The notes under the pieces were generated by a model. It was not told where the DNA came from, ran no database searches, and saw only the letters and a list, made by a program, of their open reading frames with translations. Positions 1-64,000 of a DNA stretch of 64,000 bases are shown piece by piece. Each line of letters begins with the position of its first letter. Position 1 is the first letter of the stretch. The position numbers and the translations under genes are program-made. The stretch is from the IMG/VR virus record IMGVR_UViG_3300037264_008423, positions 62,001 through 126,000 of that record; one strand, written 5' to 3'.

Positions 1-3000
1 CTGTCCGCAGCCGGGGTGCAAGTGGTGCAGGCAATGGAAGAAGTGCGCCCCGCGACCCGGCACCCGCGCACCGTGGGCGTGGGCTACCTGATGCGCGACC
101 AGGTGGGCTACGCGGACTATGTGGCCTTTGGCACGCTGTTTACGGCGGCTCCCGGTGTGGGAACCTACTGGGGCACGCTCAACGGCTATCCCTACCCGCC
201 CTACCAGGTGGAGTTCGAGCTGGAGCAGAGCTTCGGCGGCACCGTGGCAGTGTCCGAAATGCTGGCGGCGGAGGGGGATGTTCTGAATGCCGACCACCTG
301 CGCGTGGCCAGCGCCGCGCTCGATTTCCGGGGCACTTACGATTATCACAACTCCACTTGGATGATGGTCTTTCCAGGGGGATACGACCCCGCCTCGACGC
401 TGCGGGTTTACACCCACTACCAGCCGACTTCGACCGAGGTCGTGCGCGAGCAACCGCCGGTTTGGGCCGACCCGGTAACCATCGCGGTGAGCGGCGACGG
501 CGGCCTGCACAACGCCGCGCAACTGGCGGTGAATAACATGGTGAGCGGGTGGAACCCGGATGCCTACTTCTATACCGGTGATAACAGCTATTACGTGGGG
601 CTGCCCGGAGAGGTTTACACCAACTTTCTTTACGCGCGTCCTTTCATCGACGCCAAAAAGCTCTTTGTTTGCGCGGGAAACCACGACTTCTATAACCCGG
701 ATTCGCCCGTGGGCTACGAGCCGGTTCAGTCGGGCGAGATTCGGGACTACGGCCAGAATTACCAGGTGAAGCCCACCACACCGGGCGCGCACTACGTGGT
801 CTATAACGGCGGCACCTACCTCGGCAACCAGGAGTTTATCGGGGTGCGCGGGGTCACGGAATTTCTGGCCTATAACGGGGCTATCGTGCGCCGCCGCAGT
901 CGCGAGAACAACGGCTGGGACCTGTCCATCGAGACCAACTACCTCGATTACCTGCCCGGCAATGGCCGCTACTACCATGTGCGCGTCGGGCACGTGGAAT
1001 TGTTTGTGGTTAATGATGGTGTCAACCTGGTGGAAGATCCGGGGTTCCGCGACCAGAATAAGCCAGCGGAACCGGACGGAAATTGGTGCGAAGCGCCTTA
1101 TGCGCCGGTGGGAGCCGGAGTAAAATCACCTGCGGCTGGCAACCCCATCCTCGTGAGTCCAGGGATGACCTACACCGTGCATGCCTCGGAATCCTACGGC
1201 GACCTGGGCGAGCGATGGCGGCCCAACTACGTTGTCTATCAGAGTGGAACTTACCGTGATAATCAGAGCTTTACCGCTGGTCTTGGCACCACCCATGCCT
1301 TGATCTACGGGGAGCCTCGCCTGGACCCGGCTCCCAAGTGGGTGGTATTGCGCCAGGCGCGCCGTTACCGGGTGATCGCGAATCCCGGCAGCCACTATGT
1401 GACTTATAGCGGCACCAACTACTACGGAGGATCGGTGATCCAGTCCAGTTTTGATTCAGACATGAATGTGGCCACGACAACCGGGACCGTCCGGCTGGAC
1501 CGCCTCAACAGCGCCCAGGCCGCGCAGGTCAAAGATTGGCTGGCGCGTTCCACGGCTCCGTGGAAAGTGGTGATGTATCACCACCCCAACGAGCACACGG
1601 ACCAGTTTAACTCCGGTCATAAGTCGGGTCTGTATCCGCGCACCGATTGGCCGTGGCAAGAGTGGGGTGCGGATATCTTGCTTCACGGCCATGTTCACTC
1701 TTACGCGCGGATGCTGCGCAACGGGGTGACGGAAATTATTATCGGCATCGGCGGCGCGGGTAATAAGACCTTTAATACCGGTCCCGGCGCGTATCAAAGC
1801 CCTTACGTTCAATTTCAATACAACTATAGCCCGGTCAGCGAAGCGGCAGCGCCCACGAATTGGGGGGCGATGCTGTGGACTGTGACGCCCACGCGGCTCT
1901 ACGCGGAAGCTCGGATTCTTGGCAACGGTTTGATCGAAGCTTGGGAGCTGGCCAAGCCGGAACCCGTGCGTGCTTACCAGGCGCGACCGGAGGACGAGCT
2001 GGAGGGTGAACTGATGGACTTGTCCGACGAGTATGCCTGGCGGCGCGACCTGGTGCTGGGCGGGGAACTGGTGGATCATACCACTTATTATCCACCTACC
2101 CCTGACCTGCAAACGGTGAACTTGGGCCAGACTGTGGCGGTCTTCAGTCAGACGGGCGCTCAATACGATGTTACTTTGAGCAAGCCAGGGGCGGAGCCGC
2201 CCCGTTTTCAGTGGCAGGAGCGCCTCTTGTCCGACTACACGCCGGGCCAGATGGCGATTGCGTTCAGCGGGACGTTCCTGTCCCTGCCCGTGGTGGACCC
2301 CCGCCAGGAAAGCGTCCTGCCACGCCGCACGCTGGACCAGGAGGCGGTGAGCGGCGGCCTGTATGCGCGCAACCTGGGTGTCGATCATAATGCGGACGAT
2401 TTGGACTGGTCGATGCAGCCGGGCTGGCGGCTCTATCATTTCGGACTGGTTCAGGGCGTGCTGGTTGCCGATCCGGTGAAATTTTTCGGACCGCATCACC
2501 GCGATGGGCTGGTGGCCTGGTATCCGCTCAACGAGCATCCAAGAGAGGCTTTGATGTTGGCCGACCATTCGGCGGTCGGGGAGCAGACCGCTGTTCCCGC
2601 GCTGGACCCGGAGGATCGGCAGTATGATCCGCAGCGAGGTTGGTATTTGCGCCTGGCGGCGAACCGCGCGGTGAGCACGGTCAAGTCCCGGTCCATCTCC
2701 TCGGCGGTCAGCTTGGGGTTTTGGATTCGTCCCACGCAGACCGCAGCGCCGGAGTGCCTGCTGCGCCTGGGTCCGCTTTCACTTTACTTGGGCTTGATGG
2801 CCCTGCGCGTTTACGTCGAGCAGGCGGGAGTGGCGACCGATATTGTCGGGGCGGGGCTGAGTCCCGGCTGGAACTACGTGGCGATCACGGGCGATGCCGC
2901 GCGCCGCGTGTGGAACATCTACCGGGGTTATCCCGCCACGGCCCTGACCCTGGCCAACACGGTAACGGAGCAGGCGGATGCCTGGGGCGAGAGCGTGACC

Positions 3001-4599
3001 CTATCCTTGTTCGGAATGTCCGTGGGCTGCGACCTCCAGGATGTGCGTATTTGGAACACGGAAAAGACCCTGGCCGGGCTGGAACTGGCACGCTATCACG
3101 CTCCCCAGTCCACGGCGGTCCTCTACCGGCCTGCTTACCTTCAGGCGGTCAACGACTATGATCGCTACGGCGTGCGGGTCCTGGAAAGCGGCTGGGTGAC
3201 GCCGGAGCGCCTGCCTTCCACACTGGAAACGCCAGCGCAAGCCTGGGTGCTGCGCTACGCCTCGACCGGCGAGTATCAAGCGCAGTCCCGCTACCGGGAG
3301 ACGGGCCTGGGTTCCGGCAATACGCCCCCGGTAAAGCAATACCTGGGTTTGCAGTGGAACACCATGACGGGCGCGGGGACCACCGCCGTTTCCACCTGGA
3401 AGGGCGGGTTTATGGGCGTGAATGGCGCGTGGGATTTTGATAATCCGCCGCCGCTGGCGATGCAACTGCTCCAGTCGGGCAGCACGCGCTACGGCATCCT
3501 GCCCACCTGGATCAACACGGGCACCAGCGCCCCGTGGCCCAATCCGCTTCAGGCGACTAATCCGTGCCGGGATCGCATTTGGATCGAGGGCGATGATCGC
3601 TATCTTTACGAGGTTACGGTCGCGCGCAGTGGCACGGGCACGGTTCAGCTCCAGGCGGAGCGGCTGTTGCAGGTGCGCGCGGACGGTTCCCTGGTGCCCA
3701 CCTACACCGAGCAGCCCACCGGGGCGCAAGTGGCGCTGACCAGCGTCGTTCATGGCAACCAGCTTAGTGTCAGCACGCTCGGCCAGGTTTATGCCGCCCC
3801 TTACGCGGGAACGGTGACCTCGGCCCCGCTTTACCTGTATGGCAGCGAGGAGGTTAACGTGGACTTGTCGGGCGCGCACGCGTTTAACGCCTGGGTGGAG
3901 AAGAACAGCTACGGTATCGAGCGCGGGGCGGCCATTATTCAAGACAACGGCCAGATTGCTTTTGAGCTAGTCCAGGGCATGCCTGCGGGTTACTACCGCT
4001 TGGAGGTTACTTCCGGCAACGTGGGCCAGGCGGATGAGGACTTCGACGGCTTTCGGGTCTTGATCACCCTGGGCGACTACGCCTTCGAGGGCCGGTTGTG
4101 CCAGGGCCAGCGGGGCGCGGACTTTACCGCGACCGACACGTTTGAGTTTCTGCTGCCGCGCAGTTTGCCCGGCGCGCCAAGTTCCTGGCTGTTGACTTTT
4201 GGCTGGCTCAACGCCCTGCGGGATGAGCGCCACGGCACGGCGCGACGGCTCAAGATCAGCGCCGTGAAGGCGGTGCGGCTTTATACCCGGCTTTACGAGT
4301 TGGACTTGGCCGCAGGCGGCACTTCCCTGGTGGAATGGAGCACCAGCGGCACCGCGTTTCCGGTCACGCCAGGCGGCTGGCTGGTCACGATTACAAGCTG
4401 GGGCACGGCCCTGGCTCCCGTCCACGAGGCCACGGTCTATAGTAGCAACGACACGGTTCAGTCCCGGCAGCCGCTCGCGCACGTGCTGACCGCGACGACG
4501 GTGGAGCGCCGTGAGGATGTGATTTTGAACGGCTCCTTTGTGATTCCCGATCTACCCATTCCGGCTCTGCCAGCATACGGGGCCATCACCATCACATGA
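1..4599 (+). CDS. Large virion/baseplate-like protein with a calcineurin-like metallophosphoesterase domain and a LamG/ConA-like domain; probably 5'-partial
   Basis: Frame open from base 1 (first GTG at 16, 1527 aa). Metallophosphoesterase motifs occur in order: AVSGDGG, FYTGDNSY, CAGNHDF, MYHHP, LLHGHVHSY. LamG-like segment LVAWYPLNE...SLGFWIRP...WNYVAITGD...LQDVRIWN. Confidence 0.7.
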   Translation: MSAAGVQVVQAMEEVRPATRHPRTVGVGYLMRDQVGYADYVAFGTLFTAAPGVGTYWGTLNGYPYPPYQVEFELEQSFGGTVAVSEMLAAEGDVLNADHLRVASAALDFRGTYDYHNSTWMMVFPGGYDPASTLRVYTHYQPTSTEVVREQPPVWADPVTIAVSGDGGLHNAAQLAVNNMVSGWNPDAYFYTGDNSYYVGLPGEVYTNFLYARPFIDAKKLFVCAGNHDFYNPDSPVGYEPVQSGEIRDYGQNYQVKPTTPGAHYVVYNGGTYLGNQEFIGVRGVTEFLAYNGAIVRRRSRENNGWDLSIETNYLDYLPGNGRYYHVRVGHVELFVVNDGVNLVEDPGFRDQNKPAEPDGNWCEAPYAPVGAGVKSPAAGNPILVSPGMTYTVHASESYGDLGERWRPNYVVYQSGTYRDNQSFTAGLGTTHALIYGEPRLDPAPKWVVLRQARRYRVIANPGSHYVTYSGTNYYGGSVIQSSFDSDMNVATTTGTVRLDRLNSAQAAQVKDWLARSTAPWKVVMYHHPNEHTDQFNSGHKSGLYPRTDWPWQEWGADILLHGHVHSYARMLRNGVTEIIIGIGGAGNKTFNTGPGAYQSPYVQFQYNYSPVSEAAAPTNWGAMLWTVTPTRLYAEARILGNGLIEAWELAKPEPVRAYQARPEDELEGELMDLSDEYAWRRDLVLGGELVDHTTYYPPTPDLQTVNLGQTVAVFSQTGAQYDVTLSKPGAEPPRFQWQERLLSDYTPGQMAIAFSGTFLSLPVVDPRQESVLPRRTLDQEAVSGGLYARNLGVDHNADDLDWSMQPGWRLYHFGLVQGVLVADPVKFFGPHHRDGLVAWYPLNEHPREALMLADHSAVGEQTAVPALDPEDRQYDPQRGWYLRLAANRAVSTVKSRSISSAVSLGFWIRPTQTAAPECLLRLGPLSLYLGLMALRVYVEQAGVATDIVGAGLSPGWNYVAITGDAARRVWNIYRGYPATALTLANTVTEQADAWGESVTLSLFGMSVGCDLQDVRIWNTEKTLAGLELARYHAPQSTAVLYRPAYLQAVNDYDRYGVRVLESGWVTPERLPSTLETPAQAWVLRYASTGEYQAQSRYRETGLGSGNTPPVKQYLGLQWNTMTGAGTTAVSTWKGGFMGVNGAWDFDNPPPLAMQLLQSGSTRYGILPTWINTGTSAPWPNPLQATNPCRDRIWIEGDDRYLYEVTVARSGTGTVQLQAERLLQVRADGSLVPTYTEQPTGAQVALTSVVHGNQLSVSTLGQVYAAPYAGTVTSAPLYLYGSEEVNVDLSGAHAFNAWVEKNSYGIERGAAIIQDNGQIAFELVQGMPAGYYRLEVTSGNVGQADEDFDGFRVLITLGDYAFEGRLCQGQRGADFTATDTFEFLLPRSLPGAPSSWLLTFGWLNALRDERHGTARRLKISAVKAVRLYTRLYELDLAAGGTSLVEWSTSGTAFPVTPGGWLVTITSWGTALAPVHEATVYSSNDTVQSRQPLAHVLTATTVERREDVILNGSFVIPDLPIPALPAYGAITIT

Positions 4600-5036
4600 A
4601 TGAGCTTGTGGAACCAGTATCGGTGCTTTTACGCAGAAAGCGCCAGGCCAAGTGGAGGGAGCGCAATAAAGCTCAGATCGCGGCTAAGGACAGGCGCTAT
4701 AAGTTTGATAACCGTGATAAAATTCGAGCGCGCAATAAGCGGTGGTATGTTAACAATACGGCCAAATATAAGGCAACTATTGCGCGAAGGCGTTTGAAGC
4801 GCAGATACGGTATAACTCCAGAAGATCGTGCGGCGATGGCGATTGCACAGAAAAACCGTTGCGCTATTTGCGGGGACGAATTTACTGATACACCGTGTTT
4901 AGATCATGATCATTTAACCGGTAAATTGCGCGGTTTGCTCTGCCGGGGGTGCAATGTCGTGCTTGGTTTTATTAATGACGATATCGCTGTCCTTGAGGCG
5001 GCGATTAACTATCTCAAATCCGGTGGTGTCTTATGA
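4596..5036 (+). CDS. Endonuclease VII-family (His-Cys) homing endonuclease
   Basis: CAICG...LDHDHLTGKLRGLLCRGCN motif after a basic N-terminus. More AT-rich than its neighbours, with ATGA overlaps on both sides. Confidence 0.85.
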   Translation: MNELVEPVSVLLRRKRQAKWRERNKAQIAAKDRRYKFDNRDKIRARNKRWYVNNTAKYKATIARRRLKRRYGITPEDRAAMAIAQKNRCAICGDEFTDTPCLDHDHLTGKLRGLLCRGCNVVLGFINDDIAVLEAAINYLKSGGVL

Positions 5037-6244
5037 ATAATGTTGGTGATGCGAAAATTTTTAGTGTTCCGGGCGGCGCTGTCAACGGCAGCATCACTTA
5101 TGTGTGGTCGTTTTGGGACAATGACGTGAGGGCGACCCGCGAACCCTTCGTGGCTAAAAAGCTGAACGTGGGCGGAGCTGGCTTGCCGGTCTCTTGCGAA
5201 TACAGCGACGGGTTTGGCGTGAGCGGCCTCCTGAACACGACGATCACCGTGAACGCGCCCCCGGTGATCGTGGGCGCGCCCACCATCAGCGTGAACGACG
5301 CGCTCTTTCCATTCACGACCACCCTGACTTCCGTCACGTATGACCCGGAGGCGGCGGGGGCGCTGGCCTACGCCTGGTATGAGGGTGCGAGCGCGTTGGG
5401 CGCGGGGGTCACGGTGCTGCTGAGTCCGGGCACCTGGCAGAATAGCTTGACCCTGGCGGGAGTGTCCGCCAACCGCACCCTGACCCAGGAGATCACCGAC
5501 GCAGGAGCGGGAGTGACCCGGATGGATTACGCCGTGCGCGGCAGCGCCGCGACGGGCTTGATGGGCGGCGGGGCGGCGGTGGGCAGCACGATCACCCCCA
5601 CCGCGAGCAATCTGCCGGAAGTCATCATCGGCCCCGATCAGCGGGTGACCTTTACCGCTTACGCTCAGGACCGGGCGGCAGGCCAGTTGAGTTTTGCCTG
5701 GGAACTTAAGACCGAGGATGGTTGGGCCGCCGATTACAGCCTTACCGACGCGCCAGTCCAGTTGGCCAACGGCTCTTACCGCAGCCAGCTTTCCCGTCCG
5801 GTTTACGCTGAAACGCCCGGCCTTAAAGTAGCCCGTTGCACGGTCACCAACCTGGCGACCAGCCAGACGTTATTAATCCGCAATCCGGTCCGGCTTGTGG
5901 CCGCCCAGTATCCGGTGATCACGCATATTGCCACGGACGCGGGGTTGGTCGGCGGCAATTACCAGGTATTGCGTGACAGCTACGTGCATTTTACGGGCAC
6001 CGCCACGGATGCCAACCATCTGCTGTTGAACTACCGTTGGGACTTTATTCAGCCGCCAGGGCTGACGCTCTACGGTCGCTCCGTTATGCTTCGGCCCGAT
6101 CAGCACGCCTATTACGATCAATCCGCCCTGTTCGCCGGGCCGCTGCCCATCACCGGCGACTTGACGGTCACGGACCGCTTTGGGAAGAGCGCCACGGTCG
6201 CCATTCAAAGCTTTGTGACCGTTCAAGTGTGGGCCACGGCTTAG
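5033..6244 (+). CDS. Putative structural protein with Ig/PKD-like beta-sandwich repeats
   Basis: 403 aa, Thr/Gly/Ala-rich, with PKD-like motifs (LAYAWYEG, LSFAWEL, VHFTGTATDANHLLLNYRWDF, LTVTDRFG). Confidence 0.55.
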   Translation: MNNVGDAKIFSVPGGAVNGSITYVWSFWDNDVRATREPFVAKKLNVGGAGLPVSCEYSDGFGVSGLLNTTITVNAPPVIVGAPTISVNDALFPFTTTLTSVTYDPEAAGALAYAWYEGASALGAGVTVLLSPGTWQNSLTLAGVSANRTLTQEITDAGAGVTRMDYAVRGSAATGLMGGGAAVGSTITPTASNLPEVIIGPDQRVTFTAYAQDRAAGQLSFAWELKTEDGWAADYSLTDAPVQLANGSYRSQLSRPVYAETPGLKVARCTVTNLATSQTLLIRNPVRLVAAQYPVITHIATDAGLVGGNYQVLRDSYVHFTGTATDANHLLLNYRWDFIQPPGLTLYGRSVMLRPDQHAYYDQSALFAGPLPITGDLTVTDRFGKSATVAIQSFVTVQVWATA

Positions 6245-6282
6245 GGCCTTTCAAAATATTTTTACTTTTTACACTTTCCCTG

Positions 6283-6311
6283 TTGACACTTAAATTGATT
6301 TCGTTTACATT
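6283..6311 (+). promoter_or_regulatory. Sigma70-type (early) promoter
   Basis: TTGACA-N17-TACATT in an AT-rich intergenic gap just upstream of the ATG at 6321. Confidence 0.75.
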
Positions 6312-6320
6312 TTTCACACG

Positions 6321-7052
6321 ATGAAAAATGAAAAACAAAATTCAGTGGCAACCAGCCAGTTCAGCGGCCTGCTCGCCGACGTGTCCGCACGCGCTTACTG
6401 CTCCTTGCATCAGGACGGACCCTTAACCTGGAAAGCGGTGCAGGTTGACCTCAGCGTGCCCGTGGAGTATCGCGGGTGCCGCTGGCACGTGGACGGCAAG
6501 CCGGTCGCGCCGCGCGGTGACATGAGCTTGGCGAGCAACGTGGGAGAAACCCTGCGCATCGCCTTGCGCCAGCGCCGGGTGGAGTTGGTCGCGCAAGCGA
6601 TTCAGTGCGAGGCTAAGACACCTACCTGGAACCAAGGAACGACTTGGTATATCACCTGTCACAAGGACGAGGAAGCGGTGCTCCAGATCGATTTCGAGCA
6701 CGCTACGTGCCGCTTGGGTCGCAGTCGCAAGTATATCCACAACCTGAGCGTGGATAACCTGGCCAAGTTAGCCCGGCAGCGCATGCGGCGCATGCTGTCC
6801 GAAGCCCAGGAGCGGCAGCAGGACCGGGAAGAGCAGACTCAAGTGGCGACCAAGAAGCAGGGCCTTATCCTGCAACTGCGGGAGGCGGGGATTCGTTCGG
6901 ATGCCGCCCGGACGATTCACGTTCAGGAATGGAGCGCCAAGGAGGGTTTCGTTCTGTCTTACTTGCGCAAGGATCGCACCCTGAAGGCGTCATTTAACGT
7001 CAAAGACGCTCTGGCGGCGGCGCGCAAAATCCAGGCGTTGGACCAAGTTTAG
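6321..7052 (+). CDS. Hypothetical protein
   Basis: 243-aa ORF directly after a promoter; no motif recognised. Confidence 0.7.
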   Translation: MKNEKQNSVATSQFSGLLADVSARAYCSLHQDGPLTWKAVQVDLSVPVEYRGCRWHVDGKPVAPRGDMSLASNVGETLRIALRQRRVELVAQAIQCEAKTPTWNQGTTWYITCHKDEEAVLQIDFEHATCRLGRSRKYIHNLSVDNLAKLARQRMRRMLSEAQERQQDREEQTQVATKKQGLILQLREAGIRSDAARTIHVQEWSAKEGFVLSYLRKDRTLKASFNVKDALAAARKIQALDQV

Positions 7053-7065
7053 TGCACTTTTCATG

Positions 7066-7094
7066 TTGACGGCAAAATAGATATAGTTTACATT
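7066..7094 (+). promoter_or_regulatory. Sigma70-type (early) promoter
   Basis: TTGACG-N17-TACATT upstream of the ATG at 7103. Confidence 0.75.
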
Positions 7095-7102
7095 TTTAAG
7101 CT

Positions 7103-7588
7103 ATGAACAGCAAAATTGTAAGCATAGCCTTGTATGGCAAGCGTGGCGGCGCTGCTCTTGTGGACCGGGATATTTTTGAAAAAATTGGCCATTTTCATTG
7201 GCGTCTGAATAAAGGCGGATACGTGGTTCGCTCGGTGCTTATCGACGGAAAGCACACGATCAAATATCTCCACCACGAGGTTATGCAGCCGGGGGATGGC
7301 GCGGAAGTTGATCACCGTAATGGCTTGAGATCGGATAATACACGTAAAAATTTGCGTCTGGCTACTCGCGCTCAAAATAACGGCAATACCGAAAAGCACG
7401 GCATCCGGTCTTCCCGGTTTAAAGGAGTCAGTTGGGCAAAACACCGCAGCAAATGGAGCGCGCAGATTCATAACCATAACCGTAAGCAGCATTTGGGCTT
7501 GTTTGAAGACGAGGCGGACGCCGCACGAGCTTACGATGCCGCTGCTATTGAGTATTTTGGAGATTTTGCAAAAACTAATAACCCTTAG
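7103..7588 (+). CDS. HNH endonuclease with C-terminal AP2 domain
   Basis: YLHHEVM...VDHRNGLRSDNTRKNLR (HNH_3-like) followed by FKGVSWAKHRSKWSAQI...HLGLFEDEADAARAYDAAA (AP2). Confidence 0.9.
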   Translation: MNSKIVSIALYGKRGGAALVDRDIFEKIGHFHWRLNKGGYVVRSVLIDGKHTIKYLHHEVMQPGDGAEVDHRNGLRSDNTRKNLRLATRAQNNGNTEKHGIRSSRFKGVSWAKHRSKWSAQIHNHNRKQHLGLFEDEADAARAYDAAAIEYFGDFAKTNNP

Positions 7589-7602
7589 TCAAAAGACATA
7601 CT

Positions 7603-8286
7603 ATGAAGACTGTTAAAAAGAAAAATATACTGGAACCCCTGCGTATCAAAACGGTTCAAGCGCCCGTGAAAAAAGGTGATATTCCGCTAATCCATATTGA
7701 AAACGATTACCCGACCCGCTACAACGAGGCATCCGCGATCCTGAAGGACGCCGAACAGCTCATGAAGGACCTGAAACCCATCATGCTGCCGGACGCGCTG
7801 GCCGTGCTGTATCAGCATAACAGCAACAAGCCCTGGGACCCCATCGCCAGTGTGAAGCTCCAGGATGACAGCGGCGAGGCGACGCGGATCACGTTTAGCT
7901 CGGCCTACAACACGACGACCGTGGTGGCGGTGGAATTGCTCTTCGGGCAGATCAAAAAGAAGGATGGCCAGAAACCCGACATTAACACCTATTTGACGCG
8001 CACGATGAAGGCCAAGTTCGACGATAAGGTGTTCCTGACGCCGGAGGGCCGCTTTGACCAGGACAAATACGAGCAGATCGTCATGTCCCTGGGGCTGGTC
8101 TGCCAAGACCTGGGCATCCCCAATCCGTTGAGCGTGGAAGAGACGGTGGTGCCACTGCCGGACTTTCATTCCCGCCGCTGGATGGACTTTGACGCGGACA
8201 CCAACGCCCGGATCACCGAGGTGATGCCCAATACGATCAGTTTCACGCCCCTGCCGGTGAAGAAGAAGGACCAGGAAGAGGCTTAA
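7603..8286 (+). CDS. Hypothetical protein
   Basis: 227-aa ORF in operon context. Confidence 0.7.
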   Translation: MKTVKKKNILEPLRIKTVQAPVKKGDIPLIHIENDYPTRYNEASAILKDAEQLMKDLKPIMLPDALAVLYQHNSNKPWDPIASVKLQDDSGEATRITFSSAYNTTTVVAVELLFGQIKKKDGQKPDINTYLTRTMKAKFDDKVFLTPEGRFDQDKYEQIVMSLGLVCQDLGIPNPLSVEETVVPLPDFHSRRWMDFDADTNARITEVMPNTISFTPLPVKKKDQEEA

Positions 8287-8309
8287 AAACTTGCGGCGGT
8301 AAGGCTAAA

Positions 8310-8885
8310 ATGAGAAAAATACAGCACATCAGCGGTAAAGTTCAGGTTCAAATTGTGCAGGACTATAAGGAGAAACTCCCCAATGGCCTGCACCGCTACA
8401 CCTTAAAGGAGATCGCTCGCAAATACGAGGTTAGCCTGAGCACCGTGAACAACCTGGCGCGCACGGCGCGCTGCCAGGGACGCCCCCACGGGGGTCGCGA
8501 GCAGACCGTCCCCACGCCGCGCATCCTCAAGATTCTGCGGGATAGCACCGAGCCAGGGATCAGCCTGGACGAGGTTGGCCGTCGTAATCCGCGCTGCCTG
8601 GTGCGGCGCGGTAAGTCTGTGGCGGTGCCGCTCACCAAGCAGCGGGTGTCGGAGATCATCCGCACGTGGTCCAGGAAGCTGGATATGACTAAGATTCATG
8701 GCCGAGGTTTCAAACCGGGCGACCAGATCGAGTGGGCCGACCAGATTTACACGGTCCTGCGCTACGACAGCTCCCGGCAGGGCGCGGTGCGCGAGGGGAC
8801 TACGGACCAGGGCCAGGTCATCGATCCATTCCTGTGGGTGCATGGCGGCTGCCGTAGCAAGCGCCTGGATTACGAGGGTAGCTAG
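8310..8885 (+). CDS. Putative HTH DNA-binding protein
   Basis: YTLKEIARKYEVSLSTVNNL helix-turn-helix, plus a second sigma-r4-like SLDEVGR...LTKQRVSEII segment. Confidence 0.6.
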   Translation: MRKIQHISGKVQVQIVQDYKEKLPNGLHRYTLKEIARKYEVSLSTVNNLARTARCQGRPHGGREQTVPTPRILKILRDSTEPGISLDEVGRRNPRCLVRRGKSVAVPLTKQRVSEIIRTWSRKLDMTKIHGRGFKPGDQIEWADQIYTVLRYDSSRQGAVREGTTDQGQVIDPFLWVHGGCRSKRLDYEGS

Positions 8886-8888
8886 CGT

Positions 8889-9254
8889 GTGACGACGCGC
8901 CAAATGTTTGGCTGGCTGGCCGAGCGCCAGTTGGGTGACGCGACCCGCCTCAAGCGGGTCGTGGCGCTTTTCCAGCGGGAACTCGGTGACATCTTCGGCA
9001 ACGCGCGGGTGCGGCGGCGCAACCGGCGCTACGAGTTGGGCGTGGCGGTGTATGAGAAGCCGGTGCAGCGCACGGGCCAGGCTTACCGGATGACCGACCG
9101 TCAAATCCGGGTCTGGATCAAGCAGGCCGCTGACCGCGCCCACCCCCGGCTTTACCGGCGCATGCGGGTGCAGACCGGGCCGTGGCAGCAGGGCCGGGTA
9201 TCGCAGAAGCTCTACAGCCCGGTCACCATTAGGATCGACGCAAACCAAGATTAG
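8889..9254 (+). CDS. Hypothetical protein
   Basis: 121-aa ORF tightly packed after the previous gene. Confidence 0.55.
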   Translation: MTTRQMFGWLAERQLGDATRLKRVVALFQRELGDIFGNARVRRRNRRYELGVAVYEKPVQRTGQAYRMTDRQIRVWIKQAADRAHPRLYRRMRVQTGPWQQGRVSQKLYSPVTIRIDANQD

Positions 9255-9300
9255 ACTATATTATGTAAGTCTGCGAACTGCGGTTACGTTAAGTCAAAGT

Positions 9301-9329
9301 TTGACAAAGTTTAATTTGTAAACTATATT
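9301..9329 (+). promoter_or_regulatory. Sigma70-type promoter
   Basis: TTGACA-N17-TATATT upstream of the ATG at 9336. Confidence 0.7.
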
Positions 9330-9335
9330 AACTGC

Positions 9336-9602
9336 ATGACTAACAGGTTGACCGCCCCCGGTAGATTAGACGTAGTAGAGCAGGTGCTCGCCAGCGATCC
9401 TCTTTTCAGCTCTAAAATGACGAGATTCGGCGCGCAGACGATGCGGAATCGAAAAGGCGTGAAAAAGACGTATAGTAACATGACGGTGGGACTGGTCCAG
9501 CGCCTTGCGAAAAAAGGCGTGGATGCCGTGAATTTGCACCGGGACGAACTGATTGCCGAGGCTTTCATGTGTTACGAAATCGGGTCCAAAATCGTCGTAT
9601 GA
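9336..9602 (+). CDS. Hypothetical protein
   Basis: 88-aa ORF after a promoter, with an ATGA overlap with the next gene. Confidence 0.55.
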   Translation: MTNRLTAPGRLDVVEQVLASDPLFSSKMTRFGAQTMRNRKGVKKTYSNMTVGLVQRLAKKGVDAVNLHRDELIAEAFMCYEIGSKIVV

Positions 9603-10033
9603 TGAAAAGCGAGACTGTCAACAAGCAAGAGCGCCGCCAGGTGGATTTAGAGATCGCGCCCGAAGTCTGCGTCTATATGGCCTGCTATGGCCTCATTACG
9701 GAAATGATCGAGGTCAGGGCCGACCTGGCCCAGCATCGGATCACAAAGCGGTTTCATGCCTGGCGCTTTGTCAATCTCGTCAGCCAGTTTTGCGAGATTG
9801 CCAGCCTGACCTGGCGCTTTGACCTCGTGCTGCCCGTGTCGGACCGGGGTATCCCGTCGCCTTTCTTCTGGCGGTGGTATAACTGGTGGGAGGACTACCT
9901 CAAGTCCCTCACCCCGGCCCAGGTTCAGCACATGGAGAGGCTGGCGCTGGACCGCGCGCCGGAATTGAGCAGGCACCGGCCTCCCGGTGCCTGGGTGGAT
10001 CACCGGGCCGATCCCGCGTTTATTGTTAATTGA
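9599..10033 (+). CDS. Hypothetical protein
   Basis: About 144 aa from ATG 9599, Trp-rich. Confidence 0.6.
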   Translation: MMKSETVNKQERRQVDLEIAPEVCVYMACYGLITEMIEVRADLAQHRITKRFHAWRFVNLVSQFCEIASLTWRFDLVLPVSDRGIPSPFFWRWYNWWEDYLKSLTPAQVQHMERLALDRAPELSRHRPPGAWVDHRADPAFIVN

Positions 10034-10036
10034 ATT

Positions 10037-10221
10037 ACCCTGTCGGAGCGTTGTTTTGCGCCGAAACCAGACCCCGTGAGTCGGCATTTGCACTCTGCCG
10101 TGGCGTCTGGAGCGAGGCGGAAAGTGAAGTGGTTCGGGTCCAAAGTTTGTGCAGGCTATGCGAGTATGGACACCGGATACGTCCGCTGGTTCGGTTTACC
10201 CGCGCCCTGCCCCGACAGGGT
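10037..10221 (+). ncRNA. Putative structured RNA containing a delocalised CRISPR-repeat copy
   Basis: Bracketed by a 10-bp inverted repeat ACCCTGTCGG (10037-10046) / CCGACAGGGT (10212-10221), with internal stems. 10142-10164 AAAGTTTGTGCAGGCTATGCGAG matches the 3' 23 nt of the array repeat at 21/23. Confidence 0.6.
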
Positions 10222-10235
10222 TTTGTATTTACGGT

Positions 10236-13200
10236 GTGCAGTTGGAGAATTTAGACGATGACGTGAGCGTGAAGGATCTGGCGGACTATCCGCGCTACCT
10301 GATCCGCAACCCTCAAGGCGACTACTGGTCCAATGACTGGGGATGGGTGGACTACGCCAGCGCCGACATTTTCAGTCACCTGGAAAAAGAGCGGTTCGAC
10401 CTGCCTTCGGAGGGTCAATGGGTTCCCCTGGCCGAATCCCGTCCGGTTATTGGTTTCCCCGGCAATGACTTGAAGGCGCTCCTGGGAGAGGATTTTGTAA
10501 ACAAAGCGGACGCCTTCCTTCAGGAGCAGGGTATGCTGTGCCTCCTGGAGTGGCACCCGCAGGGCCGTCGGGTGGGCCAGGCCCAGGCGGCGGGTCAGGC
10601 GCTCACGGCGCGCTTGAGCCTGAACAGCGCCGACAGCCAGCTCTTGCGCCGCGAGGGGAGCCTGAAGCTTTTAGATCAGTTGCGGGAGAGCGTGCGCGGG
10701 TTTCTGCCCAAGAGCGCCGAGAGCCGGGTCCGGGTGGTTCCCCAGCGTCCCCAGTATGACCGCTGGAACGACCGCTGGAACCTGGAGCTGGTGGTCTTGG
10801 AGGCGTCCGAGGACGACTTGGAGTCCAAAGAGGTCTATTTTGACGATGATCCACCTGAATTTGCCGCTCCCCAGGGCCTTAGCCCGGAGGGAGAGCGCGC
10901 CCGGCAGATCATTGTCCAGGTGCTTCGGCGCAATGGCGATCTGGATTCACGCGGTCAAAAGCATGTTTTCTATACCCCCGAACAATGGGCGCTAAAGGCG
11001 GATGAGCATGTTAAGGACGGGGTATTAGTGGTCGTTCACGATGGCGGCAGCCACGCTCCTTACTTTCACATGTCCTACGCGGCTGAATTAATGCTGAGCC
11101 GGATGGACCTGGCCCTGCGCCGGGAGGGATTTCAAATTTACCCCTACGCCCCTCATTACTCGGTGATTGCTCCGGTGGAACATGACGAGGCTAACCAGTG
11201 GTTTGTGCGCCAGATCGAGGATTGGTTCCAGCGAAACCCGGACCCGGCTGCGGTGCCCGGCGAGGAGCCGCCGCCCCCGGCAGCCACAGGGAATGTCCCG
11301 GAGAGCTTGGAGGACGATGACGATGTAAACTGGAAGGACCTGCAACTGCCGCTGGACAAAGAGGCGGCGATCCGGCACGTGTTTCGGCAGGCGGGGCTGA
11401 AGATCACGTCGATTCAGGAAGTGCCTGAAGACCAGGACTGGGGTGAGCTGGGGCACGCCCAGCGCATCATCGTCACCCGTGTTCCGCCCAATCCCGATCA
11501 GCCCTGGACTACGGACATAAACGCGTGGGAGGCAGTCGATGAGTTTTGTTTACGAATCAAGTCGGCCCTCTATGAGATCCTGGACACGGATGACATCGAG
11601 TGGCTGAGAAACTGGGGCCTGGAGGACCAAGCGCCGGAGGGCCGCCATTGGTATATCTGGTGGTATATCGGCGACCCGGACATCAAGGAAGAGCGGGAAA
11701 TGAATGAATCGGACGAGGACGACTTCGACGTGAAGGACTACTCGGACGACATCCCGCAATCGGATGACTTCCAGGCTTACCTGCTTCAGCGCGGATTTCG
11801 CAAGCTTTCGGGTCAGATGGGAGACTACTTCAAGAAGCTGCCTGCTGCTTACGCGCGGGTTCGGGTTTATCAGTATCCCAACTATGTCAGCTACCTGCTG
11901 GGCCTGAAGGAGGGCAACCACTGGTTTAAGTTGAGCGAGATGACCAACGCCTACCGGGTCCTGTCGGTTTTGCAGCAGCGAGGGCTGTTCGACGTGCGGG
12001 AGGGCCTGGACGAGGAGTTTGGAGCCGATGACGACCCGGAGCTGTATCTCACGCCCACGCCGAACCTTCAGGAGCGGTGGAATCAGTTCGAGGCGGCCTG
12101 GCGCAGTCAGTGGGCGCTCATACAGCGCGGGGTTAATTTCGGCCAGCGCACCGCTTACCTGGAGGGGATCATGCCCTCGCACCTGCGATGGCGCGCCGCG
12201 TTCCAAGAGGTTCAACGGCTCGTTTACGAGCACTTGGGGGGCGGACGCATCGCCGATTTCAAGTATCACCGGGATGGCTACGTCCTGTTTCACATCTACG
12301 ACCTGGGCGGCGTGGTGGAGAGCGAGGCGGAGAGTGAGGCGGATGATGTGGACTGGAAGGAGATCTCTTCCTATCCCAAGCCCAGCGCGCGGGAGGTCCG
12401 GGAAGCCATGAAGCGCCGGGGGATCGTCTATAATCGCCTGGTGCGCGGCAAGGATGTGGTGACCTTCCTGGGCTGGTTTAAGCGGGGTCAACTCGAACTG
12501 GATGTGCTGGCCCTGTTGCGGGAAGCGGCGGCGGAAGCGGGTCTTGACCAGGAGCACGTCCAGTTTTTCTATATGCCCGGCGCGGGTGAGGTCGCGATCA
12601 TCGCGGCGCGGACGGGCCTGTTGGAAAGCGAGGAGGATGAGGACTTTGACACTAGAACCTTGAAGGATGTGTCTGAAACTGGCAAGTTAGTGCCGGAAAT
12701 TGTGGCGGCGATGATCAAAAATGGGGTCATCCATATGATGGTTCGCAGGCCGTGGCAGCCCCCGCCCCACGACTTGCTGCTTTTTATGGGCTTGTGGCAG
12801 GCAGGCAAGACGGACCAGGAGGCCGCCCAGGTTTGCGCGGCGATCCTAAGAGATTTGCGCATTCCCATTACTTCCAGCTTGGACGACTGGTTCAACTATA
12901 TGCCCGGCTCCGGCGATTTCGACCTGGCGCTGCCTGCTTACCTGGTCTTGGACTGGGAGAGGTATGTGGTGGAATCCCAGGCTGGCCTGGTCCAAAAGAT
13001 CATCGAGGCCCAAGGCACGGTTCTAAACGTGCAAGTGGCAGACCGAGAGGAACTTGTCACGATTCAAGGCGAATGGAAGCCCGGAGCCACGGTTCAAGCT
13101 CTTGCCGAGGCCATTAGCGTGGATGCCAATCGGATTCAGTATGACGCCAAAAATGGCGAATTTACGGTGCTGGCAACCCGGCAAGCCCTTGTGCAAGAGG

Positions 13201-14765
13201 ATCAGGCGGATGGCAAGGCCAGCGACACCAAACGGGTCGCCATTGTGGCGGTGTTTCGGCAGAAGCAGGACGATCCCGCCTACGAGTGCCTGGTCTGCAA
13301 GCGCGAGGGGCCGCCAGCGGAGGGCGAATGGGTGATCCCAGGTGGTCATGCCGAGGAGGGCGAGGAGATCAAAGTCGCCGCGCGGCGTGAGTTGCAGGAA
13401 GAGGCGCACGTGGACCTGGGCGACCTGACCTTTGTTAAGACCATGCCCAATGAGACGGGGGACTTGGAAGTCCATGTCTTTGGAGCGATCTTGCCGGAAG
13501 GGGAGAGGGCCAAGGCCGGGGATGACGCGGAAAAGGTGAAATGGCTGCCCCTGGACGATCTGCCCAAGCTGAGCCTGGATAATGACAATTTGATCCGGGA
13601 AGTGGCCGAGGCGATGGAACTGCAACGGCTGCCCTCGGTGGACGAGAGCCTGCCCCCGCGCCTGGCCGACCAGATTCGGTCAAAGATAGCGGCCCTGAAG
13701 CCGCGCCGCGCGAGCCGCGCCGGTATGAGCTTCGAGGTTCAACAGCCAGAGGGATTTGTGGATCGGCTCATCGAGGGGATTGAGCGGGAAGCGGAGCAGT
13801 TGCAAGCCGACGCTCAGCCCGAACTGCGTCTCATGGACCTGATCGAGGATGCCTACAGCCAGACGGGCACCTATTTGTTTCCAGACGACCAGCAGGACGT
13901 GGAGCGATTGGCGCGCGTGCTGGTTCCTTTATTCAAAAAACCAGCCGGACGGCGGATCAAGGAGAGCGCGGACGCTCCCCCGCGCTATGGCACCGTTACC
14001 GACGAGGTAGTGCCTGCCCTGGAACAAGCTCTGGTGGAGATCTTTGGCCAGCGTTATGACTGGCTGGTGCCCCACGTGATCCAGCACATGGACCCGGAGA
14101 TCTCTTTGATCGCGATGGAGGGTGATCGCGTGATCGGTTTCTACATCCTGGGCCGCCGTTCGATCTTGGACGGCGTTAAGAGCGAGCACCTGAAGCCCAC
14201 TGAGGATTTGAAGCCCTATCGGCAGCGCCAGGGCATTGAGGGGGTAGCCCTGGGCATTGTGCCGGATCGCCGGGGCACGGGCCTGGGCAGCCGGTTCAAA
14301 GACTATCCACAAACCCTGGGCGCGGATTATATGTGGGGTCTGCAAATGCATGATCTGGATAACCTGAGCCACTGGCTCAAGCGCCGCCGCATTGTGGCGC
14401 GCAACCCGGAGATGGTCGCGACCCTCCAGGACTTTAAACCGGGGGCGGTAGCGGAGGCCAGCGAAGAGGATTTCGAGGCCAAGGACTTGGAAGATGATTT
14501 GCTGAATGACGAGCATTTTCAAAAGTTTGCCCAGGAGCACGGCCTACTCTACCACCCTGGCGCTAAAATGGTGCGCGACGTGCTGGATAATGTTTATGGT
14601 TCCATTTGGTTTAAGACCGGCCCCTATTTAAATCGGGAGGCCACGGTCCGCCAGTGGACCCAGGTGTTTTCCGACTATTTCAAGATCGATCCCGCCCGGA
14701 TGAAAGTGGCCTATTACCCGCCCAGTGGCGACATTATGGTCATGGTCACGAATCTGGTTCTGTAG
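10236..14765 (+). CDS. Modular polyprotein-like protein with 7 acidic tag linkers; cargo includes Nudix and GNAT domains
   Basis: Likely start GTG 10236 (TATTTA-N4-GTG). Nudix box GGHAEEGEEIKVAARRELQEEAHV at about 13341. GNAT motif A VALGIVPDRRGTGLG at about 14245. Recurring E(S/A)-acidic-KD tags. Confidence 0.75.
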   Translation: MQLENLDDDVSVKDLADYPRYLIRNPQGDYWSNDWGWVDYASADIFSHLEKERFDLPSEGQWVPLAESRPVIGFPGNDLKALLGEDFVNKADAFLQEQGMLCLLEWHPQGRRVGQAQAAGQALTARLSLNSADSQLLRREGSLKLLDQLRESVRGFLPKSAESRVRVVPQRPQYDRWNDRWNLELVVLEASEDDLESKEVYFDDDPPEFAAPQGLSPEGERARQIIVQVLRRNGDLDSRGQKHVFYTPEQWALKADEHVKDGVLVVVHDGGSHAPYFHMSYAAELMLSRMDLALRREGFQIYPYAPHYSVIAPVEHDEANQWFVRQIEDWFQRNPDPAAVPGEEPPPPAATGNVPESLEDDDDVNWKDLQLPLDKEAAIRHVFRQAGLKITSIQEVPEDQDWGELGHAQRIIVTRVPPNPDQPWTTDINAWEAVDEFCLRIKSALYEILDTDDIEWLRNWGLEDQAPEGRHWYIWWYIGDPDIKEEREMNESDEDDFDVKDYSDDIPQSDDFQAYLLQRGFRKLSGQMGDYFKKLPAAYARVRVYQYPNYVSYLLGLKEGNHWFKLSEMTNAYRVLSVLQQRGLFDVREGLDEEFGADDDPELYLTPTPNLQERWNQFEAAWRSQWALIQRGVNFGQRTAYLEGIMPSHLRWRAAFQEVQRLVYEHLGGGRIADFKYHRDGYVLFHIYDLGGVVESEAESEADDVDWKEISSYPKPSAREVREAMKRRGIVYNRLVRGKDVVTFLGWFKRGQLELDVLALLREAAAEAGLDQEHVQFFYMPGAGEVAIIAARTGLLESEEDEDFDTRTLKDVSETGKLVPEIVAAMIKNGVIHMMVRRPWQPPPHDLLLFMGLWQAGKTDQEAAQVCAAILRDLRIPITSSLDDWFNYMPGSGDFDLALPAYLVLDWERYVVESQAGLVQKIIEAQGTVLNVQVADREELVTIQGEWKPGATVQALAEAISVDANRIQYDAKNGEFTVLATRQALVQEDQADGKASDTKRVAIVAVFRQKQDDPAYECLVCKREGPPAEGEWVIPGGHAEEGEEIKVAARRELQEEAHVDLGDLTFVKTMPNETGDLEVHVFGAILPEGERAKAGDDAEKVKWLPLDDLPKLSLDNDNLIREVAEAMELQRLPSVDESLPPRLADQIRSKIAALKPRRASRAGMSFEVQQPEGFVDRLIEGIEREAEQLQADAQPELRLMDLIEDAYSQTGTYLFPDDQQDVERLARVLVPLFKKPAGRRIKESADAPPRYGTVTDEVVPALEQALVEIFGQRYDWLVPHVIQHMDPEISLIAMEGDRVIGFYILGRRSILDGVKSEHLKPTEDLKPYRQRQGIEGVALGIVPDRRGTGLGSRFKDYPQTLGADYMWGLQMHDLDNLSHWLKRRRIVARNPEMVATLQDFKPGAVAEASEEDFEAKDLEDDLLNDEHFQKFAQEHGLLYHPGAKMVRDVLDNVYGSIWFKTGPYLNREATVRQWTQVFSDYFKIDPARMKVAYYPPSGDIMVMVTNLVL

Positions 14766-14770
14766 CCCGT

Positions 14771-14959
14771 ATGGCACACTATACGGACGCGGACTACGCG
14801 GATTTTTTAAAGGCCCTGAACGAGGCTGCCATCGAGGTTAGCGACTGGGAGGCTAAGTTCATCGAGTCCAACCTGGAGACCGAGATGTTCTCACCCCGGC
14901 AGGTGGTGAGTCTCAATGAGCTGATTGAGCGGTATGGCAAGCGCATTGGCTGGCTATGA
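14771..14959 (+). CDS. Hypothetical protein
   Basis: 62 aa from ATG 14771. Confidence 0.55.
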   Translation: MAHYTDADYADFLKALNEAAIEVSDWEAKFIESNLETEMFSPRQVVSLNELIERYGKRIGWL

Positions 14960-15234
14960 GGAAGGTGATTACAGGTTATCTTTACCGGGGCCAGCCCATC
15001 TACGAGGAGTGGAGCGATGATAAGCTGGAATTAAAGTGGTTCAGCCGCGACATCATGCCCCTGAAGGAGGGCTGGAAGTTTAAAGATTGGCACTTTCTGC
15101 ACGCGATCCGCTTTGAGCCTCACGAAAAAGAAGGTATGTCCGGCGACCCTGAAAAGACTTCCAGGGTCGTCGCGCGGGTGATGGAGGGCCGGGAGCGAGT
15201 TTGTCAGCTTACCGGAGTGGAAAAAGTGGTATAG
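14956..15234 (+). CDS. Hypothetical protein
   Basis: 92-aa ORF with an ATGA overlap. Confidence 0.55.
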   Translation: MRKVITGYLYRGQPIYEEWSDDKLELKWFSRDIMPLKEGWKFKDWHFLHAIRFEPHEKEGMSGDPEKTSRVVARVMEGRERVCQLTGVEKVV

Positions 15235-15293
15235 TAAAAAAAGTTTACTTTTTTGATTGCACTCTTTTCAGTCTTCGCTTAATCTCTTTTAAG

Positions 15294-16985
15294 ATGAATA
15301 CGGAAAGACAAGATCAGCCCTCTGTGAATCCCGCTCCGGCCAGCGTAGATGAAGCGCAAAGAGCCAAGCAGGAAGCCATCGCCCAGGCCAAAGCCAAAGC
15401 CCAGCGGAAGCAGGAGGAGAAAGAGGCAAAAGGTTTGCCCCGCTCGATTAAGCTTAAGCCCAAGCGCGTGCTGGAGTGGGAATGGGGTCCCTACCTGTAT
15501 AAGCAGCTTCGGGTGTGGGAGGCGACGACTTTTATGCGCCGCGAAATCTACCGTGGCCTTTTCAACGCGGACACTCCTCCCTATAAGACGGGGCACGACC
15601 GGTTGCAGCCTCACACCCAGGTATTCGGAGCCATCACCACTTACGCGAATCGGCTTTTAAAAGATTTTTCCGCTAAAGTCCAAATCCTGCCTGCCTACAT
15701 TACGGGGTTCATGACCAAAATTTATGCCGAAGACTATGCCGCTCGACGGGAACACATTTTGGTGACGGGCCTGGACTTTATTCCGATAGGCGGCTTTCCC
15801 GCGCAAGTGGAGATTCGGGCGGAGAACGTGGAGATTTTAGTTAACCCCGAAGATCCTCGTGGTTTTCTGATCCGGGTGCCTTTTTACCGCCACGATGTGC
15901 CGACCAAAAACGGCGGAACGAAATCAGAGGTCGTTTACGTGACCTACGTGATTGATCCCAAGGGGGACTGGCAGACGGGCAGCAGCCTTAAAAAACAGCA
16001 CCGCGCCAGCGCGTTTGACGGCACGCCTTTGCTGGAAAGACTGCGGACCGGCGAGCGCACGATGGGATCGTTGAAAATTTTGGGCAAGTTCCGATACGCT
16101 TCCTCCAGCGAGGCGAGGCTATTGCGGGAACAGGAGGACCGGGTGAGGGAAGCCAAAAAGAAAAACGATCCCTCGGTTGTAAAAATACCCTGGGAAATCA
16201 CTGATCCTTTCACGGTGGATGGCGTATTGCTGCCGCCCTATAAGCGCGACAAGTATAAGCGGCGCGTGGTTTACGAGCCGGTCCTGCAACTGTCTTACTA
16301 TCTGCCGCCGCTGCCCCCGGAGCGGGAACGGCGCGGCTTGGCCTTCTGCTACACCGATCCAGATCGGTTTATGGCGATCAAGATCCATCAAAATTTTGAG
16401 CGGGACCTGGACGACGAGCTGGTCCGTAGATCCTTGTTTATGTCGCAGAAGATCTATGAGCGCCACAAGCTGCTGGACCCCCACAACAAGATGTCGGTCA
16501 TGTCCCCGGAGCAAATCCGTGAGCTAGTTGAGCTTTCGGATCGGCGCTACACCGGTATTCGCCGAATGACGCGCTTGTTTGGGACGGGAGGCAACTCTAA
16601 AATGAAGGGCGTGAGCCAGAAAATCAAGGGGATTACCCTCCATTTTGACCATTCGGTAGTGAAAGCTTTCATGAACTTGGTCATCGAGCGCAACGCCGCC
16701 GAGTTTTACTATTTTGACGCGGACCGGCGCTACATGGAGCACTATCACTGGTTCATTCTCAGGGACTATTTTGCGCAGGCGTGCAAGGTGCTCCAGATCA
16801 AGTTCCATTACCTGGAGGGCTGGCAATTTAGCGATTGCCAGGCGGAGGAGAAAAAAGGCGGTAACTGGGACTTTAATAAGATTTACTTGCGGATACGCGG
16901 CGAAAAATCGAGGCGGACTCGTGCCGAGCACGAAAAATACAGTCAGGAACAGTATGAAAGGAGCTTAGCAGATGAAAAACCTTAG
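15294..16985 (+). CDS. TnpB/Cas12-like (type V-like) CRISPR effector, RuvC apparently inactivated
   Basis: 563 aa from ATG 15294, about 0.85 kb from the array. Segment order parallels TnpB/Cas12: N-terminal RSIKLKP strand; last WED strand VLQLSYYLP; RuvC-I-like strand RRGLAFCYTD (GID position reads AFC); basic bridge helix; FDHSVVKAFMNLVIERNAAEFYYFD (RuvC-II region); YHWFILRDYFAQACKVLQIKFHYLEG. No CxxC finger or RuvC-III. Confidence 0.7.
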   Translation: MNTERQDQPSVNPAPASVDEAQRAKQEAIAQAKAKAQRKQEEKEAKGLPRSIKLKPKRVLEWEWGPYLYKQLRVWEATTFMRREIYRGLFNADTPPYKTGHDRLQPHTQVFGAITTYANRLLKDFSAKVQILPAYITGFMTKIYAEDYAARREHILVTGLDFIPIGGFPAQVEIRAENVEILVNPEDPRGFLIRVPFYRHDVPTKNGGTKSEVVYVTYVIDPKGDWQTGSSLKKQHRASAFDGTPLLERLRTGERTMGSLKILGKFRYASSSEARLLREQEDRVREAKKKNDPSVVKIPWEITDPFTVDGVLLPPYKRDKYKRRVVYEPVLQLSYYLPPLPPERERRGLAFCYTDPDRFMAIKIHQNFERDLDDELVRRSLFMSQKIYERHKLLDPHNKMSVMSPEQIRELVELSDRRYTGIRRMTRLFGTGGNSKMKGVSQKIKGITLHFDHSVVKAFMNLVIERNAAEFYYFDADRRYMEHYHWFILRDYFAQACKVLQIKFHYLEGWQFSDCQAEEKKGGNWDFNKIYLRIRGEKSRRTRAEHEKYSQEQYERSLADEKP

Positions 16986-17655
16986 CAACAACAGCCAAGC
17001 GGTGGACCAGAACCTCGACCATCAGCTTGAGGCGCTATTCAAGAGCCAGTCGGCAAGCACGGAGAAAATTGCCTGGGTGATGATGGAAATGGTGGAGCGC
17101 CTGGATGGGGGATGGGTCCCGCGCAATGTCGCGGCGGTTACGGACCATATCCAGACCAAATATCGGCTCAGCAAGTTCATGATTGAAGGTTATTTTCGCG
17201 TGGCGAGAAAACTAACCTTGGTGGGGGTTTTTAGCGAGAAAAACGCCGCCGCCAGGGTGGTGCAGTTCTTCAGTATTGACGCCCAGCAGCAGGCGTTGGG
17301 CGGTATCCCTGTTTACCAGGGACCCGGTAAGAAAGCCAAGATCGAGAAGCTGCACCAGATTGAGGACCGGGAGGTCCCGATGATTTTTGACGAGCGCCTG
17401 CGCAAAATCCGTTCTGTGGAGGAGCAGGCGGCTTACACGGCGCTCGCCATGCGCCAGGTTGGACCGGTCAGCAAGTGCGCTGTGCGGTTTTGGCCTAATG
17501 GTGTGTATAAGCTGATTAAGAAAGCGAGCCGCGTGGATCAAGCTTACTGCTCTGACGCGCTGAAGAGACGGGGAGTGGAGTCCGTTCCTGATTACGCGCT
17601 AAGGGCGCAGATTGACCGGGACATCGAAAAAGAATTTGGCTCTGAAAAGGGCTGA
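16972..17655 (+). CDS. Hypothetical protein translationally coupled to the effector
   Basis: 227 aa, overlaps the effector stop by 14 bp, and is the last gene before the array. Confidence 0.75.
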   Translation: MKNLSNNSQAVDQNLDHQLEALFKSQSASTEKIAWVMMEMVERLDGGWVPRNVAAVTDHIQTKYRLSKFMIEGYFRVARKLTLVGVFSEKNAAARVVQFFSIDAQQQALGGIPVYQGPGKKAKIEKLHQIEDREVPMIFDERLRKIRSVEEQAAYTALAMRQVGPVSKCAVRFWPNGVYKLIKKASRVDQAYCSDALKRRGVESVPDYALRAQIDRDIEKEFGSEKG

Positions 17656-17657
17656 AA

Positions 17658-17834
17658 AATACACCGTATCGCAGCGGTGTTTAGCCAGGGGATCTGCGCC
17701 TGCGCCGATTCCTTGGGGAAGTCCTCCACACTGCGAGCGCCGTCGATTTTCGGCTTAACTTTAAGTTGGCCGTGCGGCGGCGCTCGCAAACTTGCTCTTT
17801 GACAATTGATGCTGAGTGACTTGCGGGGTGCGGG
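17658..17834 (+). ncRNA. Putative tracrRNA/scoutRNA-like structured leader region
   Basis: Hairpins 17661-17680, 17685-17716 and 17732-17788 (14-bp outer stem). CCTCCACA at 17723-17730 is complementary to repeat nt 20-27. Confidence 0.5.
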
Positions 17835-18405
17835 GTAGCACTGCTTAAAAGCTTGTGGAGGCTATGCGAGTCCACCTTTACTATATAGCTGACGGGTGAA
17901 AAGCGGGTATCACCGCTCAAAAGCTTGTGGAGGCTATGCGAGGCTGAGCTGGATAGGCACTCGGAAGCGGTCGTGCAAGTAGCACCGTTAAAAGCTTGTG
18001 GAGGCTATGCGAGCGCAGCTACCCCTAAGACCTTTTCCACCGGCGTTCTGTATCACTGCTTAAAAGCTTGTGGAGGCTATGCGAGATGACCATTGCGCCC
18101 ATGATGTGGCGCTGCGACTGGTATCACCGCTTAAAAGTCTGTGGAGGGCTATGCGAGAAGGTGGCTTACGGATACGCTGCTTAAAAGCCTGTGGAGGGCT
18201 GTGCGAGATGAGTGTCCCGAAAGCATTGAAGTATCACTGCTTAAAGGTTTGTGGAGGGCTATGCGAGAATAAAGTTTAGGAACGACGTGAAATTACTGAG
18301 GTATCACTGCTTTAAAGCTTGTGGAGGCTATGCGAGGATGATCTGGTCGTAACCATACGGCGCTTTGTAGTATCACTGCTTAAAAGCCTGTGGAGACTAT
18401 GCGAG
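17835..18405 (+). CRISPR. CRISPR array, 9 repeats / 8 spacers, consensus GTATCACTGCTTAAAAGCTTGTGGAGGCTATGCGAG (36 bp)
   Basis: Repeats start at 17835, 17907, 17979, 18050, 18121, ~18171, 18231, 18301 and 18370. Spacers are 36, 36, 36, 35, ~13, 23, 33 and 33 nt. Orientation inferred, not proven. Confidence 0.95.
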
Positions 18406-18430
18406 CACGTGGACAGTTCAGAGCAAAAAG

Positions 18431-18453
18431 CGCAATCTCCACAAGCTTTTAAG
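18431..18453. repeat. Anti-repeat (inverted copy of the CRISPR repeat core)
   Basis: CTCCACAAGCTTTTAAG (18437-18453) is the exact reverse complement of repeat nt 10-26. Pairing extends with bulges to CGCA at 18431. Confidence 0.85.
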
Positions 18454-18476
18454 TGTTAAAAATAGTTCTACCGGAC

Positions 18477-18893
18477 ATGGAACAGCTCATTGCCCATTTA
18501 GTCGGAGATTACGTGCTACAGAGCCAGTGGATGGCCAATAACAAAGACCGGGAGAACCTGCCCTGCCTGCTGCACTGCCTGCTCTACACGGCCTGCTTCC
18601 TGGCGCTTACCGGGTCCTGGAAGGCCCTGCTGGTGATCGGCGTGACCCACTTCCTGATCGACCGCTTCCGGCTGGTCCGTTACCTGATATGGGCTAAAAA
18701 CTGGCTGACGCCCCTGGGCTACTACCCGTGGAGCGCCTGCCAGAGCACCGGCTACCTGGATGTGGAACAGGACCCCATCGGGCTTAAGGAACCGTGGGAC
18801 CAGCGGCCCATCTGGCTGCGCGTGTGGCTCTTGATTATCACTGACAACACCCTGCACCTGGCTCTCAACTACGCGGCCCTCAAATATTTGTGA
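18477..18893 (+). CDS. DUF3307-family membrane protein
   Basis: LIAHLVGDYVLQSQWMA...K, LLHCLLY, THFLIDRF and DNTLH motifs. Confidence 0.8.
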   Translation: MEQLIAHLVGDYVLQSQWMANNKDRENLPCLLHCLLYTACFLALTGSWKALLVIGVTHFLIDRFRLVRYLIWAKNWLTPLGYYPWSACQSTGYLDVEQDPIGLKEPWDQRPIWLRVWLLIITDNTLHLALNYAALKYL

Positions 18894-18989
18894 AATACTT
18901 CCTGCTCGCCCTGTTCTCCCTGGCGGCCACGACTTTCAGCCTGGCCTGGGACTTATGGCGTCAACACCGTAAAGAAAGGAAAGGAACCC

Positions 18990-19199
18990 ATGACAGTCAA
19001 AGCGAAAAGTCTGACCAAAAACCCCGCGCCTAAAGCGCGCGAAGTGGATTACGTCTGCCCCCATACCGGCCACACGGTCTATGTGGCCCACGGGCACATC
19101 ACGATCCAGGCCCACGGGCACACCACCCGGCTCTCTATCGCGCAATGGGCCAAGCTGGGTCGCATCGCTCTTCAGGTCGGGGAGTTTTTTGACCTATAG
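18990..19199 (+). CDS. Hypothetical protein
   Basis: 69-aa ORF preceded by GGAAAGGA. Confidence 0.55.
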   Translation: MTVKAKSLTKNPAPKAREVDYVCPHTGHTVYVAHGHITIQAHGHTTRLSIAQWAKLGRIALQVGEFFDL

Positions 19200-19202
19200 C
19201 CT

Positions 19203-19646
19203 ATGAGACCCCAAAGACCCATTACCACCCTGCGTGTCTCCTTTGATATTGGAGGCGTGCTCACCAAGTATCCCGAAGTCTTCAAGCCGATCATCAAAGC
19301 CCTCCAGGCAGCCCAAGACGTGGAGGTCTATTTCCTGACCGACATGCCCAAGGTCAAAGACGCCCTGGCCATGCTGGAGATGAACGGCATCCAGACGCCC
19401 CCGGAGCGGATCATCTGCTCGCCCTTTAAGCGGCGCGGTGAATCCTGCAAGGCGGTGGACTGCCTGACCAAGGACATTCACCTGCACATTGATGACTTTC
19501 CCGCCTACGTGGCAGCCGGGGCGCGGGTGCGCCTGCTGCTCATGCCCGACCTGGGCCGCCCCTACTACGCCAAAGACTGGAAGACAGACGGCAAGGAAGG
19601 CCGCTTTGGCCACTGGGTAGAGGACGAGCCAGAAGCCGCTTCGTAG
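19203..19646 (+). CDS. HAD-superfamily-like phosphatase
   Basis: RVSFDIGGVL (motif I-like), YFLT, K, LHIDD. Confidence 0.6.
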   Translation: MRPQRPITTLRVSFDIGGVLTKYPEVFKPIIKALQAAQDVEVYFLTDMPKVKDALAMLEMNGIQTPPERIICSPFKRRGESCKAVDCLTKDIHLHIDDFPAYVAAGARVRLLLMPDLGRPYYAKDWKTDGKEGRFGHWVEDEPEAAS

Positions 19647-19742
19647 GGGTCCAGTAAAGGGTCGAAGTGTAAGCGTTATATTCTGGTCAAGAGTCGAGGT
19701 TCACGCGGATTGGGTGTTTACAGGCCGTCAATAGGGTTTGAT

Positions 19743-19770
19743 TTGACTTTTACTAAAAAATGTTTACATT
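19743..19770 (+). promoter_or_regulatory. Sigma70-type (early) promoter
   Basis: TTGACT-N16-TACATT with the same GTTTACATT extension as the other early promoters. Confidence 0.6.
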
Positions 19771-19885
19771 TTCCTTGCGAGCTAACGGGGTAGGGGTGTA
19801 AACTTTGAAAAATTTGGACGAAGTGGCGTACCGTGGAAGGGCGCGCGCTGAGTCCGGTTCTGCCTGATTACGGCGGTAATGTGCT

Positions 19886-21199
19886 ATGAATGAAGCAATA
19901 ACAACGGGTAAATATGTGGTGACGACCCTGCCCCTTGAGCACTGGATCAAGCCCATTGAGTGCGATTCGCGGCAGGAAGCGGAGGATGTCTGCGGGGCGC
20001 TGCGCCGAGTGTGTGGCTCGAAGTTCGGGGCCAGTTGCGGCTGGGAAGTGTTGGAGACGATCCGCGCGCGCCGGTCGGAAATACGGCAACATCGCGCCAT
20101 CATGCAGATGATGGGCGAGGCCGCGCGGAAAGTGGAAAAGCTGATTAAAGTGAAATCCAGGAAAAAGCCATGAACTCCGTAGAGTATGCCATCGGCGGAG
20201 AGCCGATTCAGCCTTACCCGGACGAGCCGCACCCTGACAACGAGGCAGACTGGAAGCAGTGGTGGGTGCGCAAGCACTATCAACCCGATAGGCCGCTCCT
20301 TCAGGGCGACCTGGTGTTCATGCACCGAACCTGACTGGAGACTCTGGCCCGTTGGCCGGTCTCTCCTAAAACTAAGTTATGAAATCTGGTGAATTAAAAT
20401 GCGGCGTGGCACGGACTTGCGAGTCGTGCCTGCACCTGCGGCTCAGGACGCTCCAGGATCGGAAGCACGAGGCAGGCTACCACCATGCCCGGCACTGGTG
20501 CGCCAAGAATGATTTTCCGACGCTGCCGGGCGCTTTGCGCTGCGGCGGGGATGACTATGAGCGTCTTCAGGCGCGCTAGCTAAGGTAAACTATGAAAATA
20601 ATCAAACAAGGAGCTGTGGCCGTTGCCGGCGTAAAGTGGTGGTTGGGTAAAAAGGTCATCTGTGGTGTCTGCGGTTGCGAGGCGGAGCTGGAAGCCACAG
20701 ACAACGTGGCCTCGTTGACGGGCCATGATACGCGCCGGGCGGAGATCGCCTGCTGCATGGGCGGCTGTCTCGGAGTGATGGTCTTTTCGATGAATTTAAA
20801 GGAACTCCAAACCAAGGTTGCTTATGAGCCCGCCGAACAGCGTGATCGGGAAACCCAAGAGCCTCTTGTGGGGATTTGAGGAGCGCGCCTGCACTCGCTG
20901 CGGCGAGGTCAAGGGTGGAAGTCCATATCGGCTGTGCCGGTGCCAGCGTGAGGAACGCGGCATCCGGGACGGCGCGCAGCCCCATTTTGATCATGCCCAG
21001 GAAAATCCAACCCAGTCCTGAGATTACCGCGTGGACCAAACGTCTTGACGCGCTGCTCAAAGAGTGCCCACCGGGCCATTGGCTCTTCGCGGCCAATGGC
21101 CATCTGGTGATCCTGCGCTACCAGCGGGGGCGGGAGCGCACCCTCACGCGCGATGGCGGCATGGACCCCAAGCCGTTCCACACTCCGCGCCAATTTTAA
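19886..21199 (+). other. Cluster of small hypothetical genes (19886-20173, 20379-20579, 20592-20879 and an ORF ending at 21199), several with CxxC motifs
   Basis: Tandem short ORFs downstream of a promoter, e.g. CESCLH, CGVCGC. Confidence 0.5.
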
Positions 21200-21305
21200 A
21201 ACCCGTTCTATCCTGTGGCGAGTGCGAGCGTTTGGCTGATTCCGTAAGGATGACAGTAAAAGGATCGTCAGTTAATCCTCACTCCAGCGGTCCTCACAGG
21301 CCGCT

Positions 21306-21917
21306 GTGGATCTGATTGTCGCCCACGCGTTCCGCTACTCTGATTGCGGCGCACTCGCCCTTTTTTCCTCTATGTGTGACTGCATTGAAAAAGTAAACGC
21401 CAAGCTCGCGAAGCGGCACCTGGAACTGAAGCTGCACGCTATCATTGACACCACGACTTACCAAACCGGGCGCGCGCTGGCCCTGGAGACCGTGCGCACT
21501 AAGAAAGGGGTCAAGCCCGTTCCGGTCTTCTTGGAGTTTTGTCCTTTCTGCGGCCAGCCTTTCAAGGGGTCGGACCAGAAGATGGACACGCAGGCGGAAG
21601 TCAATGATCCCGCGACCGAGCGGAGGTTGGTCCAAGCTCTGGCGGGAAAAGCACCGGACGAGGAGCTGGTGTTCGAGGAGCCAGACACGCTTCGGGATAA
21701 CCAGGCTCAATTGGACTGGTATCCAGTCCGCTGCGGTTCTCTTGCGCTCACGGTGGGCACCGATGTGACGACGGACGACTGCAACGGCGAGCTGGTCCCC
21801 TGCGGCTCCATTACGGGCGGCACCCTCAATTACGTGACCGGCGAAATGCGGGTGACGGGTGTGGCGGCGGACAGCGCCTTTACAGCAACCTACCGATATG
21901 TATGTCAGAATCCCTAG
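21306..21917 (+). CDS. Hypothetical protein: Cys-rich N-terminal domain fused to a virion-like beta domain (true start probably later, at MCDC)
   Basis: MCDCIEKVNAKL...FCPFCG followed by LALTVG...DDCNG...GTLNYVTG. Confidence 0.5.
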   Translation: MDLIVAHAFRYSDCGALALFSSMCDCIEKVNAKLAKRHLELKLHAIIDTTTYQTGRALALETVRTKKGVKPVPVFLEFCPFCGQPFKGSDQKMDTQAEVNDPATERRLVQALAGKAPDEELVFEEPDTLRDNQAQLDWYPVRCGSLALTVGTDVTTDDCNGELVPCGSITGGTLNYVTGEMRVTGVAADSAFTATYRYVCQNP

Positions 21918-22525
21918 TCTTTTGTGATGTTACCGATCTGGTGAACCTGCCCGTGCCGGGAGATCCCCCGCTGGCCCGGCTGGTCGGCCAGCCTAAACAG
22001 GTGCGCTGGGCGGAGACGATACGCACCAGCCAGACCATCGAGTGGCACCACGATTTGCCGGAATTAGTTTACAAAGCGGTCCTGACTATCGAGGATGCAA
22101 CCTGGTGGATCGCCAAGCGCGAAAATGACGCCAGCCACATTAAGTGGCCCGTGTCCTGGCTGTCCCACTCTAAACGTTTGAACATGTTCAAACCGACCAA
22201 TGGACCGCCGCCAGAGCCAACCCCCCAGGGCAAGACCCTGATGGAAGTGTTCGCGGAAGAGGACTCGAAGAGAAGCCGGACCGTGGCGGAGGCGGCGGAG
22301 GCGGCGGAGGCGCGCGTGAAATCCGAGCGGGAGAAGGTCGATGCCGACCAGTTTGAGTCCTTTGCGCGCAAGGTCGCCAACTCGCCCGAACTGGCCTACC
22401 TGACCATTCTGTCCCAAATGTTCCGCATCAGCCGCAATCCCCATATCCACATCCATTACGAGAAAGCCAGGGAGCGGGTGCTCGCCCACCTGAAGGCCAT
22501 TAAGGACCTGGCTGGCGCTCCTTAG
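21902..22525 (+). CDS. Hypothetical protein
   Basis: 207-aa ORF. Confidence 0.6.
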   Translation: MSESLVFCDVTDLVNLPVPGDPPLARLVGQPKQVRWAETIRTSQTIEWHHDLPELVYKAVLTIEDATWWIAKRENDASHIKWPVSWLSHSKRLNMFKPTNGPPPEPTPQGKTLMEVFAEEDSKRSRTVAEAAEAAEARVKSEREKVDADQFESFARKVANSPELAYLTILSQMFRISRNPHIHIHYEKARERVLAHLKAIKDLAGAP

Positions 22526-22560
22526 CGGGGGGCTAGGGCCGTCCGTCCGGTATTTAGGTG

Positions 22561-23010
22561 ATGACGGATAATATTCACATCTTTGGCACTCTGACCGCTG
22601 TGGCACTGCAAATGTATGCCATTATCCTGGCGCAGCCTTTTCGCCGGTTTATGCCGCGCCGGACCTGGCAGCTTTTCATGGCGCTCAACCTGTGCGTCCT
22701 CAGTCGCCTCGTCCTCAGCTTCATGGAAATTGTTTTTGACTGGCGCGGCAATGCCTACGAGAACCTGGCGGTTTTGGTGGGCCTGTTCGTGTCCAGCTTC
22801 ATGCTGCTAGCCGTGATCAGCTTGCGCGCTTACATCATGAGCGAGCGCAAAAGGTTGGTGGAGTTAGCCAGGGCCACGCTCGATCTGGCCCTGGAAACCA
22901 AGAAGGAGGATTCCGTGGCCTACCAACTGGCGCTTCACTTCATCGAGCTGAGAGAAACCCAGGACACGGCCATTGCCGACGCCAAGAACGGCTCGAAACT
23001 CCGTAGTTAA
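22561..23010 (+). CDS. Membrane protein (3 predicted hydrophobic helices, soluble C-terminus)
   Basis: Hydrophobic stretches; TATTTA-N4-ATG start. Confidence 0.6.
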   Translation: MTDNIHIFGTLTAVALQMYAIILAQPFRRFMPRRTWQLFMALNLCVLSRLVLSFMEIVFDWRGNAYENLAVLVGLFVSSFMLLAVISLRAYIMSERKRLVELARATLDLALETKKEDSVAYQLALHFIELRETQDTAIADAKNGSKLRS

Positions 23011-23013
23011 GGC

Positions 23014-23640
23014 GTGCTGGGCAGTCGTCATAGTTTTCGGGACATCAATGTCCGTCATCCGCAGTCCACGGCGTTTCGCGCCGGGGAGGAACGCTGGATT
23101 ACCCAAGCCTCGGCGGCTGTGGCGCTGGAAATTGTTTCGGCGGGGGCCTTCACCGACGCGCTGAGCCTGACCATCGTGGGCACGGGCAGTGTTTACATGC
23201 TTCAGACCGCCTACGACGTGGGCGCTGGCACGGACGCGCTGTCAATGGCGGCGAGTTTGGGCAACATCGGAGGCTATGACATCTACAATACCGTAAACAA
23301 CGGCAACATGGCCTTAGCGGTGTTTGGCACTCACTTCGAGGCGCTCTTGGACTTGCAAAGCGTGGGGACCAGCGCCCAGTCGATGGACCTCGCTTTGTTC
23401 GGCAGCTATCGTGAAGTGGTGTCGGCGGTGGATACCGGCACCGAGGCATGGCAGATGACGCTCTCCGTCATGGGCACTTACCTTCAGACGGTGACTTCAA
23501 CTGACGCTGGAACGGATACCAGCAGCCTGTCCCTGGGGGTGTTCGGCACCCATACGAGTGTCACGGTTCACGCCGGAACTTACGCGGAAAGCCAAAACAA
23601 CTTCATGGTGACTGTCTTTGGAACCTATCTCGCTATTTAA
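23014..23640 (+). CDS. Putative virion structural protein with internal ~30-aa repeats
   Basis: Repeated (V/F/M)GT...D.GT..L.L pattern. Confidence 0.5.
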   Translation: MLGSRHSFRDINVRHPQSTAFRAGEERWITQASAAVALEIVSAGAFTDALSLTIVGTGSVYMLQTAYDVGAGTDALSMAASLGNIGGYDIYNTVNNGNMALAVFGTHFEALLDLQSVGTSAQSMDLALFGSYREVVSAVDTGTEAWQMTLSVMGTYLQTVTSTDAGTDTSSLSLGVFGTHTSVTVHAGTYAESQNNFMVTVFGTYLAI

Positions 23641-23643
23641 GTT

Positions 23644-24867
23644 ATGAATTTGATTGCGTCAGTAGGCTATACTTTGCGCGGAGAGATCGAGGCCAGTATT
23701 GTGGAGCGCGGCCAGGTGGTGCGGCGGTTTCCGCGCCAGCGCAACTTGATTTTAAACCAGGGCTTGGATCAAATTGCCTCCCTCTACATCGCAAACTGTT
23801 TTCAATACGCGGCGATGGGTTCGGGCACCACGCCCACGGAGTCGGATAGCGGGGTGGAGACTGTGAATATCGTTTCCGGCACCGCTACGATCTCCACGAT
23901 TGGATTTTTGGCGGGTGACGCGACAGACGTGGGCAAGACCATCAAACTGGATACGTCAGGCAATACTTTCCTGGTTACGGGATTCACGAGCACCACCCAA
24001 TGCACGGTTAGCCCCAGTAGCACTATCGGGCCGGACACGTTCATCATTTACAACACCAACCAGACGGGTTTGACCACCGAGATTACCGGGGGCGGCGGCG
24101 CTTCACGGCGCACCAGCACTTATCTGACAGGCGCGCCTAATTGCCAGACCGTGACCACGGGCGCGGTGACCGTCCTGACCCGCACCTTTGATTTTTCCGT
24201 GGAGACGGGTCCCAATTCGTGTAATGAAGTGGGATTTGCCAGCACGTCCACGGTCGGTTCCAACCTGTTTTCCCGCATCAAGCTGCCCTCCACCGCCTCG
24301 CTCACAGCCGGACAGCAGCTACGGGTGAAGTATAGCGTGTCGGTTACGGTCTCTCCCATTACGCCGCAGACTATCGGCTCCTCACCCGTGGTGGGCTGGC
24401 CAGCCGCGACCGGCACCCTTCAGTGCGAGGAAATTCCCGTCGCTTTCATTCAGACCAATGGTTTTGTAGTCAGCACCAAAGCCTTCAACTCGGTCGATAG
24501 CAAATACTACTGCGGTTTCGGCGAGCCATCGACCACCGGCGACAACTTTACGACGATTTCCATGTCTTCCACGGCTCCGGCGCACGGCACCTACGGCGCG
24601 GCCAGATCGGCTTCGGCCTGGCTCACCCAGGAGGGGTATCGGCCCACGCTGAGCACCTACACGGTGGGCACCTATACGCGGGATCAGCTTTATACTTTTC
24701 TGGTCGGCCAGGCGAATCGAAGCGACTGGCGCGCGCTGTATTTGATGGATGCGGGTTCCGCCAGCAACGACGTGGTGTTCCTATACGTGTTTGACACGAT
24801 TCAGCAGAAGCTCAGCACACACACGCTGACCGTGGGCTTCCGGCACACCTGGGGCCGCGTTCTATAA
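23644..24867 (+). CDS. Putative baseplate/tail-fibre-associated structural protein
   Basis: RNLILNQGLD, AMGSGTTP and NEVGF...LFSRI motifs typical of phage tail-fibre/baseplate adaptor proteins; Thr-rich. Confidence 0.6.
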   Translation: MNLIASVGYTLRGEIEASIVERGQVVRRFPRQRNLILNQGLDQIASLYIANCFQYAAMGSGTTPTESDSGVETVNIVSGTATISTIGFLAGDATDVGKTIKLDTSGNTFLVTGFTSTTQCTVSPSSTIGPDTFIIYNTNQTGLTTEITGGGGASRRTSTYLTGAPNCQTVTTGAVTVLTRTFDFSVETGPNSCNEVGFASTSTVGSNLFSRIKLPSTASLTAGQQLRVKYSVSVTVSPITPQTIGSSPVVGWPAATGTLQCEEIPVAFIQTNGFVVSTKAFNSVDSKYYCGFGEPSTTGDNFTTISMSSTAPAHGTYGAARSASAWLTQEGYRPTLSTYTVGTYTRDQLYTFLVGQANRSDWRALYLMDAGSASNDVVFLYVFDTIQQKLSTHTLTVGFRHTWGRVL

Positions 24868-24870
24868 AGC

Positions 24871-25080
24871 GTGCTGGAGATACTTAAGTTTACATTTTCA
24901 AGCTTTTGGATCTGGCTGGGGACCTGCGCGCTGATTTTCTGCGTGACCTCGGCGTTCGCTTCCATGATCGGGTTTTTCCGGGCGCTCCTCCGCGAGCACC
25001 GCTGCTGCCACTGTGAACATAAGAGTATCGAACGTATTAATCGCCAATCGGGCAACGATCAACGGCAACATTTATCCTAG
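24871..25080 (+). CDS. Small membrane protein
   Basis: MLEILKFTFSSFWIWLG...; hydrophobic. Confidence 0.55.
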   Translation: MLEILKFTFSSFWIWLGTCALIFCVTSAFASMIGFFRALLREHRCCHCEHKSIERINRQSGNDQRQHLS

Positions 25081-25399
25081 AGAGGTAGTGCGCAAAGCCG
25101 CCGCGCTCGCCCAGGAAAAGGTCAAGCAGCGCAAGCTCCTGGTCCATGCTGGAGATCCGCCGACGCTGCGCAACGCGGTGGGGATCGTTACCCGGCTCGA
25201 CGAAGATGGCGGCCAGGTTTCCATGTCCGTGGAAATGCTGCCCGTCATGGAAGCGCAAGCCGTGGCCCAGGAAATCAAAACGGGCAGATTGAAGCTGGCT
25301 CCACGAGGGACGGGAACCGTGGTGGACGGGGGGGTGATCCAGGACGATTTTCAACTGGAGTCCTGGGACCTGGCGTTCCCCAAAAAGGAAACGCCATGA
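25013..25399 (+). CDS. T4 gp21-like prohead core protease paralogue, probably catalytically dead
   Basis: NGNIYPREVV, RGTGTV and VIQDDFQLESWDL resemble the S80 protease motifs (N.N.R.YP, SSRG.G, V.DDF.L..FD). The catalytic-Ser motif reads LAPRG. Confidence 0.65.
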   Translation: MNIRVSNVLIANRATINGNIYPREVVRKAAALAQEKVKQRKLLVHAGDPPTLRNAVGIVTRLDEDGGQVSMSVEMLPVMEAQAVAQEIKTGRLKLAPRGTGTVVDGGVIQDDFQLESWDLAFPKKETP

Positions 25400-25572
25400 C
25401 TAAGCCTATTAAAGAACCCAAGATTAGCACTCGCCTGCTGGCACCCGCCACGCGCACGGTCATTCAGATTGATTTGGGCGGCCTGACGGCGCGCGAAAAG
25501 TGGCTGAAGGTGGACGCTTGGCTCGAAAAGCTGCGCTCTAAGTTGGCGCTGTCCAAATCCGGTAGTTAGGGC

Positions 25573-28500
25573 GTGACGCGCGCCGAGCAAGCCATACGTA
25601 GTTTGGTTGAGGACGAGGACTTCGAGCTGAAGGACCTGGTGTCGGACTATGACGGGAATCCCATCCTGAAGCTGCCCCGTGGCCGGGAAGAGGTATTGGT
25701 CGAGTTAGGGGGTGAACTATACACAGGCACCGCCCAAACCTTATGGGACTGGCTGCACGATCCGTATATCTGGCGTTTTGTGATATGGGTGGACGGTCAC
25801 CTGGTTACCGGAATGCGAGGCAATGTCACTGACATCAACGATGCTGGTCTTTCCATCAAGCTCCTCGATCAGCAGGGGAACTACCTGCGCAAGACGGTTC
25901 AGAAATCTGAACCGGTTATCGGTCTTAATTCCCGCACGGAGAGGGGGCAGCGTCCGCCTGATGCGGTCGCGCTGGAGTTTCTCCCAGCGGGTTTTAGACT
26001 GAGCGAGTCCGAGGAAGAGGACTTTGACACCAAGGATCTGGTTGGAGAAGCGGTGTTGATGCCGGATACGGCGCAGGCAGCCGAGCTAACGGCGGAAGCT
26101 TTGGACGGGATCACGAAGGCCATCGAGGCGGGACCTAAGCTGGACTGGACTAAAAAGGAGTCAAAGGGTTTGTGGCTCAAGGAGTGGCCAGGACTACTGC
26201 ATAAGTTTAGCACGGACAGGGTAAAGCTGCGCTATTCGCCAGCGGGAACGTTTCATGCGGCTTATCAGTATGGTGGTTTGATTGTTATCTTTGTGCCGCC
26301 TTTGACCGAGATGGGGCCGGGCTACCGGCTGGACTTAACTCGGCGCACCTTGGAAAAACTTGTCCATCATGAGCTGGTGCATCACGCGCAATGGCAGCGC
26401 CATCAAGGCAAAAACAAGGGAACAATCAGCCGTAAAGGAGTTGCTCAAGACCCGGCTGCTTATTTTAACACAAAATCGGAGCTTATGGCCAGGGCGCACG
26501 ATTATGTCTTGGGTCTGGCGGGGCGCGTGGGTGGCTACAGCAACGGGAAGATCCTTTCCCGCTCGGAGGTCATCTACCGCATTCGGCAGCCCGGAGACGA
26601 GCGTGGGAGCCTTAACTTGAAGTATTTGACCCCCAAATCCAGACGACGTTTTTTCAAGTATGCTTACCAGTATGCTCAGCAGTTACCAGAGTCGGTCGAG
26701 GACGATTTCGAGACCAAGGACCTGGAGACCCAGGACCCGACCCGCCTGCGTATGCCGGTTGCTTTTGCCAACGTGCCGGAGGGGTTTGAGTTTAAAAAGG
26801 ACGATGGACAGGCCGTGCGCAAGCAGGGCACGGGCTACACGGTGGGCGGCGAGTTTCATAACCTGGGCAATCCAAAATACTGGTGCTACCCCGTGGACTG
26901 GGATCTGCCGACGATCAGTTCCTTTGGCCGGAAATGGTATCGCACGCGCCAACCGTTGCCCCCGCTGTCCAGGGCGCTGGAGTCAGTCGAGGACGATTTC
27001 GAGATCAAAGACCTGGAGCTGTCCGAGGAGGAATTGGATCTGCTGGCGGCTACGGAGGTCGCCGACCGGCTGAATCGGGCCGGGTTCAAGTTCACCATCG
27101 ATAAAAATCTGCACTTCATGCTGGATGACCGGATGCACGGTCGGGAAATCCGGTTGGGGCCAACGGTTCAGTTTATCTTGGAGCCGCGCAAGACCAATGC
27201 TGACCGGGGTGAGTCCTGGGTTAAAATGTGGACGCGCATTCAGTATATTCCCGATTACGGCGAATTTTATACTGTCTGGAAGAATCACTTGCAGCAGGTG
27301 GTGGGGGCAGAGAACCCCATTTGGATCTTTGGCAACAATGCCTATGAAATTACGATTCCCGTAGGCCCGTCCACGCAACAGAAGATGGTGGAGCGCCTGG
27401 CTGAGAAGATCCAGGAGTCCCAGCCTGCGGACCGGGAGCGGCTTGAAAAGGTTTACGATAAAATCTACAAGTTGGCGGAAGCGCACGGCCAGGAGTCCGA
27501 GGAGGATGATTTCGAGACTAAGGACCTGGAAACCAGCTCGGATGAAAGCCTGATCGTAGGCCACGCGACCGAGGGTCAGAGTCCCCATGATTTGGCGCTG
27601 CGCGTGAGCATGTATGGCTGGCAAAACCCGGTGTTGTCCGAGCCTGGCCCGGACGATCCCAGTTGGGAAGTGCGCTTTAATTATCCGCGCGGCGCGATCC
27701 CGGACAACGATCCCGCGCAAGTGGACCAGGCGGCCTGGCACGTGATCGAGCTGGCGGCGGCCATGTCCTTTCGGGGCCACATTCGGGTGACACGTGTCCA
27801 GGATGCCGACTATGACTTTGTTTTCCGCGTCGAGCCGCTGGTCCAGGAAAGCGAGGACGACGATGATGTGGACATGAAGGCGCTCTTCGACGATCCGCCC
27901 TCCGAGTGGCGCTACGTGGGAACGGTCCAGGTGGACCAGGACCAGGGTATCGAGCGCTTTGTATTTCGCAGACACGGCATAATTGATGAGACTTTGGAGA
28001 TGCATCTGCATGAGCAGGCCCCAGGGCGGTGGATCGTCAATTTTTACGTTCAGGGCGTGGGATTCCTGAGCCGCACGGAAATTCATGTCAACGGCTTGAC
28101 TCAGGCGTCGCACATCGCCCGGCAGCAGGCGACCGACTTTTTTACGGAAAACGGCTATCTGACTCCGATCACGGAGAGCCAGGAGCGGGAGACGCGCCGA
28201 TACAAGGTCACGGCGGACCCTGAGCACCTGGATCAGATCGAGCAGCTTTTCTGGTGGGTGAACAGCACGCATTCGGGCCACAGTGGCAGCGCCAAGATCT
28301 ACGTGGATGGCGACGGCGCGGCGCGGGTGGGGATCGAGAAAGAGGAGGGCGAGCTAAAGCGACCGGAGGAAGAGGTCCATTCCCGGTGCGACGGCGAGGC
28401 CGAGTTCTCGGTGTGCCTGGAGGATGAGGAGGACGACTTCGAGGTTAAAGACCTGGTGCCCGACCCGGCTTATATTCAGTGGGACCTGGTGGGGACCGCG

Positions 28501-29010
28501 CGTCATCCACAGCGGGTCACTCGTTACTATGAGCACGTCTCTGGCAATACGATGGCGCGGTTTAAGCTGTTCAAGGAACACATCAGTGACTACACGATCC
28601 TTTACACGCTGCCGCACCGTAACGTTTTAGGCGAGGATCGGTTCCAGGCTGATTCTTTTGAAGAGGCCGAGCAGATCGCCAAGAATAAGGCGTCGGAGTT
28701 CTTTTTGCACTACTGGGCGAATAAGGGCATACCCTTCGAGTCTAAAGCGGAGAGTCCGCCTGCCGTCAAAGCTTTGGCGGAATCCGATGACGGCCAGCTC
28801 CGGGTGGAGTTTGACGCCGGTCCCTGGCTGCAAGCCGCGACCGTGGACCAGGTGAAGGCGGCGCTGGAGAGCGCGGATGCCGTGGCCCTGGACCAGCGGA
28901 ACCATGCCGATCTGGACCGGTTTTTCGGCCAGGTGAGCGGGGGGTTTAAAGTTTACATTGATCCGCAAGAAATTGCCCATGCTCGCCCCGATGTCGTCAT
29001 CCCGGCGTAG
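25573..29010 (+). CDS. Modular polyprotein-like protein with 7 acidic tags; includes an HExxH zincin-like domain
   Basis: 1145 aa. HELVH at about 26368. Tags such as ESVEDDFETKDL, ESVEDDFEIKDL and ESEEDDFETKDL. Confidence 0.75.
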   Translation: MTRAEQAIRSLVEDEDFELKDLVSDYDGNPILKLPRGREEVLVELGGELYTGTAQTLWDWLHDPYIWRFVIWVDGHLVTGMRGNVTDINDAGLSIKLLDQQGNYLRKTVQKSEPVIGLNSRTERGQRPPDAVALEFLPAGFRLSESEEEDFDTKDLVGEAVLMPDTAQAAELTAEALDGITKAIEAGPKLDWTKKESKGLWLKEWPGLLHKFSTDRVKLRYSPAGTFHAAYQYGGLIVIFVPPLTEMGPGYRLDLTRRTLEKLVHHELVHHAQWQRHQGKNKGTISRKGVAQDPAAYFNTKSELMARAHDYVLGLAGRVGGYSNGKILSRSEVIYRIRQPGDERGSLNLKYLTPKSRRRFFKYAYQYAQQLPESVEDDFETKDLETQDPTRLRMPVAFANVPEGFEFKKDDGQAVRKQGTGYTVGGEFHNLGNPKYWCYPVDWDLPTISSFGRKWYRTRQPLPPLSRALESVEDDFEIKDLELSEEELDLLAATEVADRLNRAGFKFTIDKNLHFMLDDRMHGREIRLGPTVQFILEPRKTNADRGESWVKMWTRIQYIPDYGEFYTVWKNHLQQVVGAENPIWIFGNNAYEITIPVGPSTQQKMVERLAEKIQESQPADRERLEKVYDKIYKLAEAHGQESEEDDFETKDLETSSDESLIVGHATEGQSPHDLALRVSMYGWQNPVLSEPGPDDPSWEVRFNYPRGAIPDNDPAQVDQAAWHVIELAAAMSFRGHIRVTRVQDADYDFVFRVEPLVQESEDDDDVDMKALFDDPPSEWRYVGTVQVDQDQGIERFVFRRHGIIDETLEMHLHEQAPGRWIVNFYVQGVGFLSRTEIHVNGLTQASHIARQQATDFFTENGYLTPITESQERETRRYKVTADPEHLDQIEQLFWWVNSTHSGHSGSAKIYVDGDGAARVGIEKEEGELKRPEEEVHSRCDGEAEFSVCLEDEEDDFEVKDLVPDPAYIQWDLVGTARHPQRVTRYYEHVSGNTMARFKLFKEHISDYTILYTLPHRNVLGEDRFQADSFEEAEQIAKNKASEFFLHYWANKGIPFESKAESPPAVKALAESDDGQLRVEFDAGPWLQAATVDQVKAALESADAVALDQRNHADLDRFFGQVSGGFKVYIDPQEIAHARPDVVIPA

Positions 29011-29021
29011 TTATAGGCAGC

Positions 29022-30473
29022 GTGATCAGTGACACCAATATTTATCATCCGCAAGCGCGCGCCAGTCTCGCCTCTGAGCGCAACTGGATCACTTTTGTAG
29101 CCGCAGCGATTATGAGCGAAGCCCAAATTACCGCCGAGGCGGCCCTGCTCCTGGCCCAGCAAGCCTGGACCTTGGCCATTGCCGGAACCAACATCGGTCA
29201 AAATGCCTATAACCTGGCCAAGCTGGCTTGGGACTTGGCCAATGTCGGCACCAACGTGGGCACCAACGCCCTCAACGCGGCGGCAACCGCCCAGTCCACG
29301 GCGGAGCTGGCCCTGTCTCAGGGCGGGGGCGGCACCACCGTGTATGAGATCGCCGTGGCTGGCACCACGGTCGCCAACCATGCCTATGATATCGCCATCG
29401 CTGGCACGAGCGTGGCTAATCACGCCTACAACATCGCCATTGCGGGGACTCAGCGCGCCGACGAGGCGTATGATCTGGCGGCCATCGGCACCAACGTGGG
29501 CACTAACGCCCTGGTCCTGGCCCAAAGCGCCTACGATCTGGCCCTGGCGGGAGGCGGGGGCGGCGGGACCAGCACGGTTATTGCTACGGAAGCTTACAAC
29601 ATCGCGGTCAACGGCACGACCGTGGCCAATCATGCTTACAGCATCGCGGTTAGCGGCACGACCCTGGCCAATAGCGCCTACGTCCTGGCGACCACAGGCA
29701 CGAATGTGGCCAATCACGCCTACGTGATCGCGCAGGCCGGGACGAACCTGGCCCAGGCTTCATATAACATCGCGGTCAACGGGACCAACACCGCCAATTC
29801 GGCCCTGACCGTGGCCAACCAGTCCTGGACCTTGGCCAACACCGGCACGGCCCTGGCGCAGCGCGCTTACAATCTGGCGGCTATCGGCACCAACGTGGGC
29901 ACCAACGCCCTGGGCCTCGCCAACGCGGCGGGGGCTTTGGCGACCACGGGCAGCAACCTGGCCTGGCAGGCGTTTACCATTGCCAGCATATCGGGCGGCA
30001 ATGCCAGCCTGATGCTGCCGGTTCAAAGCGCCAAGCTGCCGACCACCGCCAACGCGACCATTGATGGGGCCAATACCCTCTGGCGTTTGCATTTTTCGCA
30101 GAACACGTCCGCCGCCTACCAGTTGATGATGCCCACCGATTTTGGCACCGGTTTGCACCTGCACGTGATGCTGGCCCTGGATGACGCGGTAGTCGGGCCT
30201 GCCAATGGTAATTTCAATGTCTATGTGGCCCGGACCGTGGATGGGGCGTTCGCCCCCGTTTATGACACGGCTAACGCGTTTACGTGGGCGCTGGGCGCGG
30301 CGGCTTTCGGGGCTAATGTCACGCAAAGCTTCAATGTGCCGCTGGCCAATGACGCGAGCGTGGTTGCGGGAGATTTCGTGGCGGTCAAAGTCGAGCGGGT
30401 CACCGACACCATTCACCCCGTGGGCATCAGCATGATCGCGGCGACCCTGGAATGGACTCGTCAAGTGTTTTAG
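29022..30473 (+). CDS. Repetitive fibre-like structural protein
   Basis: About 14-aa repeats A..AY.IA..GT; DNA repeat GGCACCAACGTGGGCAC(C/T)AACGCCCT at about 29247, 29487 and 29886; C-terminal beta domain. Confidence 0.65.
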   Translation: MISDTNIYHPQARASLASERNWITFVAAAIMSEAQITAEAALLLAQQAWTLAIAGTNIGQNAYNLAKLAWDLANVGTNVGTNALNAAATAQSTAELALSQGGGGTTVYEIAVAGTTVANHAYDIAIAGTSVANHAYNIAIAGTQRADEAYDLAAIGTNVGTNALVLAQSAYDLALAGGGGGGTSTVIATEAYNIAVNGTTVANHAYSIAVSGTTLANSAYVLATTGTNVANHAYVIAQAGTNLAQASYNIAVNGTNTANSALTVANQSWTLANTGTALAQRAYNLAAIGTNVGTNALGLANAAGALATTGSNLAWQAFTIASISGGNASLMLPVQSAKLPTTANATIDGANTLWRLHFSQNTSAAYQLMMPTDFGTGLHLHVMLALDDAVVGPANGNFNVYVARTVDGAFAPVYDTANAFTWALGAAAFGANVTQSFNVPLANDASVVAGDFVAVKVERVTDTIHPVGISMIAATLEWTRQVF

Positions 30474-30476
30474 TAT

Positions 30477-31220
30477 ATGGCTATCTCCTTCGCAGGCACC
30501 GGCAGTTGGGAGGTCACGGACACCACCCTGACCTGGGCGGCCATCTCCGTGTGGGTCAAGCCCCACTTGGTGGTGGGCGTCGATGGCACCCGGTCGATGA
30601 ACATCATCTGCCTGTCCGATCCAGGGCGCACGCGCTACACCTTTCAGTTGGCTGTCTGGCAGAATTTCCCGCTGAGCGCCTGCTTCTTCTCCATTTACTT
30701 CCAGCAGTCGGCAGGCAGCTTTTTCGTCAAGAAGGGAGACACGCAGCTTATCACGGACACCTGGTATCACATCATGCTGACCATTCCCGTGGATGACAGC
30801 CGGTTTCAAATCCTGGTGAACGGCAACGATGACGATCTGTTTAACAACATTTTCCCCACCTGGTCCACAGGGTGGGGTGTGACCGTGGCTACGGACTGGA
30901 TTATTAGCGGAGCGGTCAGCACTGATACCACCTACAACGCTTTCAACGGCCAAATGTCCGACGTGGCCGTGTGGAACGACCGCTGGAACCAGCGCATTCT
31001 TTACTCCTACCGGGGTGTGACCAAGCTCTATTCCACGCCTTCCATTGCCTACTATCCGCTCCAAATCGATCCCGGCAGCCTGCGCTTCTATCTGCCCATG
31101 AACGAGGCCACGGACGGCGCGGCGGTCACGAGTCTGCGGGATCACGGACCCAACCTATTGACGCCCGTTTTGACCGGTTCCTGCACGGGAGTCACCAACC
31201 CGGTGGTCGCCTATCCTTGA
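30477..31220 (+). CDS. LamG/concanavalin-like domain protein
   Basis: ISVWVK, DTWYHIML, FNGQMSDVAVWN and LRFYLPMNE motifs. Confidence 0.75.
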   Translation: MAISFAGTGSWEVTDTTLTWAAISVWVKPHLVVGVDGTRSMNIICLSDPGRTRYTFQLAVWQNFPLSACFFSIYFQQSAGSFFVKKGDTQLITDTWYHIMLTIPVDDSRFQILVNGNDDDLFNNIFPTWSTGWGVTVATDWIISGAVSTDTTYNAFNGQMSDVAVWNDRWNQRILYSYRGVTKLYSTPSIAYYPLQIDPGSLRFYLPMNEATDGAAVTSLRDHGPNLLTPVLTGSCTGVTNPVVAYP

Positions 31221-31299
31221 CCGGGCTGTCAAGAGTCGATGATTTTTAAACCGCGCGGCCCCTGGAGGGGCTGGCTTTGCACTTTCAGTTCTGTGGATC

Positions 31300-31728
31300 A
31301 TGCATCAAGAAACATTGCAGCGGTTAACGGAACAATGCCTGGAGCGAATCAAGGACCAATACGGGGAGCGCATCCAGTCCATTAAAGACCCTTCCCAGGT
31401 CGTCGCCGAGGTGGTCGCGGCGCTCCTGCCCCTGATCGCGCTGGATCACCCCAGGGAATTATTCAGCAAGACGCTCTGCTTGTTCCGGGACGCTCAGCAC
31501 CAGCAGCCCTACCTTTACTTTGAGCTGGCTTTTACCCGAACAACGGATTGGATGTGCTTTCTGATTGATAAGAGCCAAAGAGGGACGAGTCGCGACAATA
31601 CCAGCACAGAGGGACATTTGGTGCTGGCCCAGGGCCAGGCGGATAATCCCTACGAGGCGACCGTCCCGGTGACCTGGAAGCTGGAGCAGATGTTCATGCC
31701 GGATAAAAAATCGAATGAGCGAGCCTGA
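31300..31728 (+). CDS. Hypothetical protein
   Basis: 142-aa ORF. Confidence 0.55.
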   Translation: MHQETLQRLTEQCLERIKDQYGERIQSIKDPSQVVAEVVAALLPLIALDHPRELFSKTLCLFRDAQHQQPYLYFELAFTRTTDWMCFLIDKSQRGTSRDNTSTEGHLVLAQGQADNPYEATVPVTWKLEQMFMPDKKSNERA

Positions 31729-31945
31729 AAAGATTTACTGTCCTGAGTGCCACGCGTGCCTGTTCTTGAACGATGACTGGGACTGGGAGAGCGGCCAGTG
31801 CCTAGGCATGTGGTGGGAGTGCCCGAACACGGACTGCGGCTACCGACAGGCTATTTCCCTGCGTCCCGCGACCTCAACCTTAACCCTCCATGAAAATGAC
31901 CAAACTCAAACCCATCCAAGTGACGAAACCCACCCAGCCGGTTGA
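31715..31945 (+). CDS. Small zinc-ribbon protein
   Basis: CPECH...CPNTDCG. Confidence 0.5.
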   Translation: MSEPEKIYCPECHACLFLNDDWDWESGQCLGMWWECPNTDCGYRQAISLRPATSTLTLHENDQTQTHPSDETHPAG

Positions 31946-32513
31946 GCCGAAAGCCTCCGGCTGGATTAAAGCGACGGTGCATCTGAAGCGCGCGGCAGGC
32001 CCCTTGACGGTGCTCAGCCAGCGCCACACGGCGGCGTTCGAGAAGCACTTTAAGATCAAGAGCCTTTATTTTGCCCGATACTCGGACCTGAGCCAGCACC
32101 AGTTCGAGGTTTCGGCCAAGACCCAGGCGACCTTCCGACAGATCAAAGACTTTTTCAGGAAGTGCCTGGGCGTATCGCGCGTGGAAGTGGAGTGGCGCGG
32201 CACGGGATCGGAGGCGCACGCCTGCGCGTATCAAGCGGTCAAGCGCCTGCCGGGCCACTACGAGGATGCGGCGCAGGACCGCGAGTTTGTGGACGTAATC
32301 CACTGGATGTGCAACATGCGCGGCTTGGACTATGCGCGCGAGCTTCGTTTCTACGGTTACGCCACGCTGGTCGTCGCCCAGGTAGTGATCAGCGCCAGCG
32401 AAGCCAATTTGGTCGCTATGGAAGCGGACCGGCTGGTGAATAAGAAATCTCAGCCGGAGAAAAGCCAGCGCCAGCGGAAAGCCGAGCGCAACCAGAAGCA
32501 TCCCGGTATTTAA
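31890..32513 (+). CDS. Hypothetical protein
   Basis: 207-aa ORF. Confidence 0.55.
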   Translation: MKMTKLKPIQVTKPTQPVEPKASGWIKATVHLKRAAGPLTVLSQRHTAAFEKHFKIKSLYFARYSDLSQHQFEVSAKTQATFRQIKDFFRKCLGVSRVEVEWRGTGSEAHACAYQAVKRLPGHYEDAAQDREFVDVIHWMCNMRGLDYARELRFYGYATLVVAQVVISASEANLVAMEADRLVNKKSQPEKSQRQRKAERNQKHPGI

Positions 32514-32535
32514 GGTCGTATAGATTAAGGACCTT

Positions 32536-32988
32536 ATGCAAGCGACCCATGTTCCCAATCCCACGGGCACGGATGACACGGTGCGCCAGCCTGCCGTGAC
32601 GCCGACCACCTACGGAACCATCGAGCTGACTGCCGCCGCCGATCAGACCGGCAAGGAAGGTTACTTTGTGGAGATCGACGCCAATCAGGCCGCGTCCGTA
32701 TGTAATAACCTGTTTGATTTTCCATTCGGGGTCATCCTCACGGGCGCGGCAGAGGGAGGCGCAAGCTTGGTCGCTATCTGCGCCGGGGGATTCGCAGGCA
32801 CCGTGCGGGTGAAGCTCAATGCCACGCCCGGCACGGTTAAAATTGGCACGCATCTTCAACTGGCGGCGGACGGGACAGCCAAGGCCGACGCGGGAGCCGG
32901 GTCCCGCAACCTGGTCGCCCAAGCTCTGGAGGCGGGAGGAGCGAACGCTCTTATTTTAGCCGCTCTTTACCGGCCCATTTCCCTGTAG
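32536..32988 (+). CDS. Capsid cement/decoration-like protein (DUF2190-like)
   Basis: GYFVEI...PFGVILTGA..G...V...G.V.VKL...VKIGTHLQLAADG pattern. Confidence 0.6.
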   Translation: MQATHVPNPTGTDDTVRQPAVTPTTYGTIELTAAADQTGKEGYFVEIDANQAASVCNNLFDFPFGVILTGAAEGGASLVAICAGGFAGTVRVKLNATPGTVKIGTHLQLAADGTAKADAGAGSRNLVAQALEAGGANALILAALYRPISL

Positions 32989-33017
32989 TTGACCGCAGAA
33001 TATATTTTGTTTACATT
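32989..33017 (+). promoter_or_regulatory. Sigma70-type promoter pointing into a convergent gene block
   Basis: TTGACC-N17-TACATT with the GTTTACATT extension. Confidence 0.6.
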
Positions 33018-33058
33018 CGCCAGATGACGCGAAAAACAGCAAAGAAAAAGCAAGCGCG

Positions 33059-33385
33059 TCAAGCCCCGCCCCCACCCGGATAAATGCCGATGGAGGTCTG
33101 GTCGCGCGCGGATTTCTCGGTGATTGTGGCGCGCCGGAGGCGCTCGCGCTGCCAGGCGTAGAGGGCGGCTTTGGCGGGATCGCTGGCGCGGGTCATCAGG
33201 TCTTCAATGACTTCCAGGGCGTGCTGGCGGTCCTTCTCCGTCTTGAACTTCAGGGAGTCCAATTCCAACACTTCGGCGACGATGGTTTTCATGCTGGCTT
33301 GCTTGTAGCAGGCGGGGCACTGGGCCGTGACCGGCACACCCTCGGCAGGCCAGGCTTTAACCCTGAAGTTGGTGGATCTAGGCAT
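33059..33385 (-). CDS. Hypothetical protein with CxxC
   Basis: 108 aa, CPAC. Confidence 0.5.
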   Translation of the reverse strand: MPRSTNFRVKAWPAEGVPVTAQCPACYKQASMKTIVAEVLELDSLKFKTEKDRQHALEVIEDLMTRASDPAKAALYAWQRERLRRATITEKSARDQTSIGIYPGGGGA

Positions 33386-33893
33386 GGGTGCTGACTGGAC
33401 TGGTCCGCTTCCAGGTGCCGTCGATCAAAATCTCGTAGGCGGGTTCCGGTTTGGCTCCGCTGGCACGGGCGTCATAGACTGCTTTTTCCGTGCCGTCCAC
33501 CCCAATGCGATCAGCGCGCGCCGACCGCTTTGCGGCATCGCGGTAGATCTGCGCGATGGCCGTTCGGAAATGCCGGGTTAAGAGGCGGCGTGGCTGCTTG
33601 CAGACGATGAAAGCGTAGGGGTTGGGACCGGGATAGATGATAAAGTATTGGGGCTGGTCCCAGTAGGCCGGATTCTTGGCGCGGCGAGTCACATACCATA
33701 CGCCGCCGAGTCTTTCAAATCGGCGTGACCCGCTGTTGAAGGCGATGTCACCTTTAACAGGTCCACCAAAGGCCCGGTTATAGCTGTTCTCGACGCGTGC
33801 CTGGTTACGCACGCGAGTCGCGGTCTCCAGATACGTGTCCGGCTCCTCATCTTCCAGCAGGTGCTTGATGATGGCGGGGGTGATGTTAGGCAT
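33378..33893 (-). CDS. Hypothetical protein with an LLE-acidic N-terminus (putative head-internal protein)
   Basis: Start ATG 33893; IIKHLLEDEEPD. Confidence 0.55.
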   Translation of the reverse strand: MPNITPAIIKHLLEDEEPDTYLETATRVRNQARVENSYNRAFGGPVKGDIAFNSGSRRFERLGGVWYVTRRAKNPAYWDQPQYFIIYPGPNPYAFIVCKQPRRLLTRHFRTAIAQIYRDAAKRSARADRIGVDGTEKAVYDARASGAKPEPAYEILIDGTWKRTSPVSTHA

Positions 33894-33894
33894 A

Positions 33895-34218
33895 TTAAAG
33901 ATCCCAGGTATTGACCAGGCGCAGCCGGTTCGGCTCCACGGCCAGCTTGGACCGGTAGGAGCCAGCGATCTCCGGGTCCGGTTCCAACTGGTCGTTGGGA
34001 ATTTCAACCTCAAAGACAGCGGCGGTTGTTTCGGAGGGCGGCCATTCGTCCGCTAGCCAGTTTACCACGCCATCCTCCGCCGTGGCCAGATCCTCGAAAA
34101 AGTAGATGGCCGGTTCGCGGTCTCCGGCGTAGAAACCCCGCTTAAACGCTTTGGGTTGCAGGCCGGTCAACTGAATGATCTCCGATTTACTACCAGGGGC
34201 TATGTGGTAAACTTTCAT
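33895..34218 (-). CDS. ADP-ribosyltransferase-fold (Tpt1/KptA-like) small protein
   Basis: MKVYH...II.LTGL.P...IYFFED...A...AVFEVEIP. Confidence 0.55.
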   Translation of the reverse strand: MKVYHIAPGSKSEIIQLTGLQPKAFKRGFYAGDREPAIYFFEDLATAEDGVVNWLADEWPPSETTAAVFEVEIPNDQLEPDPEIAGSYRSKLAVEPNRLRLVNTWDL

Positions 34219-34612
34219 TGGTCTCCAAATTCCAGCCAGTCCTCGTGTTCCTCGGCGGCCTGGCACTCCGGGCACGGCGGCATGTCCGGGGGACAGCGGT
34301 GGGGCGCGAAGTGGCCGACACCGAGCAGATACTCCCGGTGTAGTTCCTCGCCGCGCGCCTCTTGCTGCGCTTGTAACTCCGCGTCCGCGTCATACATAGT
34401 TAGCTACTTCAGGCACTCAATGCCACGCTGGACCATCTTGTTGAGCAAGGCGACCGCTACCGCGTCGGCACCTTTGCGCCAGCCCTCCTGAATATCCGGC
34501 TTCACCTGCTCCCAGGGCGGCAGCGGTTTGCCATCAAACGATTTCCAGTCGCGGGTGTCGCAGTAGGCGTTGTAGTTGACTTGGCCCAGGTCGGTTGGGC
34601 CTGGTCCAATTT
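34215..34612 (-). other. Two small hypothetical genes (34215-34397 and an ORF ending at 34404)
   Basis: Short packed ORFs; CPPDMPPCPEC. Confidence 0.4.
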
Positions 34613-34617
34613 CGATC

Positions 34618-35646
34618 TTAGTGAGCATAGGGGTAGTATTGAGATTTGCCGTTGATAAAAGAAGTAAACGTAAAGTTACAGGGATTTTCCGAGGCATAGA
34701 CCAGGCCTTGGTAGCTTGGCCGGATCTTTTGGTCCAGCCACGGGGCGCGGTCCGCCGCGTCGAGGTAATCCAGGTGAGTCACCATAATTTGGTCGGGCAC
34801 AGCCAATTTAAGGCTATAGTCAAAATCGGCATTGGACCAGGTGAAGACGCGGCGTTCTCGACCGGTTACCGTGCCGTGTTCCGGGGGGCGCTTGAGCAGG
34901 GACCACGAGATCTCGGTGCCGCCCGTGGGACCGCTGTTGCCGCCCACGCGGATGGGGAACGTCCGGTAAACGCCCACGTAGTGCCATTGCAGCCGGGCCA
35001 GGCCGTTGCGCGCCACGGCGGCCTGGGGCAGGGTGGACCGGCTGGTCACGTAAGGGTAGTGGCCAAAATTGGTGTCCAGCAGAAGACCTTGGCCGCACTC
35101 GAAGACGCACGTATCGAAGTTACCGGGCAGGTCCTCAATCAAGTCCATATACTCCCGTGGCGCGAGCGCGCACCAGTCCGGGTTAACTTTTTTGATCCGG
35201 TGTCCGATGACGCACTCTTCCTGGCGAAAGACATGCTTGCGGTAGCGAGCCGCGCCGCCGCCTGTGCAGGTGCTCGCGATGCGCTCTCTTAGTTGAATGT
35301 CTTGTTCGGTCTGGACGCAGTTTTCGTCGCAATGAGCGGCGTTGACATGGATATACAACCGCGCGGGAGCTATTCCGTGGGCCGCGCGGTAGTCGCAAAC
35401 AGTGGACCAGTCCTCCGTCAGGACTTCCAAGTCAATGACGGCATCCGGTCCCAGGATCACCGCGTCGGCGAAAAAAGCTCCGGCAGGCAGGGCACGCAGG
35501 GAACCGGCGCGGCAGGTATGGCCGCTGTTGGGGGCGTTCTCTCCAATCACCACGGACCGGCCTTTGTGCTGTTGGAGCAGGGCTTCGGCCACGCAGCCTT
35601 TTCCCTCCAAGCCGTATTGTCCGCCGTAAACACAATAGCATCTCAT
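34618..35646 (-). CDS. Adenylosuccinate synthetase family (PurZ/PurZ0-like) protein
   Basis: GGQYGLEGKG P-loop, APNSGHT, FECGQGLLLD, HYPYVTS, FPIRVGGNSGP, GTVTGRERR, VTHLDY. The 342-aa length is typical of the short archaeal-PurA/PurZ0 type. Confidence 0.8.
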   Translation of the reverse strand: MRCYCVYGGQYGLEGKGCVAEALLQQHKGRSVVIGENAPNSGHTCRAGSLRALPAGAFFADAVILGPDAVIDLEVLTEDWSTVCDYRAAHGIAPARLYIHVNAAHCDENCVQTEQDIQLRERIASTCTGGGAARYRKHVFRQEECVIGHRIKKVNPDWCALAPREYMDLIEDLPGNFDTCVFECGQGLLLDTNFGHYPYVTSRSTLPQAAVARNGLARLQWHYVGVYRTFPIRVGGNSGPTGGTEISWSLLKRPPEHGTVTGRERRVFTWSNADFDYSLKLAVPDQIMVTHLDYLDAADRAPWLDQKIRPSYQGLVYASENPCNFTFTSFINGKSQYYPYAH

Positions 35647-35649
35647 AAT

Positions 35650-37332
35650 TTAGTCTTCAGGGTCACAGTCATCGTCCGGGTCAGGGACATCCCAGTTGAT
35701 ATCTTCCTGCGTGAGCAGGTCGCCTTTCTTACGCCTGCCGGTGGGCAGGGTGAGGACCGAGTAGCGGTCCAGGTTGATACGGTCATGGGCCGCATCAACG
35801 CGCTTTCTGACCGTGTGGAAGCTGCCTTTAATGGGCAGATCCGTTCCCGCCACGGTATCGACGATGTTGGTCTCCATATTGTAGATCAGAACATCATAGC
35901 GCGCGTCCGGGCTGTCAGCGGGTTGTTTCGCGGGGGCTTGGGGTTTGGGTGGGGTGTTCATTGGGGTATTAGTTGCCATAAAATCCTGAGTTCTCGCCCA
36001 AGTCCTGGGACGGTTCGTAGTCGCGATGGAGCGCGATGACGTTCTGGCCGAACTCAAGCTTATCCGCCATACTACGCAGGATGGCGGCCATTTCGGCCAT
36101 GTTCAGCTCGATCTTAGGCTTGGCGGCAGTGAGCAGCTCCATCAGGTGATGACGGTTGATCAGCACCGGGACAGCAGTCTCCGCATCCGTTTGGCGCACG
36201 ACATTGAACAGGGTGTCTTCTACTTGTTTGGGTGACATCGTAGAGTAAGCGACCACTGGGCGCGTTTGTCCGAGCAGGGCTGGAGCTGGTCGCATAGCTC
36301 CTGGGTCAGCGCGTAGGCTTCCCGCTCCCGGCTTTCTTTATTGACCAATTCAAGGCGCTGCCGGACGGCCATGACTCGCACCACGGTCAGGACTGCTTCC
36401 TCGCGGTCGCAGCGCACCAGGACCTTAGCGCCCTGGAGCCGCAGCATGCCTTCGGGTTTAGTAATGTCCAAGTTCATTTTTTAAGTTTACTTTCGGCGCT
36501 GTGGATATACTCCAAGATTTGGCGGCGTTCCTGCTCCACCTTATCGAGGTCGATCTCATAGAACTGAGCTAGCAGTTTTTCCGGGCGCTCGCGCTTTTCG
36601 ATCAGGATGTTGTTTTGATAGCAGCACAGGACAATCCCCCGCGTGCCCAGCCATTCCAGGAACTCGCCAATATGTTGCGAGCGCGGGGCGGCGGCTTTCA
36701 GTTTTTCAAGTTCGGGGGTCGCGGGATAAGCGGTGTCAATACTCATGGTGTTTAGGCGTTGGAGTTGGTAAAGGTAAATTTCGTGTGGCACAAGGGGCAG
36801 TGCCAGGTTTCTTTCCAGGTCACGACCTCCATGCCAAGGATCTTGCTTTCGTGCTCGTCCACCGTGGCCGGGGTGTGGTGGAGGCGATGCTGGGCGCGCT
36901 CGGTCGGATCTTTGGTGGTAATGAACTTGATGCCACTCATAGGGGTAATTCTTCGATTTTGATGGTCTGGGTATAGTTTTCGCGCCGGGCCAGGTCCTCG
37001 GCGGTGCGGACAGCCTCGTGGTGGTCGCTCGTGCCGCCCAGGTCGTGGGTGGATTCGTCCGCTCGTTGAACGATGACATGGTATTTTCGGCGCTGGTCGA
37101 TCCCGCGCCGGATCACGCTCATTTTGGTGATGGCGGGGGTTTGGCCGCTGGGATAGGCCACGTAAATGTAGCGGGAAGACCATTCCGGGCGGAACTCCTC
37201 GTCATAGGCCATGCCGCTGGTGCTGATGATCACGCCCACGGGACGCTTGCGGATGTCGGCAAGGTCCTGGGCTTTCATCTTGGTTTCTAAATTGATGGCA
37301 TAGGAGCCGGGTTGGGGAAGTTTCATGGGCAC
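35650..37332 (-). other. Cluster of small hypothetical genes (ORFs ending at 35650, 35969, 36220, 36474, 36752 and 36937)
   Basis: Tightly packed short ORFs on the minus strand. Confidence 0.5.
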
Positions 37333-37955
37333 TTAATTTCCAGGCGGGTGACCCGGTGGACGTAGTGGGGGGTGATGTTGAGGCTGACGTTGTGCTCGCC
37401 GTGAGGATTCAGGTCGTCCCCGTAGGCGGCTGAAAAGTGGCACATGCAGACGAACTGGGCGACTTCGTTCCAGAATCGCTGCCTAAACACCCTGGGGCAG
37501 TCCCGCGCGGCAGCCACTTCTTGCTGCCAGGTGTCGGTGATTCCCGTCACGGCGTTTTCCTGGATGATCCGGTGCGCTTCCGGGTCCTGTTGCCGCTCCA
37601 GGAGCAGGGCGACACCGGCGACGCTTTCCACGACGAAAGCGACCCGGTTTTTAAAGCCGATCTCATATTCAGTGTCGGTGGTTTTCACTTTCGCCGCTGT
37701 CAGAGCTTGCCAGTCTTTCAGGGCGGCTTCCGCGTCCACCACCACCAGGCGCGCGTCATTGATCAGGTTGCCCAGGTTTTTGTATTCGCGCTGGTTGTTC
37801 TCGATGAAGGCCCGGCTGACAAACTGATAGTAAAGCTGGCGCAGGGTCAGGTCGAAGCCCTGCTGCTGATACTCGGCGATGATGACGTTGGCCTTTTCGA
37901 TTTTCTCCAGGCTGTCCGGCTCGAACTTCTTCTTGCGATATTTAATTTTAGGCAT
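37323..37955 (-). CDS. Probable chimeric gene: N-terminus of a widespread phage TLRQLYY protein fused to unrelated sequence
   Basis: MPKIKY...TLRQLYYQFVSR..IEN.QREYKNLG.LINDARL, then an abrupt change at about 37745. Confidence 0.5.
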   Translation of the reverse strand: MPKIKYRKKKFEPDSLEKIEKANVIIAEYQQQGFDLTLRQLYYQFVSRAFIENNQREYKNLGNLINDARLVVVDAEAALKDWQALTAAKVKTTDTEYEIGFKNRVAFVVESVAGVALLLERQQDPEAHRIIQENAVTGITDTWQQEVAAARDCPRVFRQRFWNEVAQFVCMCHFSAAYGDDLNPHGEHNVSLNITPHYVHRVTRLEIKCP

Positions 37956-37956
37956 A

Positions 37957-38460
37957 TTAGTGTGAGCATTTCCCGCAGGTCACTTCGATGTTGCGCAGAT
38001 CTCCCAGGCGCTTGCCGCGCGAGTCATAGGCGTAGGCAAACCCACCCAAATGAACGCCGGGTTTGGCGTAGAGAGTCATGCGCCTTCCGCACCGGCAACG
38101 GGGCTTGAGCCGGATGGCGGCGGAACCGTCCTTCAGGAGCGCAATGACGCCGATGCCTAGAACGTGGTGAACTTTGCGGCCCACGTAGTATTCGATCTCG
38201 CGCAAGTTACCCTTTTTGTGGCCCAAGGCGTCGAAGCTGATCTGCCGGTCGCCCGTCAGGTGCCAAATCGTGTCCAGGGACCGGAGATCCAGGATCGGGT
38301 CCTCTTCGGCCAGGCGCGTGCGCACGAGGGCTTTGATCCGGTCCTCGACCGTGAGGATAACGGAGTTGAGGTAATCGGTGTCCGTCATCTGGTTAATCAG
38401 AGGGACGATCCGCGCCTTGGCGGACTCGGACGGGAGCCGGTCGGTATAGTCAAGTTTCAT
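37957..38460 (-). CDS. Hypothetical protein with Cys motifs
   Basis: Start ATG 38460; CRCG and TCGKC. Confidence 0.55.
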   Translation of the reverse strand: MKLDYTDRLPSESAKARIVPLINQMTDTDYLNSVILTVEDRIKALVRTRLAEEDPILDLRSLDTIWHLTGDRQISFDALGHKKGNLREIEYYVGRKVHHVLGIGVIALLKDGSAAIRLKPRCRCGRRMTLYAKPGVHLGGFAYAYDSRGKRLGDLRNIEVTCGKCSH

Positions 38461-38462
38461 AG

Positions 38463-39389
38463 CTATTTCACTTGAAGGTTGGGCGGAGGGCAGCCGTTGC
38501 AGGAAATTTGAGTAGTGATGGTCAGCCCCCATGCGGCAGCCTGCACTTTGCACGTCTCAAGAACTTCTGAATCAGGCTTGGAGATTGAGACCGCTGCGAG
38601 GCCGTGGGTCCTAGTTTCCTTTGTGCCATCGCCAATCCAGAGGCCGAAGAAGTAGGGATCAACTTCCGGGTTTGGACGTGTTGGAAAATTGACCATCGCT
38701 GGTTTGAACAACTTCCAGTTCATGTCGGGGCGATTCTGGTTTCGTGTTTCACTCAGAAGTTGATTCAGCGCGACATCACGGACTATGCCCTTGCGGTGGT
38801 TTGTTCCAGCTAAGGTCAAGACGTGAACATTGTTGCAGGTCCATGCCGCACCTTTGATGGGAACGATTTTGAACATCGGAGCTTTGCCCTGAGTTGTTGA
38901 GAGCACCCGCCGTGGTGATCCGTCTGGTCCCATCAAAAGGTCACCTGTCACGATGTCGGCGTTTCGTTTAATGGTGCCATCGTGCAGCAGGATAGGGACA
39001 TCGAGGCCAAGACACTTGCCGGTCCCCGCGCGAGCGCGCACCACGAGCGATCCGGTGCCGGAGTGGAACCATTTGAAGATGGCAATTTGCTCGTCGGACC
39101 AGGGATACTTGGTTTCGGGCAGCACGAACGAACGGGTGGTTTCGGCGGTTACAGCGGCTTGGTTCGGTTCCTGATACCAATTGACGGTCCAGGAGCCATT
39201 GATCAGTTTGGGACTGATGCCCAAGTCGTGGAGTTGGGGCTTGTGCGCGCGCCACAGGGACCAGAATGCGCCGTGCGGGATAGCTGTGCGCACTTGGCGC
39301 AGTCCGCGCGCGGTCTTGGCCAGGCGAGGCTGATTCCAGGCTAGCATCGCTTCCAGAGTTTCGTTCGTAATTTCGTTGGTCGTATTCAT
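38463..39389 (-). pseudogene. Truncated UvrD/Rep-like SF1 helicase interrupted by an incomplete intein
   Basis: WSDEQIAIF (Q motif), LVVRARAGTGK (Walker A), then immediately CLGLD...GDLLMGPDG.PRRV...CNNVHVL (intein blocks A/B) and PYFFGLWIGDG (LAGLIDADG block C). The stop at 38463 comes before any C-terminal HN or helicase motif II. Confidence 0.8.
38466..39014 (-). mobile_element. Intein N-terminal part (Hint-N plus first LAGLIDADG motif), truncated
   Basis: Cys1 codon at 39014-39012 directly after GTGK. Confidence 0.8.
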
Positions 39390-39399
39390 TCTGGTGATA

Positions 39400-39428
39400 A
39401 ATGTAAACGATTCTGATTTAGCCGTCAA
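39400..39428 (-). promoter_or_regulatory. Sigma70-type (early) promoter
   Basis: TTGACG-N17-TACATT on the minus strand. Upstream CACTTTCCCTGTTGAC is identical (16 bp) to the promoter at 6283. Confidence 0.75.
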
Positions 39429-39458
39429 CAGGGAAAGTGCAAATAAACGAAAAAAAAA

Positions 39459-40094
39459 TTAGAGGGTCCGGGCGGCGAGAATGCGCTGGACCCGATCCGC
39501 GCGCGAGCACTTCGCTTTGCCATAGAGCGAACCGTTGCTGAAGTGGACCAGGGGCGCGGTTTCCCAGCCCGGCTCGCCGTAGTTGCGACTGAGATCCACC
39601 CACGGCACGGCGGCGCTGAGGAAGATCATGTCTGACCAGTGAACCTGCCCCTCGACGGGCCAGCAAGGCACGCGGGTTTGGTGCCAGCGCGCGAACTCGT
39701 AGCACAGCCAGCCGTAAAAATACTGGGTCCCGTAAGGACCGGAGCCACGTTGCAGGGTGTAGTTGGGTTCCGGGGGCAGGTGCTCCGGTTTGAACCCATA
39801 GTTGATCACGTCCAGGTCCACCATCAGTCCGCCGCCCACCTGGAGCATGGCCAGGTAGCGCACGAACGACACCTGCTTATATTCGCTCCAGTGCAGGCTG
39901 GGAATGTGGGAAATAGCTTCGGCATAGGTGCAGTAGTCCCGGTTGGCCGTGGCATCGTCCAGGCCAAGCGCGCGCACCTGCCAGCCTTGGCGTTCCCAGG
40001 ATTCCTGGAAAAGCTTCAGCAGCTCGGCATAGCCGTTGTCCACGATTTGGTCGTATTCGTCCTTCAGTTGTTGGTAGTAGGTGTGAACAATCAT
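39459..40094 (-). CDS. Glycosyltransferase-like (DxD) protein
   Basis: FVRYLAMLQVGGGLMVDLDVINY; WSDM. Confidence 0.6.
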   Translation of the reverse strand: MIVHTYYQQLKDEYDQIVDNGYAELLKLFQESWERQGWQVRALGLDDATANRDYCTYAEAISHIPSLHWSEYKQVSFVRYLAMLQVGGGLMVDLDVINYGFKPEHLPPEPNYTLQRGSGPYGTQYFYGWLCYEFARWHQTRVPCWPVEGQVHWSDMIFLSAAVPWVDLSRNYGEPGWETAPLVHFSNGSLYGKAKCSRADRVQRILAARTL

Positions 40095-40435
40095 GCGGCA
40101 GTCTCCACTCTTTTCTGGAAGTAGGTTTCGGGCAGCGGTTCCACCCGAAACCGCTCCAGGTTGCCGAATACGGCGGCGACAATGCCCAGGGTCAGGTTGT
40201 CGTCGCCCGTGTCGCTCTTGACGGCGAAGGTGTCCTCGGCCAGCTCCAGGTAGAGCACGATCTGGTAAGCGTCTCTCTCCACGCCCGGCTGGCGAGTCGC
40301 GCCCCGGCCCATCTGCGCCACGATCCAGGATTCCAGGATCTCCTCCAGGCCGTCCCGGTTGGCGTTGGTGCGGATCACGGACTGAGACTGGTCCTTGATA
40401 TTGAAGTTAATCTCGACAATTAAGTCAGGTTTCAT
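40091..40435 (-). CDS. Hypothetical protein
   Basis: Start ATG 40435. Confidence 0.5.
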   Translation of the reverse strand: MKPDLIVEINFNIKDQSQSVIRTNANRDGLEEILESWIVAQMGRGATRQPGVERDAYQIVLYLELAEDTFAVKSDTGDDNLTLGIVAAVFGNLERFRVEPLPETYFQKRVETAA

Positions 40436-40436
40436 T

Positions 40437-41087
40437 TTAATTGACTTTCTGGAGGATACATTGCATGGGCCAAAAATGGATGAAGGCTGTGTCGCCTTGC
40501 AGTTTGTCCATGATGGCAATTCGCGCCAGCAGGGCGGCGTCAAAACGAGAGCGGTCGTTACAGAAATCGGTGGTGGGGGGATTGAGACTAAGGCCGGGCC
40601 GCACCTGGACATAGGGCGTGAGGTCGTAGTAGGTGTTGGCCAAATCCTCGATGGTGTAGAGACCGCCCGGTTTCAAGTGGCCCCAGGCGGCATCCAGGCT
40701 CCCCAGCATGTGCTCCACCAGGTGACTGCCGTCATCGATAATAATGTCAAAGGCGGTGTCGGCGGCGGCGGCGGCGGCGGCGCGCGCCCGGTGAAGAACT
40801 TGCGGGTCGCACTGATGGCCCAGGATCACGGAGATGCGCTCCCCGTAAAACTGGTTGGCCTGCGGGTCCTGGTCAATGCCGATCACACTGGCGTTGCGGA
40901 AATAGTCGCGCCAGACTTTCAGAGAGGAACCCCGATACACTCCCAGTTCCAGCACGCCGCGCACTTGATCCCGGATGGGCGCGAAATAAGTTTCGTAAAC
41001 ATCCAGGTAAGATCGGCCACAAAAGGTGTGGTAGCGGTCCGCCTTGTCGGTTTGGTGCCGGAGGCCCAGTGATTGGAGCGGGTTCAT
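40437..41087 (-). CDS. Class I SAM-dependent O-methyltransferase
   Basis: VLELGVYRGSSL, VIGIDQD, FDIIIDDGSH, LKPGGLYTIED. Confidence 0.85.
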   Translation of the reverse strand: MNPLQSLGLRHQTDKADRYHTFCGRSYLDVYETYFAPIRDQVRGVLELGVYRGSSLKVWRDYFRNASVIGIDQDPQANQFYGERISVILGHQCDPQVLHRARAAAAAAADTAFDIIIDDGSHLVEHMLGSLDAAWGHLKPGGLYTIEDLANTYYDLTPYVQVRPGLSLNPPTTDFCNDRSRFDAALLARIAIMDKLQGDTAFIHFWPMQCILQKVN

Positions 41088-41719
41088 ACTTTGCAGAAAA
41101 TGGCCTGTTTGGACCAGAAGTGCAGAAAGCGAATGTCCCCCTGGTGGAGATCCATGATCTTTAGCTGGTCGGCGAAAAAGCGGTCCAGCTTAGATCGGTC
41201 CAGCTTAAAGTCGGTGGTCTCTGGCGGATTGTGCTTCTGCCCCGGCCATTCCCTCCAGGAATTGGAGATGTCACCCCAGTGAGACACTTGCAGGTCCTCG
41301 ATAATGTAAAAGCCGCCCGGTTTAACGCGCGGCCAGAGCAACAAGTAGCTGGCAATCTGGTGGTCGATGACGTGGCTGGCGTCGTCAATGACGACATCAA
41401 AAAGTTGATCCGGGGCGACCAGGCTCAAAGCATTGGGATCAATTTGGCTGCCCGTGACTACCTGGATGCGCGGTCCATAGTCGGCCTTGGCCTGCGGGTC
41501 CAGGTCCAGCCCCCATATTTGCGCGTTGGGAAAGTAATCGCGCCAGACTTGCAGGGAGCGACCCTTGAAGACGCCCAGCTCCAGCAGGCAGCGGACATCG
41601 CAACGGATGCCGCGAAAGTAGATTTGATAAACGTCCAGGTAGCTGAGGTCGCGGAACGTGTGGAGGTTGTCCACTTTATCCGTGCCGTATTGAGTGCCGA
41701 GCAGGTGTAATTTTCTCAT
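41084..41719 (-). CDS. Class I SAM-dependent O-methyltransferase (paralogue of the adjacent gene)
   Basis: LLELGVFKGRSL, IWGLDLD, FDVVIDDASH, VKPGGFYIIED. Confidence 0.85.
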   Translation of the reverse strand: MRKLHLLGTQYGTDKVDNLHTFRDLSYLDVYQIYFRGIRCDVRCLLELGVFKGRSLQVWRDYFPNAQIWGLDLDPQAKADYGPRIQVVTGSQIDPNALSLVAPDQLFDVVIDDASHVIDHQIASYLLLWPRVKPGGFYIIEDLQVSHWGDISNSWREWPGQKHNPPETTDFKLDRSKLDRFFADQLKIMDLHQGDIRFLHFWSKQAIFCKV

Positions 41720-41720
41720 G

Positions 41721-43564
41721 TCAGGCTTTTTCAGGCGGAGCTGCGTCCAGGGTTGAGGTTAGTTTATCTTTCAGGTCACACAGCTTGTGAATGACAGGGA
41801 TCTCATGCCGCGCGAAATAGTGAGCGGCATGCGGCGCAGGCTGGGCCGAGGCCCTGACGATGCACCAAAGGATGAAGTCAATCTCGTAGCGAGTCAGGGC
41901 CTCGCTACTCGGTGAGGGTTTGGACATTGGGACTCCTTTCGGCTACGGCCACGTTGGCGCTGACGCGTTTGCAGACTTTGCAGGCGATAATGAGAATGCC
42001 CTCATTGCGGCAAAAGCCCACCACCGTGCCTTTTCCGGGATGGCACTGCTGGATCAAGGTCATGTGATCGTGCTGAGCGTGGGGTCCTTTGCACTCAGGA
42101 TCGCTACAGCCCTTCTCCATGAGTTTCAGCAAGTCTTCTTTGTAAATGATGGACATAGATGAATTGTAGTTTTTTCTCCAGGGGCACGTCGTCTAAAGTA
42201 GCGGACACGCTATCGAGCACCCGGAGCAGGGCTTCTTTTTGCGCGTCGGTCCACGGTTTGTCCTGGTGCTCCTGGCGCAGGTCTTCCAACGGGTTTCCCA
42301 GGTTGAGCTGGAGCGCCTGGGCGATCAAGTCCCGCAAGTGGACAGCGGCGTCGGCATACTCTCGATTGAGTCCGACCGTGACGAATTGGTAACCCGTCTC
42401 GTGGGACCAGGTGACCAGCACGGTCACGTCCGGTCCGAAGTCATGAATGAATTGGCGCAGTTCTTCCACGGTGACCGGGTGGGGCGGTTTGTTAAAGATG
42501 TAAATCATGGCTGCGGAGTAATCGAGGGTTCATCCAGAGACAAAGGGGCGTAGGGCCGGGGTGTCTCCGCCTGGTCGCCCGGTTCGTCAGGCGCGCAGGG
42601 GTGCGATTCCGGCACCACAAAAGCCTCCAGCCGGATGCCGCTGGTGATGTGATTGGCGATGGCCATCGAGCGCACGGTGCGGAACCAGTCTTGAATGAAA
42701 GGTTCGGCTTCCTTCGCCTTCAGTCTCTCGACGCGGCGCGCCAGGGTGATTGCCATCAGGTGCTCGGAAAGGGCGCAGCGCCGCTCGAACTCCAGGATTT
42801 GGTCGTCCGTGGCATACAATTCAACGCGTGTTTGCAGGGGTAGCATAAGCTTAATTTTTAATGGTCTTTTGATCCGCTGGAGCATGGTCCTCCACCAGCG
42901 TTTTGTCAAATTCCGCGAACAATCTGTCAATTTCCCGGCTGCGGTGCCGGGACCAGCACACCAGCGCCGCCCGGCCTTTCCCCGCGACCGCGTTACAGGC
43001 CAGCGAGCCGCTGAGGTAGCCGATCAAGAAGCCCAACTGGGTCTCAGGTTTGGCCTGCTGGTAATTCGTCACCGCCATCGCTTGGCGGATCGTCACAGGA
43101 AACTTGGCCTTTGTGTTCATTCGTATCGGTTGGTAGAACGGAATCGAGCGGGGTGCCACTGACCACCAGGTTTTGGATTTTCTGGCAGCGGAGCACGCAG
43201 CGGCCATCCACATTTACCCACAAGGCCCGGTGATCGGCGCTGATTTCAATCTCCACGGCTTGGGCTGAGGCGAGGTCGGTCATGGCTTGGGCTGGTGCAG
43301 GGCGTTGGAGAGTCGCAGCTCAATGCCGCGAAGCACCACCAGCTCATTGCTGTTGGTGCTCCGGGCAAGGTCCAGGCGCACCTGGCCCAGCGCGTTGGAA
43401 ACCGCCGCCCAACCGCGCGCGGGGTCTCGGACCGGCGTCGGCGGGGGCGTGTTGGTCAGCGTGTTGGAGGCCGGGCCAGGCGCTTTCCCTGGAAAATACT
43501 CCAGAATAAAAAACATAAGCACAGACAAGAGGGCGACGAGGATAATAACTTTCATAGTTTTCAC
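41721..43564 (-). other. Cluster of small hypothetical genes (41721-41927, 41905-42156, 42104-42508, 42505-~42870, ORFs ending at 42851 and 43044, and the 43280-43564 membrane protein)
   Basis: Packed short ORFs; CKVCK in 41905-42156; N-terminal TM helix in 43280-43564. Confidence 0.5.
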
Positions 43565-43585
43565 AGGTTCAGGCTCAGGCGAGCA

Positions 43586-43960
43586 TTAGTGGGGTAAATT
43601 TAATTGGTCCACCCGCCACACTTCCGCCTGGCCGTTAGAGAAGAGCCAGTCGCTTGCGCCGACATAGCGGCCCTGCTCGTCGTAGCCCGTAACGACCACC
43701 GGGGTGCGGTGGACCCAGGCGGACCCGCGCACCGGCACCGCTTGGCCGGGGGTGAGGTTGGTATAGAGCAGCACGCTGTCCACCGTCACGTTGAGCCGGT
43801 AGCGCGTGTTGTTGTTGACGACCGTCATGGCCCCGGACGCTACCGGCGTGGCCATCGGCCCGGAGGGCAGGGTGTAGTATTTGGTCGCGCATCCGCACGC
43901 CAAGCACAGCGCCATTCCGCATAGTTTTATTCGTAGCATGATTCCAGTTTCCCACACCAA
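43586..43960 (-). CDS. Putative lipoprotein
   Basis: Hydrophobic signal ending LACGC. Confidence 0.55.
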   Translation of the reverse strand: MVWETGIMLRIKLCGMALCLACGCATKYYTLPSGPMATPVASGAMTVVNNNTRYRLNVTVDSVLLYTNLTPGQAVPVRGSAWVHRTPVVVTGYDEQGRYVGASDWLFSNGQAEVWRVDQLNLPH

Positions 43961-44195
43961 ATATAAATTGTAAACAAAAAAATGATGCTATATGCCGTTC
44001 TGTTAAACTGCCGTATGAAGTATATGAATCATACAGATGCGCCGCCGTCAAAAAATCAGCGAGAATACGCCTCCTGGTGGAGAAAAAACACCGTTAGAGG
44101 CAGGCGCATGGCTTTCCAGAAGGATTTCAAGTTCTATGCTATAACTGTAACTTTGGAAAACGTAACGGAAAAGTCTGTCCACACAAACTACAAAA

Positions 44196-44486
44196 ATGAT
44201 AACAAAAGAACAAAAAATTACGCGAACGTCCTTCAAACAGCAGGCCGATGTGATTGCGGCGCTTCTGCGCACCAATCCCATGATTAACGACTCCGATAAG
44301 CTGTCGATGAACGAAACGGTGGGGGTGCTGATCTGGTTGAACCAGTTGCAGCTCCAATGGGAGGCGGAGTCTAAACCGGGTTCCAACGATGAGGCGCACC
44401 AGGCCAACCAGGCGCGCTTGGACTCGATCTACGATAAGATTTTTTCAGGGAGAAAACCCGCGAAGGCCAGTCCGCCTCCGGTTTAG
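44196..44486 (+). CDS. Hypothetical protein (lone plus-strand gene)
   Basis: 96-aa ORF after an AT-rich gap. Confidence 0.5.
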   Translation: MITKEQKITRTSFKQQADVIAALLRTNPMINDSDKLSMNETVGVLIWLNQLQLQWEAESKPGSNDEAHQANQARLDSIYDKIFSGRKPAKASPPPV

Positions 44487-44989
44487 CTTTCCAGGCGGGG
44501 CAAGAGGCGGTCCGCCGCGCTCTGGACCCACAAGGCTTCTTCCTGGCCCATTGATCGCTGTAGCTCGGCTTTGAGCCGGGCGATGGCCGCCTCATTGCGT
44601 TGATGAGGCGGCTTGGCCTCCTCGGCGCGCAGGGCTTGAATCACTTGCTGATAGTCCGCTGTGGTCGCGGGGGGTCCCAGGTTCGGCGCTCCCAGCGCGC
44701 CGGGATCGAAACGCTGCGGACGGCTGGGGCGTTGGTAGATGGGCACCGTTTGCGCCGCTTCGGGCGACGCGTTGACCGGAATATCCTGCGGGTCATCCAG
44801 CAGCGTATCCGCCGCCGTGGGAATGTCCTCGCCAGGCGACTGTCCGCCCAGGGCGGCTTCCTCGTCCGGGTGGAGCCGGGGATTGCCGTGGGGCTTCCAC
44901 TGCATCCGGTTCTGCCAGCGGTTGCGCTGAGGGCCTCCAGGGTCGGCGGGAACATTGCCCAAGCTGATCTCGTTAATAGTCCGTTTCAC
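44483..44989 (-). CDS. Hypothetical Pro-rich protein
   Basis: 168 aa; TATTTA-N4-GTG start; INE near the N-terminus. Confidence 0.55.
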   Translation of the reverse strand: MKRTINEISLGNVPADPGGPQRNRWQNRMQWKPHGNPRLHPDEEAALGGQSPGEDIPTAADTLLDDPQDIPVNASPEAAQTVPIYQRPSRPQRFDPGALGAPNLGPPATTADYQQVIQALRAEEAKPPHQRNEAAIARLKAELQRSMGQEEALWVQSAADRLLPRLES

Positions 44990-44992
44990 AGC

Positions 44993-45798
44993 TTAAATAC
45001 TCCGCTTCATGTCTTGAAGGATTTTGTCCAGCGCGTAAACGTTTACTCCCGGCAGGCGCACCGGCCCCGCTTGATACTCCTGGGGTAGCGGACCGGCTAC
45101 GGCGTAGGCCGGGTCAAACTGCTGGCCTTCGATGGACAGCCAGGCGTGGGGCACCGCGTCGCCGTCCTGGCGCACGGTGCCTTGAAGCAAATGGGCGCTT
45201 AGACCGCGCGACTTTAGAAAGCTGAACACCAGGCGCGATACGGCATGCGGTTCCCTGGTGAAGAGGTTCCGATGGCGTTGGTAGAGCCAGCGTGTGGCCG
45301 TGTGCGCCAGCTCCAGACTCGTGGAGTGGACTTCGAGCAGATAGTTTACAATCTCACGCGCTTCGCCCAGGTAATCGACCTCCACCGGCTCCAGGGATTC
45401 CGGGAACAGGATCATGATGTCCGCGCCGCCTTCCTCCCGATAGTTGTTGGGAATGAACCAGCCATCGTAGCCTTCGCGCTGGACCCAATCCGCCACGGCT
45501 TCCACGTCGTACTCTCTGCCAAAACCTCGCTCGTGATTTCGTCGAAGGTCGGCTTGTCCGGGATCAGCAGCAAGCGCAGGGGGGTCGTGACCCGGTAAGT
45601 GACGACGCGCGCGTGCGCTCCCAGCTTTTGGCCGTAGGGAACGGGATCTGACTCGCCGTGCCAGTTGACAAACCAGCGCGCCACGCGCGGCTTCTCGCTG
45701 AAGAAGGCCGGTCCCTGGATCTCGGCGTCCGCAAACTCGGCGTTGGTGCCGTGGTAGAGCCGGTAACCGGGCCTGAGAGTTTTAGTCCTGAGCCTCAC
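44993..45798 (-). pseudogene. Frameshifted ADP-ribosyltransferase-like gene (two ORF halves, 45412-45798 and 44993-45505)
   Basis: YRLYHGTNAEF...PAFFS...EVLAE in one frame continues as YDVEAVADWVQREGYDGW...GADIMIL in another frame, at the GAGAG at 45512-45516. Confidence 0.65.
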
Positions 45799-45802
45799 AC
45801 CG

Positions 45803-46444
45803 TTAACTACCCCCTACTTTGCGGTGGATTTCCCGCATGGCTTCCAGGCCCCGGATGAAATGGCCGACCATGTGCTGGGCGGTCATATTTTGAAATGACC
45901 AGGGTGCGATCAGCGGTTCGTTTTTGATGCGGATGCCCGGCAGGGCGTGAACGATCTTGCCGACAAACCAGTCCTCATCGTGGCGATCCAGGGGCAGTTG
46001 GTCGGCCACAGCCTGGGCGCAGGCGCGTGACAGGGAGTAGCCGCCGCCGTGAGGCTTTTGCACGCCGTCCTGGGCCAGGTAGATGCAGCCCACCACATCC
46101 GCCTGCTCGAAGGGATAGGTGTTGAATAGCCGGGGGTTGAGGTAGCTGTCGTCGTCGCACTTGAAAAGGTAGGGACTGTCGAAAGCGGTCAAAAACCACT
46201 GGCAGAACCGTTTGACCTTGGTGGTCAGGCTGCCCAGGGTGTCGTCGCACCGAACGCGCAAGAAAGGGGGATCATAGGTGTAGTCTTCCAACAACGCGGT
46301 TTCGCCAATGAGAAATACTGGCTGGAATTTGCTGCGGTCAAGCAGAGGCACCCAGGTTTGCAGGCACCCCTGGCGGCGATCCGCGTGGGCGGACCGGATT
46401 TGGCAGGTTTGGATGCCAACCGGGATCAAGTTTTTGGCGACCAT
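45803..46444 (-). CDS. GT31/galactosyltransferase-like glycosyltransferase
   Basis: DDTLGSLTTKVKRFCQW, YLFKCDDDSYL, HGGGYSLSR, DEDWFVG. Confidence 0.75.
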   Translation of the reverse strand: MVAKNLIPVGIQTCQIRSAHADRRQGCLQTWVPLLDRSKFQPVFLIGETALLEDYTYDPPFLRVRCDDTLGSLTTKVKRFCQWFLTAFDSPYLFKCDDDSYLNPRLFNTYPFEQADVVGCIYLAQDGVQKPHGGGYSLSRACAQAVADQLPLDRHDEDWFVGKIVHALPGIRIKNEPLIAPWSFQNMTAQHMVGHFIRGLEAMREIHRKVGGS

Positions 46445-47115
46445 TAAAACTGGGGCATGACGGTGATCACCTGGTGGAAGGACCGCACGCCCAGCGGCGG
46501 CAAGGGCGGCACGCTGTAGCGGATCTCCGTGGTGTAGCCGCCTTCCCGGCCTGTGGTGGACACGGCTCTGGCTGTAAACCAGTAGTTACTATAAGTCAAT
46601 AGATTACTAATGGTCACCGACCGGGCATCGGGGGGGAGCCTGAGCAGGTTGGTGGTCAACCTCGCCTGGGTGTTGGTGTTGATGAAACCCCAGTAAACGC
46701 GGTATTCGTTGAGCGGAACATTGGTTACGCTCAACCATTGCAGCCCCAGGATATTGGGTTTTCGGCCCTGCCATAAGGTCAGGTATTGAAAGCCCGGCAC
46801 GCGATCCGGTTCCGGGAAGGGCACCTGGTAGCTAACTTCATTGGAAAAGTCGCTCTCCAGGCCGCTGGTATTAAAGGCGGTTACCGCAAAGTAATAAGTG
46901 ACCCCCTCGCTGAGTCCTGAAACGGCGGTGTTCGTTACCAGGCCCAAGACATTGGTGTGAGTATAGACCCCGCTGGCGGTGCCGTAGTAGAGCTTATAGC
47001 CAGCCAGGTCCGGTTCGGAGTTGGGGTCCCAGGCGAGCGAGACGGAACGGAGTTGCGCGCCTACCGTGGCGCAGAGGCACCCGAGGAGAGTTAATGTAAA
47101 CAGGAGTCTTTTCAT
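46444..47115 (-). CDS. Signal-peptide protein with two fibronectin type III domains
   Basis: SVSLAWDPNSEPDLAGYKLYYG...YYFAVTAFN.SG.ES; second FN3 domain with YWFTARAV. Confidence 0.8.
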   Translation of the reverse strand: MKRLLFTLTLLGCLCATVGAQLRSVSLAWDPNSEPDLAGYKLYYGTASGVYTHTNVLGLVTNTAVSGLSEGVTYYFAVTAFNTSGLESDFSNEVSYQVPFPEPDRVPGFQYLTLWQGRKPNILGLQWLSVTNVPLNEYRVYWGFINTNTQARLTTNLLRLPPDARSVTISNLLTYSNYWFTARAVSTTGREGGYTTEIRYSVPPLPPLGVRSFHQVITVMPQF

Positions 47116-47122
47116 GGTATTT

Positions 47123-49813
47123 TCAGGGGTTTAAGGCGCTGGGCGACCAAAAGTCAGGCTGCGCCGCATGGATTCCCGCCTCCACCATCCACGGCTGAAT
47201 CGTTTGGTGGGTCGGATAAGACGCGTAGGACGCATACCAACCGGCCACAGTCCCCGCTGACAGCACAAATTCCAACCCCGCAGGCACCAGCCCCGGCTGG
47301 CCCACGTCACCCGGCAGGGCCAGGCGATAGGCCCCGGTCTGTGTGACCGTGGCTCCGCCAAGGGCGAGATACTCGGTGAGATCCTGCGCGCCGGTGAATT
47401 TTTGGTTTAACGTGTAGGTCCCGGCGTCATAAACCACGGACCCGGCTGTTTGCACCAGGTAAACGTGGTCGGGCATGATGTTGCCGCTCTCCACCAGGGT
47501 AATCTCTTGCAGGCGCGGGTTGAACGGGTCTTGAAAGCGCATCCAGGAGCCGGTGGACGCGAGGCTCCAGATCGAGCAAAAATCGCGGAACTCTGGATAC
47601 TCCGTGCCCACCGCCCGGACCGCCGCGCGATAGGCGTCCTGATCGGCGCGCAAAGCCCGTTCCAGCATGTCCTGGCGAAACCCGGCAAAGCCGATGAGGG
47701 CGGGAGTCAATAGCGTGGGCACCCACCGCTGGAGCTGGATCTGCTCCACCAGGAGGGGAATTTGCGGCTCCGTGGCCTGGGCGATCCAGTGCGCGTTGCT
47801 GCCAGGGGGCAAGGCTCCCGCCTCGATCAAGTCGTCCGCCTCCCAGTAGGTGGACTGGTAGAGCACTTGGTCGCCCGGCAGGTAGCGTTGGCCGGGGGAG
47901 TAGTTGCCGCCTGTGGCGGCCAGCCAGGAAAGCTCCACGCGCGGATCGGCCAGCGCCGTGGCCAGGTAGAAGGAAAACGGCATGACATCCGGCACGTTCC
48001 GCTGCCCGACCACATCCAGCCGGGACGTGTAGTCCTGGTTGATGAGCGCGCCCTTCCAAACCGCCTCCATAATGTAATGGCTTGTGGCGTTGTCGTCGGA
48101 GACCAGCAGGAGCTTGCGGATGTGAAAGACACCCTGGCCGTTGGTCCAGGTGATGCCCAAGGTTTGGGCGTCTCCGGTGGAAGTTAGATCCACCGCGCCG
48201 CTCGTCAAAACCGTTCCTTTCGGCAAGGCCGCGCCCGTGCTGTCGGTGTAGTAGAGCGGAAAAGTGTCCGAGAGAACCGTGGTGCTGCCCAGGGTGACCA
48301 GGATGCCGAAACCTGTGCTGTCCACCGGCGAGGTTTCATCGTTGGCAAACTCCAGGTAGAGCTTCCAGGCCCCGGCAGGCAGCGACAAGGGATACTGTAG
48401 GGTGGTGTTGAGCGCGGTGAAATTGACGCCATTGTTGGCAGGCACGCCGGTGCCGCCATCGAGGTCGATTCCCGCGATTTGCAGGTTGGACGTGGGGCGC
48501 ACCAGCGCGGTCAGGGTGTAGCTGCCCGGCTGGCAGGTAATGCCGGTAAAGTGAACCGTGCCCTTGCTGGGCGACGTGTAAGTCAGGGAGCGGCTGTCCT
48601 GGTAGAAGGTATCGTTGTTGCCATCGGTCAGCGCGCCGCCCGTGGGGCGAATCAGGTAAAGGTTCTGCCAGGTGCCATCGGCCAGGGAGATCCGGGCCGC
48701 CTTTTGGCGGTAGAACTCGGCGTCTTTTGGCTCCGGGACCAGAGGCACGGTCGCCAGGATTTGCTCCGGCAGCACGCCCGGCACGTAGAGGCCGACGATT
48801 TGGGGCACATGCACGGTGTCGGAAGTTTCGCGATACCACTGAAGCGTCTTGGCCTCGATATTGTAAACAATTCTGTTCCGGTTGCTGAGCGCGGGTTCGG
48901 CCAGGAAGGGGCGCAAATTAGGGGCGGCGATGGCCGTCCACTCCGCGCCGCCTGGCGTCGTGCCGGTGGTGTAGTTGGCCCGATACCATTGGGACTGGTA
49001 AAGCACTTCCTCGCCCGTGGCATAGGTGGTGCCCACGCTAAACACCGGGTGGGTCAGAACGTAAGTCTCCGTTTCACGCGCCTGCGCTCCCTGGACCGCC
49101 ACATAGAGGCGCGTGGCAAAGGCGAAGGGATTTTTAAGCGCCTGCGCAATCCGAGCCACGTAGGCGGCAACCTGGTTGTCGCGCTCCGCCAGGTATTTGT
49201 CCGGGTCGCCCAGGAGCCGGGCGCTCATCGGTTCCGCCGCGTTGGGCACGCCGGGCCGATTGGTGCCTTCCGCCGTCGCCCAAATGCGGGTGTTGCCCAC
49301 CGTGGCGTCGGTCGGATCAGCGCGTTGCAGCGGCGGGGTGCCGGGGAAAATAGCGGCGGCGCGCGCCAGCGTCTCGTAAAGGAGCGCGTCCCGCGCGTAG
49401 AGACCCTTGTCCGTGACCTGGATGGCGTCGTAAGGCACGCTGCTGTTGCCCACGTGATAGACGCGGGTGCTGCTGGCAGGCAGGGGTGAGCCAAACTCCT
49501 GGGGGTCCAGGGCCAGAAAGACGTTGGTGCCCGTGGCATCCGTGACTCCGGCGACGCCCTGCAAGACCGGAGTGACCACCGAGCCGTTCCAGACCGTTTG
49601 GGCATGAACGGACACTTTCATGACCGCCGCCGCGTTAATCAGGTCCCGGTGCTGGAACTCGCGGTCGCGCCGGGCATATTCCAGCACATCAAACGCGGTG
49701 CCGGGATTGACTTGCGTTAGGCGACCCGACAGCGTGGGCGCGGTTAGGGCGGCGCTCCACGGAACGGTTTCCGCGAGAGTAAGAACCAGGGCCGATTCAA
49801 GTTGGCTGCTCAT
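47123..49813 (-). CDS. Large structural protein with carbohydrate-binding (CBM5/12-like) repeats
   Basis: 896 aa; FSVGTTYATGEEVLYQSQWYRA and YSPGQRYLPGDQVLYQSTYWEA. Confidence 0.6.
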   Translation of the reverse strand: MSSQLESALVLTLAETVPWSAALTAPTLSGRLTQVNPGTAFDVLEYARRDREFQHRDLINAAAVMKVSVHAQTVWNGSVVTPVLQGVAGVTDATGTNVFLALDPQEFGSPLPASSTRVYHVGNSSVPYDAIQVTDKGLYARDALLYETLARAAAIFPGTPPLQRADPTDATVGNTRIWATAEGTNRPGVPNAAEPMSARLLGDPDKYLAERDNQVAAYVARIAQALKNPFAFATRLYVAVQGAQARETETYVLTHPVFSVGTTYATGEEVLYQSQWYRANYTTGTTPGGAEWTAIAAPNLRPFLAEPALSNRNRIVYNIEAKTLQWYRETSDTVHVPQIVGLYVPGVLPEQILATVPLVPEPKDAEFYRQKAARISLADGTWQNLYLIRPTGGALTDGNNDTFYQDSRSLTYTSPSKGTVHFTGITCQPGSYTLTALVRPTSNLQIAGIDLDGGTGVPANNGVNFTALNTTLQYPLSLPAGAWKLYLEFANDETSPVDSTGFGILVTLGSTTVLSDTFPLYYTDSTGAALPKGTVLTSGAVDLTSTGDAQTLGITWTNGQGVFHIRKLLLVSDDNATSHYIMEAVWKGALINQDYTSRLDVVGQRNVPDVMPFSFYLATALADPRVELSWLAATGGNYSPGQRYLPGDQVLYQSTYWEADDLIEAGALPPGSNAHWIAQATEPQIPLLVEQIQLQRWVPTLLTPALIGFAGFRQDMLERALRADQDAYRAAVRAVGTEYPEFRDFCSIWSLASTGSWMRFQDPFNPRLQEITLVESGNIMPDHVYLVQTAGSVVYDAGTYTLNQKFTGAQDLTEYLALGGATVTQTGAYRLALPGDVGQPGLVPAGLEFVLSAGTVAGWYASYASYPTHQTIQPWMVEAGIHAAQPDFWSPSALNP

Positions 49814-49828
49814 AGTGGTAGTAAGAAC

Positions 49829-50254
49829 TCAACCAAAATTCAGCACTTTCACGACGCCGGTCAGGACCACGCTGACATCCACGTTGGAGGTATTGTTGCT
49901 CACCAGGAAGTAGTAGATACCCGGCGTGGCAAACTCGCGGACCGCGTAGCGGCCCAGGCTAACGACTCCGGGCGAGGAGCTGGAAACCAGGCAGGGCGAG
50001 GAGCACATCATGGGGGTCGTGTAGATTCCGGCGCTGATCACGCCCAGGGCCGTGCTGAAAATTTGCGGCGTGGCGGAAGCGGTTAAGATGCTCACCAAGT
50101 GCAGGTCCAGCAGGCGCACGCGCATGGCCTGGCCCAGGGTGAGCTGGATCTGGCCGCAGTTGAGATAGCGTCCCCGCCGCAGCTCGGTCTGCGGGAGCTG
50201 GAGCGGCACGTCGAAGTTGGTGCTGAACCGGGTGGGGGTTAAATAACCGTTCAT
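49829..50254 (-). CDS. Putative structural protein (paralogue of 53820-54302)
   Basis: YLT...D.P..LP.TE...G pattern shared with 53820-54302. Confidence 0.55.
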   Translation of the reverse strand: MNGYLTPTRFSTNFDVPLQLPQTELRRGRYLNCGQIQLTLGQAMRVRLLDLHLVSILTASATPQIFSTALGVISAGIYTTPMMCSSPCLVSSSSPGVVSLGRYAVREFATPGIYYFLVSNNTSNVDVSVVLTGVVKVLNFG

Positions 50255-53200
50255 AGCTGCTGATCAAGGTATTGGTAAGCGTATTTCAAGAGACGGGGCC
50301 AGGCTTCACGGGGAATGTGAAGCGCGGCGGCTCCTTTTGATCTGAGATAATTCAAAATTCGATCCCGATCCCAACCTTTGCGAAAACAAATTTGAACCAG
50401 CATGTGGGCGTGAGCCATAGCCTCTTTAGGGTCCTGGTAGTAATCTTTGCCAGGCATTGTTCCTGGAGCCGGTGGTTTATACCCCGGAGTAAGGGCCACG
50501 GGTGATCGGCGCGCCTGTTCTTTGTGGGTCAGCTCGTGGCTGAGAATTTGGGCGGCCCACTGTCTTAATTCTTCAGGCTTATTCACCATTGTGTCTGGAA
50601 TGAGAAGCAAAACTTTATCCAATTTAGGAGCATAGCCGCCTTTGAGCGTGCTGAAGAAACCGCCCAGTCTCAAAAGCGTTCCCTTTGGACTGTGTTTTTT
50701 TAGCTGTTTATCCAAATCAGACCACCAGAGTTGCGCGTCCATACTGTCAAAATCGGGCATGGACCGCAGGGAACTTTGGACCGATTTTACGATTTTGTCG
50801 GCCAGGACGTTGACTTGTTCGGCGGAGGGTCCTACGGCTCCTTCTGTAATCCGGGCGGCGGTTTGGCGCATTTCGCGCATCCAGTCCCACACGGTGTGCC
50901 ACTGCCGGGGATCGTAGTAGCCCGTTTTTTTAAACTGGCGGATCTGCGCCTGGGCGAGCAGGCGCAGATCATTGTTTTTGGTGCGCTTGGGGAAAGTGTG
51001 GCCGCCCACGCAGGGTCCGGGGATGCGGTATTGCACTTCCGAGGCTTGATCTTCCGGGTCTTCGGACACAAAGTAATTCAGCGATTTGCAGGTCGGCCAC
51101 TCCTCGATCTTGAACAGCCAGTGCTGCGCGGAGGTGGTTTGGGCCAGATCTTTGACCTCAAAATCGTCTTCGTCCACCGCGCCGCCCCAAGTGCCCCACG
51201 TGTGCGGTTGGAGCACCTGGTCCGACCGCTTAGGCAGCAAAATGCGCCGGGTGTCCCGCGCCGCGATGATACAGCCTGCGGCTTGTTCGCCCCAAAAACC
51301 CGTGGTGCGCAGCGCGTCCCCGTGGCTCAGCGCCTCCTGCACATTGTTTTTGTAAACAATGTCACCCGGTTGATCGACGGGTCCCTGGGCCTCGGTCCAG
51401 TCCTTGATGAGCTGGGTCGGCGGCTTGCCGTAATGGACGATCATCTGGCTGCGATACTCCTGGGTGCTGGAGCGGCCAATTTCAATAATGCACAGGATTT
51501 TGTTGCTGCCGCTAAAGCCCACGGGTGAAAGCAGCCTGCCGTTGACATTGAGCGACCAGTGTCCCACCTTCGAGGGCCGGGCGGTGTCCTTGAGCGCGCG
51601 GCTGAGCTGGTCGCTGAAGGCTAGCAGCTTGGCCTCGGCGACTGCCGGGTCGGGTTTCGGCGGCGCGTCCTCGTAAGTGCCGAAGCCGTGGGACCACTCC
51701 CGCCTGTAGCTGCTCATGTCCCAGTCACCGGTGTAGGACACCATGCGCTCCAGCATGAGGGGAAAGCCTTTCTGAAAGAGCAGGTCTTTGACACGTTGTT
51801 CCAGGGCGGGATGCGTGGCTGTGTCTTTGAATTTGTAGAGCAGTTGTTTAGCCGCCGCGTCCACCCACTCTCGTTTTTGCTTAGCCGCCCCTTCCCGGTA
51901 GTGGTCATAATCGGGGCCGAGCCGGTCGCCGTAGAACTCCATGAAGTAGGGCCAGATATGCGAGTAAACGTGATCGCTCAGGTGCGAGGCCAGCGCCAGG
52001 ATGCCATATTTAACCGAGTCCTCGTCAGCGACCAGCGAGCGGGGTTGCAGGGACATGACCACCACCGCTTGGTTTACTTTGTCCCGTTGGGCCACGCGCA
52101 GGGCCGCGCCCGTGGCGGTGGACAGGCTGGTGGTCACGTAGATGCCTTCCAAGCTCTTACGCGTGGGTTGGACCAGGCCACTATGGGGATCGTCCTGCCA
52201 CGACCGCTGTTTGGGGTCGGGCACCAGGCCCTCGGAGAGAATCTTGGGAACGAGCTGGGCGGACGTGCCGTGGTAAAAAATGGCGCGTTCCCGGCTGGCC
52301 CCCGTGCGGCGTTCGACAAGCCGGGATTCGTTGACATCCTCTTCGGCCCAGGGATTGTCCTCAACGGGCCTGGGCTTGAAATTGTAAACAGGTTTGACGT
52401 AGTAGGGGTCCAGGGCACCATTGCCGTTCCTTCTCGGATCGGAATAAACGGGCACTATTTCCAAGGTGCTGTAGGACTGGGCGGTGCTTAGGCGCTTATA
52501 GACTTTGGCGTCGCCGATGTAGCGGCGGAAATTGCCGCAAGAGTTGCCGGTATCGGACCATCGGGTATGAAACCAGGGGAAGGTGCTGTTGGGCACTTTG
52601 CTCTTGAGGACGTAGCCCACCGGGCTAACCGGGCCAAAGGCCAGGTCTTTGGTGTCAACATCCTCATCCTCTGATTCTCCGAGCTGTTCGCGATTTTGTT
52701 CAGGAAACTCCAGCGGGTCGGGAAAGTGGAAGTATTTGGCAAAGTCAATTGACGTGGCGGTGAAGGAGGCTCCGTCGCCCTGGCTCCAGAAACCAGTCCA
52801 ATTGATTTCCACCCCGTAAAAACCCTTCTGGTCGAGCAGCCACTTCCACTCCGCGACCACCGGCTCCGACCAGTAATTGTCGTCCGCACCCGCTTCTCTC
52901 CACCAATTTCGAGCGCGTTCCTTGGCGTCGTCGTCCAGTTGCTCATAGGTGATGCCTGTGCCATCTTCTCGGCGGCCTTCAGCATTGAACTCGTAGCCAT
53001 TGGCTTCGATGTTTTCTGCTACTTGTTCATCCGAGTTGTGATCGTCGTAGGCAGCTTCCAGCTCCCGATACATTTCGTGGTTCCAGCCCACCATGCGCTC
53101 GTTAATGTCCGCCTCCAGGTTCCTGATATCCCCGATCAGGCGCTCGTCTTCCGCGTCGCATTGCTCGTCGGGCATGTCATCCGGCCAGTCGAAACTGCCT

Positions 53201-53823
53201 TCCAGGTCGCAGGTGGTGCTGCGCTCATGGACGTAGCGATGGCTCACCCGCGTCACTCTGCCGGAGAGTGACAGAACGCCCCAGTCAACCAACTGGGCCA
53301 ACTCGGTAAAGCCGTCCTCATCATAGAAAACGTCTTTGGCGTCGAAATCGTCCTCGTCCGCTTCCAGCAGGTTGGCCGCGCCGCCGTGTGCTGACTCCAC
53401 GTAGGAAAGATCCCGGCTAAGGTCGCTCAGCCAGGGTATGGTTTGGGTGCTGCAAAAGCGGTTGGGACTTTTGATGGGATGGCGCTCCATCGCGCTGATG
53501 ACGATTTTAAGCCACTCGTCCCAATTGTATCCCGGCTTTAGTGTAACCATGTTGGTTGCGCCTGACCAACCAGGTTTCCAGCGCCACTTTCCATTCTTAG
53601 CTGGATGAAGCTGGGGAGAGCGGTAGTAAAGGCTGACAATGCGCGAGCCATCGGGGTAGTCGTGCCAGTTCAGCTTATAGCCCTCGTATTCGATCTCCGT
53701 GCCATACTTTGCGCCCTTGGGGTGAGGGCGCGGGTCAGGGACGGCGGTGTAAACCACGTCCTTCCAATCCGGGTCTTCCTCCGTCTCCAGAAGCAATCGA
53801 AGAATGGTGTCGGCGGTTTTCAC
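50251..53823 (-). CDS. Modular polyprotein-like protein: 4 acidic tags, ART-like domain, truncated Nudix, HExxH zincin-like domain
   Basis: IFYHGTS..LV.KIL.EGL at about 52280; FWG..AAGCII.A.DT.RILL..RS...WGTWGGAVD; HELTH at about 50530. Confidence 0.75.
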   Translation of the reverse strand: MKTADTILRLLLETEEDPDWKDVVYTAVPDPRPHPKGAKYGTEIEYEGYKLNWHDYPDGSRIVSLYYRSPQLHPAKNGKWRWKPGWSGATNMVTLKPGYNWDEWLKIVISAMERHPIKSPNRFCSTQTIPWLSDLSRDLSYVESAHGGAANLLEADEDDFDAKDVFYDEDGFTELAQLVDWGVLSLSGRVTRVSHRYVHERSTTCDLEGSFDWPDDMPDEQCDAEDERLIGDIRNLEADINERMVGWNHEMYRELEAAYDDHNSDEQVAENIEANGYEFNAEGRREDGTGITYEQLDDDAKERARNWWREAGADDNYWSEPVVAEWKWLLDQKGFYGVEINWTGFWSQGDGASFTATSIDFAKYFHFPDPLEFPEQNREQLGESEDEDVDTKDLAFGPVSPVGYVLKSKVPNSTFPWFHTRWSDTGNSCGNFRRYIGDAKVYKRLSTAQSYSTLEIVPVYSDPRRNGNGALDPYYVKPVYNFKPRPVEDNPWAEEDVNESRLVERRTGASRERAIFYHGTSAQLVPKILSEGLVPDPKQRSWQDDPHSGLVQPTRKSLEGIYVTTSLSTATGAALRVAQRDKVNQAVVVMSLQPRSLVADEDSVKYGILALASHLSDHVYSHIWPYFMEFYGDRLGPDYDHYREGAAKQKREWVDAAAKQLLYKFKDTATHPALEQRVKDLLFQKGFPLMLERMVSYTGDWDMSSYRREWSHGFGTYEDAPPKPDPAVAEAKLLAFSDQLSRALKDTARPSKVGHWSLNVNGRLLSPVGFSGSNKILCIIEIGRSSTQEYRSQMIVHYGKPPTQLIKDWTEAQGPVDQPGDIVYKNNVQEALSHGDALRTTGFWGEQAAGCIIAARDTRRILLPKRSDQVLQPHTWGTWGGAVDEDDFEVKDLAQTTSAQHWLFKIEEWPTCKSLNYFVSEDPEDQASEVQYRIPGPCVGGHTFPKRTKNNDLRLLAQAQIRQFKKTGYYDPRQWHTVWDWMREMRQTAARITEGAVGPSAEQVNVLADKIVKSVQSSLRSMPDFDSMDAQLWWSDLDKQLKKHSPKGTLLRLGGFFSTLKGGYAPKLDKVLLLIPDTMVNKPEELRQWAAQILSHELTHKEQARRSPVALTPGYKPPAPGTMPGKDYYQDPKEAMAHAHMLVQICFRKGWDRDRILNYLRSKGAAALHIPREAWPRLLKYAYQYLDQQL

Positions 53824-54302
53824 GTCTGGTCAAGCTCCATGCGACACTGGCCAGTGATGCACATTCTAAAGTCGGCGCTGTCCTGGATCGTGAGCAGGGC
53901 GTTTTGGTCGCTCCACTGGATATTGTTGACGGCGATCCAGGAGTAAGTTCCCGGCTCGGTGCGCACGATGGCGCTGCTGGTGCGTGTGGTCAAGCCAAGG
54001 GTGTTGGTCTTTACGATGTCCAGGGCGCTCAGCGACCCCGGATCGCCGGAGGAGTAGTTGAAGTAAAGACCCGTGTAGCAGAAAGAGCCGTTGGCGTTAA
54101 TGCGATTCTGCGCTCGAATCTTGTCCAGACCGAAGGTGGAGCTGATGAAATTCAAGTGGAGCATCCGAAAGGTCAAGCGGGAAGGCGCGCTGAGGCGGAT
54201 CGTGGCAATGACCACCCAGTCTCCCATTTTAATTTCCGTCGCCGGAAGGTTGATGGGCAGGTCCAGCGTGTTGTCTAGTTTGCGCTCGGTTAAAAAAGCC
54301 AT
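53820..54302 (-). CDS. Putative structural protein (paralogue of 49829-50254)
   Basis: AFLTERKLDNTLDLPINLPATEIKMG. Confidence 0.55.
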   Translation of the reverse strand: MAFLTERKLDNTLDLPINLPATEIKMGDWVVIATIRLSAPSRLTFRMLHLNFISSTFGLDKIRAQNRINANGSFCYTGLYFNYSSGDPGSLSALDIVKTNTLGLTTRTSSAIVRTEPGTYSWIAVNNIQWSDQNALLTIQDSADFRMCITGQCRMELDQT

Positions 54303-54317
54303 AATAAATTAAGTAGT

Positions 54318-55580
54318 TTAAGCGGCTCCTGGCTGAGGCGGGGCCATTAAGTGCCGATCTAAGTAGTATTCCCCCACCCGCTGCTCTGGACTGAGCAGGT
54401 GCCGGTTCTTCCTCCACCAGCCCAGGGCCGGTCCCGTGCCGTAAACATTTCCAGGACCATAGTCTCCACTAGGGTTAAAAGGCGTAGTTTGGCTGAGGAA
54501 GGACATTTCTTCGCGGACCCGGTGCGCGGCTTCCTCGTCACTTTCGGTCCAGAAATTACCCACTTTCTGACCATTGTAAACCACATCGTAATGGCCGCCA
54601 AAGGCGGGGATGACTTTCCACAGGTTGGGATCTTCCTCGATGCGCTTGCGAATCAGGATCTCGGCGGTCTGGCCGGTGCGGTGTCCCCGGTAGTGGCTCT
54701 GCCGCAGTTTAACAAAGGGGGCCAGGGCTTCAAAAGCGCGTTTAGCGCCGTTAATGTAAGCACTGGCGGTGGGGGTGGGCCAGGTGAAGCGGATAATCAT
54801 CTCGTCGCCCTCGCGGCGCGCTTCCTCCACTTTGAAACCGGCGTCTTCCAGCACCCAGCGCGCCTGCGCCACGGGATCGTAATTGTATTCTTTGGTGCTG
54901 AGTTCGTCGTCATCCAGCATTTCACCCAAGACCCGGCTGGCCTTGGTCATCATGTCGTGCGTTGCAAAAAGATCTCGCGCTCCCGTGTGATCCGCCATGA
55001 CGGCATGAACGGCGGCCTGGAGCGTGGGAAAGGCAATGTGCTGCTTCAGGCTGTGAATCCCCCGCTTGCGAGTGTATTGGACCACGAACTTGTCCGGGGC
55101 ATACTGGTGGATCACTCCCACGTTTTCGCCACAGGTCTGGTCCGGGAGCTGGGCATAAACATACGTGCGGTTAGGGGTCTTTCCCCGGCCTTTAACCGTG
55201 GCCGTTTCCCAGTGGATTACGGGAGCCGTATCCAGTTCCTTCAGGTCGCTATCATCCGCCTCTTCCTGAGCTTCCTGAAAGTAGTCATACCAGAGCCACA
55301 CGCTCTGATGCACCGGGTTAAAGGGGTGGACGATCTGTTTTTGGTTGAATTTGGCCAGCCAGTTTTTGGCGATTTTACGGGCTTTCTCTTCGCTCTCCAC
55401 GGTGCGCGTCATGCCGTAGTCCTTGCCGTCCAGCGTGAAAAATGCCGCCCAGCCCCGATCCACTTCGTCCCATTCCACACGGGCTTCCCACATACCGGCG
55501 ACGTTATCGCTGAGATCTTTTAGATCTTTTAGATCCAGGTCCGATACGTCGTCTTCCAAGATGGCGTCAAGGCTATACAT
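54318..55580 (-). CDS. Modular protein with 3 acidic tags
   Basis: Start ATG 55580; ILEDDVSDLDLKDL, EEADDSDLKEL, EMLDDDELSTKEY. Confidence 0.65.
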   Translation of the reverse strand: MYSLDAILEDDVSDLDLKDLKDLSDNVAGMWEARVEWDEVDRGWAAFFTLDGKDYGMTRTVESEEKARKIAKNWLAKFNQKQIVHPFNPVHQSVWLWYDYFQEAQEEADDSDLKELDTAPVIHWETATVKGRGKTPNRTYVYAQLPDQTCGENVGVIHQYAPDKFVVQYTRKRGIHSLKQHIAFPTLQAAVHAVMADHTGARDLFATHDMMTKASRVLGEMLDDDELSTKEYNYDPVAQARWVLEDAGFKVEEARREGDEMIIRFTWPTPTASAYINGAKRAFEALAPFVKLRQSHYRGHRTGQTAEILIRKRIEEDPNLWKVIPAFGGHYDVVYNGQKVGNFWTESDEEAAHRVREEMSFLSQTTPFNPSGDYGPGNVYGTGPALGWWRKNRHLLSPEQRVGEYYLDRHLMAPPQPGAA

Positions 55581-55929
55581 TGATGATCCCAAGGCTGGCC
55601 AGGCGGACCCGCGTGGGCACCTGGACCACATCGGAGGTTTGCGGTCCAATCATCGGGTCCATTTCCGGGTTGCACTGGGCGATGGCCCACCAGAGTTCCG
55701 GCGTGCCGAAGAACTTATGTGCAATCAGGTCCAGGCGGCCAGCGCCGCCAGGGGGCACGGTGAACAGGAGATCGGAGGGGTCCGGGACCACGGCGGCGTT
55801 GAGCAGCCCGAAAACGACCACAGACTCCGAACCGCTTTCGAGTTCGGCTTTGACCTGATAGGCGGGAGTGGCCGCCCACATGCTGTAGGGGACTAGCTCC
55901 ACGCGCACTGCTGGTTCTTGATCCGTCAT
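55573..55929 (-). CDS. Baseplate wedge/LysM-like (gp53/tail-X-like) protein
   Basis: RLDLIAHKFFGTPELWWAIAQCN..DP. Confidence 0.75.
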   Translation of the reverse strand: MTDQEPAVRVELVPYSMWAATPAYQVKAELESGSESVVVFGLLNAAVVPDPSDLLFTVPPGGAGRLDLIAHKFFGTPELWWAIAQCNPEMDPMIGPQTSDVVQVPTRVRLASLGIINV

Positions 55930-56353
55930 GCTCTAAATACGCCAAAGGTTAGAGTTGCCGCTTGGAATAGGCGGGTTAGCGTGGTCGTGCAAAAGTATAG
56001 GACCGCGCCAAAGTGTGATTGCAAGAGCTACCTGGCAGCCCCCTCCTTACGGAACACCCTTCGGCGCAGTCTGGCGGCACTATCCACTATCCGGTTTTAT
56101 TTGTAAACAATATTTTTCATCACGCGGGTAAGAGGCTTTAAAGCTTTAAAGTCAGGTTCCGGTTCTTCCGTTGACCCCATGACATACTCCAGCATCGTGG
56201 TTTCGATGTGCTGACTAAGAGAGGACATGCGTTTGAACAGCCAGTCGCACTGATCCCGGTAAAAGCGCACGACCTCAACCAGCTCTTTCGGGCTGGCTTG
56301 GCACATGTCCTCCGAAATATCGTTGCTGATCTGGAGGATGCGCTCCTCGCTGA

Positions 56354-56842
56354 TCAGATATTTTCGCCGCTCTGGCTTGTGGCTCCCTCCGGGGGCGCGA
56401 CGAAAACGCCGACCTGCCTGTGGGTGATTCCGTGGCACGCGAACAGCGTGGCGGCGAGCAGGTTGTTTACGGCCATTGTTTGCTCTTTTCCTTCGGGCAC
56501 GATCTGAACGAGGACTTGGGCGACTTGTTGGCATAGGTTTTGAACGAGTCGGCACTTTTCGGTTTGGGACTGGTCCGGGGGCGGGTGAAAAGTGAACGTT
56601 TCATCGACCTCCATTAAGGCGGCACTGATATCAATGGGTTCGCGCACGACAGCTTCATCTTGTTTAGTCATGCCTTCCAGAACGGAATGCGCCGCTTCCC
56701 GCACACCGGTAATTTGGCGGGTGAGCAGGCAGTCTTTGCCGTTCGCAATGATCAGGTGGTAGGATTCACAGTCGCCTTGGCCGATTCGGGTAAAATAGGC
56801 CGAGACGGAGCCGAGTAATTTAACTTTTCCGAGCATTTTCAT
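56354..56842 (-). CDS. Hypothetical protein with a C-terminal Acb2/Tad1-like helical-hairpin domain
   Basis: FTFHPP...VPEGKEQTMAVNNLLAATLFA resembles the FTYHPP...SRE.SLA.T.LEEA.MWA family. Confidence 0.4.
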   Translation of the reverse strand: MKMLGKVKLLGSVSAYFTRIGQGDCESYHLIIANGKDCLLTRQITGVREAAHSVLEGMTKQDEAVVREPIDISAALMEVDETFTFHPPPDQSQTEKCRLVQNLCQQVAQVLVQIVPEGKEQTMAVNNLLAATLFACHGITHRQVGVFVAPPEGATSQSGENI

Positions 56843-58902
56843 ACTTTAAAGCTTTTAACCCGCGTGTAGCCGGGAGGCAATGGAATGTCCACCAGGGGCG
56901 CTTCCTGGACGAAGCCCTCCAGGTTGTGCGTGGTGTGGATGCGCGGGTTATTCGGTGAGAGCATGGTGACTTTTTCGTCGGAGTTGATGGCGTTATTATA
57001 GGACCCGGCGCAGGCATCCGTGGTGTCCTTGCTCCCGTTGGGCGGGTGGTCCACCTTTTTGTCGGTATCCAGGAGATTTTCCGCCTCGTGCATCAGGTGA
57101 CGGTGCCGGTAGGGGCGCAGGCGCAATTCTTCCGCCGCCATGCGCCAGTTGGTGTAGGCGTCTTTGTTCCGGTCGATGCTCTGCTTGTCCACTTTAAAGC
57201 CACGAGCTTCCAGCATTTGGAGCGACATTTCACTCTGAAACTGGTCAAAGGTAACCAGTCCGAAGTTGTAGCCGCACTTGGTATTGAGCCAGAGCAAAAA
57301 GTTTTGGATCTTTTCGAGCGAGATGGGCTTGACCTGACCGGCCACGATGGTCAGGATGAAGTCATACTCCACGATCAGCCGGTATTCGGAAAAAGGGATG
57401 CCTTTGCTGAGCAGGTTTTCAATGAGGGTTGCCCCCACCAGGTGACAGATCGATAGCCCGGCCATGTTTTGCGTGGCCAGGTCGATGTGGGCGTAGCGCA
57501 GCGAGTAGGGATGGCGCTTGGGAATAATTTGCGACTGGACCATCGTGCAAAACACCCGGTGATCCAGGTAATCCCACAGGTTCATGGAGTCCTCCATTGA
57601 AAGCGGCAGCATTTCCTGGCCGCCTTTGACCGGGCAGACCACGCCGTCGCGCTCGGCCAGCTCCACGCAGCGTTCAAAGTCCACCATCGTGGCAAACCAG
57701 CGGTTGACGCCGCCCGTGGAGATGCCGCACACGTCCCGCAGGGCGTTCAGGGGACGGCGCTTAAATTCCTGGAAATACATCTCCGGCACGAGTTCCGTGC
57801 GCGCCCCGGAAGCGGGGGTCTCGTGAATTTCGGTGCCGGTCTCCCGGCCATCCTCGTCATACCACCCCGACAGGATCATGGGCGGAATGTTTTTCAGGCC
57901 GTAGGCGACGCGGAACCAGCGTGGACCCAGTTGCAGCGTGTGCCGCTTAATTTTGTAAACACTATTGCGATAGACCCGCTGGGTGCCGGGGTCGTTGACC
58001 GCCTCGATTTCCTTGATGATGACTTCCGTAAACGAGGATTCGTCTTTAGCTGACGAGGCCAGGATGGAAATGGCAGGCAGGAATCCGGCGACTTTCCGAA
58101 AGCGGTTGTTAATACGGTTGCGAACTTCGTTGTAAAGCTCGTAGGCTTTCGTGTCCGGCTCGGCTTCTAAGCGCCAGTTTCCCTCGTCCAGCCCCACTCC
58201 GATCACATTGCGTCCGATCAAGTGCTGGCCTTTGGAACCAGCGGTGAGCCAGATGGCGTTTTTGAGCGGAATGCGAAAGTTGGTATAGCTGTTGTCCGGG
58301 CTATACTGGCACTCCTCCGTAAAATAAGGCGAATTGGCCATGAAGTTCATGGCGTCTCCAAAAGCGGTTTCAATGACCGCCGCTTTGGTCACCGACAGAA
58401 GATTGAAGATGATTTTGGTGCCTTTGGTCAGGCCAAAGAAGTTGTGCGGGTTGCGCAGCAGCGTGGCGATTAAGACCCGGTAGAGCAAGATCGTCACCAT
58501 GACGAAGGTTTTGCCGATTCCCAGGGAGCCGGTGATGACGCAGTTGTGGATGGCGCTGTCGTAGTTGAAGTCCCGGCACAGGATCTCTTTCCAGGAGGGG
58601 AAGAGGCCCTCCGAGTCTTGACTCTTGACCATGAGCGCGCCCAGGTAGTAGGGGTCCTCCAGGAAATCCTGCATGGAAGGGGGCTTTTCCGCGTAGTCGG
58701 CCACGTTAAGCTGTTGGAGCAACTCCGAGTCCCCGGACTGCCGGAACTGGCTGAGCATGTCCTCCCATACCTGTCGGCCATAGGGGGACAGGGACTTTAG
58801 CATGGCGTCGATATTTTCGCTCTGCAATCCCTGGGTGAGCACGTCTTCAACCTGCTCTGTCAGAGTCTTTTTGTTTACGTTAGCGTTGTCTATCACCGGC
58901 AT
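56839..58902 (-). CDS. terL: Terminase large subunit
   Basis: Walker A ITGSLGIGKT, Walker B VGLDE, nuclease AHIDLA, VTFDQFQS, C-terminal VDHPPNGSKDTTDA. 687 aa from ATG 58902. Confidence 0.9.
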   Translation of the reverse strand: MPVIDNANVNKKTLTEQVEDVLTQGLQSENIDAMLKSLSPYGRQVWEDMLSQFRQSGDSELLQQLNVADYAEKPPSMQDFLEDPYYLGALMVKSQDSEGLFPSWKEILCRDFNYDSAIHNCVITGSLGIGKTFVMVTILLYRVLIATLLRNPHNFFGLTKGTKIIFNLLSVTKAAVIETAFGDAMNFMANSPYFTEECQYSPDNSYTNFRIPLKNAIWLTAGSKGQHLIGRNVIGVGLDEGNWRLEAEPDTKAYELYNEVRNRINNRFRKVAGFLPAISILASSAKDESSFTEVIIKEIEAVNDPGTQRVYRNSVYKIKRHTLQLGPRWFRVAYGLKNIPPMILSGWYDEDGRETGTEIHETPASGARTELVPEMYFQEFKRRPLNALRDVCGISTGGVNRWFATMVDFERCVELAERDGVVCPVKGGQEMLPLSMEDSMNLWDYLDHRVFCTMVQSQIIPKRHPYSLRYAHIDLATQNMAGLSICHLVGATLIENLLSKGIPFSEYRLIVEYDFILTIVAGQVKPISLEKIQNFLLWLNTKCGYNFGLVTFDQFQSEMSLQMLEARGFKVDKQSIDRNKDAYTNWRMAAEELRLRPYRHRHLMHEAENLLDTDKKVDHPPNGSKDTTDACAGSYNNAINSDEKVTMLSPNNPRIHTTHNLEGFVQEAPLVDIPLPPGYTRVKSFKV

Positions 58903-58923
58903 ATGTAGCTTAAGAACAGAGCT

Positions 58924-59307
58924 ATGAAAGCGACTTTGGCTATTCTTAAGCACCTTTTAGAGGACGACGAAGAAGATTTTGACCTGAAAGACCTGGCGGA
59001 CACCCCGCCGTGCCCTGTGTTTGCGCTCGTCGATGGACTTACCGGCTTTGCTGACCCCATCGGCAGCGCCATTTACCGCAATTGGAAGATTTATTACGAC
59101 AGCCGTCCCAATGATGCTTACGAAATCGACTGGATTCGCTACAACCACACCCCCAATAAGACCTACAGTCGGCGGAGCCAGCGCCGGTTTGAGCAGGCGG
59201 TCCTGGACCGGGGCGGGGGAGGCCGCCTTGAAATCAAAGTGCTGGACGGCACCCTGGGGCCGCACCGGTGGAGTGTGCGCGTGCAGAGTTCCGGTTCTTG
59301 CGCGTGA
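58924..59307 (+). CDS. Small protein with an N-terminal acidic tag
   Basis: ILKHLLEDDEEDFDLKDL. Confidence 0.65.
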   Translation: MKATLAILKHLLEDDEEDFDLKDLADTPPCPVFALVDGLTGFADPIGSAIYRNWKIYYDSRPNDAYEIDWIRYNHTPNKTYSRRSQRRFEQAVLDRGGGGRLEIKVLDGTLGPHRWSVRVQSSGSCA

Positions 59308-59822
59308 TGGCAAAGTCAGAAAAAAAGCGTAAGAGCCGCAAGAGCCGCGCCGGGCAGGAGAAGTGTGCGACGAAGTGGTGCCGCAACCGGCGCGCCGCCA
59401 AAGTGACCCGCTACGTGAGCGCCTCCGGCAAGACCAAGGTTTACCATAATTTTCTGCGCCACTGCTGGAAGTGCCGCTCGCGCATGTTGAGGGAGAGCCA
59501 ACCGGCCACATACGTCCTTAATGCCATCCGAAACCGGGCCAGGCAACGGGGGCTGCCTTTTACGATTACCCTCCCGGAGTTCAGGAAATTTTGCGCCGAA
59601 ACAAACTATTTGGAGTTGCGTGGACGCAAGCCGGATAGCTTGTCCATCGACCGGAAAAATCACGACCAGGGCTACCATATTTGGAACATCCGGGTGTCTC
59701 CCTTTAATCTAAACTGCACCAACGGGCATACCGTGTCCGGTCGCGTGTGCGCCCAAAATGAGCGCGTGCCCGAGGAGTGTGACTACGCCGTGCCTACCGA
59801 TCCCGACACCGAACCTTTTTAA
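59307..59822 (+). CDS. HNH-like nuclease-domain protein
   Basis: CATKWC and CWKC zinc sites; SLSIDRKNHDQGYHIWNIRV. Confidence 0.55.
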   Translation: MAKSEKKRKSRKSRAGQEKCATKWCRNRRAAKVTRYVSASGKTKVYHNFLRHCWKCRSRMLRESQPATYVLNAIRNRARQRGLPFTITLPEFRKFCAETNYLELRGRKPDSLSIDRKNHDQGYHIWNIRVSPFNLNCTNGHTVSGRVCAQNERVPEECDYAVPTDPDTEPF

Positions 59823-60175
59823 GCCAGATCCGGCCCGAAAGGCTTTTCCACCGGGTGGAGCGCCAGCAGGTGATACGGCGGTTAAGCGGGGCTGAGTGGC
59901 GCGCGGCTAAGACGGGCGGCAAGGTGAATCGGTGCTTGTGCAGACAGGCCGCAATGCCGTCCAGGCTGGGCTGCTGGTTGACCATGCGCAAGAAGTCACG
60001 TTCCCACTCGTTCAGATACTTCTGGTAGGCTTTCGTCAATAGACGAGCATTGTGAACAGGCTCTAGCTGGATAGGGTCGCTGTCCCTGTCGCTGAGCGTG
60101 GAATCGTAGTTGGCGGTGATGTAGTGGACTGACGTGTAAGTAGTGAGTTTCGGTGAGATTCCAGATACCATAAGA

Positions 60176-61018
60176 CTATTGACTTGCGCCAGGAGTGTCC
60201 TCTTGCTGAACCAGTTCAACGGTTTCGGTGGTAGTGCGCGTGACTTTGGCGACCATCTGCTGGACTTTGTAGCCCAGCTTGCGCAAGATTTCGCGCTCTT
60301 GCGGAGCCGCATCCGCGAATTTGTGTTGCAGTTCCTTGCGGTGGAGCTGGGTCGGCAAATTGCTCTTGCTGACCAACTCATGGGGTTCACGGCTTACCGC
60401 GTCCACCGCGCCCCTCTTGCCACGGCGGCCAAATAGCTTGTCCAGCTCACTATTGAAGTAAGCCTGGATGGCCATACCCTCGGTCACCGTTACGTCGGAC
60501 CGGCGCTGGCAGCTATGCAGGAAATCCTCGAATTTAGCGCGGCTCTTGAACATTTCCAGCATGCGCTCATCGTCCAGGACATCGGTTAGAGCCGACATAA
60601 GTTCGCGGCGGTCCTCCCTGCCGGTCAGGTGGACCGTGACATCCGCCATATGGGGTGTTACGTCCTGGCCGGTTCTAAAGCCCTCCGACAAGTTGGACAT
60701 GACCCTAAGCGCCCCGTTGCTGGTATCAGGTTGAGCGCCCTTCATATCGGCTAACTGCCGGAGCATGACGGTCAAAACGTGCGGGTTGGAGGATGCCAGC
60801 AGTTCCAGCGGACTGATGGGCTGGAAGGGCAGAGGCACGGGCACCCGGCTGCCATTTTCAATCAGCTCCAGGTCAGCGGCCAGGGGTTGAGCCGGGGGCG
60901 GCGGAGGCGGTGGGGCGGGTTCTTCGATATCCGAGGGCGGGACAATAGGCTTAGCTGGCGGCTGGGGTTTGGTCCAGGCCGCTTGCAGCACCGGCGCTTC
61001 GATTGGCAGCTTGGTCAT
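60176..61018 (-). CDS. Hypothetical protein (Pro-rich N-terminus, helical core)
   Basis: 280-aa ORF. Confidence 0.65.
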   Translation of the reverse strand: MTKLPIEAPVLQAAWTKPQPPAKPIVPPSDIEEPAPPPPPPPAQPLAADLELIENGSRVPVPLPFQPISPLELLASSNPHVLTVMLRQLADMKGAQPDTSNGALRVMSNLSEGFRTGQDVTPHMADVTVHLTGREDRRELMSALTDVLDDERMLEMFKSRAKFEDFLHSCQRRSDVTVTEGMAIQAYFNSELDKLFGRRGKRGAVDAVSREPHELVSKSNLPTQLHRKELQHKFADAAPQEREILRKLGYKVQQMVAKVTRTTTETVELVQQEDTPGASQ

Positions 61019-61680
61019 GGCTGAGTTCCGTTTGGTCTTACGCCGTGGAGCTTTTGAGCCATGTCGTCATACGCTTTTAAGGCGACATTTAAATCGGTTG
61101 AAGTGCAGATGAGTTTACTTCTTCCATTTACAGTTATACACGCTCGCCATCGGTCAGTTTTGCCCGGATGGTGCTTATGGGACCATTTTGATATGCCTCT
61201 GTAAACAATTCCATCCCTAGTTTTTGGAAACCAGCCATTTGGCATTGGTTTCCGGCCAAAATTTCTCCGTTTGGACCGGTTAGCATAGAGTCCATCACGC
61301 CATGCGGACCTCACTCTATCTGATACTCTCTGTTTCGACTCAGGTTTCAGAGTTCTGCCCAAAAAAGCGTGCGATGCTATGTTAAACAAGTTGCTGAGAC
61401 CGTATTTGTTAATTGTTTCACTTTCAACTTTAAACGCGACATCTTCCTCGCTAGTTTCAAATATTATTCGCGGATAAAAGTCTTTTCCGTCTATGAGCAG
61501 TTGGCGGAGTTTGGTCCACAAGTGCCGAGGATACCCGGTTGTTGGGCGCAAAAAAGCTCTGCGCCTATGCTCATAGGCTCTTCTGCCTTTGCCCTTGCCA
61601 ACGTAGCAGACTTTTTCGTCCGGCGTGACTACAAGTTCGTAAGCATAGAACACACCGTCACCCCAGTAGGTTTTTAACAA
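61015..61680 (-). CDS. GIY-YIG homing endonuclease with C-terminal AP2-like domain
   Basis: FYAYEL...CYVGKG.G.RAYEH...E...I...G..NLFN; C-terminal YRGIS...WRACITVNG...ALKAYD. Confidence 0.8.
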   Translation of the reverse strand: MLKTYWGDGVFYAYELVVTPDEKVCYVGKGKGRRAYEHRRRAFLRPTTGYPRHLWTKLRQLLIDGKDFYPRIIFETSEEDVAFKVESETINKYGLSNLFNIASHAFLGRTLKPESKQRVSDRVRSAWRDGLYANRSKRRNFGRKPMPNGWFPKTRDGIVYRGISKWSHKHHPGKTDRWRACITVNGRSKLICTSTDLNVALKAYDDMAQKLHGVRPNGTQP

Positions 61681-61858
61681 CCTTGGCTGGCTGAGTCGCT
61701 GGCTTACCGGATTCAGTCACAGGGCGTTTTTGGTTGACCTGATCCGCTTCTTTTTGAGCGTCTTCTAGCTTTTCGTGAAGCTGACCGGATACGCGCTTGC
61801 CGTCCTGGACTACTACGTTTTTTCCGTCGTCCTTATGCATATTAATCATGAACCGCAT
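61658..61858 (-). CDS. Small hypothetical protein
   Basis: 66 aa ending KNLLG. Confidence 0.55.
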   Translation of the reverse strand: MRFMINMHKDDGKNVVVQDGKRVSGQLHEKLEDAQKEADQVNQKRPVTESGKPATQPAKVVKNLLG

Positions 61859-61865
61859 TACCGCT

Positions 61866-62900
61866 TTAGAACAAATACTGTAGAACAGAAGCGGGTAGCT
61901 CGCTTGAAACTTTATTTTGTTTACTTAACTCATTCCACCGTCGCAGATAAGTGTCCTTCGCGGGTGAAGGCTCCTTAGTGTAAATGGACAAAAGATGGCG
62001 CGCCGCTTCATATTGCGTTCGGTGCCGCGCCAGTGACTTATTCGAGGAGCTGCGCGCAATCCACGGAAATTCCGCGTGCAGTTGGCGCAGGACTTCAACT
62101 CGCGGGGCGTTTTCGGGCGCTTCCCGCCGGATGTCACCCAAGAAATGGCCGTCCGTCGTGCCCACCAGGTAGTAGCCTACCCAGTCGGGATCGGGCTGGT
62201 AAAGAACGAAAGGGTCGTCCATGTCTTTGGGTTCAAAGTCCTCCTCCGCCTCGCGGAGGCCAGCGCGGGTGCGCGGGTCCCAGGAAACCTTGGAATAGCG
62301 ACCGGCTTGGGACTGGTTGAGCAGCTTGCGCAGCTTTTCGTGCTTGGCCTTAAGCCGGTCCACCTGTTTATAGTCCGGCAAACCTACCGCTGTGCCGGTA
62401 TCCGCAGTCGAGGGGGCCGGGGCGGAAGGTTCGCCATTGGTGCCGTCCGAAAAGTCGGAAGTGCTGTTACTGAGATACTCGGTGACCCGGCGCTTGCGCC
62501 GTTTATTGCCGTGGTAAGTCCAGCCGGGAAACTGGCGGTGAAACGCGATTCGGCGGTCCATTTCCTCCCGGTCCTCAGCCCTTCTGCGTCGCAGGTAAGC
62601 TTTGCGGCGGACTTCCTGCGCCCAGTAGGTCAAGGGTCTGCCCACCCGCACTCGTCCCCAGCGATCTTTGTAGATGGGCATGCTATCCGCTTCCCACCGG
62701 TTTTTCTCCGCCCCCTGCTTGCCGAAAATTCCAGAATAGCTTTGACGGTCGTGGTGTTCAAGGGTGTCAAAGATCCAGGCGCGCGCTTCTGACTCGGACG
62801 CGAAGTTTCGGCTACGGGCGTAGCGCGACCACCACTTCACCGTGTCCTCCGGGAGAATCGAATCCGGGTAAATTTCTTTAAAATCGTCTAGTTCGTCCAT
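61866..62900 (-). CDS. Modular protein with acidic tags
   Basis: MDELDDFKEI and GLREAEEDFEPKDM. Confidence 0.65.
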   Translation of the reverse strand: MDELDDFKEIYPDSILPEDTVKWWSRYARSRNFASESEARAWIFDTLEHHDRQSYSGIFGKQGAEKNRWEADSMPIYKDRWGRVRVGRPLTYWAQEVRRKAYLRRRRAEDREEMDRRIAFHRQFPGWTYHGNKRRKRRVTEYLSNSTSDFSDGTNGEPSAPAPSTADTGTAVGLPDYKQVDRLKAKHEKLRKLLNQSQAGRYSKVSWDPRTRAGLREAEEDFEPKDMDDPFVLYQPDPDWVGYYLVGTTDGHFLGDIRREAPENAPRVEVLRQLHAEFPWIARSSSNKSLARHRTQYEAARHLLSIYTKEPSPAKDTYLRRWNELSKQNKVSSELPASVLQYLF

Positions 62901-63607
62901 TATCCGGGTGGGTTAGGGGGTAGTTGCGGAATCTGCGGCGCTCGGCCCAGGTCGGGCACGGTTCCGCCGCCGCCAGGGGTGTCGGTAAAAGGACGGGCCG
63001 AGGCCAGTTCGTTGATATTGTCGATGGCACCCTGGACCTCATTACGCTTGTTGCGCATGGCACTATTGAGGACTTGGGTGTTGCTGCCGACCACGTTGCG
63101 GGTATAGTCGTCGAACTCCTTCTTGAAGTCGGTATCCGCGATTTCAGCCACAAAGTTCACCGCCTGCTCGGCGGAGCGACAGGCTTGCTGCAAGCATTGA
63201 AAATACTGCTCCCCCTGCGCCAAAATGTCGTTGACCCGACCCTGCACTTTATCGAGCTGCGCTTGGAGCTTGCCCATCCGCACCCAGGGGTGCTTTAAGA
63301 GTTGGTCGGTGAGCCGGGTGTAGGCGGCGGCAACCTGGGCCTGCAATCTCACAATGTCCTCGGTGGAGGGATTTTTGGGCAGGTTCAAAAACGGACACGC
63401 GCTGACTAAATTAGTATAGGCATCCAAGTTAACGAGGTATAGTGGAACTAAAGCGCCAATATCGGGAATAAATCCGCTCAGGTCGCCGATTTGCTCTAGC
63501 AGTTCAGCTAATCGACGCAGGGCATTAAACTTGCGGTTGATGAGCTTGACCGCTTCGTAGTAGTTATTGGCCAGGAAGTTGGTTAAAGCGCAGGGATTAA
63601 GAGCCAT
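62900..63607 (-). CDS. Hypothetical helical protein
   Basis: 235-aa ORF. Confidence 0.65.
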   Translation of the reverse strand: MALNPCALTNFLANNYYEAVKLINRKFNALRRLAELLEQIGDLSGFIPDIGALVPLYLVNLDAYTNLVSACPFLNLPKNPSTEDIVRLQAQVAAAYTRLTDQLLKHPWVRMGKLQAQLDKVQGRVNDILAQGEQYFQCLQQACRSAEQAVNFVAEIADTDFKKEFDDYTRNVVGSNTQVLNSAMRNKRNEVQGAIDNINELASARPFTDTPGGGGTVPDLGRAPQIPQLPPNPPG

Positions 63608-63706
63608 AGGATAAATCGGCGAGCGCGGAATTAAGCCTATTCCAAGTTAGTAGCGGCATGCCCTTTTCTGCTTCAACGGGGCCGCGCTCGCCTAAATGTT
63701 TACAGT

Positions 63707-64000
63707 TTATTGCCATGTTCCTGGGTTTGTCAACACCATGCGATCAATGTAGGCCGTGACTGTGGCTGCGTCCGCGTCGATGGCATACTGCTCCAGGTAG
63801 GCTTGCATCCGGGACTCGGCCAGCCCTTGCTGGCGTAGCGTCCACCAGTTTTTGACCCAATCAAAGCGGCCTAGCTCGTTTTCGATGAAGTCATAGGCGA
63901 TGTCTTGCAGATCTTCCGGGTCGTCATCCTCCAGCAGGACTTCCACCAGGGATTGCGCCGCCTCCCGTATTGTCCGCGCCTCGGCGGCGCGGCGCATACG
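63707..64000 (-). CDS. Hypothetical protein with an LLE-acidic motif; may start beyond the window
   Basis: EVLLEDDDPEDLQDI; frame open to the window edge. Confidence 0.55.
   Translation of the reverse strand, partial: RMRRAAEARTIREAAQSLVEVLLEDDDPEDLQDIAYDFIENELGRFDWVKNWWTLRQQGLAESRMQAYLEQYAIDADAATVTAYIDRMVLTNPGTWQ

What the first reader, a model, noticed from the sequence alone, without database searches (positions are those of the whole stretch)
34618..35646. PurZ0-like enzyme with an unusual Leu at the key PurA-Asp13/PurZ-Ser position
Seen: the P-loop reads GGQYG-L-EGKG (codon TTG, one transition from Ser TCG), with PNSGHT, PIRVGGNSG and TVT..RR features. Known: PurA has catalytic Asp here, while PurZ/PurZ0, which make the 2-aminoadenine (Z) precursor, have Ser. 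Inference: a Z-genome pathway remnant, a pseudo-enzyme, or new substrate specificity for a different base modification. No datZ or mazZ is visible in this window.
Basis: partly seen in the sequence, partly recalled or inferred. Interest (0 to 1): 0.62.

Follow-up and report, generated by a model that had tools for sequence, protein, structure and literature searches.

The report
PurZ-like enzyme with remodelled base pocket
A giant phage from a sediment metagenome carries an intact relative of the enzyme that makes the precursor of the unusual DNA base 2-aminoadenine. Three residues lining the pocket for the purine substrate have changed in ways seen in none of about 107 relatives, so it probably no longer handles guanine nucleotides as those relatives do.

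Summary
Window 34618-35646 (-) encodes a full-length 342-aa PurA/PurZ-fold protein whose P-loop reads GGQYG-L-EGKG, with codon 13 = TTG at 35608-35610.

It is neither PurZ0 nor PurZ in the strict sense. It belongs to a separate, well-supported third lineage of about 107 metagenomic Ser-type proteins that keep a PurA/PurZ0-like GTP-type pocket (T-H-L-D-Y).

Leu13 is not an isolated change. At the 91 columns that are at least 85% conserved in this lineage, the protein has a residue found in no other member at exactly three sites: S13L, T234V and A258G. All three map to the published acceptor-base pocket of PurZ (p about 5e-4). Every other catalytic, aspartate-binding and GTP-binding residue is intact, and its branch is the shortest in the clade.

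An independent assembly of the probable source run reproduces the sequence with no differences. The 96%-complete 238-kb genome has no datZ, mazZ, dutZ, dmtZ-like or purB gene, and its only polymerase match falls far below the DpoZ cut-offs. A related complete jumbo phage with the Ser form also lacks the four companion families searched there, so being solo does not mark a remnant.

My best reading is an active ligase with altered purine specificity (confidence about 0.42). An impaired allele (about 0.28) and unchanged PurZ-type activity (about 0.18) remain open. The Leu form is a singleton and is untested biochemically.

The parts
34618..35646 (-). purZ-like gene (P0001, 342 aa plus stop); short-form PurA/PurZ fold
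   Evidence: ORF and translation. PF00709, PHROG 1211 and NF038379 below its cut-off. AF2 model pLDDT 93.7, pTM 0.92. Best structural matches are S-2L and phiVC8 PurZ, P. horikoshii PurA and PurZ0, TM 0.77-0.82.
35644..35646 (-). true ATG start, 4 nt after the stop of the upstream gene
   Evidence: Sequence. The N-terminal residues CVYGGQYG match the family consensus. Residues 2-8 form strand beta1 in the model. The public gene call instead starts at codon 13.
35596..35625 (-). P-loop GGQYGLEGKG (residues 8-17)
   Evidence: G12, G15 and K16 are invariant in alignment A1.
35608..35610 (-). codon 13 TTG = Leu, at the PurA Asp13 / PurZ Ser position (S-2L S23, phiVC8 S14)
   Evidence: Ser in 106/106 aligned relatives. 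Mapping to S-2L S23. Reproduced in Logan's contig.
35515..35532 (-). PNSGHT (residues 39-44), with N40 and the catalytic His43 (E. coli N38/H41)
34945..34947 (-). codon 234 GTG = Val in PIRVGG. Equivalent to E. coli V273 and S-2L V241. Every other member of the lineage has Thr.
   Evidence: The role of S-2L V241 in the base/sugar pocket is described in PMC8342488.
34873..34875 (-). codon 258 GGC = Gly. Equivalent to S-2L T273, phiVC8 T262 and E. coli G298. Relatives have Ala (95), Thr (9), Val (1) or Ser (1).
   Evidence: [quoted passage not shown]
34849..34872 (-). TVTGRERR (residues 259-266), the aspartate/ribose loop. R263 = E. coli R303 and R265 = E. coli R305.
   Evidence: The loop EHGTVTGRERR closely resembles the archaeal PurA loop EYGTVTGRRRR.
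34765..34779 (-). T-H-L-D-Y (residues 290-294), the nucleotide-donor base motif. Asp293 = E. coli D333 (guanine-recognising). PurZ has N or Q here.
   Evidence: Asp is present in 107/107 other members of the lineage.

Best explanation
The gene encodes a genuine, intact member of a third, previously unnamed lineage of phage Ser-type PurA homologues. This lineage is sister-level to PurZ and PurZ0 and has a GTP-type donor pocket.

The residues for the family's two-step chemistry are all present. In that chemistry the NTP phosphorylates O6 of a 6-oxopurine nucleotide, and L-aspartate then displaces the phosphate to give an N6-succinyl product.

In this protein the pocket that holds the acceptor purine has been remodelled at three sites. 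Ser13 became Leu, Thr234 is Val, and Ala/Thr258 is Gly. Each change removes a hydroxyl or methyl and gives the PurA state (V, G) or an uncharged group that I judge close in shape to PurA's Asp (L).

I infer that the enzyme is still a ligase but no longer selects guanine's 2-amino group as its relatives are presumed to. The most likely preferred substrate is a hypoxanthine nucleotide (IMP or dIMP), which would feed adenine rather than 2-aminoadenine nucleotides. It is not part of a recognisable Z-genome pathway in this phage.

Shown here: gene integrity, lineage, the three unique pocket changes, retention of the other ligand residues, and absence of the companion genes. Inferred: that the enzyme is active, and which substrate it prefers.
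For: Pocket changes:
- Exactly three residues are unique to P0001 at the 91 columns that are at least 85% conserved. All three lie in the literature-defined base pocket (S-2L S23, V241, T273). Hypergeometric p = 4.6e-4.
- As a control, the 107 other members have 65 such unique residues in total, and only 2 fall in that pocket.
- From the most common relative state the three changes need at least four nucleotide substitutions (TCN>TTG, ACN>GTG, GCN>GGC). One sequencing error cannot explain them.

Integrity:
- G12, G15, K16, N40, H43, T126, Q186, T201, R233, T261, R263, R265, R266 and D293 are all retained.
- The path from the crown node is 0.77 against a mean of 1.70 for the others, all of which are longer. 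There is no relaxed-selection signal.
- A related jumbo phage (G006) shares 72 ORFs at a median 37% identity, and the PurZ-like pair is 46.6% identical. The gene is therefore conserved above the genome average.

Sequence reliability and fold:
- The sequence is reproduced by a second assembler.
- The fold is confident and PurZ/PurA-like.

Literature:
- S23 lies next to N2 of dGMP, and V241 lies at the base/sugar pocket (PMC8342488).
- S14, F12 and T262 accommodate the 2-amino group, and S14D abolishes selectivity (bioRxiv 10.1101/2025.10.22.683976).
Against: - The Leu/Val/Gly form is a singleton. No second sequence shows that it is maintained.
- In S-2L PurZ the equivalent Ser also touches the triphosphate. 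From memory of the E. coli literature, PurA Asp13 is the catalytic base and a Mg2+ ligand. A Leu could therefore cripple catalysis rather than retune it.
- V234 is the state of all outgroups and may be ancestral rather than a new change. With only L13 and G258 counted, the enrichment weakens to about p = 0.006.
- The enrichment test was devised after seeing the data.
- No model coordinates were available, so I could not measure distances.
- The function of the Ser-type relatives themselves has never been assayed.
- Only contigs, not raw reads, were available from one probable source run, so minor alleles are invisible.
Confidence: 0.42

Rival explanations
1. Impaired or dead allele (pseudo-enzyme or recent loss of function). 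The S13L transition removes a polar group at the junction of purine, gamma-phosphate and metal. The protein folds and may still bind nucleotides, but it no longer turns over. It would be an accessory gene on its way out, or one repurposed as a binder.
For: - The position is Ser in every one of 106 aligned relatives and in 147/147 published phage PurZ/PurZ0. It is Asp in 99% of PurA.
- S-2L S23 contacts the triphosphate tail.
- TTG is one transition from TCG.
- The genome has no datZ, mazZ, dutZ, DUF4406 or purB.
- It is a singleton.
Against: - There is no frameshift or stop, and no other catalytic residue is lost.
- It has the shortest branch in the clade.
- The other unique substitutions are concentrated in the same pocket rather than scattered.
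- Ser is not a catalytic base in PurZ. It lies 3.7 A from N2, and Gly occurs naturally at this site in cellular relatives.
- The Ser-form gene is also solo in the related complete phage G006, so missing partners do not mark decay.
Confidence: 0.28
2. Unchanged PurZ-type function. The enzyme still converts dGMP to the 2-aminoadenine precursor. Leu13 is tolerated because Gly258 opens compensating space, and the phage, like its Ser-type jumbo relatives, makes Z without the known helper genes.
For: - A bulkier residue at 13 is paired with a smaller residue at 258, the two positions reported to flank the 2-amino group.
- The rest of the active site is intact.
- The gene is conserved between related jumbo phages.
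Against: - The pocket loses the hydroxyls at positions 13 and 234 that its relatives keep there.
- No enzyme for clearing dATP or supplying dGMP was found, and the polymerase match falls far below the DpoZ cut-offs: 26 and 20 bits against 500 and 350.
- No member of this lineage has been shown to make Z.
Confidence: 0.18
3. Sequencing or assembly artefact. The true codon is TCG (Ser).
For: TTG and TCG differ by a single base. There is only one sample, and only contigs could be laid on it.
Against: - Two assemblers agree at word depth 15 with 0 differences over 2.5 kb.
- The Leu is accompanied by two further unique pocket substitutions that need at least three more nucleotide changes.
Confidence: 0.03

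Closest known systems
PurZ (N6-succino-2-amino-2'-deoxyadenylate synthase; phiVC8 6FM1/6TNH, S-2L 7ODX)
   Same: - Short-form PurA fold (TM 0.80-0.81).
- Best NCBIfam model hit (NF038379).
- P-I-R-V-G-G loop of the same length.
- Val at the V241 position.
- His, Lys, Asn, Gln, Thr and Arg ligand set conserved.
- Grouped next to PurZ in both trees, though without support.
   Different: - Leu instead of the invariant Ser.
- Gly instead of T273/T262.
- Donor-base motif T-H-L-D-Y with Asp (GTP type) instead of N-F-x-(N/Q)-Y (ATP type).
- 147 bits against a cut-off of 300.
- 25-34% identity.
- No datZ or mazZ.
PurZ0 (Gordonia phage Archimedes 7VF6, Ghobes)
   Same: - Ser-type radiation.
- Guanine-recognising Asp retained in the donor pocket, so a GTP donor is predicted.
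- TM 0.82.
   Different: - Separate clade (PurZ0 SH-aLRT 99.5, this lineage 100).
- Leu instead of Ser, and Gly instead of Thr at 258.
- No dutZ or dmtZ, and the polymerase match is far below the DpoZ-1 cut-off.
Archaeal short PurA (Pyrococcus horikoshii 5K7X; Archaeoglobaceae PurA used here)
   Same: - Same length class and fold (TM 0.77).
- V at 234, G at 258, G-R at 262-263.
- Loop EHGTVTGRERR against EYGTVTGRRRR.
- T-x-x-D GTP motif.
   Different: - No catalytic Asp13 (Leu instead).
- NF003295 gives 113 bits against a cut-off of 368.
- Phylogenetically nested in the Ser-type radiation, not with PurA.
Unnamed third lineage of metagenomic Ser-type homologues (P0003-P0109)
   Same: - 40-51% identity.
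- Monophyletic with the query (SH-aLRT 100).
- Shared signatures GENxPNSGHT, FECxQG, TSRSTLP, PIRxGGxSGPTGG and T[HF]xDY.
- Also found solo in a related jumbo phage.
   Different: The others have the pocket triad S13/T234/(A or T)258 in 104 of 106 aligned members. The query alone has L/V/G. Many members sit in 24-34 kb contigs with a protein-primed PolB, a DutZ-like dUTPase and DUF4406, none of which this genome has.

Membership tests
PurA (adenylosuccinate synthetase, EC 6.3.4.4) | PF00709 domain and fold | tested here: met
   98 bits against a cut-off of 27. AF2 model matches PurA structures.
PurA (adenylosuccinate synthetase, EC 6.3.4.4) | Catalytic Asp13 in GDEGKG | tested here: not met
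   Leu13. Asp is 99% conserved in PurA (PMC12884076).
PurA (adenylosuccinate synthetase, EC 6.3.4.4) | Score over the NCBIfam equivalog cut-offs | tested here: not met
   NF003295 gives 113 against 368, NF002223 gives 91 against 402, TIGR00184 gives 90 against 396.
PurA (adenylosuccinate synthetase, EC 6.3.4.4) | GTP-specific (N/T)KxD-type Asp (E. coli D333) | tested here: met
   T290-H-L-D293 aligns with TKLD.
PurA (adenylosuccinate synthetase, EC 6.3.4.4) | IMP + GTP + Asp gives adenylosuccinate | not testable with these tools
   Needs an enzyme assay.
PurZ | Ser at the Asp13 position | tested here: not met
   Leu13.
PurZ | Thr at phiVC8 T262 / S-2L T273 | tested here: not met
   Gly258.
PurZ | ATP-type donor pocket (N/Q in place of D333, stacking Phe) | tested here: not met
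   D293 and H291.
PurZ | NCBIfam NF038379 over its cut-off | tested here: not met
   147 bits against 300.
PurZ | Monophyly with characterised PurZ | tested here: inconclusive
   Placed as sister to PurZ, with SH-aLRT of only 22.6. FastTree local support is 1.0 for the joint node.
PurZ | Z-cluster companions datZ and mazZ/DUF550 in the genome | tested here: not met
   PF12917 gave no match and PF04447 gave only a 12-bit fragment with a stop. tblastn found nothing.
PurZ0 | Monophyly with Archimedes/Ghobes PurZ0 | tested here: not met
   PurZ0 forms its own clade (99.5), and the query lineage is separate (100).
PurZ0 | Ser at the Asp13 position | tested here: not met
   Leu13.
PurZ0 | Guanine-nucleotide donor pocket like archaeal PurA | tested here: met
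   Asp293 retained as in Ghobes S-F-A-D. This is a sequence-level test only.
PurZ0 | dutZ (all 98 PurZ0 genomes), dmtZ and DpoZ-1 in the genome | tested here: not met
   PF00692 gave no match and PF14359 gave no match. NF038380 gave 26 bits against a cut-off of 500. tblastn with the Ghobes proteins found nothing.
Third Ser-type lineage (P0003-P0109) | Monophyly and shared sequence signatures | tested here: met
   SH-aLRT 100, stem length 0.90. Stem length 1.32 in FastTree. Shared motifs.
Third Ser-type lineage (P0003-P0109) | Pocket triad Ser13 / Thr234 / Ala or Thr258 | tested here: not met
   L/V/G in the query. S/T/A in 95, S/T/T in 9, S/T/V in 1 and S/T/S in 1.

The most novel reading that the evidence does not exclude
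The L13/V234/G258 pocket defines a new substrate specificity within the PurZ radiation. One form of this would be a natural Asp-less succinyl-adenylate synthetase that works on hypoxanthine nucleotides or on another 6-oxopurine (deoxy)nucleotide. That would give this jumbo phage a purine-nucleotide route distinct from both PurA and PurZ, and would show how the gatekeeper triad sets specificity. A wider corollary is that the surrounding lineage of about 107 proteins is a third, GTP-dependent Z-type (or Z-related) system, linked to protein-primed PolB phages and to jumbo phages.
Probability: 0.25. Interest if true: 0.8.

Novelty: new variant of a known kind. Interest (0 to 1): 0.6.

Why it matters
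PurZ enzymes are the entry point to 2-aminoadenine (Z) DNA, and they interest both phage biology and synthetic genetics. Specificity for guanine over hypoxanthine nucleotides has been assigned to a few pocket residues, chiefly the Asp-to-Ser switch.

This protein is a natural experiment on those residues. All three pocket positions have changed together on an otherwise intact enzyme. Assaying it and its back-mutants would test directly which residues set purine specificity, and whether the scaffold can work with neither Asp nor Ser.

The work also exposes an uncharacterised third lineage of Ser-type PurA homologues with a GTP-type pocket. In small PolB phages it sits beside DutZ-like and NDT-like genes. 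In jumbo phages it is solo. That widens where Z-type or related purine chemistry should be looked for.

Tried and rejected
- **IQ-TREE with 1000 ultrafast bootstraps** timed out twice. I used FastTree and IQ-TREE -fast with SH-aLRT instead. Deep nodes between PurZ, PurZ0 and the new lineage remain poorly resolved.
- **Reads check.** Only one run was served, as contigs, and it is probably the source sample. Allele frequencies could not be seen.
- **Search for other Leu variants by DNA pattern.** There were 12 hits in the metagenome collection, all chance matches in unrelated ORFs, and none in IMG/VR. Variants with a different residue before the Tyr/Phe were not covered.
- **Z-pathway companions in the own genome.** I used tblastn with S-2L, SH-Ab 15497 and Ghobes proteins, phmmer with the neighbours of clade members, and six-frame Pfam searches. 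Only a PolA-like gene far below the DpoZ cut-offs and an RNR turned up. HD (PF01966/PF13023), MazG (PF03819) and NDT (PF05014) were not searched separately.
- **Codon argument for a recent mutation, rejected.** TTG makes up 17% of Leu codons in this genome and 5 of 27 in the gene.
- **'Solo gene means remnant', rejected.** The related complete phage G006 with the Ser form is also solo.
- **My first mapping of position 234** to E. coli I265 was wrong. I corrected it to V273.
- **Model coordinates** are not exposed, so I could not measure distances around Leu13.
- **Neighbouring genes** gave no functional lead. They are a topoisomerase fragment, a Hint-domain ORF, two methyltransferases and hypotheticals.
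Full report
**1. The observation**

Window 34618-35646 on the minus strand is an uninterrupted 342-codon ORF. Its product, P0001, begins MRCYCVYGGQYGLEGKG. Codon 13 is TTG at 35608-35610.

Family scans give Pfam PF00709 at 98 bits, PHROG 1211 ('2-aminooxy adenylosuccinate synthetase') at 166 bits, and NCBIfam PurZ NF038379 at 147 bits. The last is the best model but lies below its cut-off of 300. Archaeal-type PurA NF003295 follows at 113 bits against a cut-off of 368.

An AlphaFold2 model built on 61 aligned sequences is confident (pLDDT 93.7, pTM 0.92). Its best structural matches are S-2L PurZ 7ODX, phiVC8 PurZ 6FKO/6TNH/6FM1, P. horikoshii PurA 5K7X and PurZ0 7VF6, with TM 0.77-0.82.

The public gene call for this record (P0002, 330 aa) starts at the TTG of codon 13. 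I consider that a mis-call for three reasons:
- The ATG at 35646 lies 4 nt after the upstream gene's stop.
- Residues 5-12 are identical to the family consensus CVYGGQYG.
- Residues 2-8 form the first strand of the central sheet in the model.

**2. Is the Leu real?**

Only one public run holds the stretch. It is a sediment metagenome that is probably the source of the record, and it is served as Logan contigs. An 11.3-kb Logan contig covers 34000-36500 with no differences at word depth 15. This rules out an error specific to one assembler. It is not independent sampling, and it cannot show minor alleles. As shown below, the Leu does not stand alone, which makes a single-base artefact very unlikely.

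**3. Where the protein belongs**

Known phage PurZ and PurZ0 proteins are only 25-34% identical to it. The word-based search of 5.8 billion proteins found a distinct family of about 107 metagenomic proteins (P0003-P0109) at 40-51% identity and 224-297 bits. Scores then drop to 153 bits or less.

I built trees with the following references:
- canonical long PurA from Mesorhizobium, Variovorax and a Loki archaeon;
- a short archaeal PurA;
- cellular Ser-type homologues;
- PurZ from S-2L, SH-Ab 15497, ZP6 and Ochrobactrum phage OH;
- PurZ0 from Archimedes, Ghobes, Urla and Cicada.

These trees put P0001 and the family in one clade with a long stem (FastTree stem 1.32; IQ-TREE SH-aLRT 100, stem 0.90). 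The clade is separate from PurZ0, which has SH-aLRT 99.5. It is placed beside PurZ, but without support in IQ-TREE (22.6). P0001 and P0091 branch first within the clade.

'PurZ0-like' is therefore not right as a classification. It is right in one functional respect. The donor-base motif is T-H-L-D-Y, and the Asp is kept in 107/107 other members. This aligns with the guanine-recognising TKLD of PurA and with S-F-A-D of PurZ0. ATP-using PurZ has N or Q at that position (PMC8342488). The lineage is not mentioned in the papers I could search.

**4. The Leu is one of three unique changes, all in one pocket**

All 106 aligned relatives have Ser at position 13. The published survey found Ser in 147/147 phage PurZ/PurZ0 and Asp in 99% of PurA (PMC12884076).

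I took the 91 alignment columns that are at least 85% conserved among the 107 other members. P0001 has a residue found in no other member at exactly three of them: S13L, T234V and A258G. Through the alignment with S-2L PurZ, these map to S23, V241 and T273, which correspond to phiVC8 S14, V236 and T262.

The literature defines these positions independently:
- S-2L residues Y21, G22, S23, N49, A50, T132, Q190 and V241 form the pocket for the base of dGMP. S23 lies 3.7 A from N2, and V241 sits against C2' of the sugar (PMC8342488).
- S14, F12 and T262 accommodate the 2-amino group, and S14D abolishes selectivity (bioRxiv 10.1101/2025.10.22.683976).

The statistics are as follows:
- The chance that three of three unique residues fall in these 8 of 91 columns is about 5e-4.
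- If V234 is not counted as a new change, it is about 0.006.
- As a control, the other 107 members have 65 unique residues at conserved columns between them, and only 2 fall in this pocket.
- At the 80% threshold two more unique residues appear, E101V and I257H. The second is adjacent to G258.

The test was framed after seeing the data. The residue set, however, came from published structures.

Across the family the triad is S/T/A in 95 members, S/T/T in 9, S/T/V in 1, S/T/S in 1, and L/V/G only here. Val234 and Gly258 are the states of PurA (E. coli V273 and G298). By my own judgement, not a computed result, Leu is an uncharged side chain close in shape to PurA's Asp. The loop EHGTVTGRERR is nearly that of archaeal PurA, EYGTVTGRRRR.

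**5. No sign of decay**

All other ligand and catalytic positions are retained. These are:
- G12, G15 and K16;
- N40 and H43;
- T126, Q186, T201 and R233;
- T261, R263, R265 and R266;
- D293.

P0001's path from the clade's crown node is 0.77 substitutions per site, against a mean of 1.70 (minimum 1.16) for the others. It is the slowest-evolving member, not an accelerated one. It violates 4 of the 82 positions that are at least 90% conserved, which is within the range seen in other members (0-12, median 1). TTG makes up 17% of Leu codons genome-wide, so the codon says nothing about how recent the change is.

**6. Genome context**

The window lies in a single 238,436-bp IMG/VR record that CheckV rates 96% complete. 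The searches for Z-pathway companions used these methods:
- six-frame Pfam searches for the DatZ family (PF12917), MazZ/DUF550 (PF04447), dUTPase/DutZ (PF00692), DUF4406 (PF14359) and PurB (PF00206);
- tblastn with S-2L, SH-Ab 15497 and Ghobes Z-cluster proteins;
- phmmer with the neighbours of clade members.

None of them found a companion gene. One search showed that the reference proteins hit these Pfam families. The only DNA polymerase match, a PolA-like 1125-aa frame at genome 175-178 kb, scores 26 and 20 bits against the DpoZ cut-offs of 500 and 350.

The gene's immediate neighbours are small hypothetical genes, a topoisomerase N-terminal fragment, a Hint-domain ORF and two methyltransferases.

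**7. Context of the relatives**

In 24-34 kb contigs the Ser-type gene sits with a protein-primed family-B polymerase and DUF4406 (NDT-like). This holds in 4 of 4 contigs examined. There is usually also a dUTPase-like gene 28-33% identical to Ghobes DutZ gp55, a conserved 175-183-aa unknown, ThyX, and once a PurB-like lyase. That arrangement resembles the DutZ/DmtZ set of PurZ0 phages (PMC12884076).

In large phages the gene is solo. The complete 230-kb phage G006, which has direct terminal repeats, carries the Ser form (P0053) and has none of the four companion families. G006 is a relative of this genome. They share 72 ORFs at a median 37% identity in syntenic blocks, and the PurZ-like pair is 46.6% identical. 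The trees do not resolve the two proteins as sisters and their immediate neighbours differ, so orthology is plausible but not shown.

Two consequences follow. Absence of datZ and mazZ does not mark this copy as a remnant. And the gene has been kept, better conserved than the average shared gene, through a long divergence.

**8. Interpretation**

The pattern is an intact ligase apparatus, a GTP-type donor site, slow evolution, and three unique substitutions confined to the acceptor-base pocket that replace hydroxyl-bearing or larger residues with apolar, PurA-like ones. This is what a change of purine specificity looks like, and it is not what random decay looks like.

I infer that the enzyme still carries out NTP-dependent 6-O-phosphorylation and aspartate addition. 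I also infer that it no longer favours guanine's 2-amino group, with IMP or dIMP as the most likely substrates (confidence about 0.42).

The main rival is an impaired or dead allele (about 0.28). The equivalent Ser in S-2L PurZ also touches the triphosphate. In PurA the residue is the catalytic base and a metal ligand; that statement comes from my memory of the E. coli literature and was not checked here. The Leu form is also a singleton.

Unchanged dGMP activity, with Gly258 compensating for the bulk of Leu13, remains possible (about 0.18). An artefact is unlikely (about 0.03).

**9. Novelty**

This is a new variant of a known kind. It has an unprecedented pocket triad in a PurZ-family enzyme, within a lineage that itself appears uncharacterised. 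It rests on one metagenomic genome and no biochemistry, so I score interest at 0.6.

Noticed in passing
Loci L011 (1647-7553), L012 (5122-13452), L013 (4633-11215), L200 (3691-11898): The roughly 107-member Ser-type lineage often sits in 24-34 kb contigs beside several recurring genes. These are a protein-primed family-B DNA polymerase (PF03175), a dUTPase-like gene 28-33% identical to Ghobes DutZ, a conserved 175-183-aa unknown, DUF4406 (NDT-like), ThyX, and once a PurB-like lyase. It looks like a third Z-type gene cluster, and I found no description of it in the papers searched.
   Followed up: partly
G006 = IMGVR_UViG_3300032770_000002 (L010/L106, L207-L218); whole genome G000: The window's 238-kb phage and a complete 230-kb phage with direct terminal repeats are related jumbo phages. 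They share 72 ORFs at a median 37% aa identity in syntenic blocks. G006 encodes a tubulin and a cpYpsA-domain protein next to its Ser-type purZ-like gene. No tubulin homologue was found in G000.
   Followed up: partly
Loci L014-L093, L094-L105 (bacterial and archaeal genomes): Many bacterial and archaeal chromosomes carry a short Ser-type PurA-like gene (GSEGKGK). Examples are Solirubrobacterales, Acidobacteriota, Mesorhizobium qingshengii, Variovorax sp. OV700, Bradyrhizobium ivorense and DPANN archaea. A few have Gly instead (Archaeoglobaceae, Geobacteraceae). Where checked, the gene sits beside a canonical Asp-type PurA. The function of these cellular paralogues is unknown.
   Followed up: partly
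window 35608-35646: The public gene call for this protein starts at the TTG of codon 13. That cuts off strand beta1 and half of the P-loop. Automated annotation would therefore hide the Leu altogether.
   Followed up: yes
window 37323-37955 and 38463-39389; genome C1:162462-163226: A 210-aa ORF matches only the first 70 residues of a phage topoisomerase family. Further along the same strand lies a Hint-domain (Hom_end_hint) ORF. The ribonucleotide reductase homologue was matched only over a 765-nt piece. Together these suggest genes split by inteins or homing endonucleases.
   Followed up: no
window 10149-14765 (+): A 1538-aa ORF in the block of large, probably structural, plus-strand genes carries an internal NUDIX hydrolase domain at residues 1044-1148 (phrog_1198, E 2e-17).
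   Followed up: no
window 40437-41087 and 41084-41719 (-): Two adjacent Methyltransf_24-type methyltransferase genes lie about 5 kb upstream of the purZ-like gene on the same strand. Their targets are unknown.
   Followed up: no
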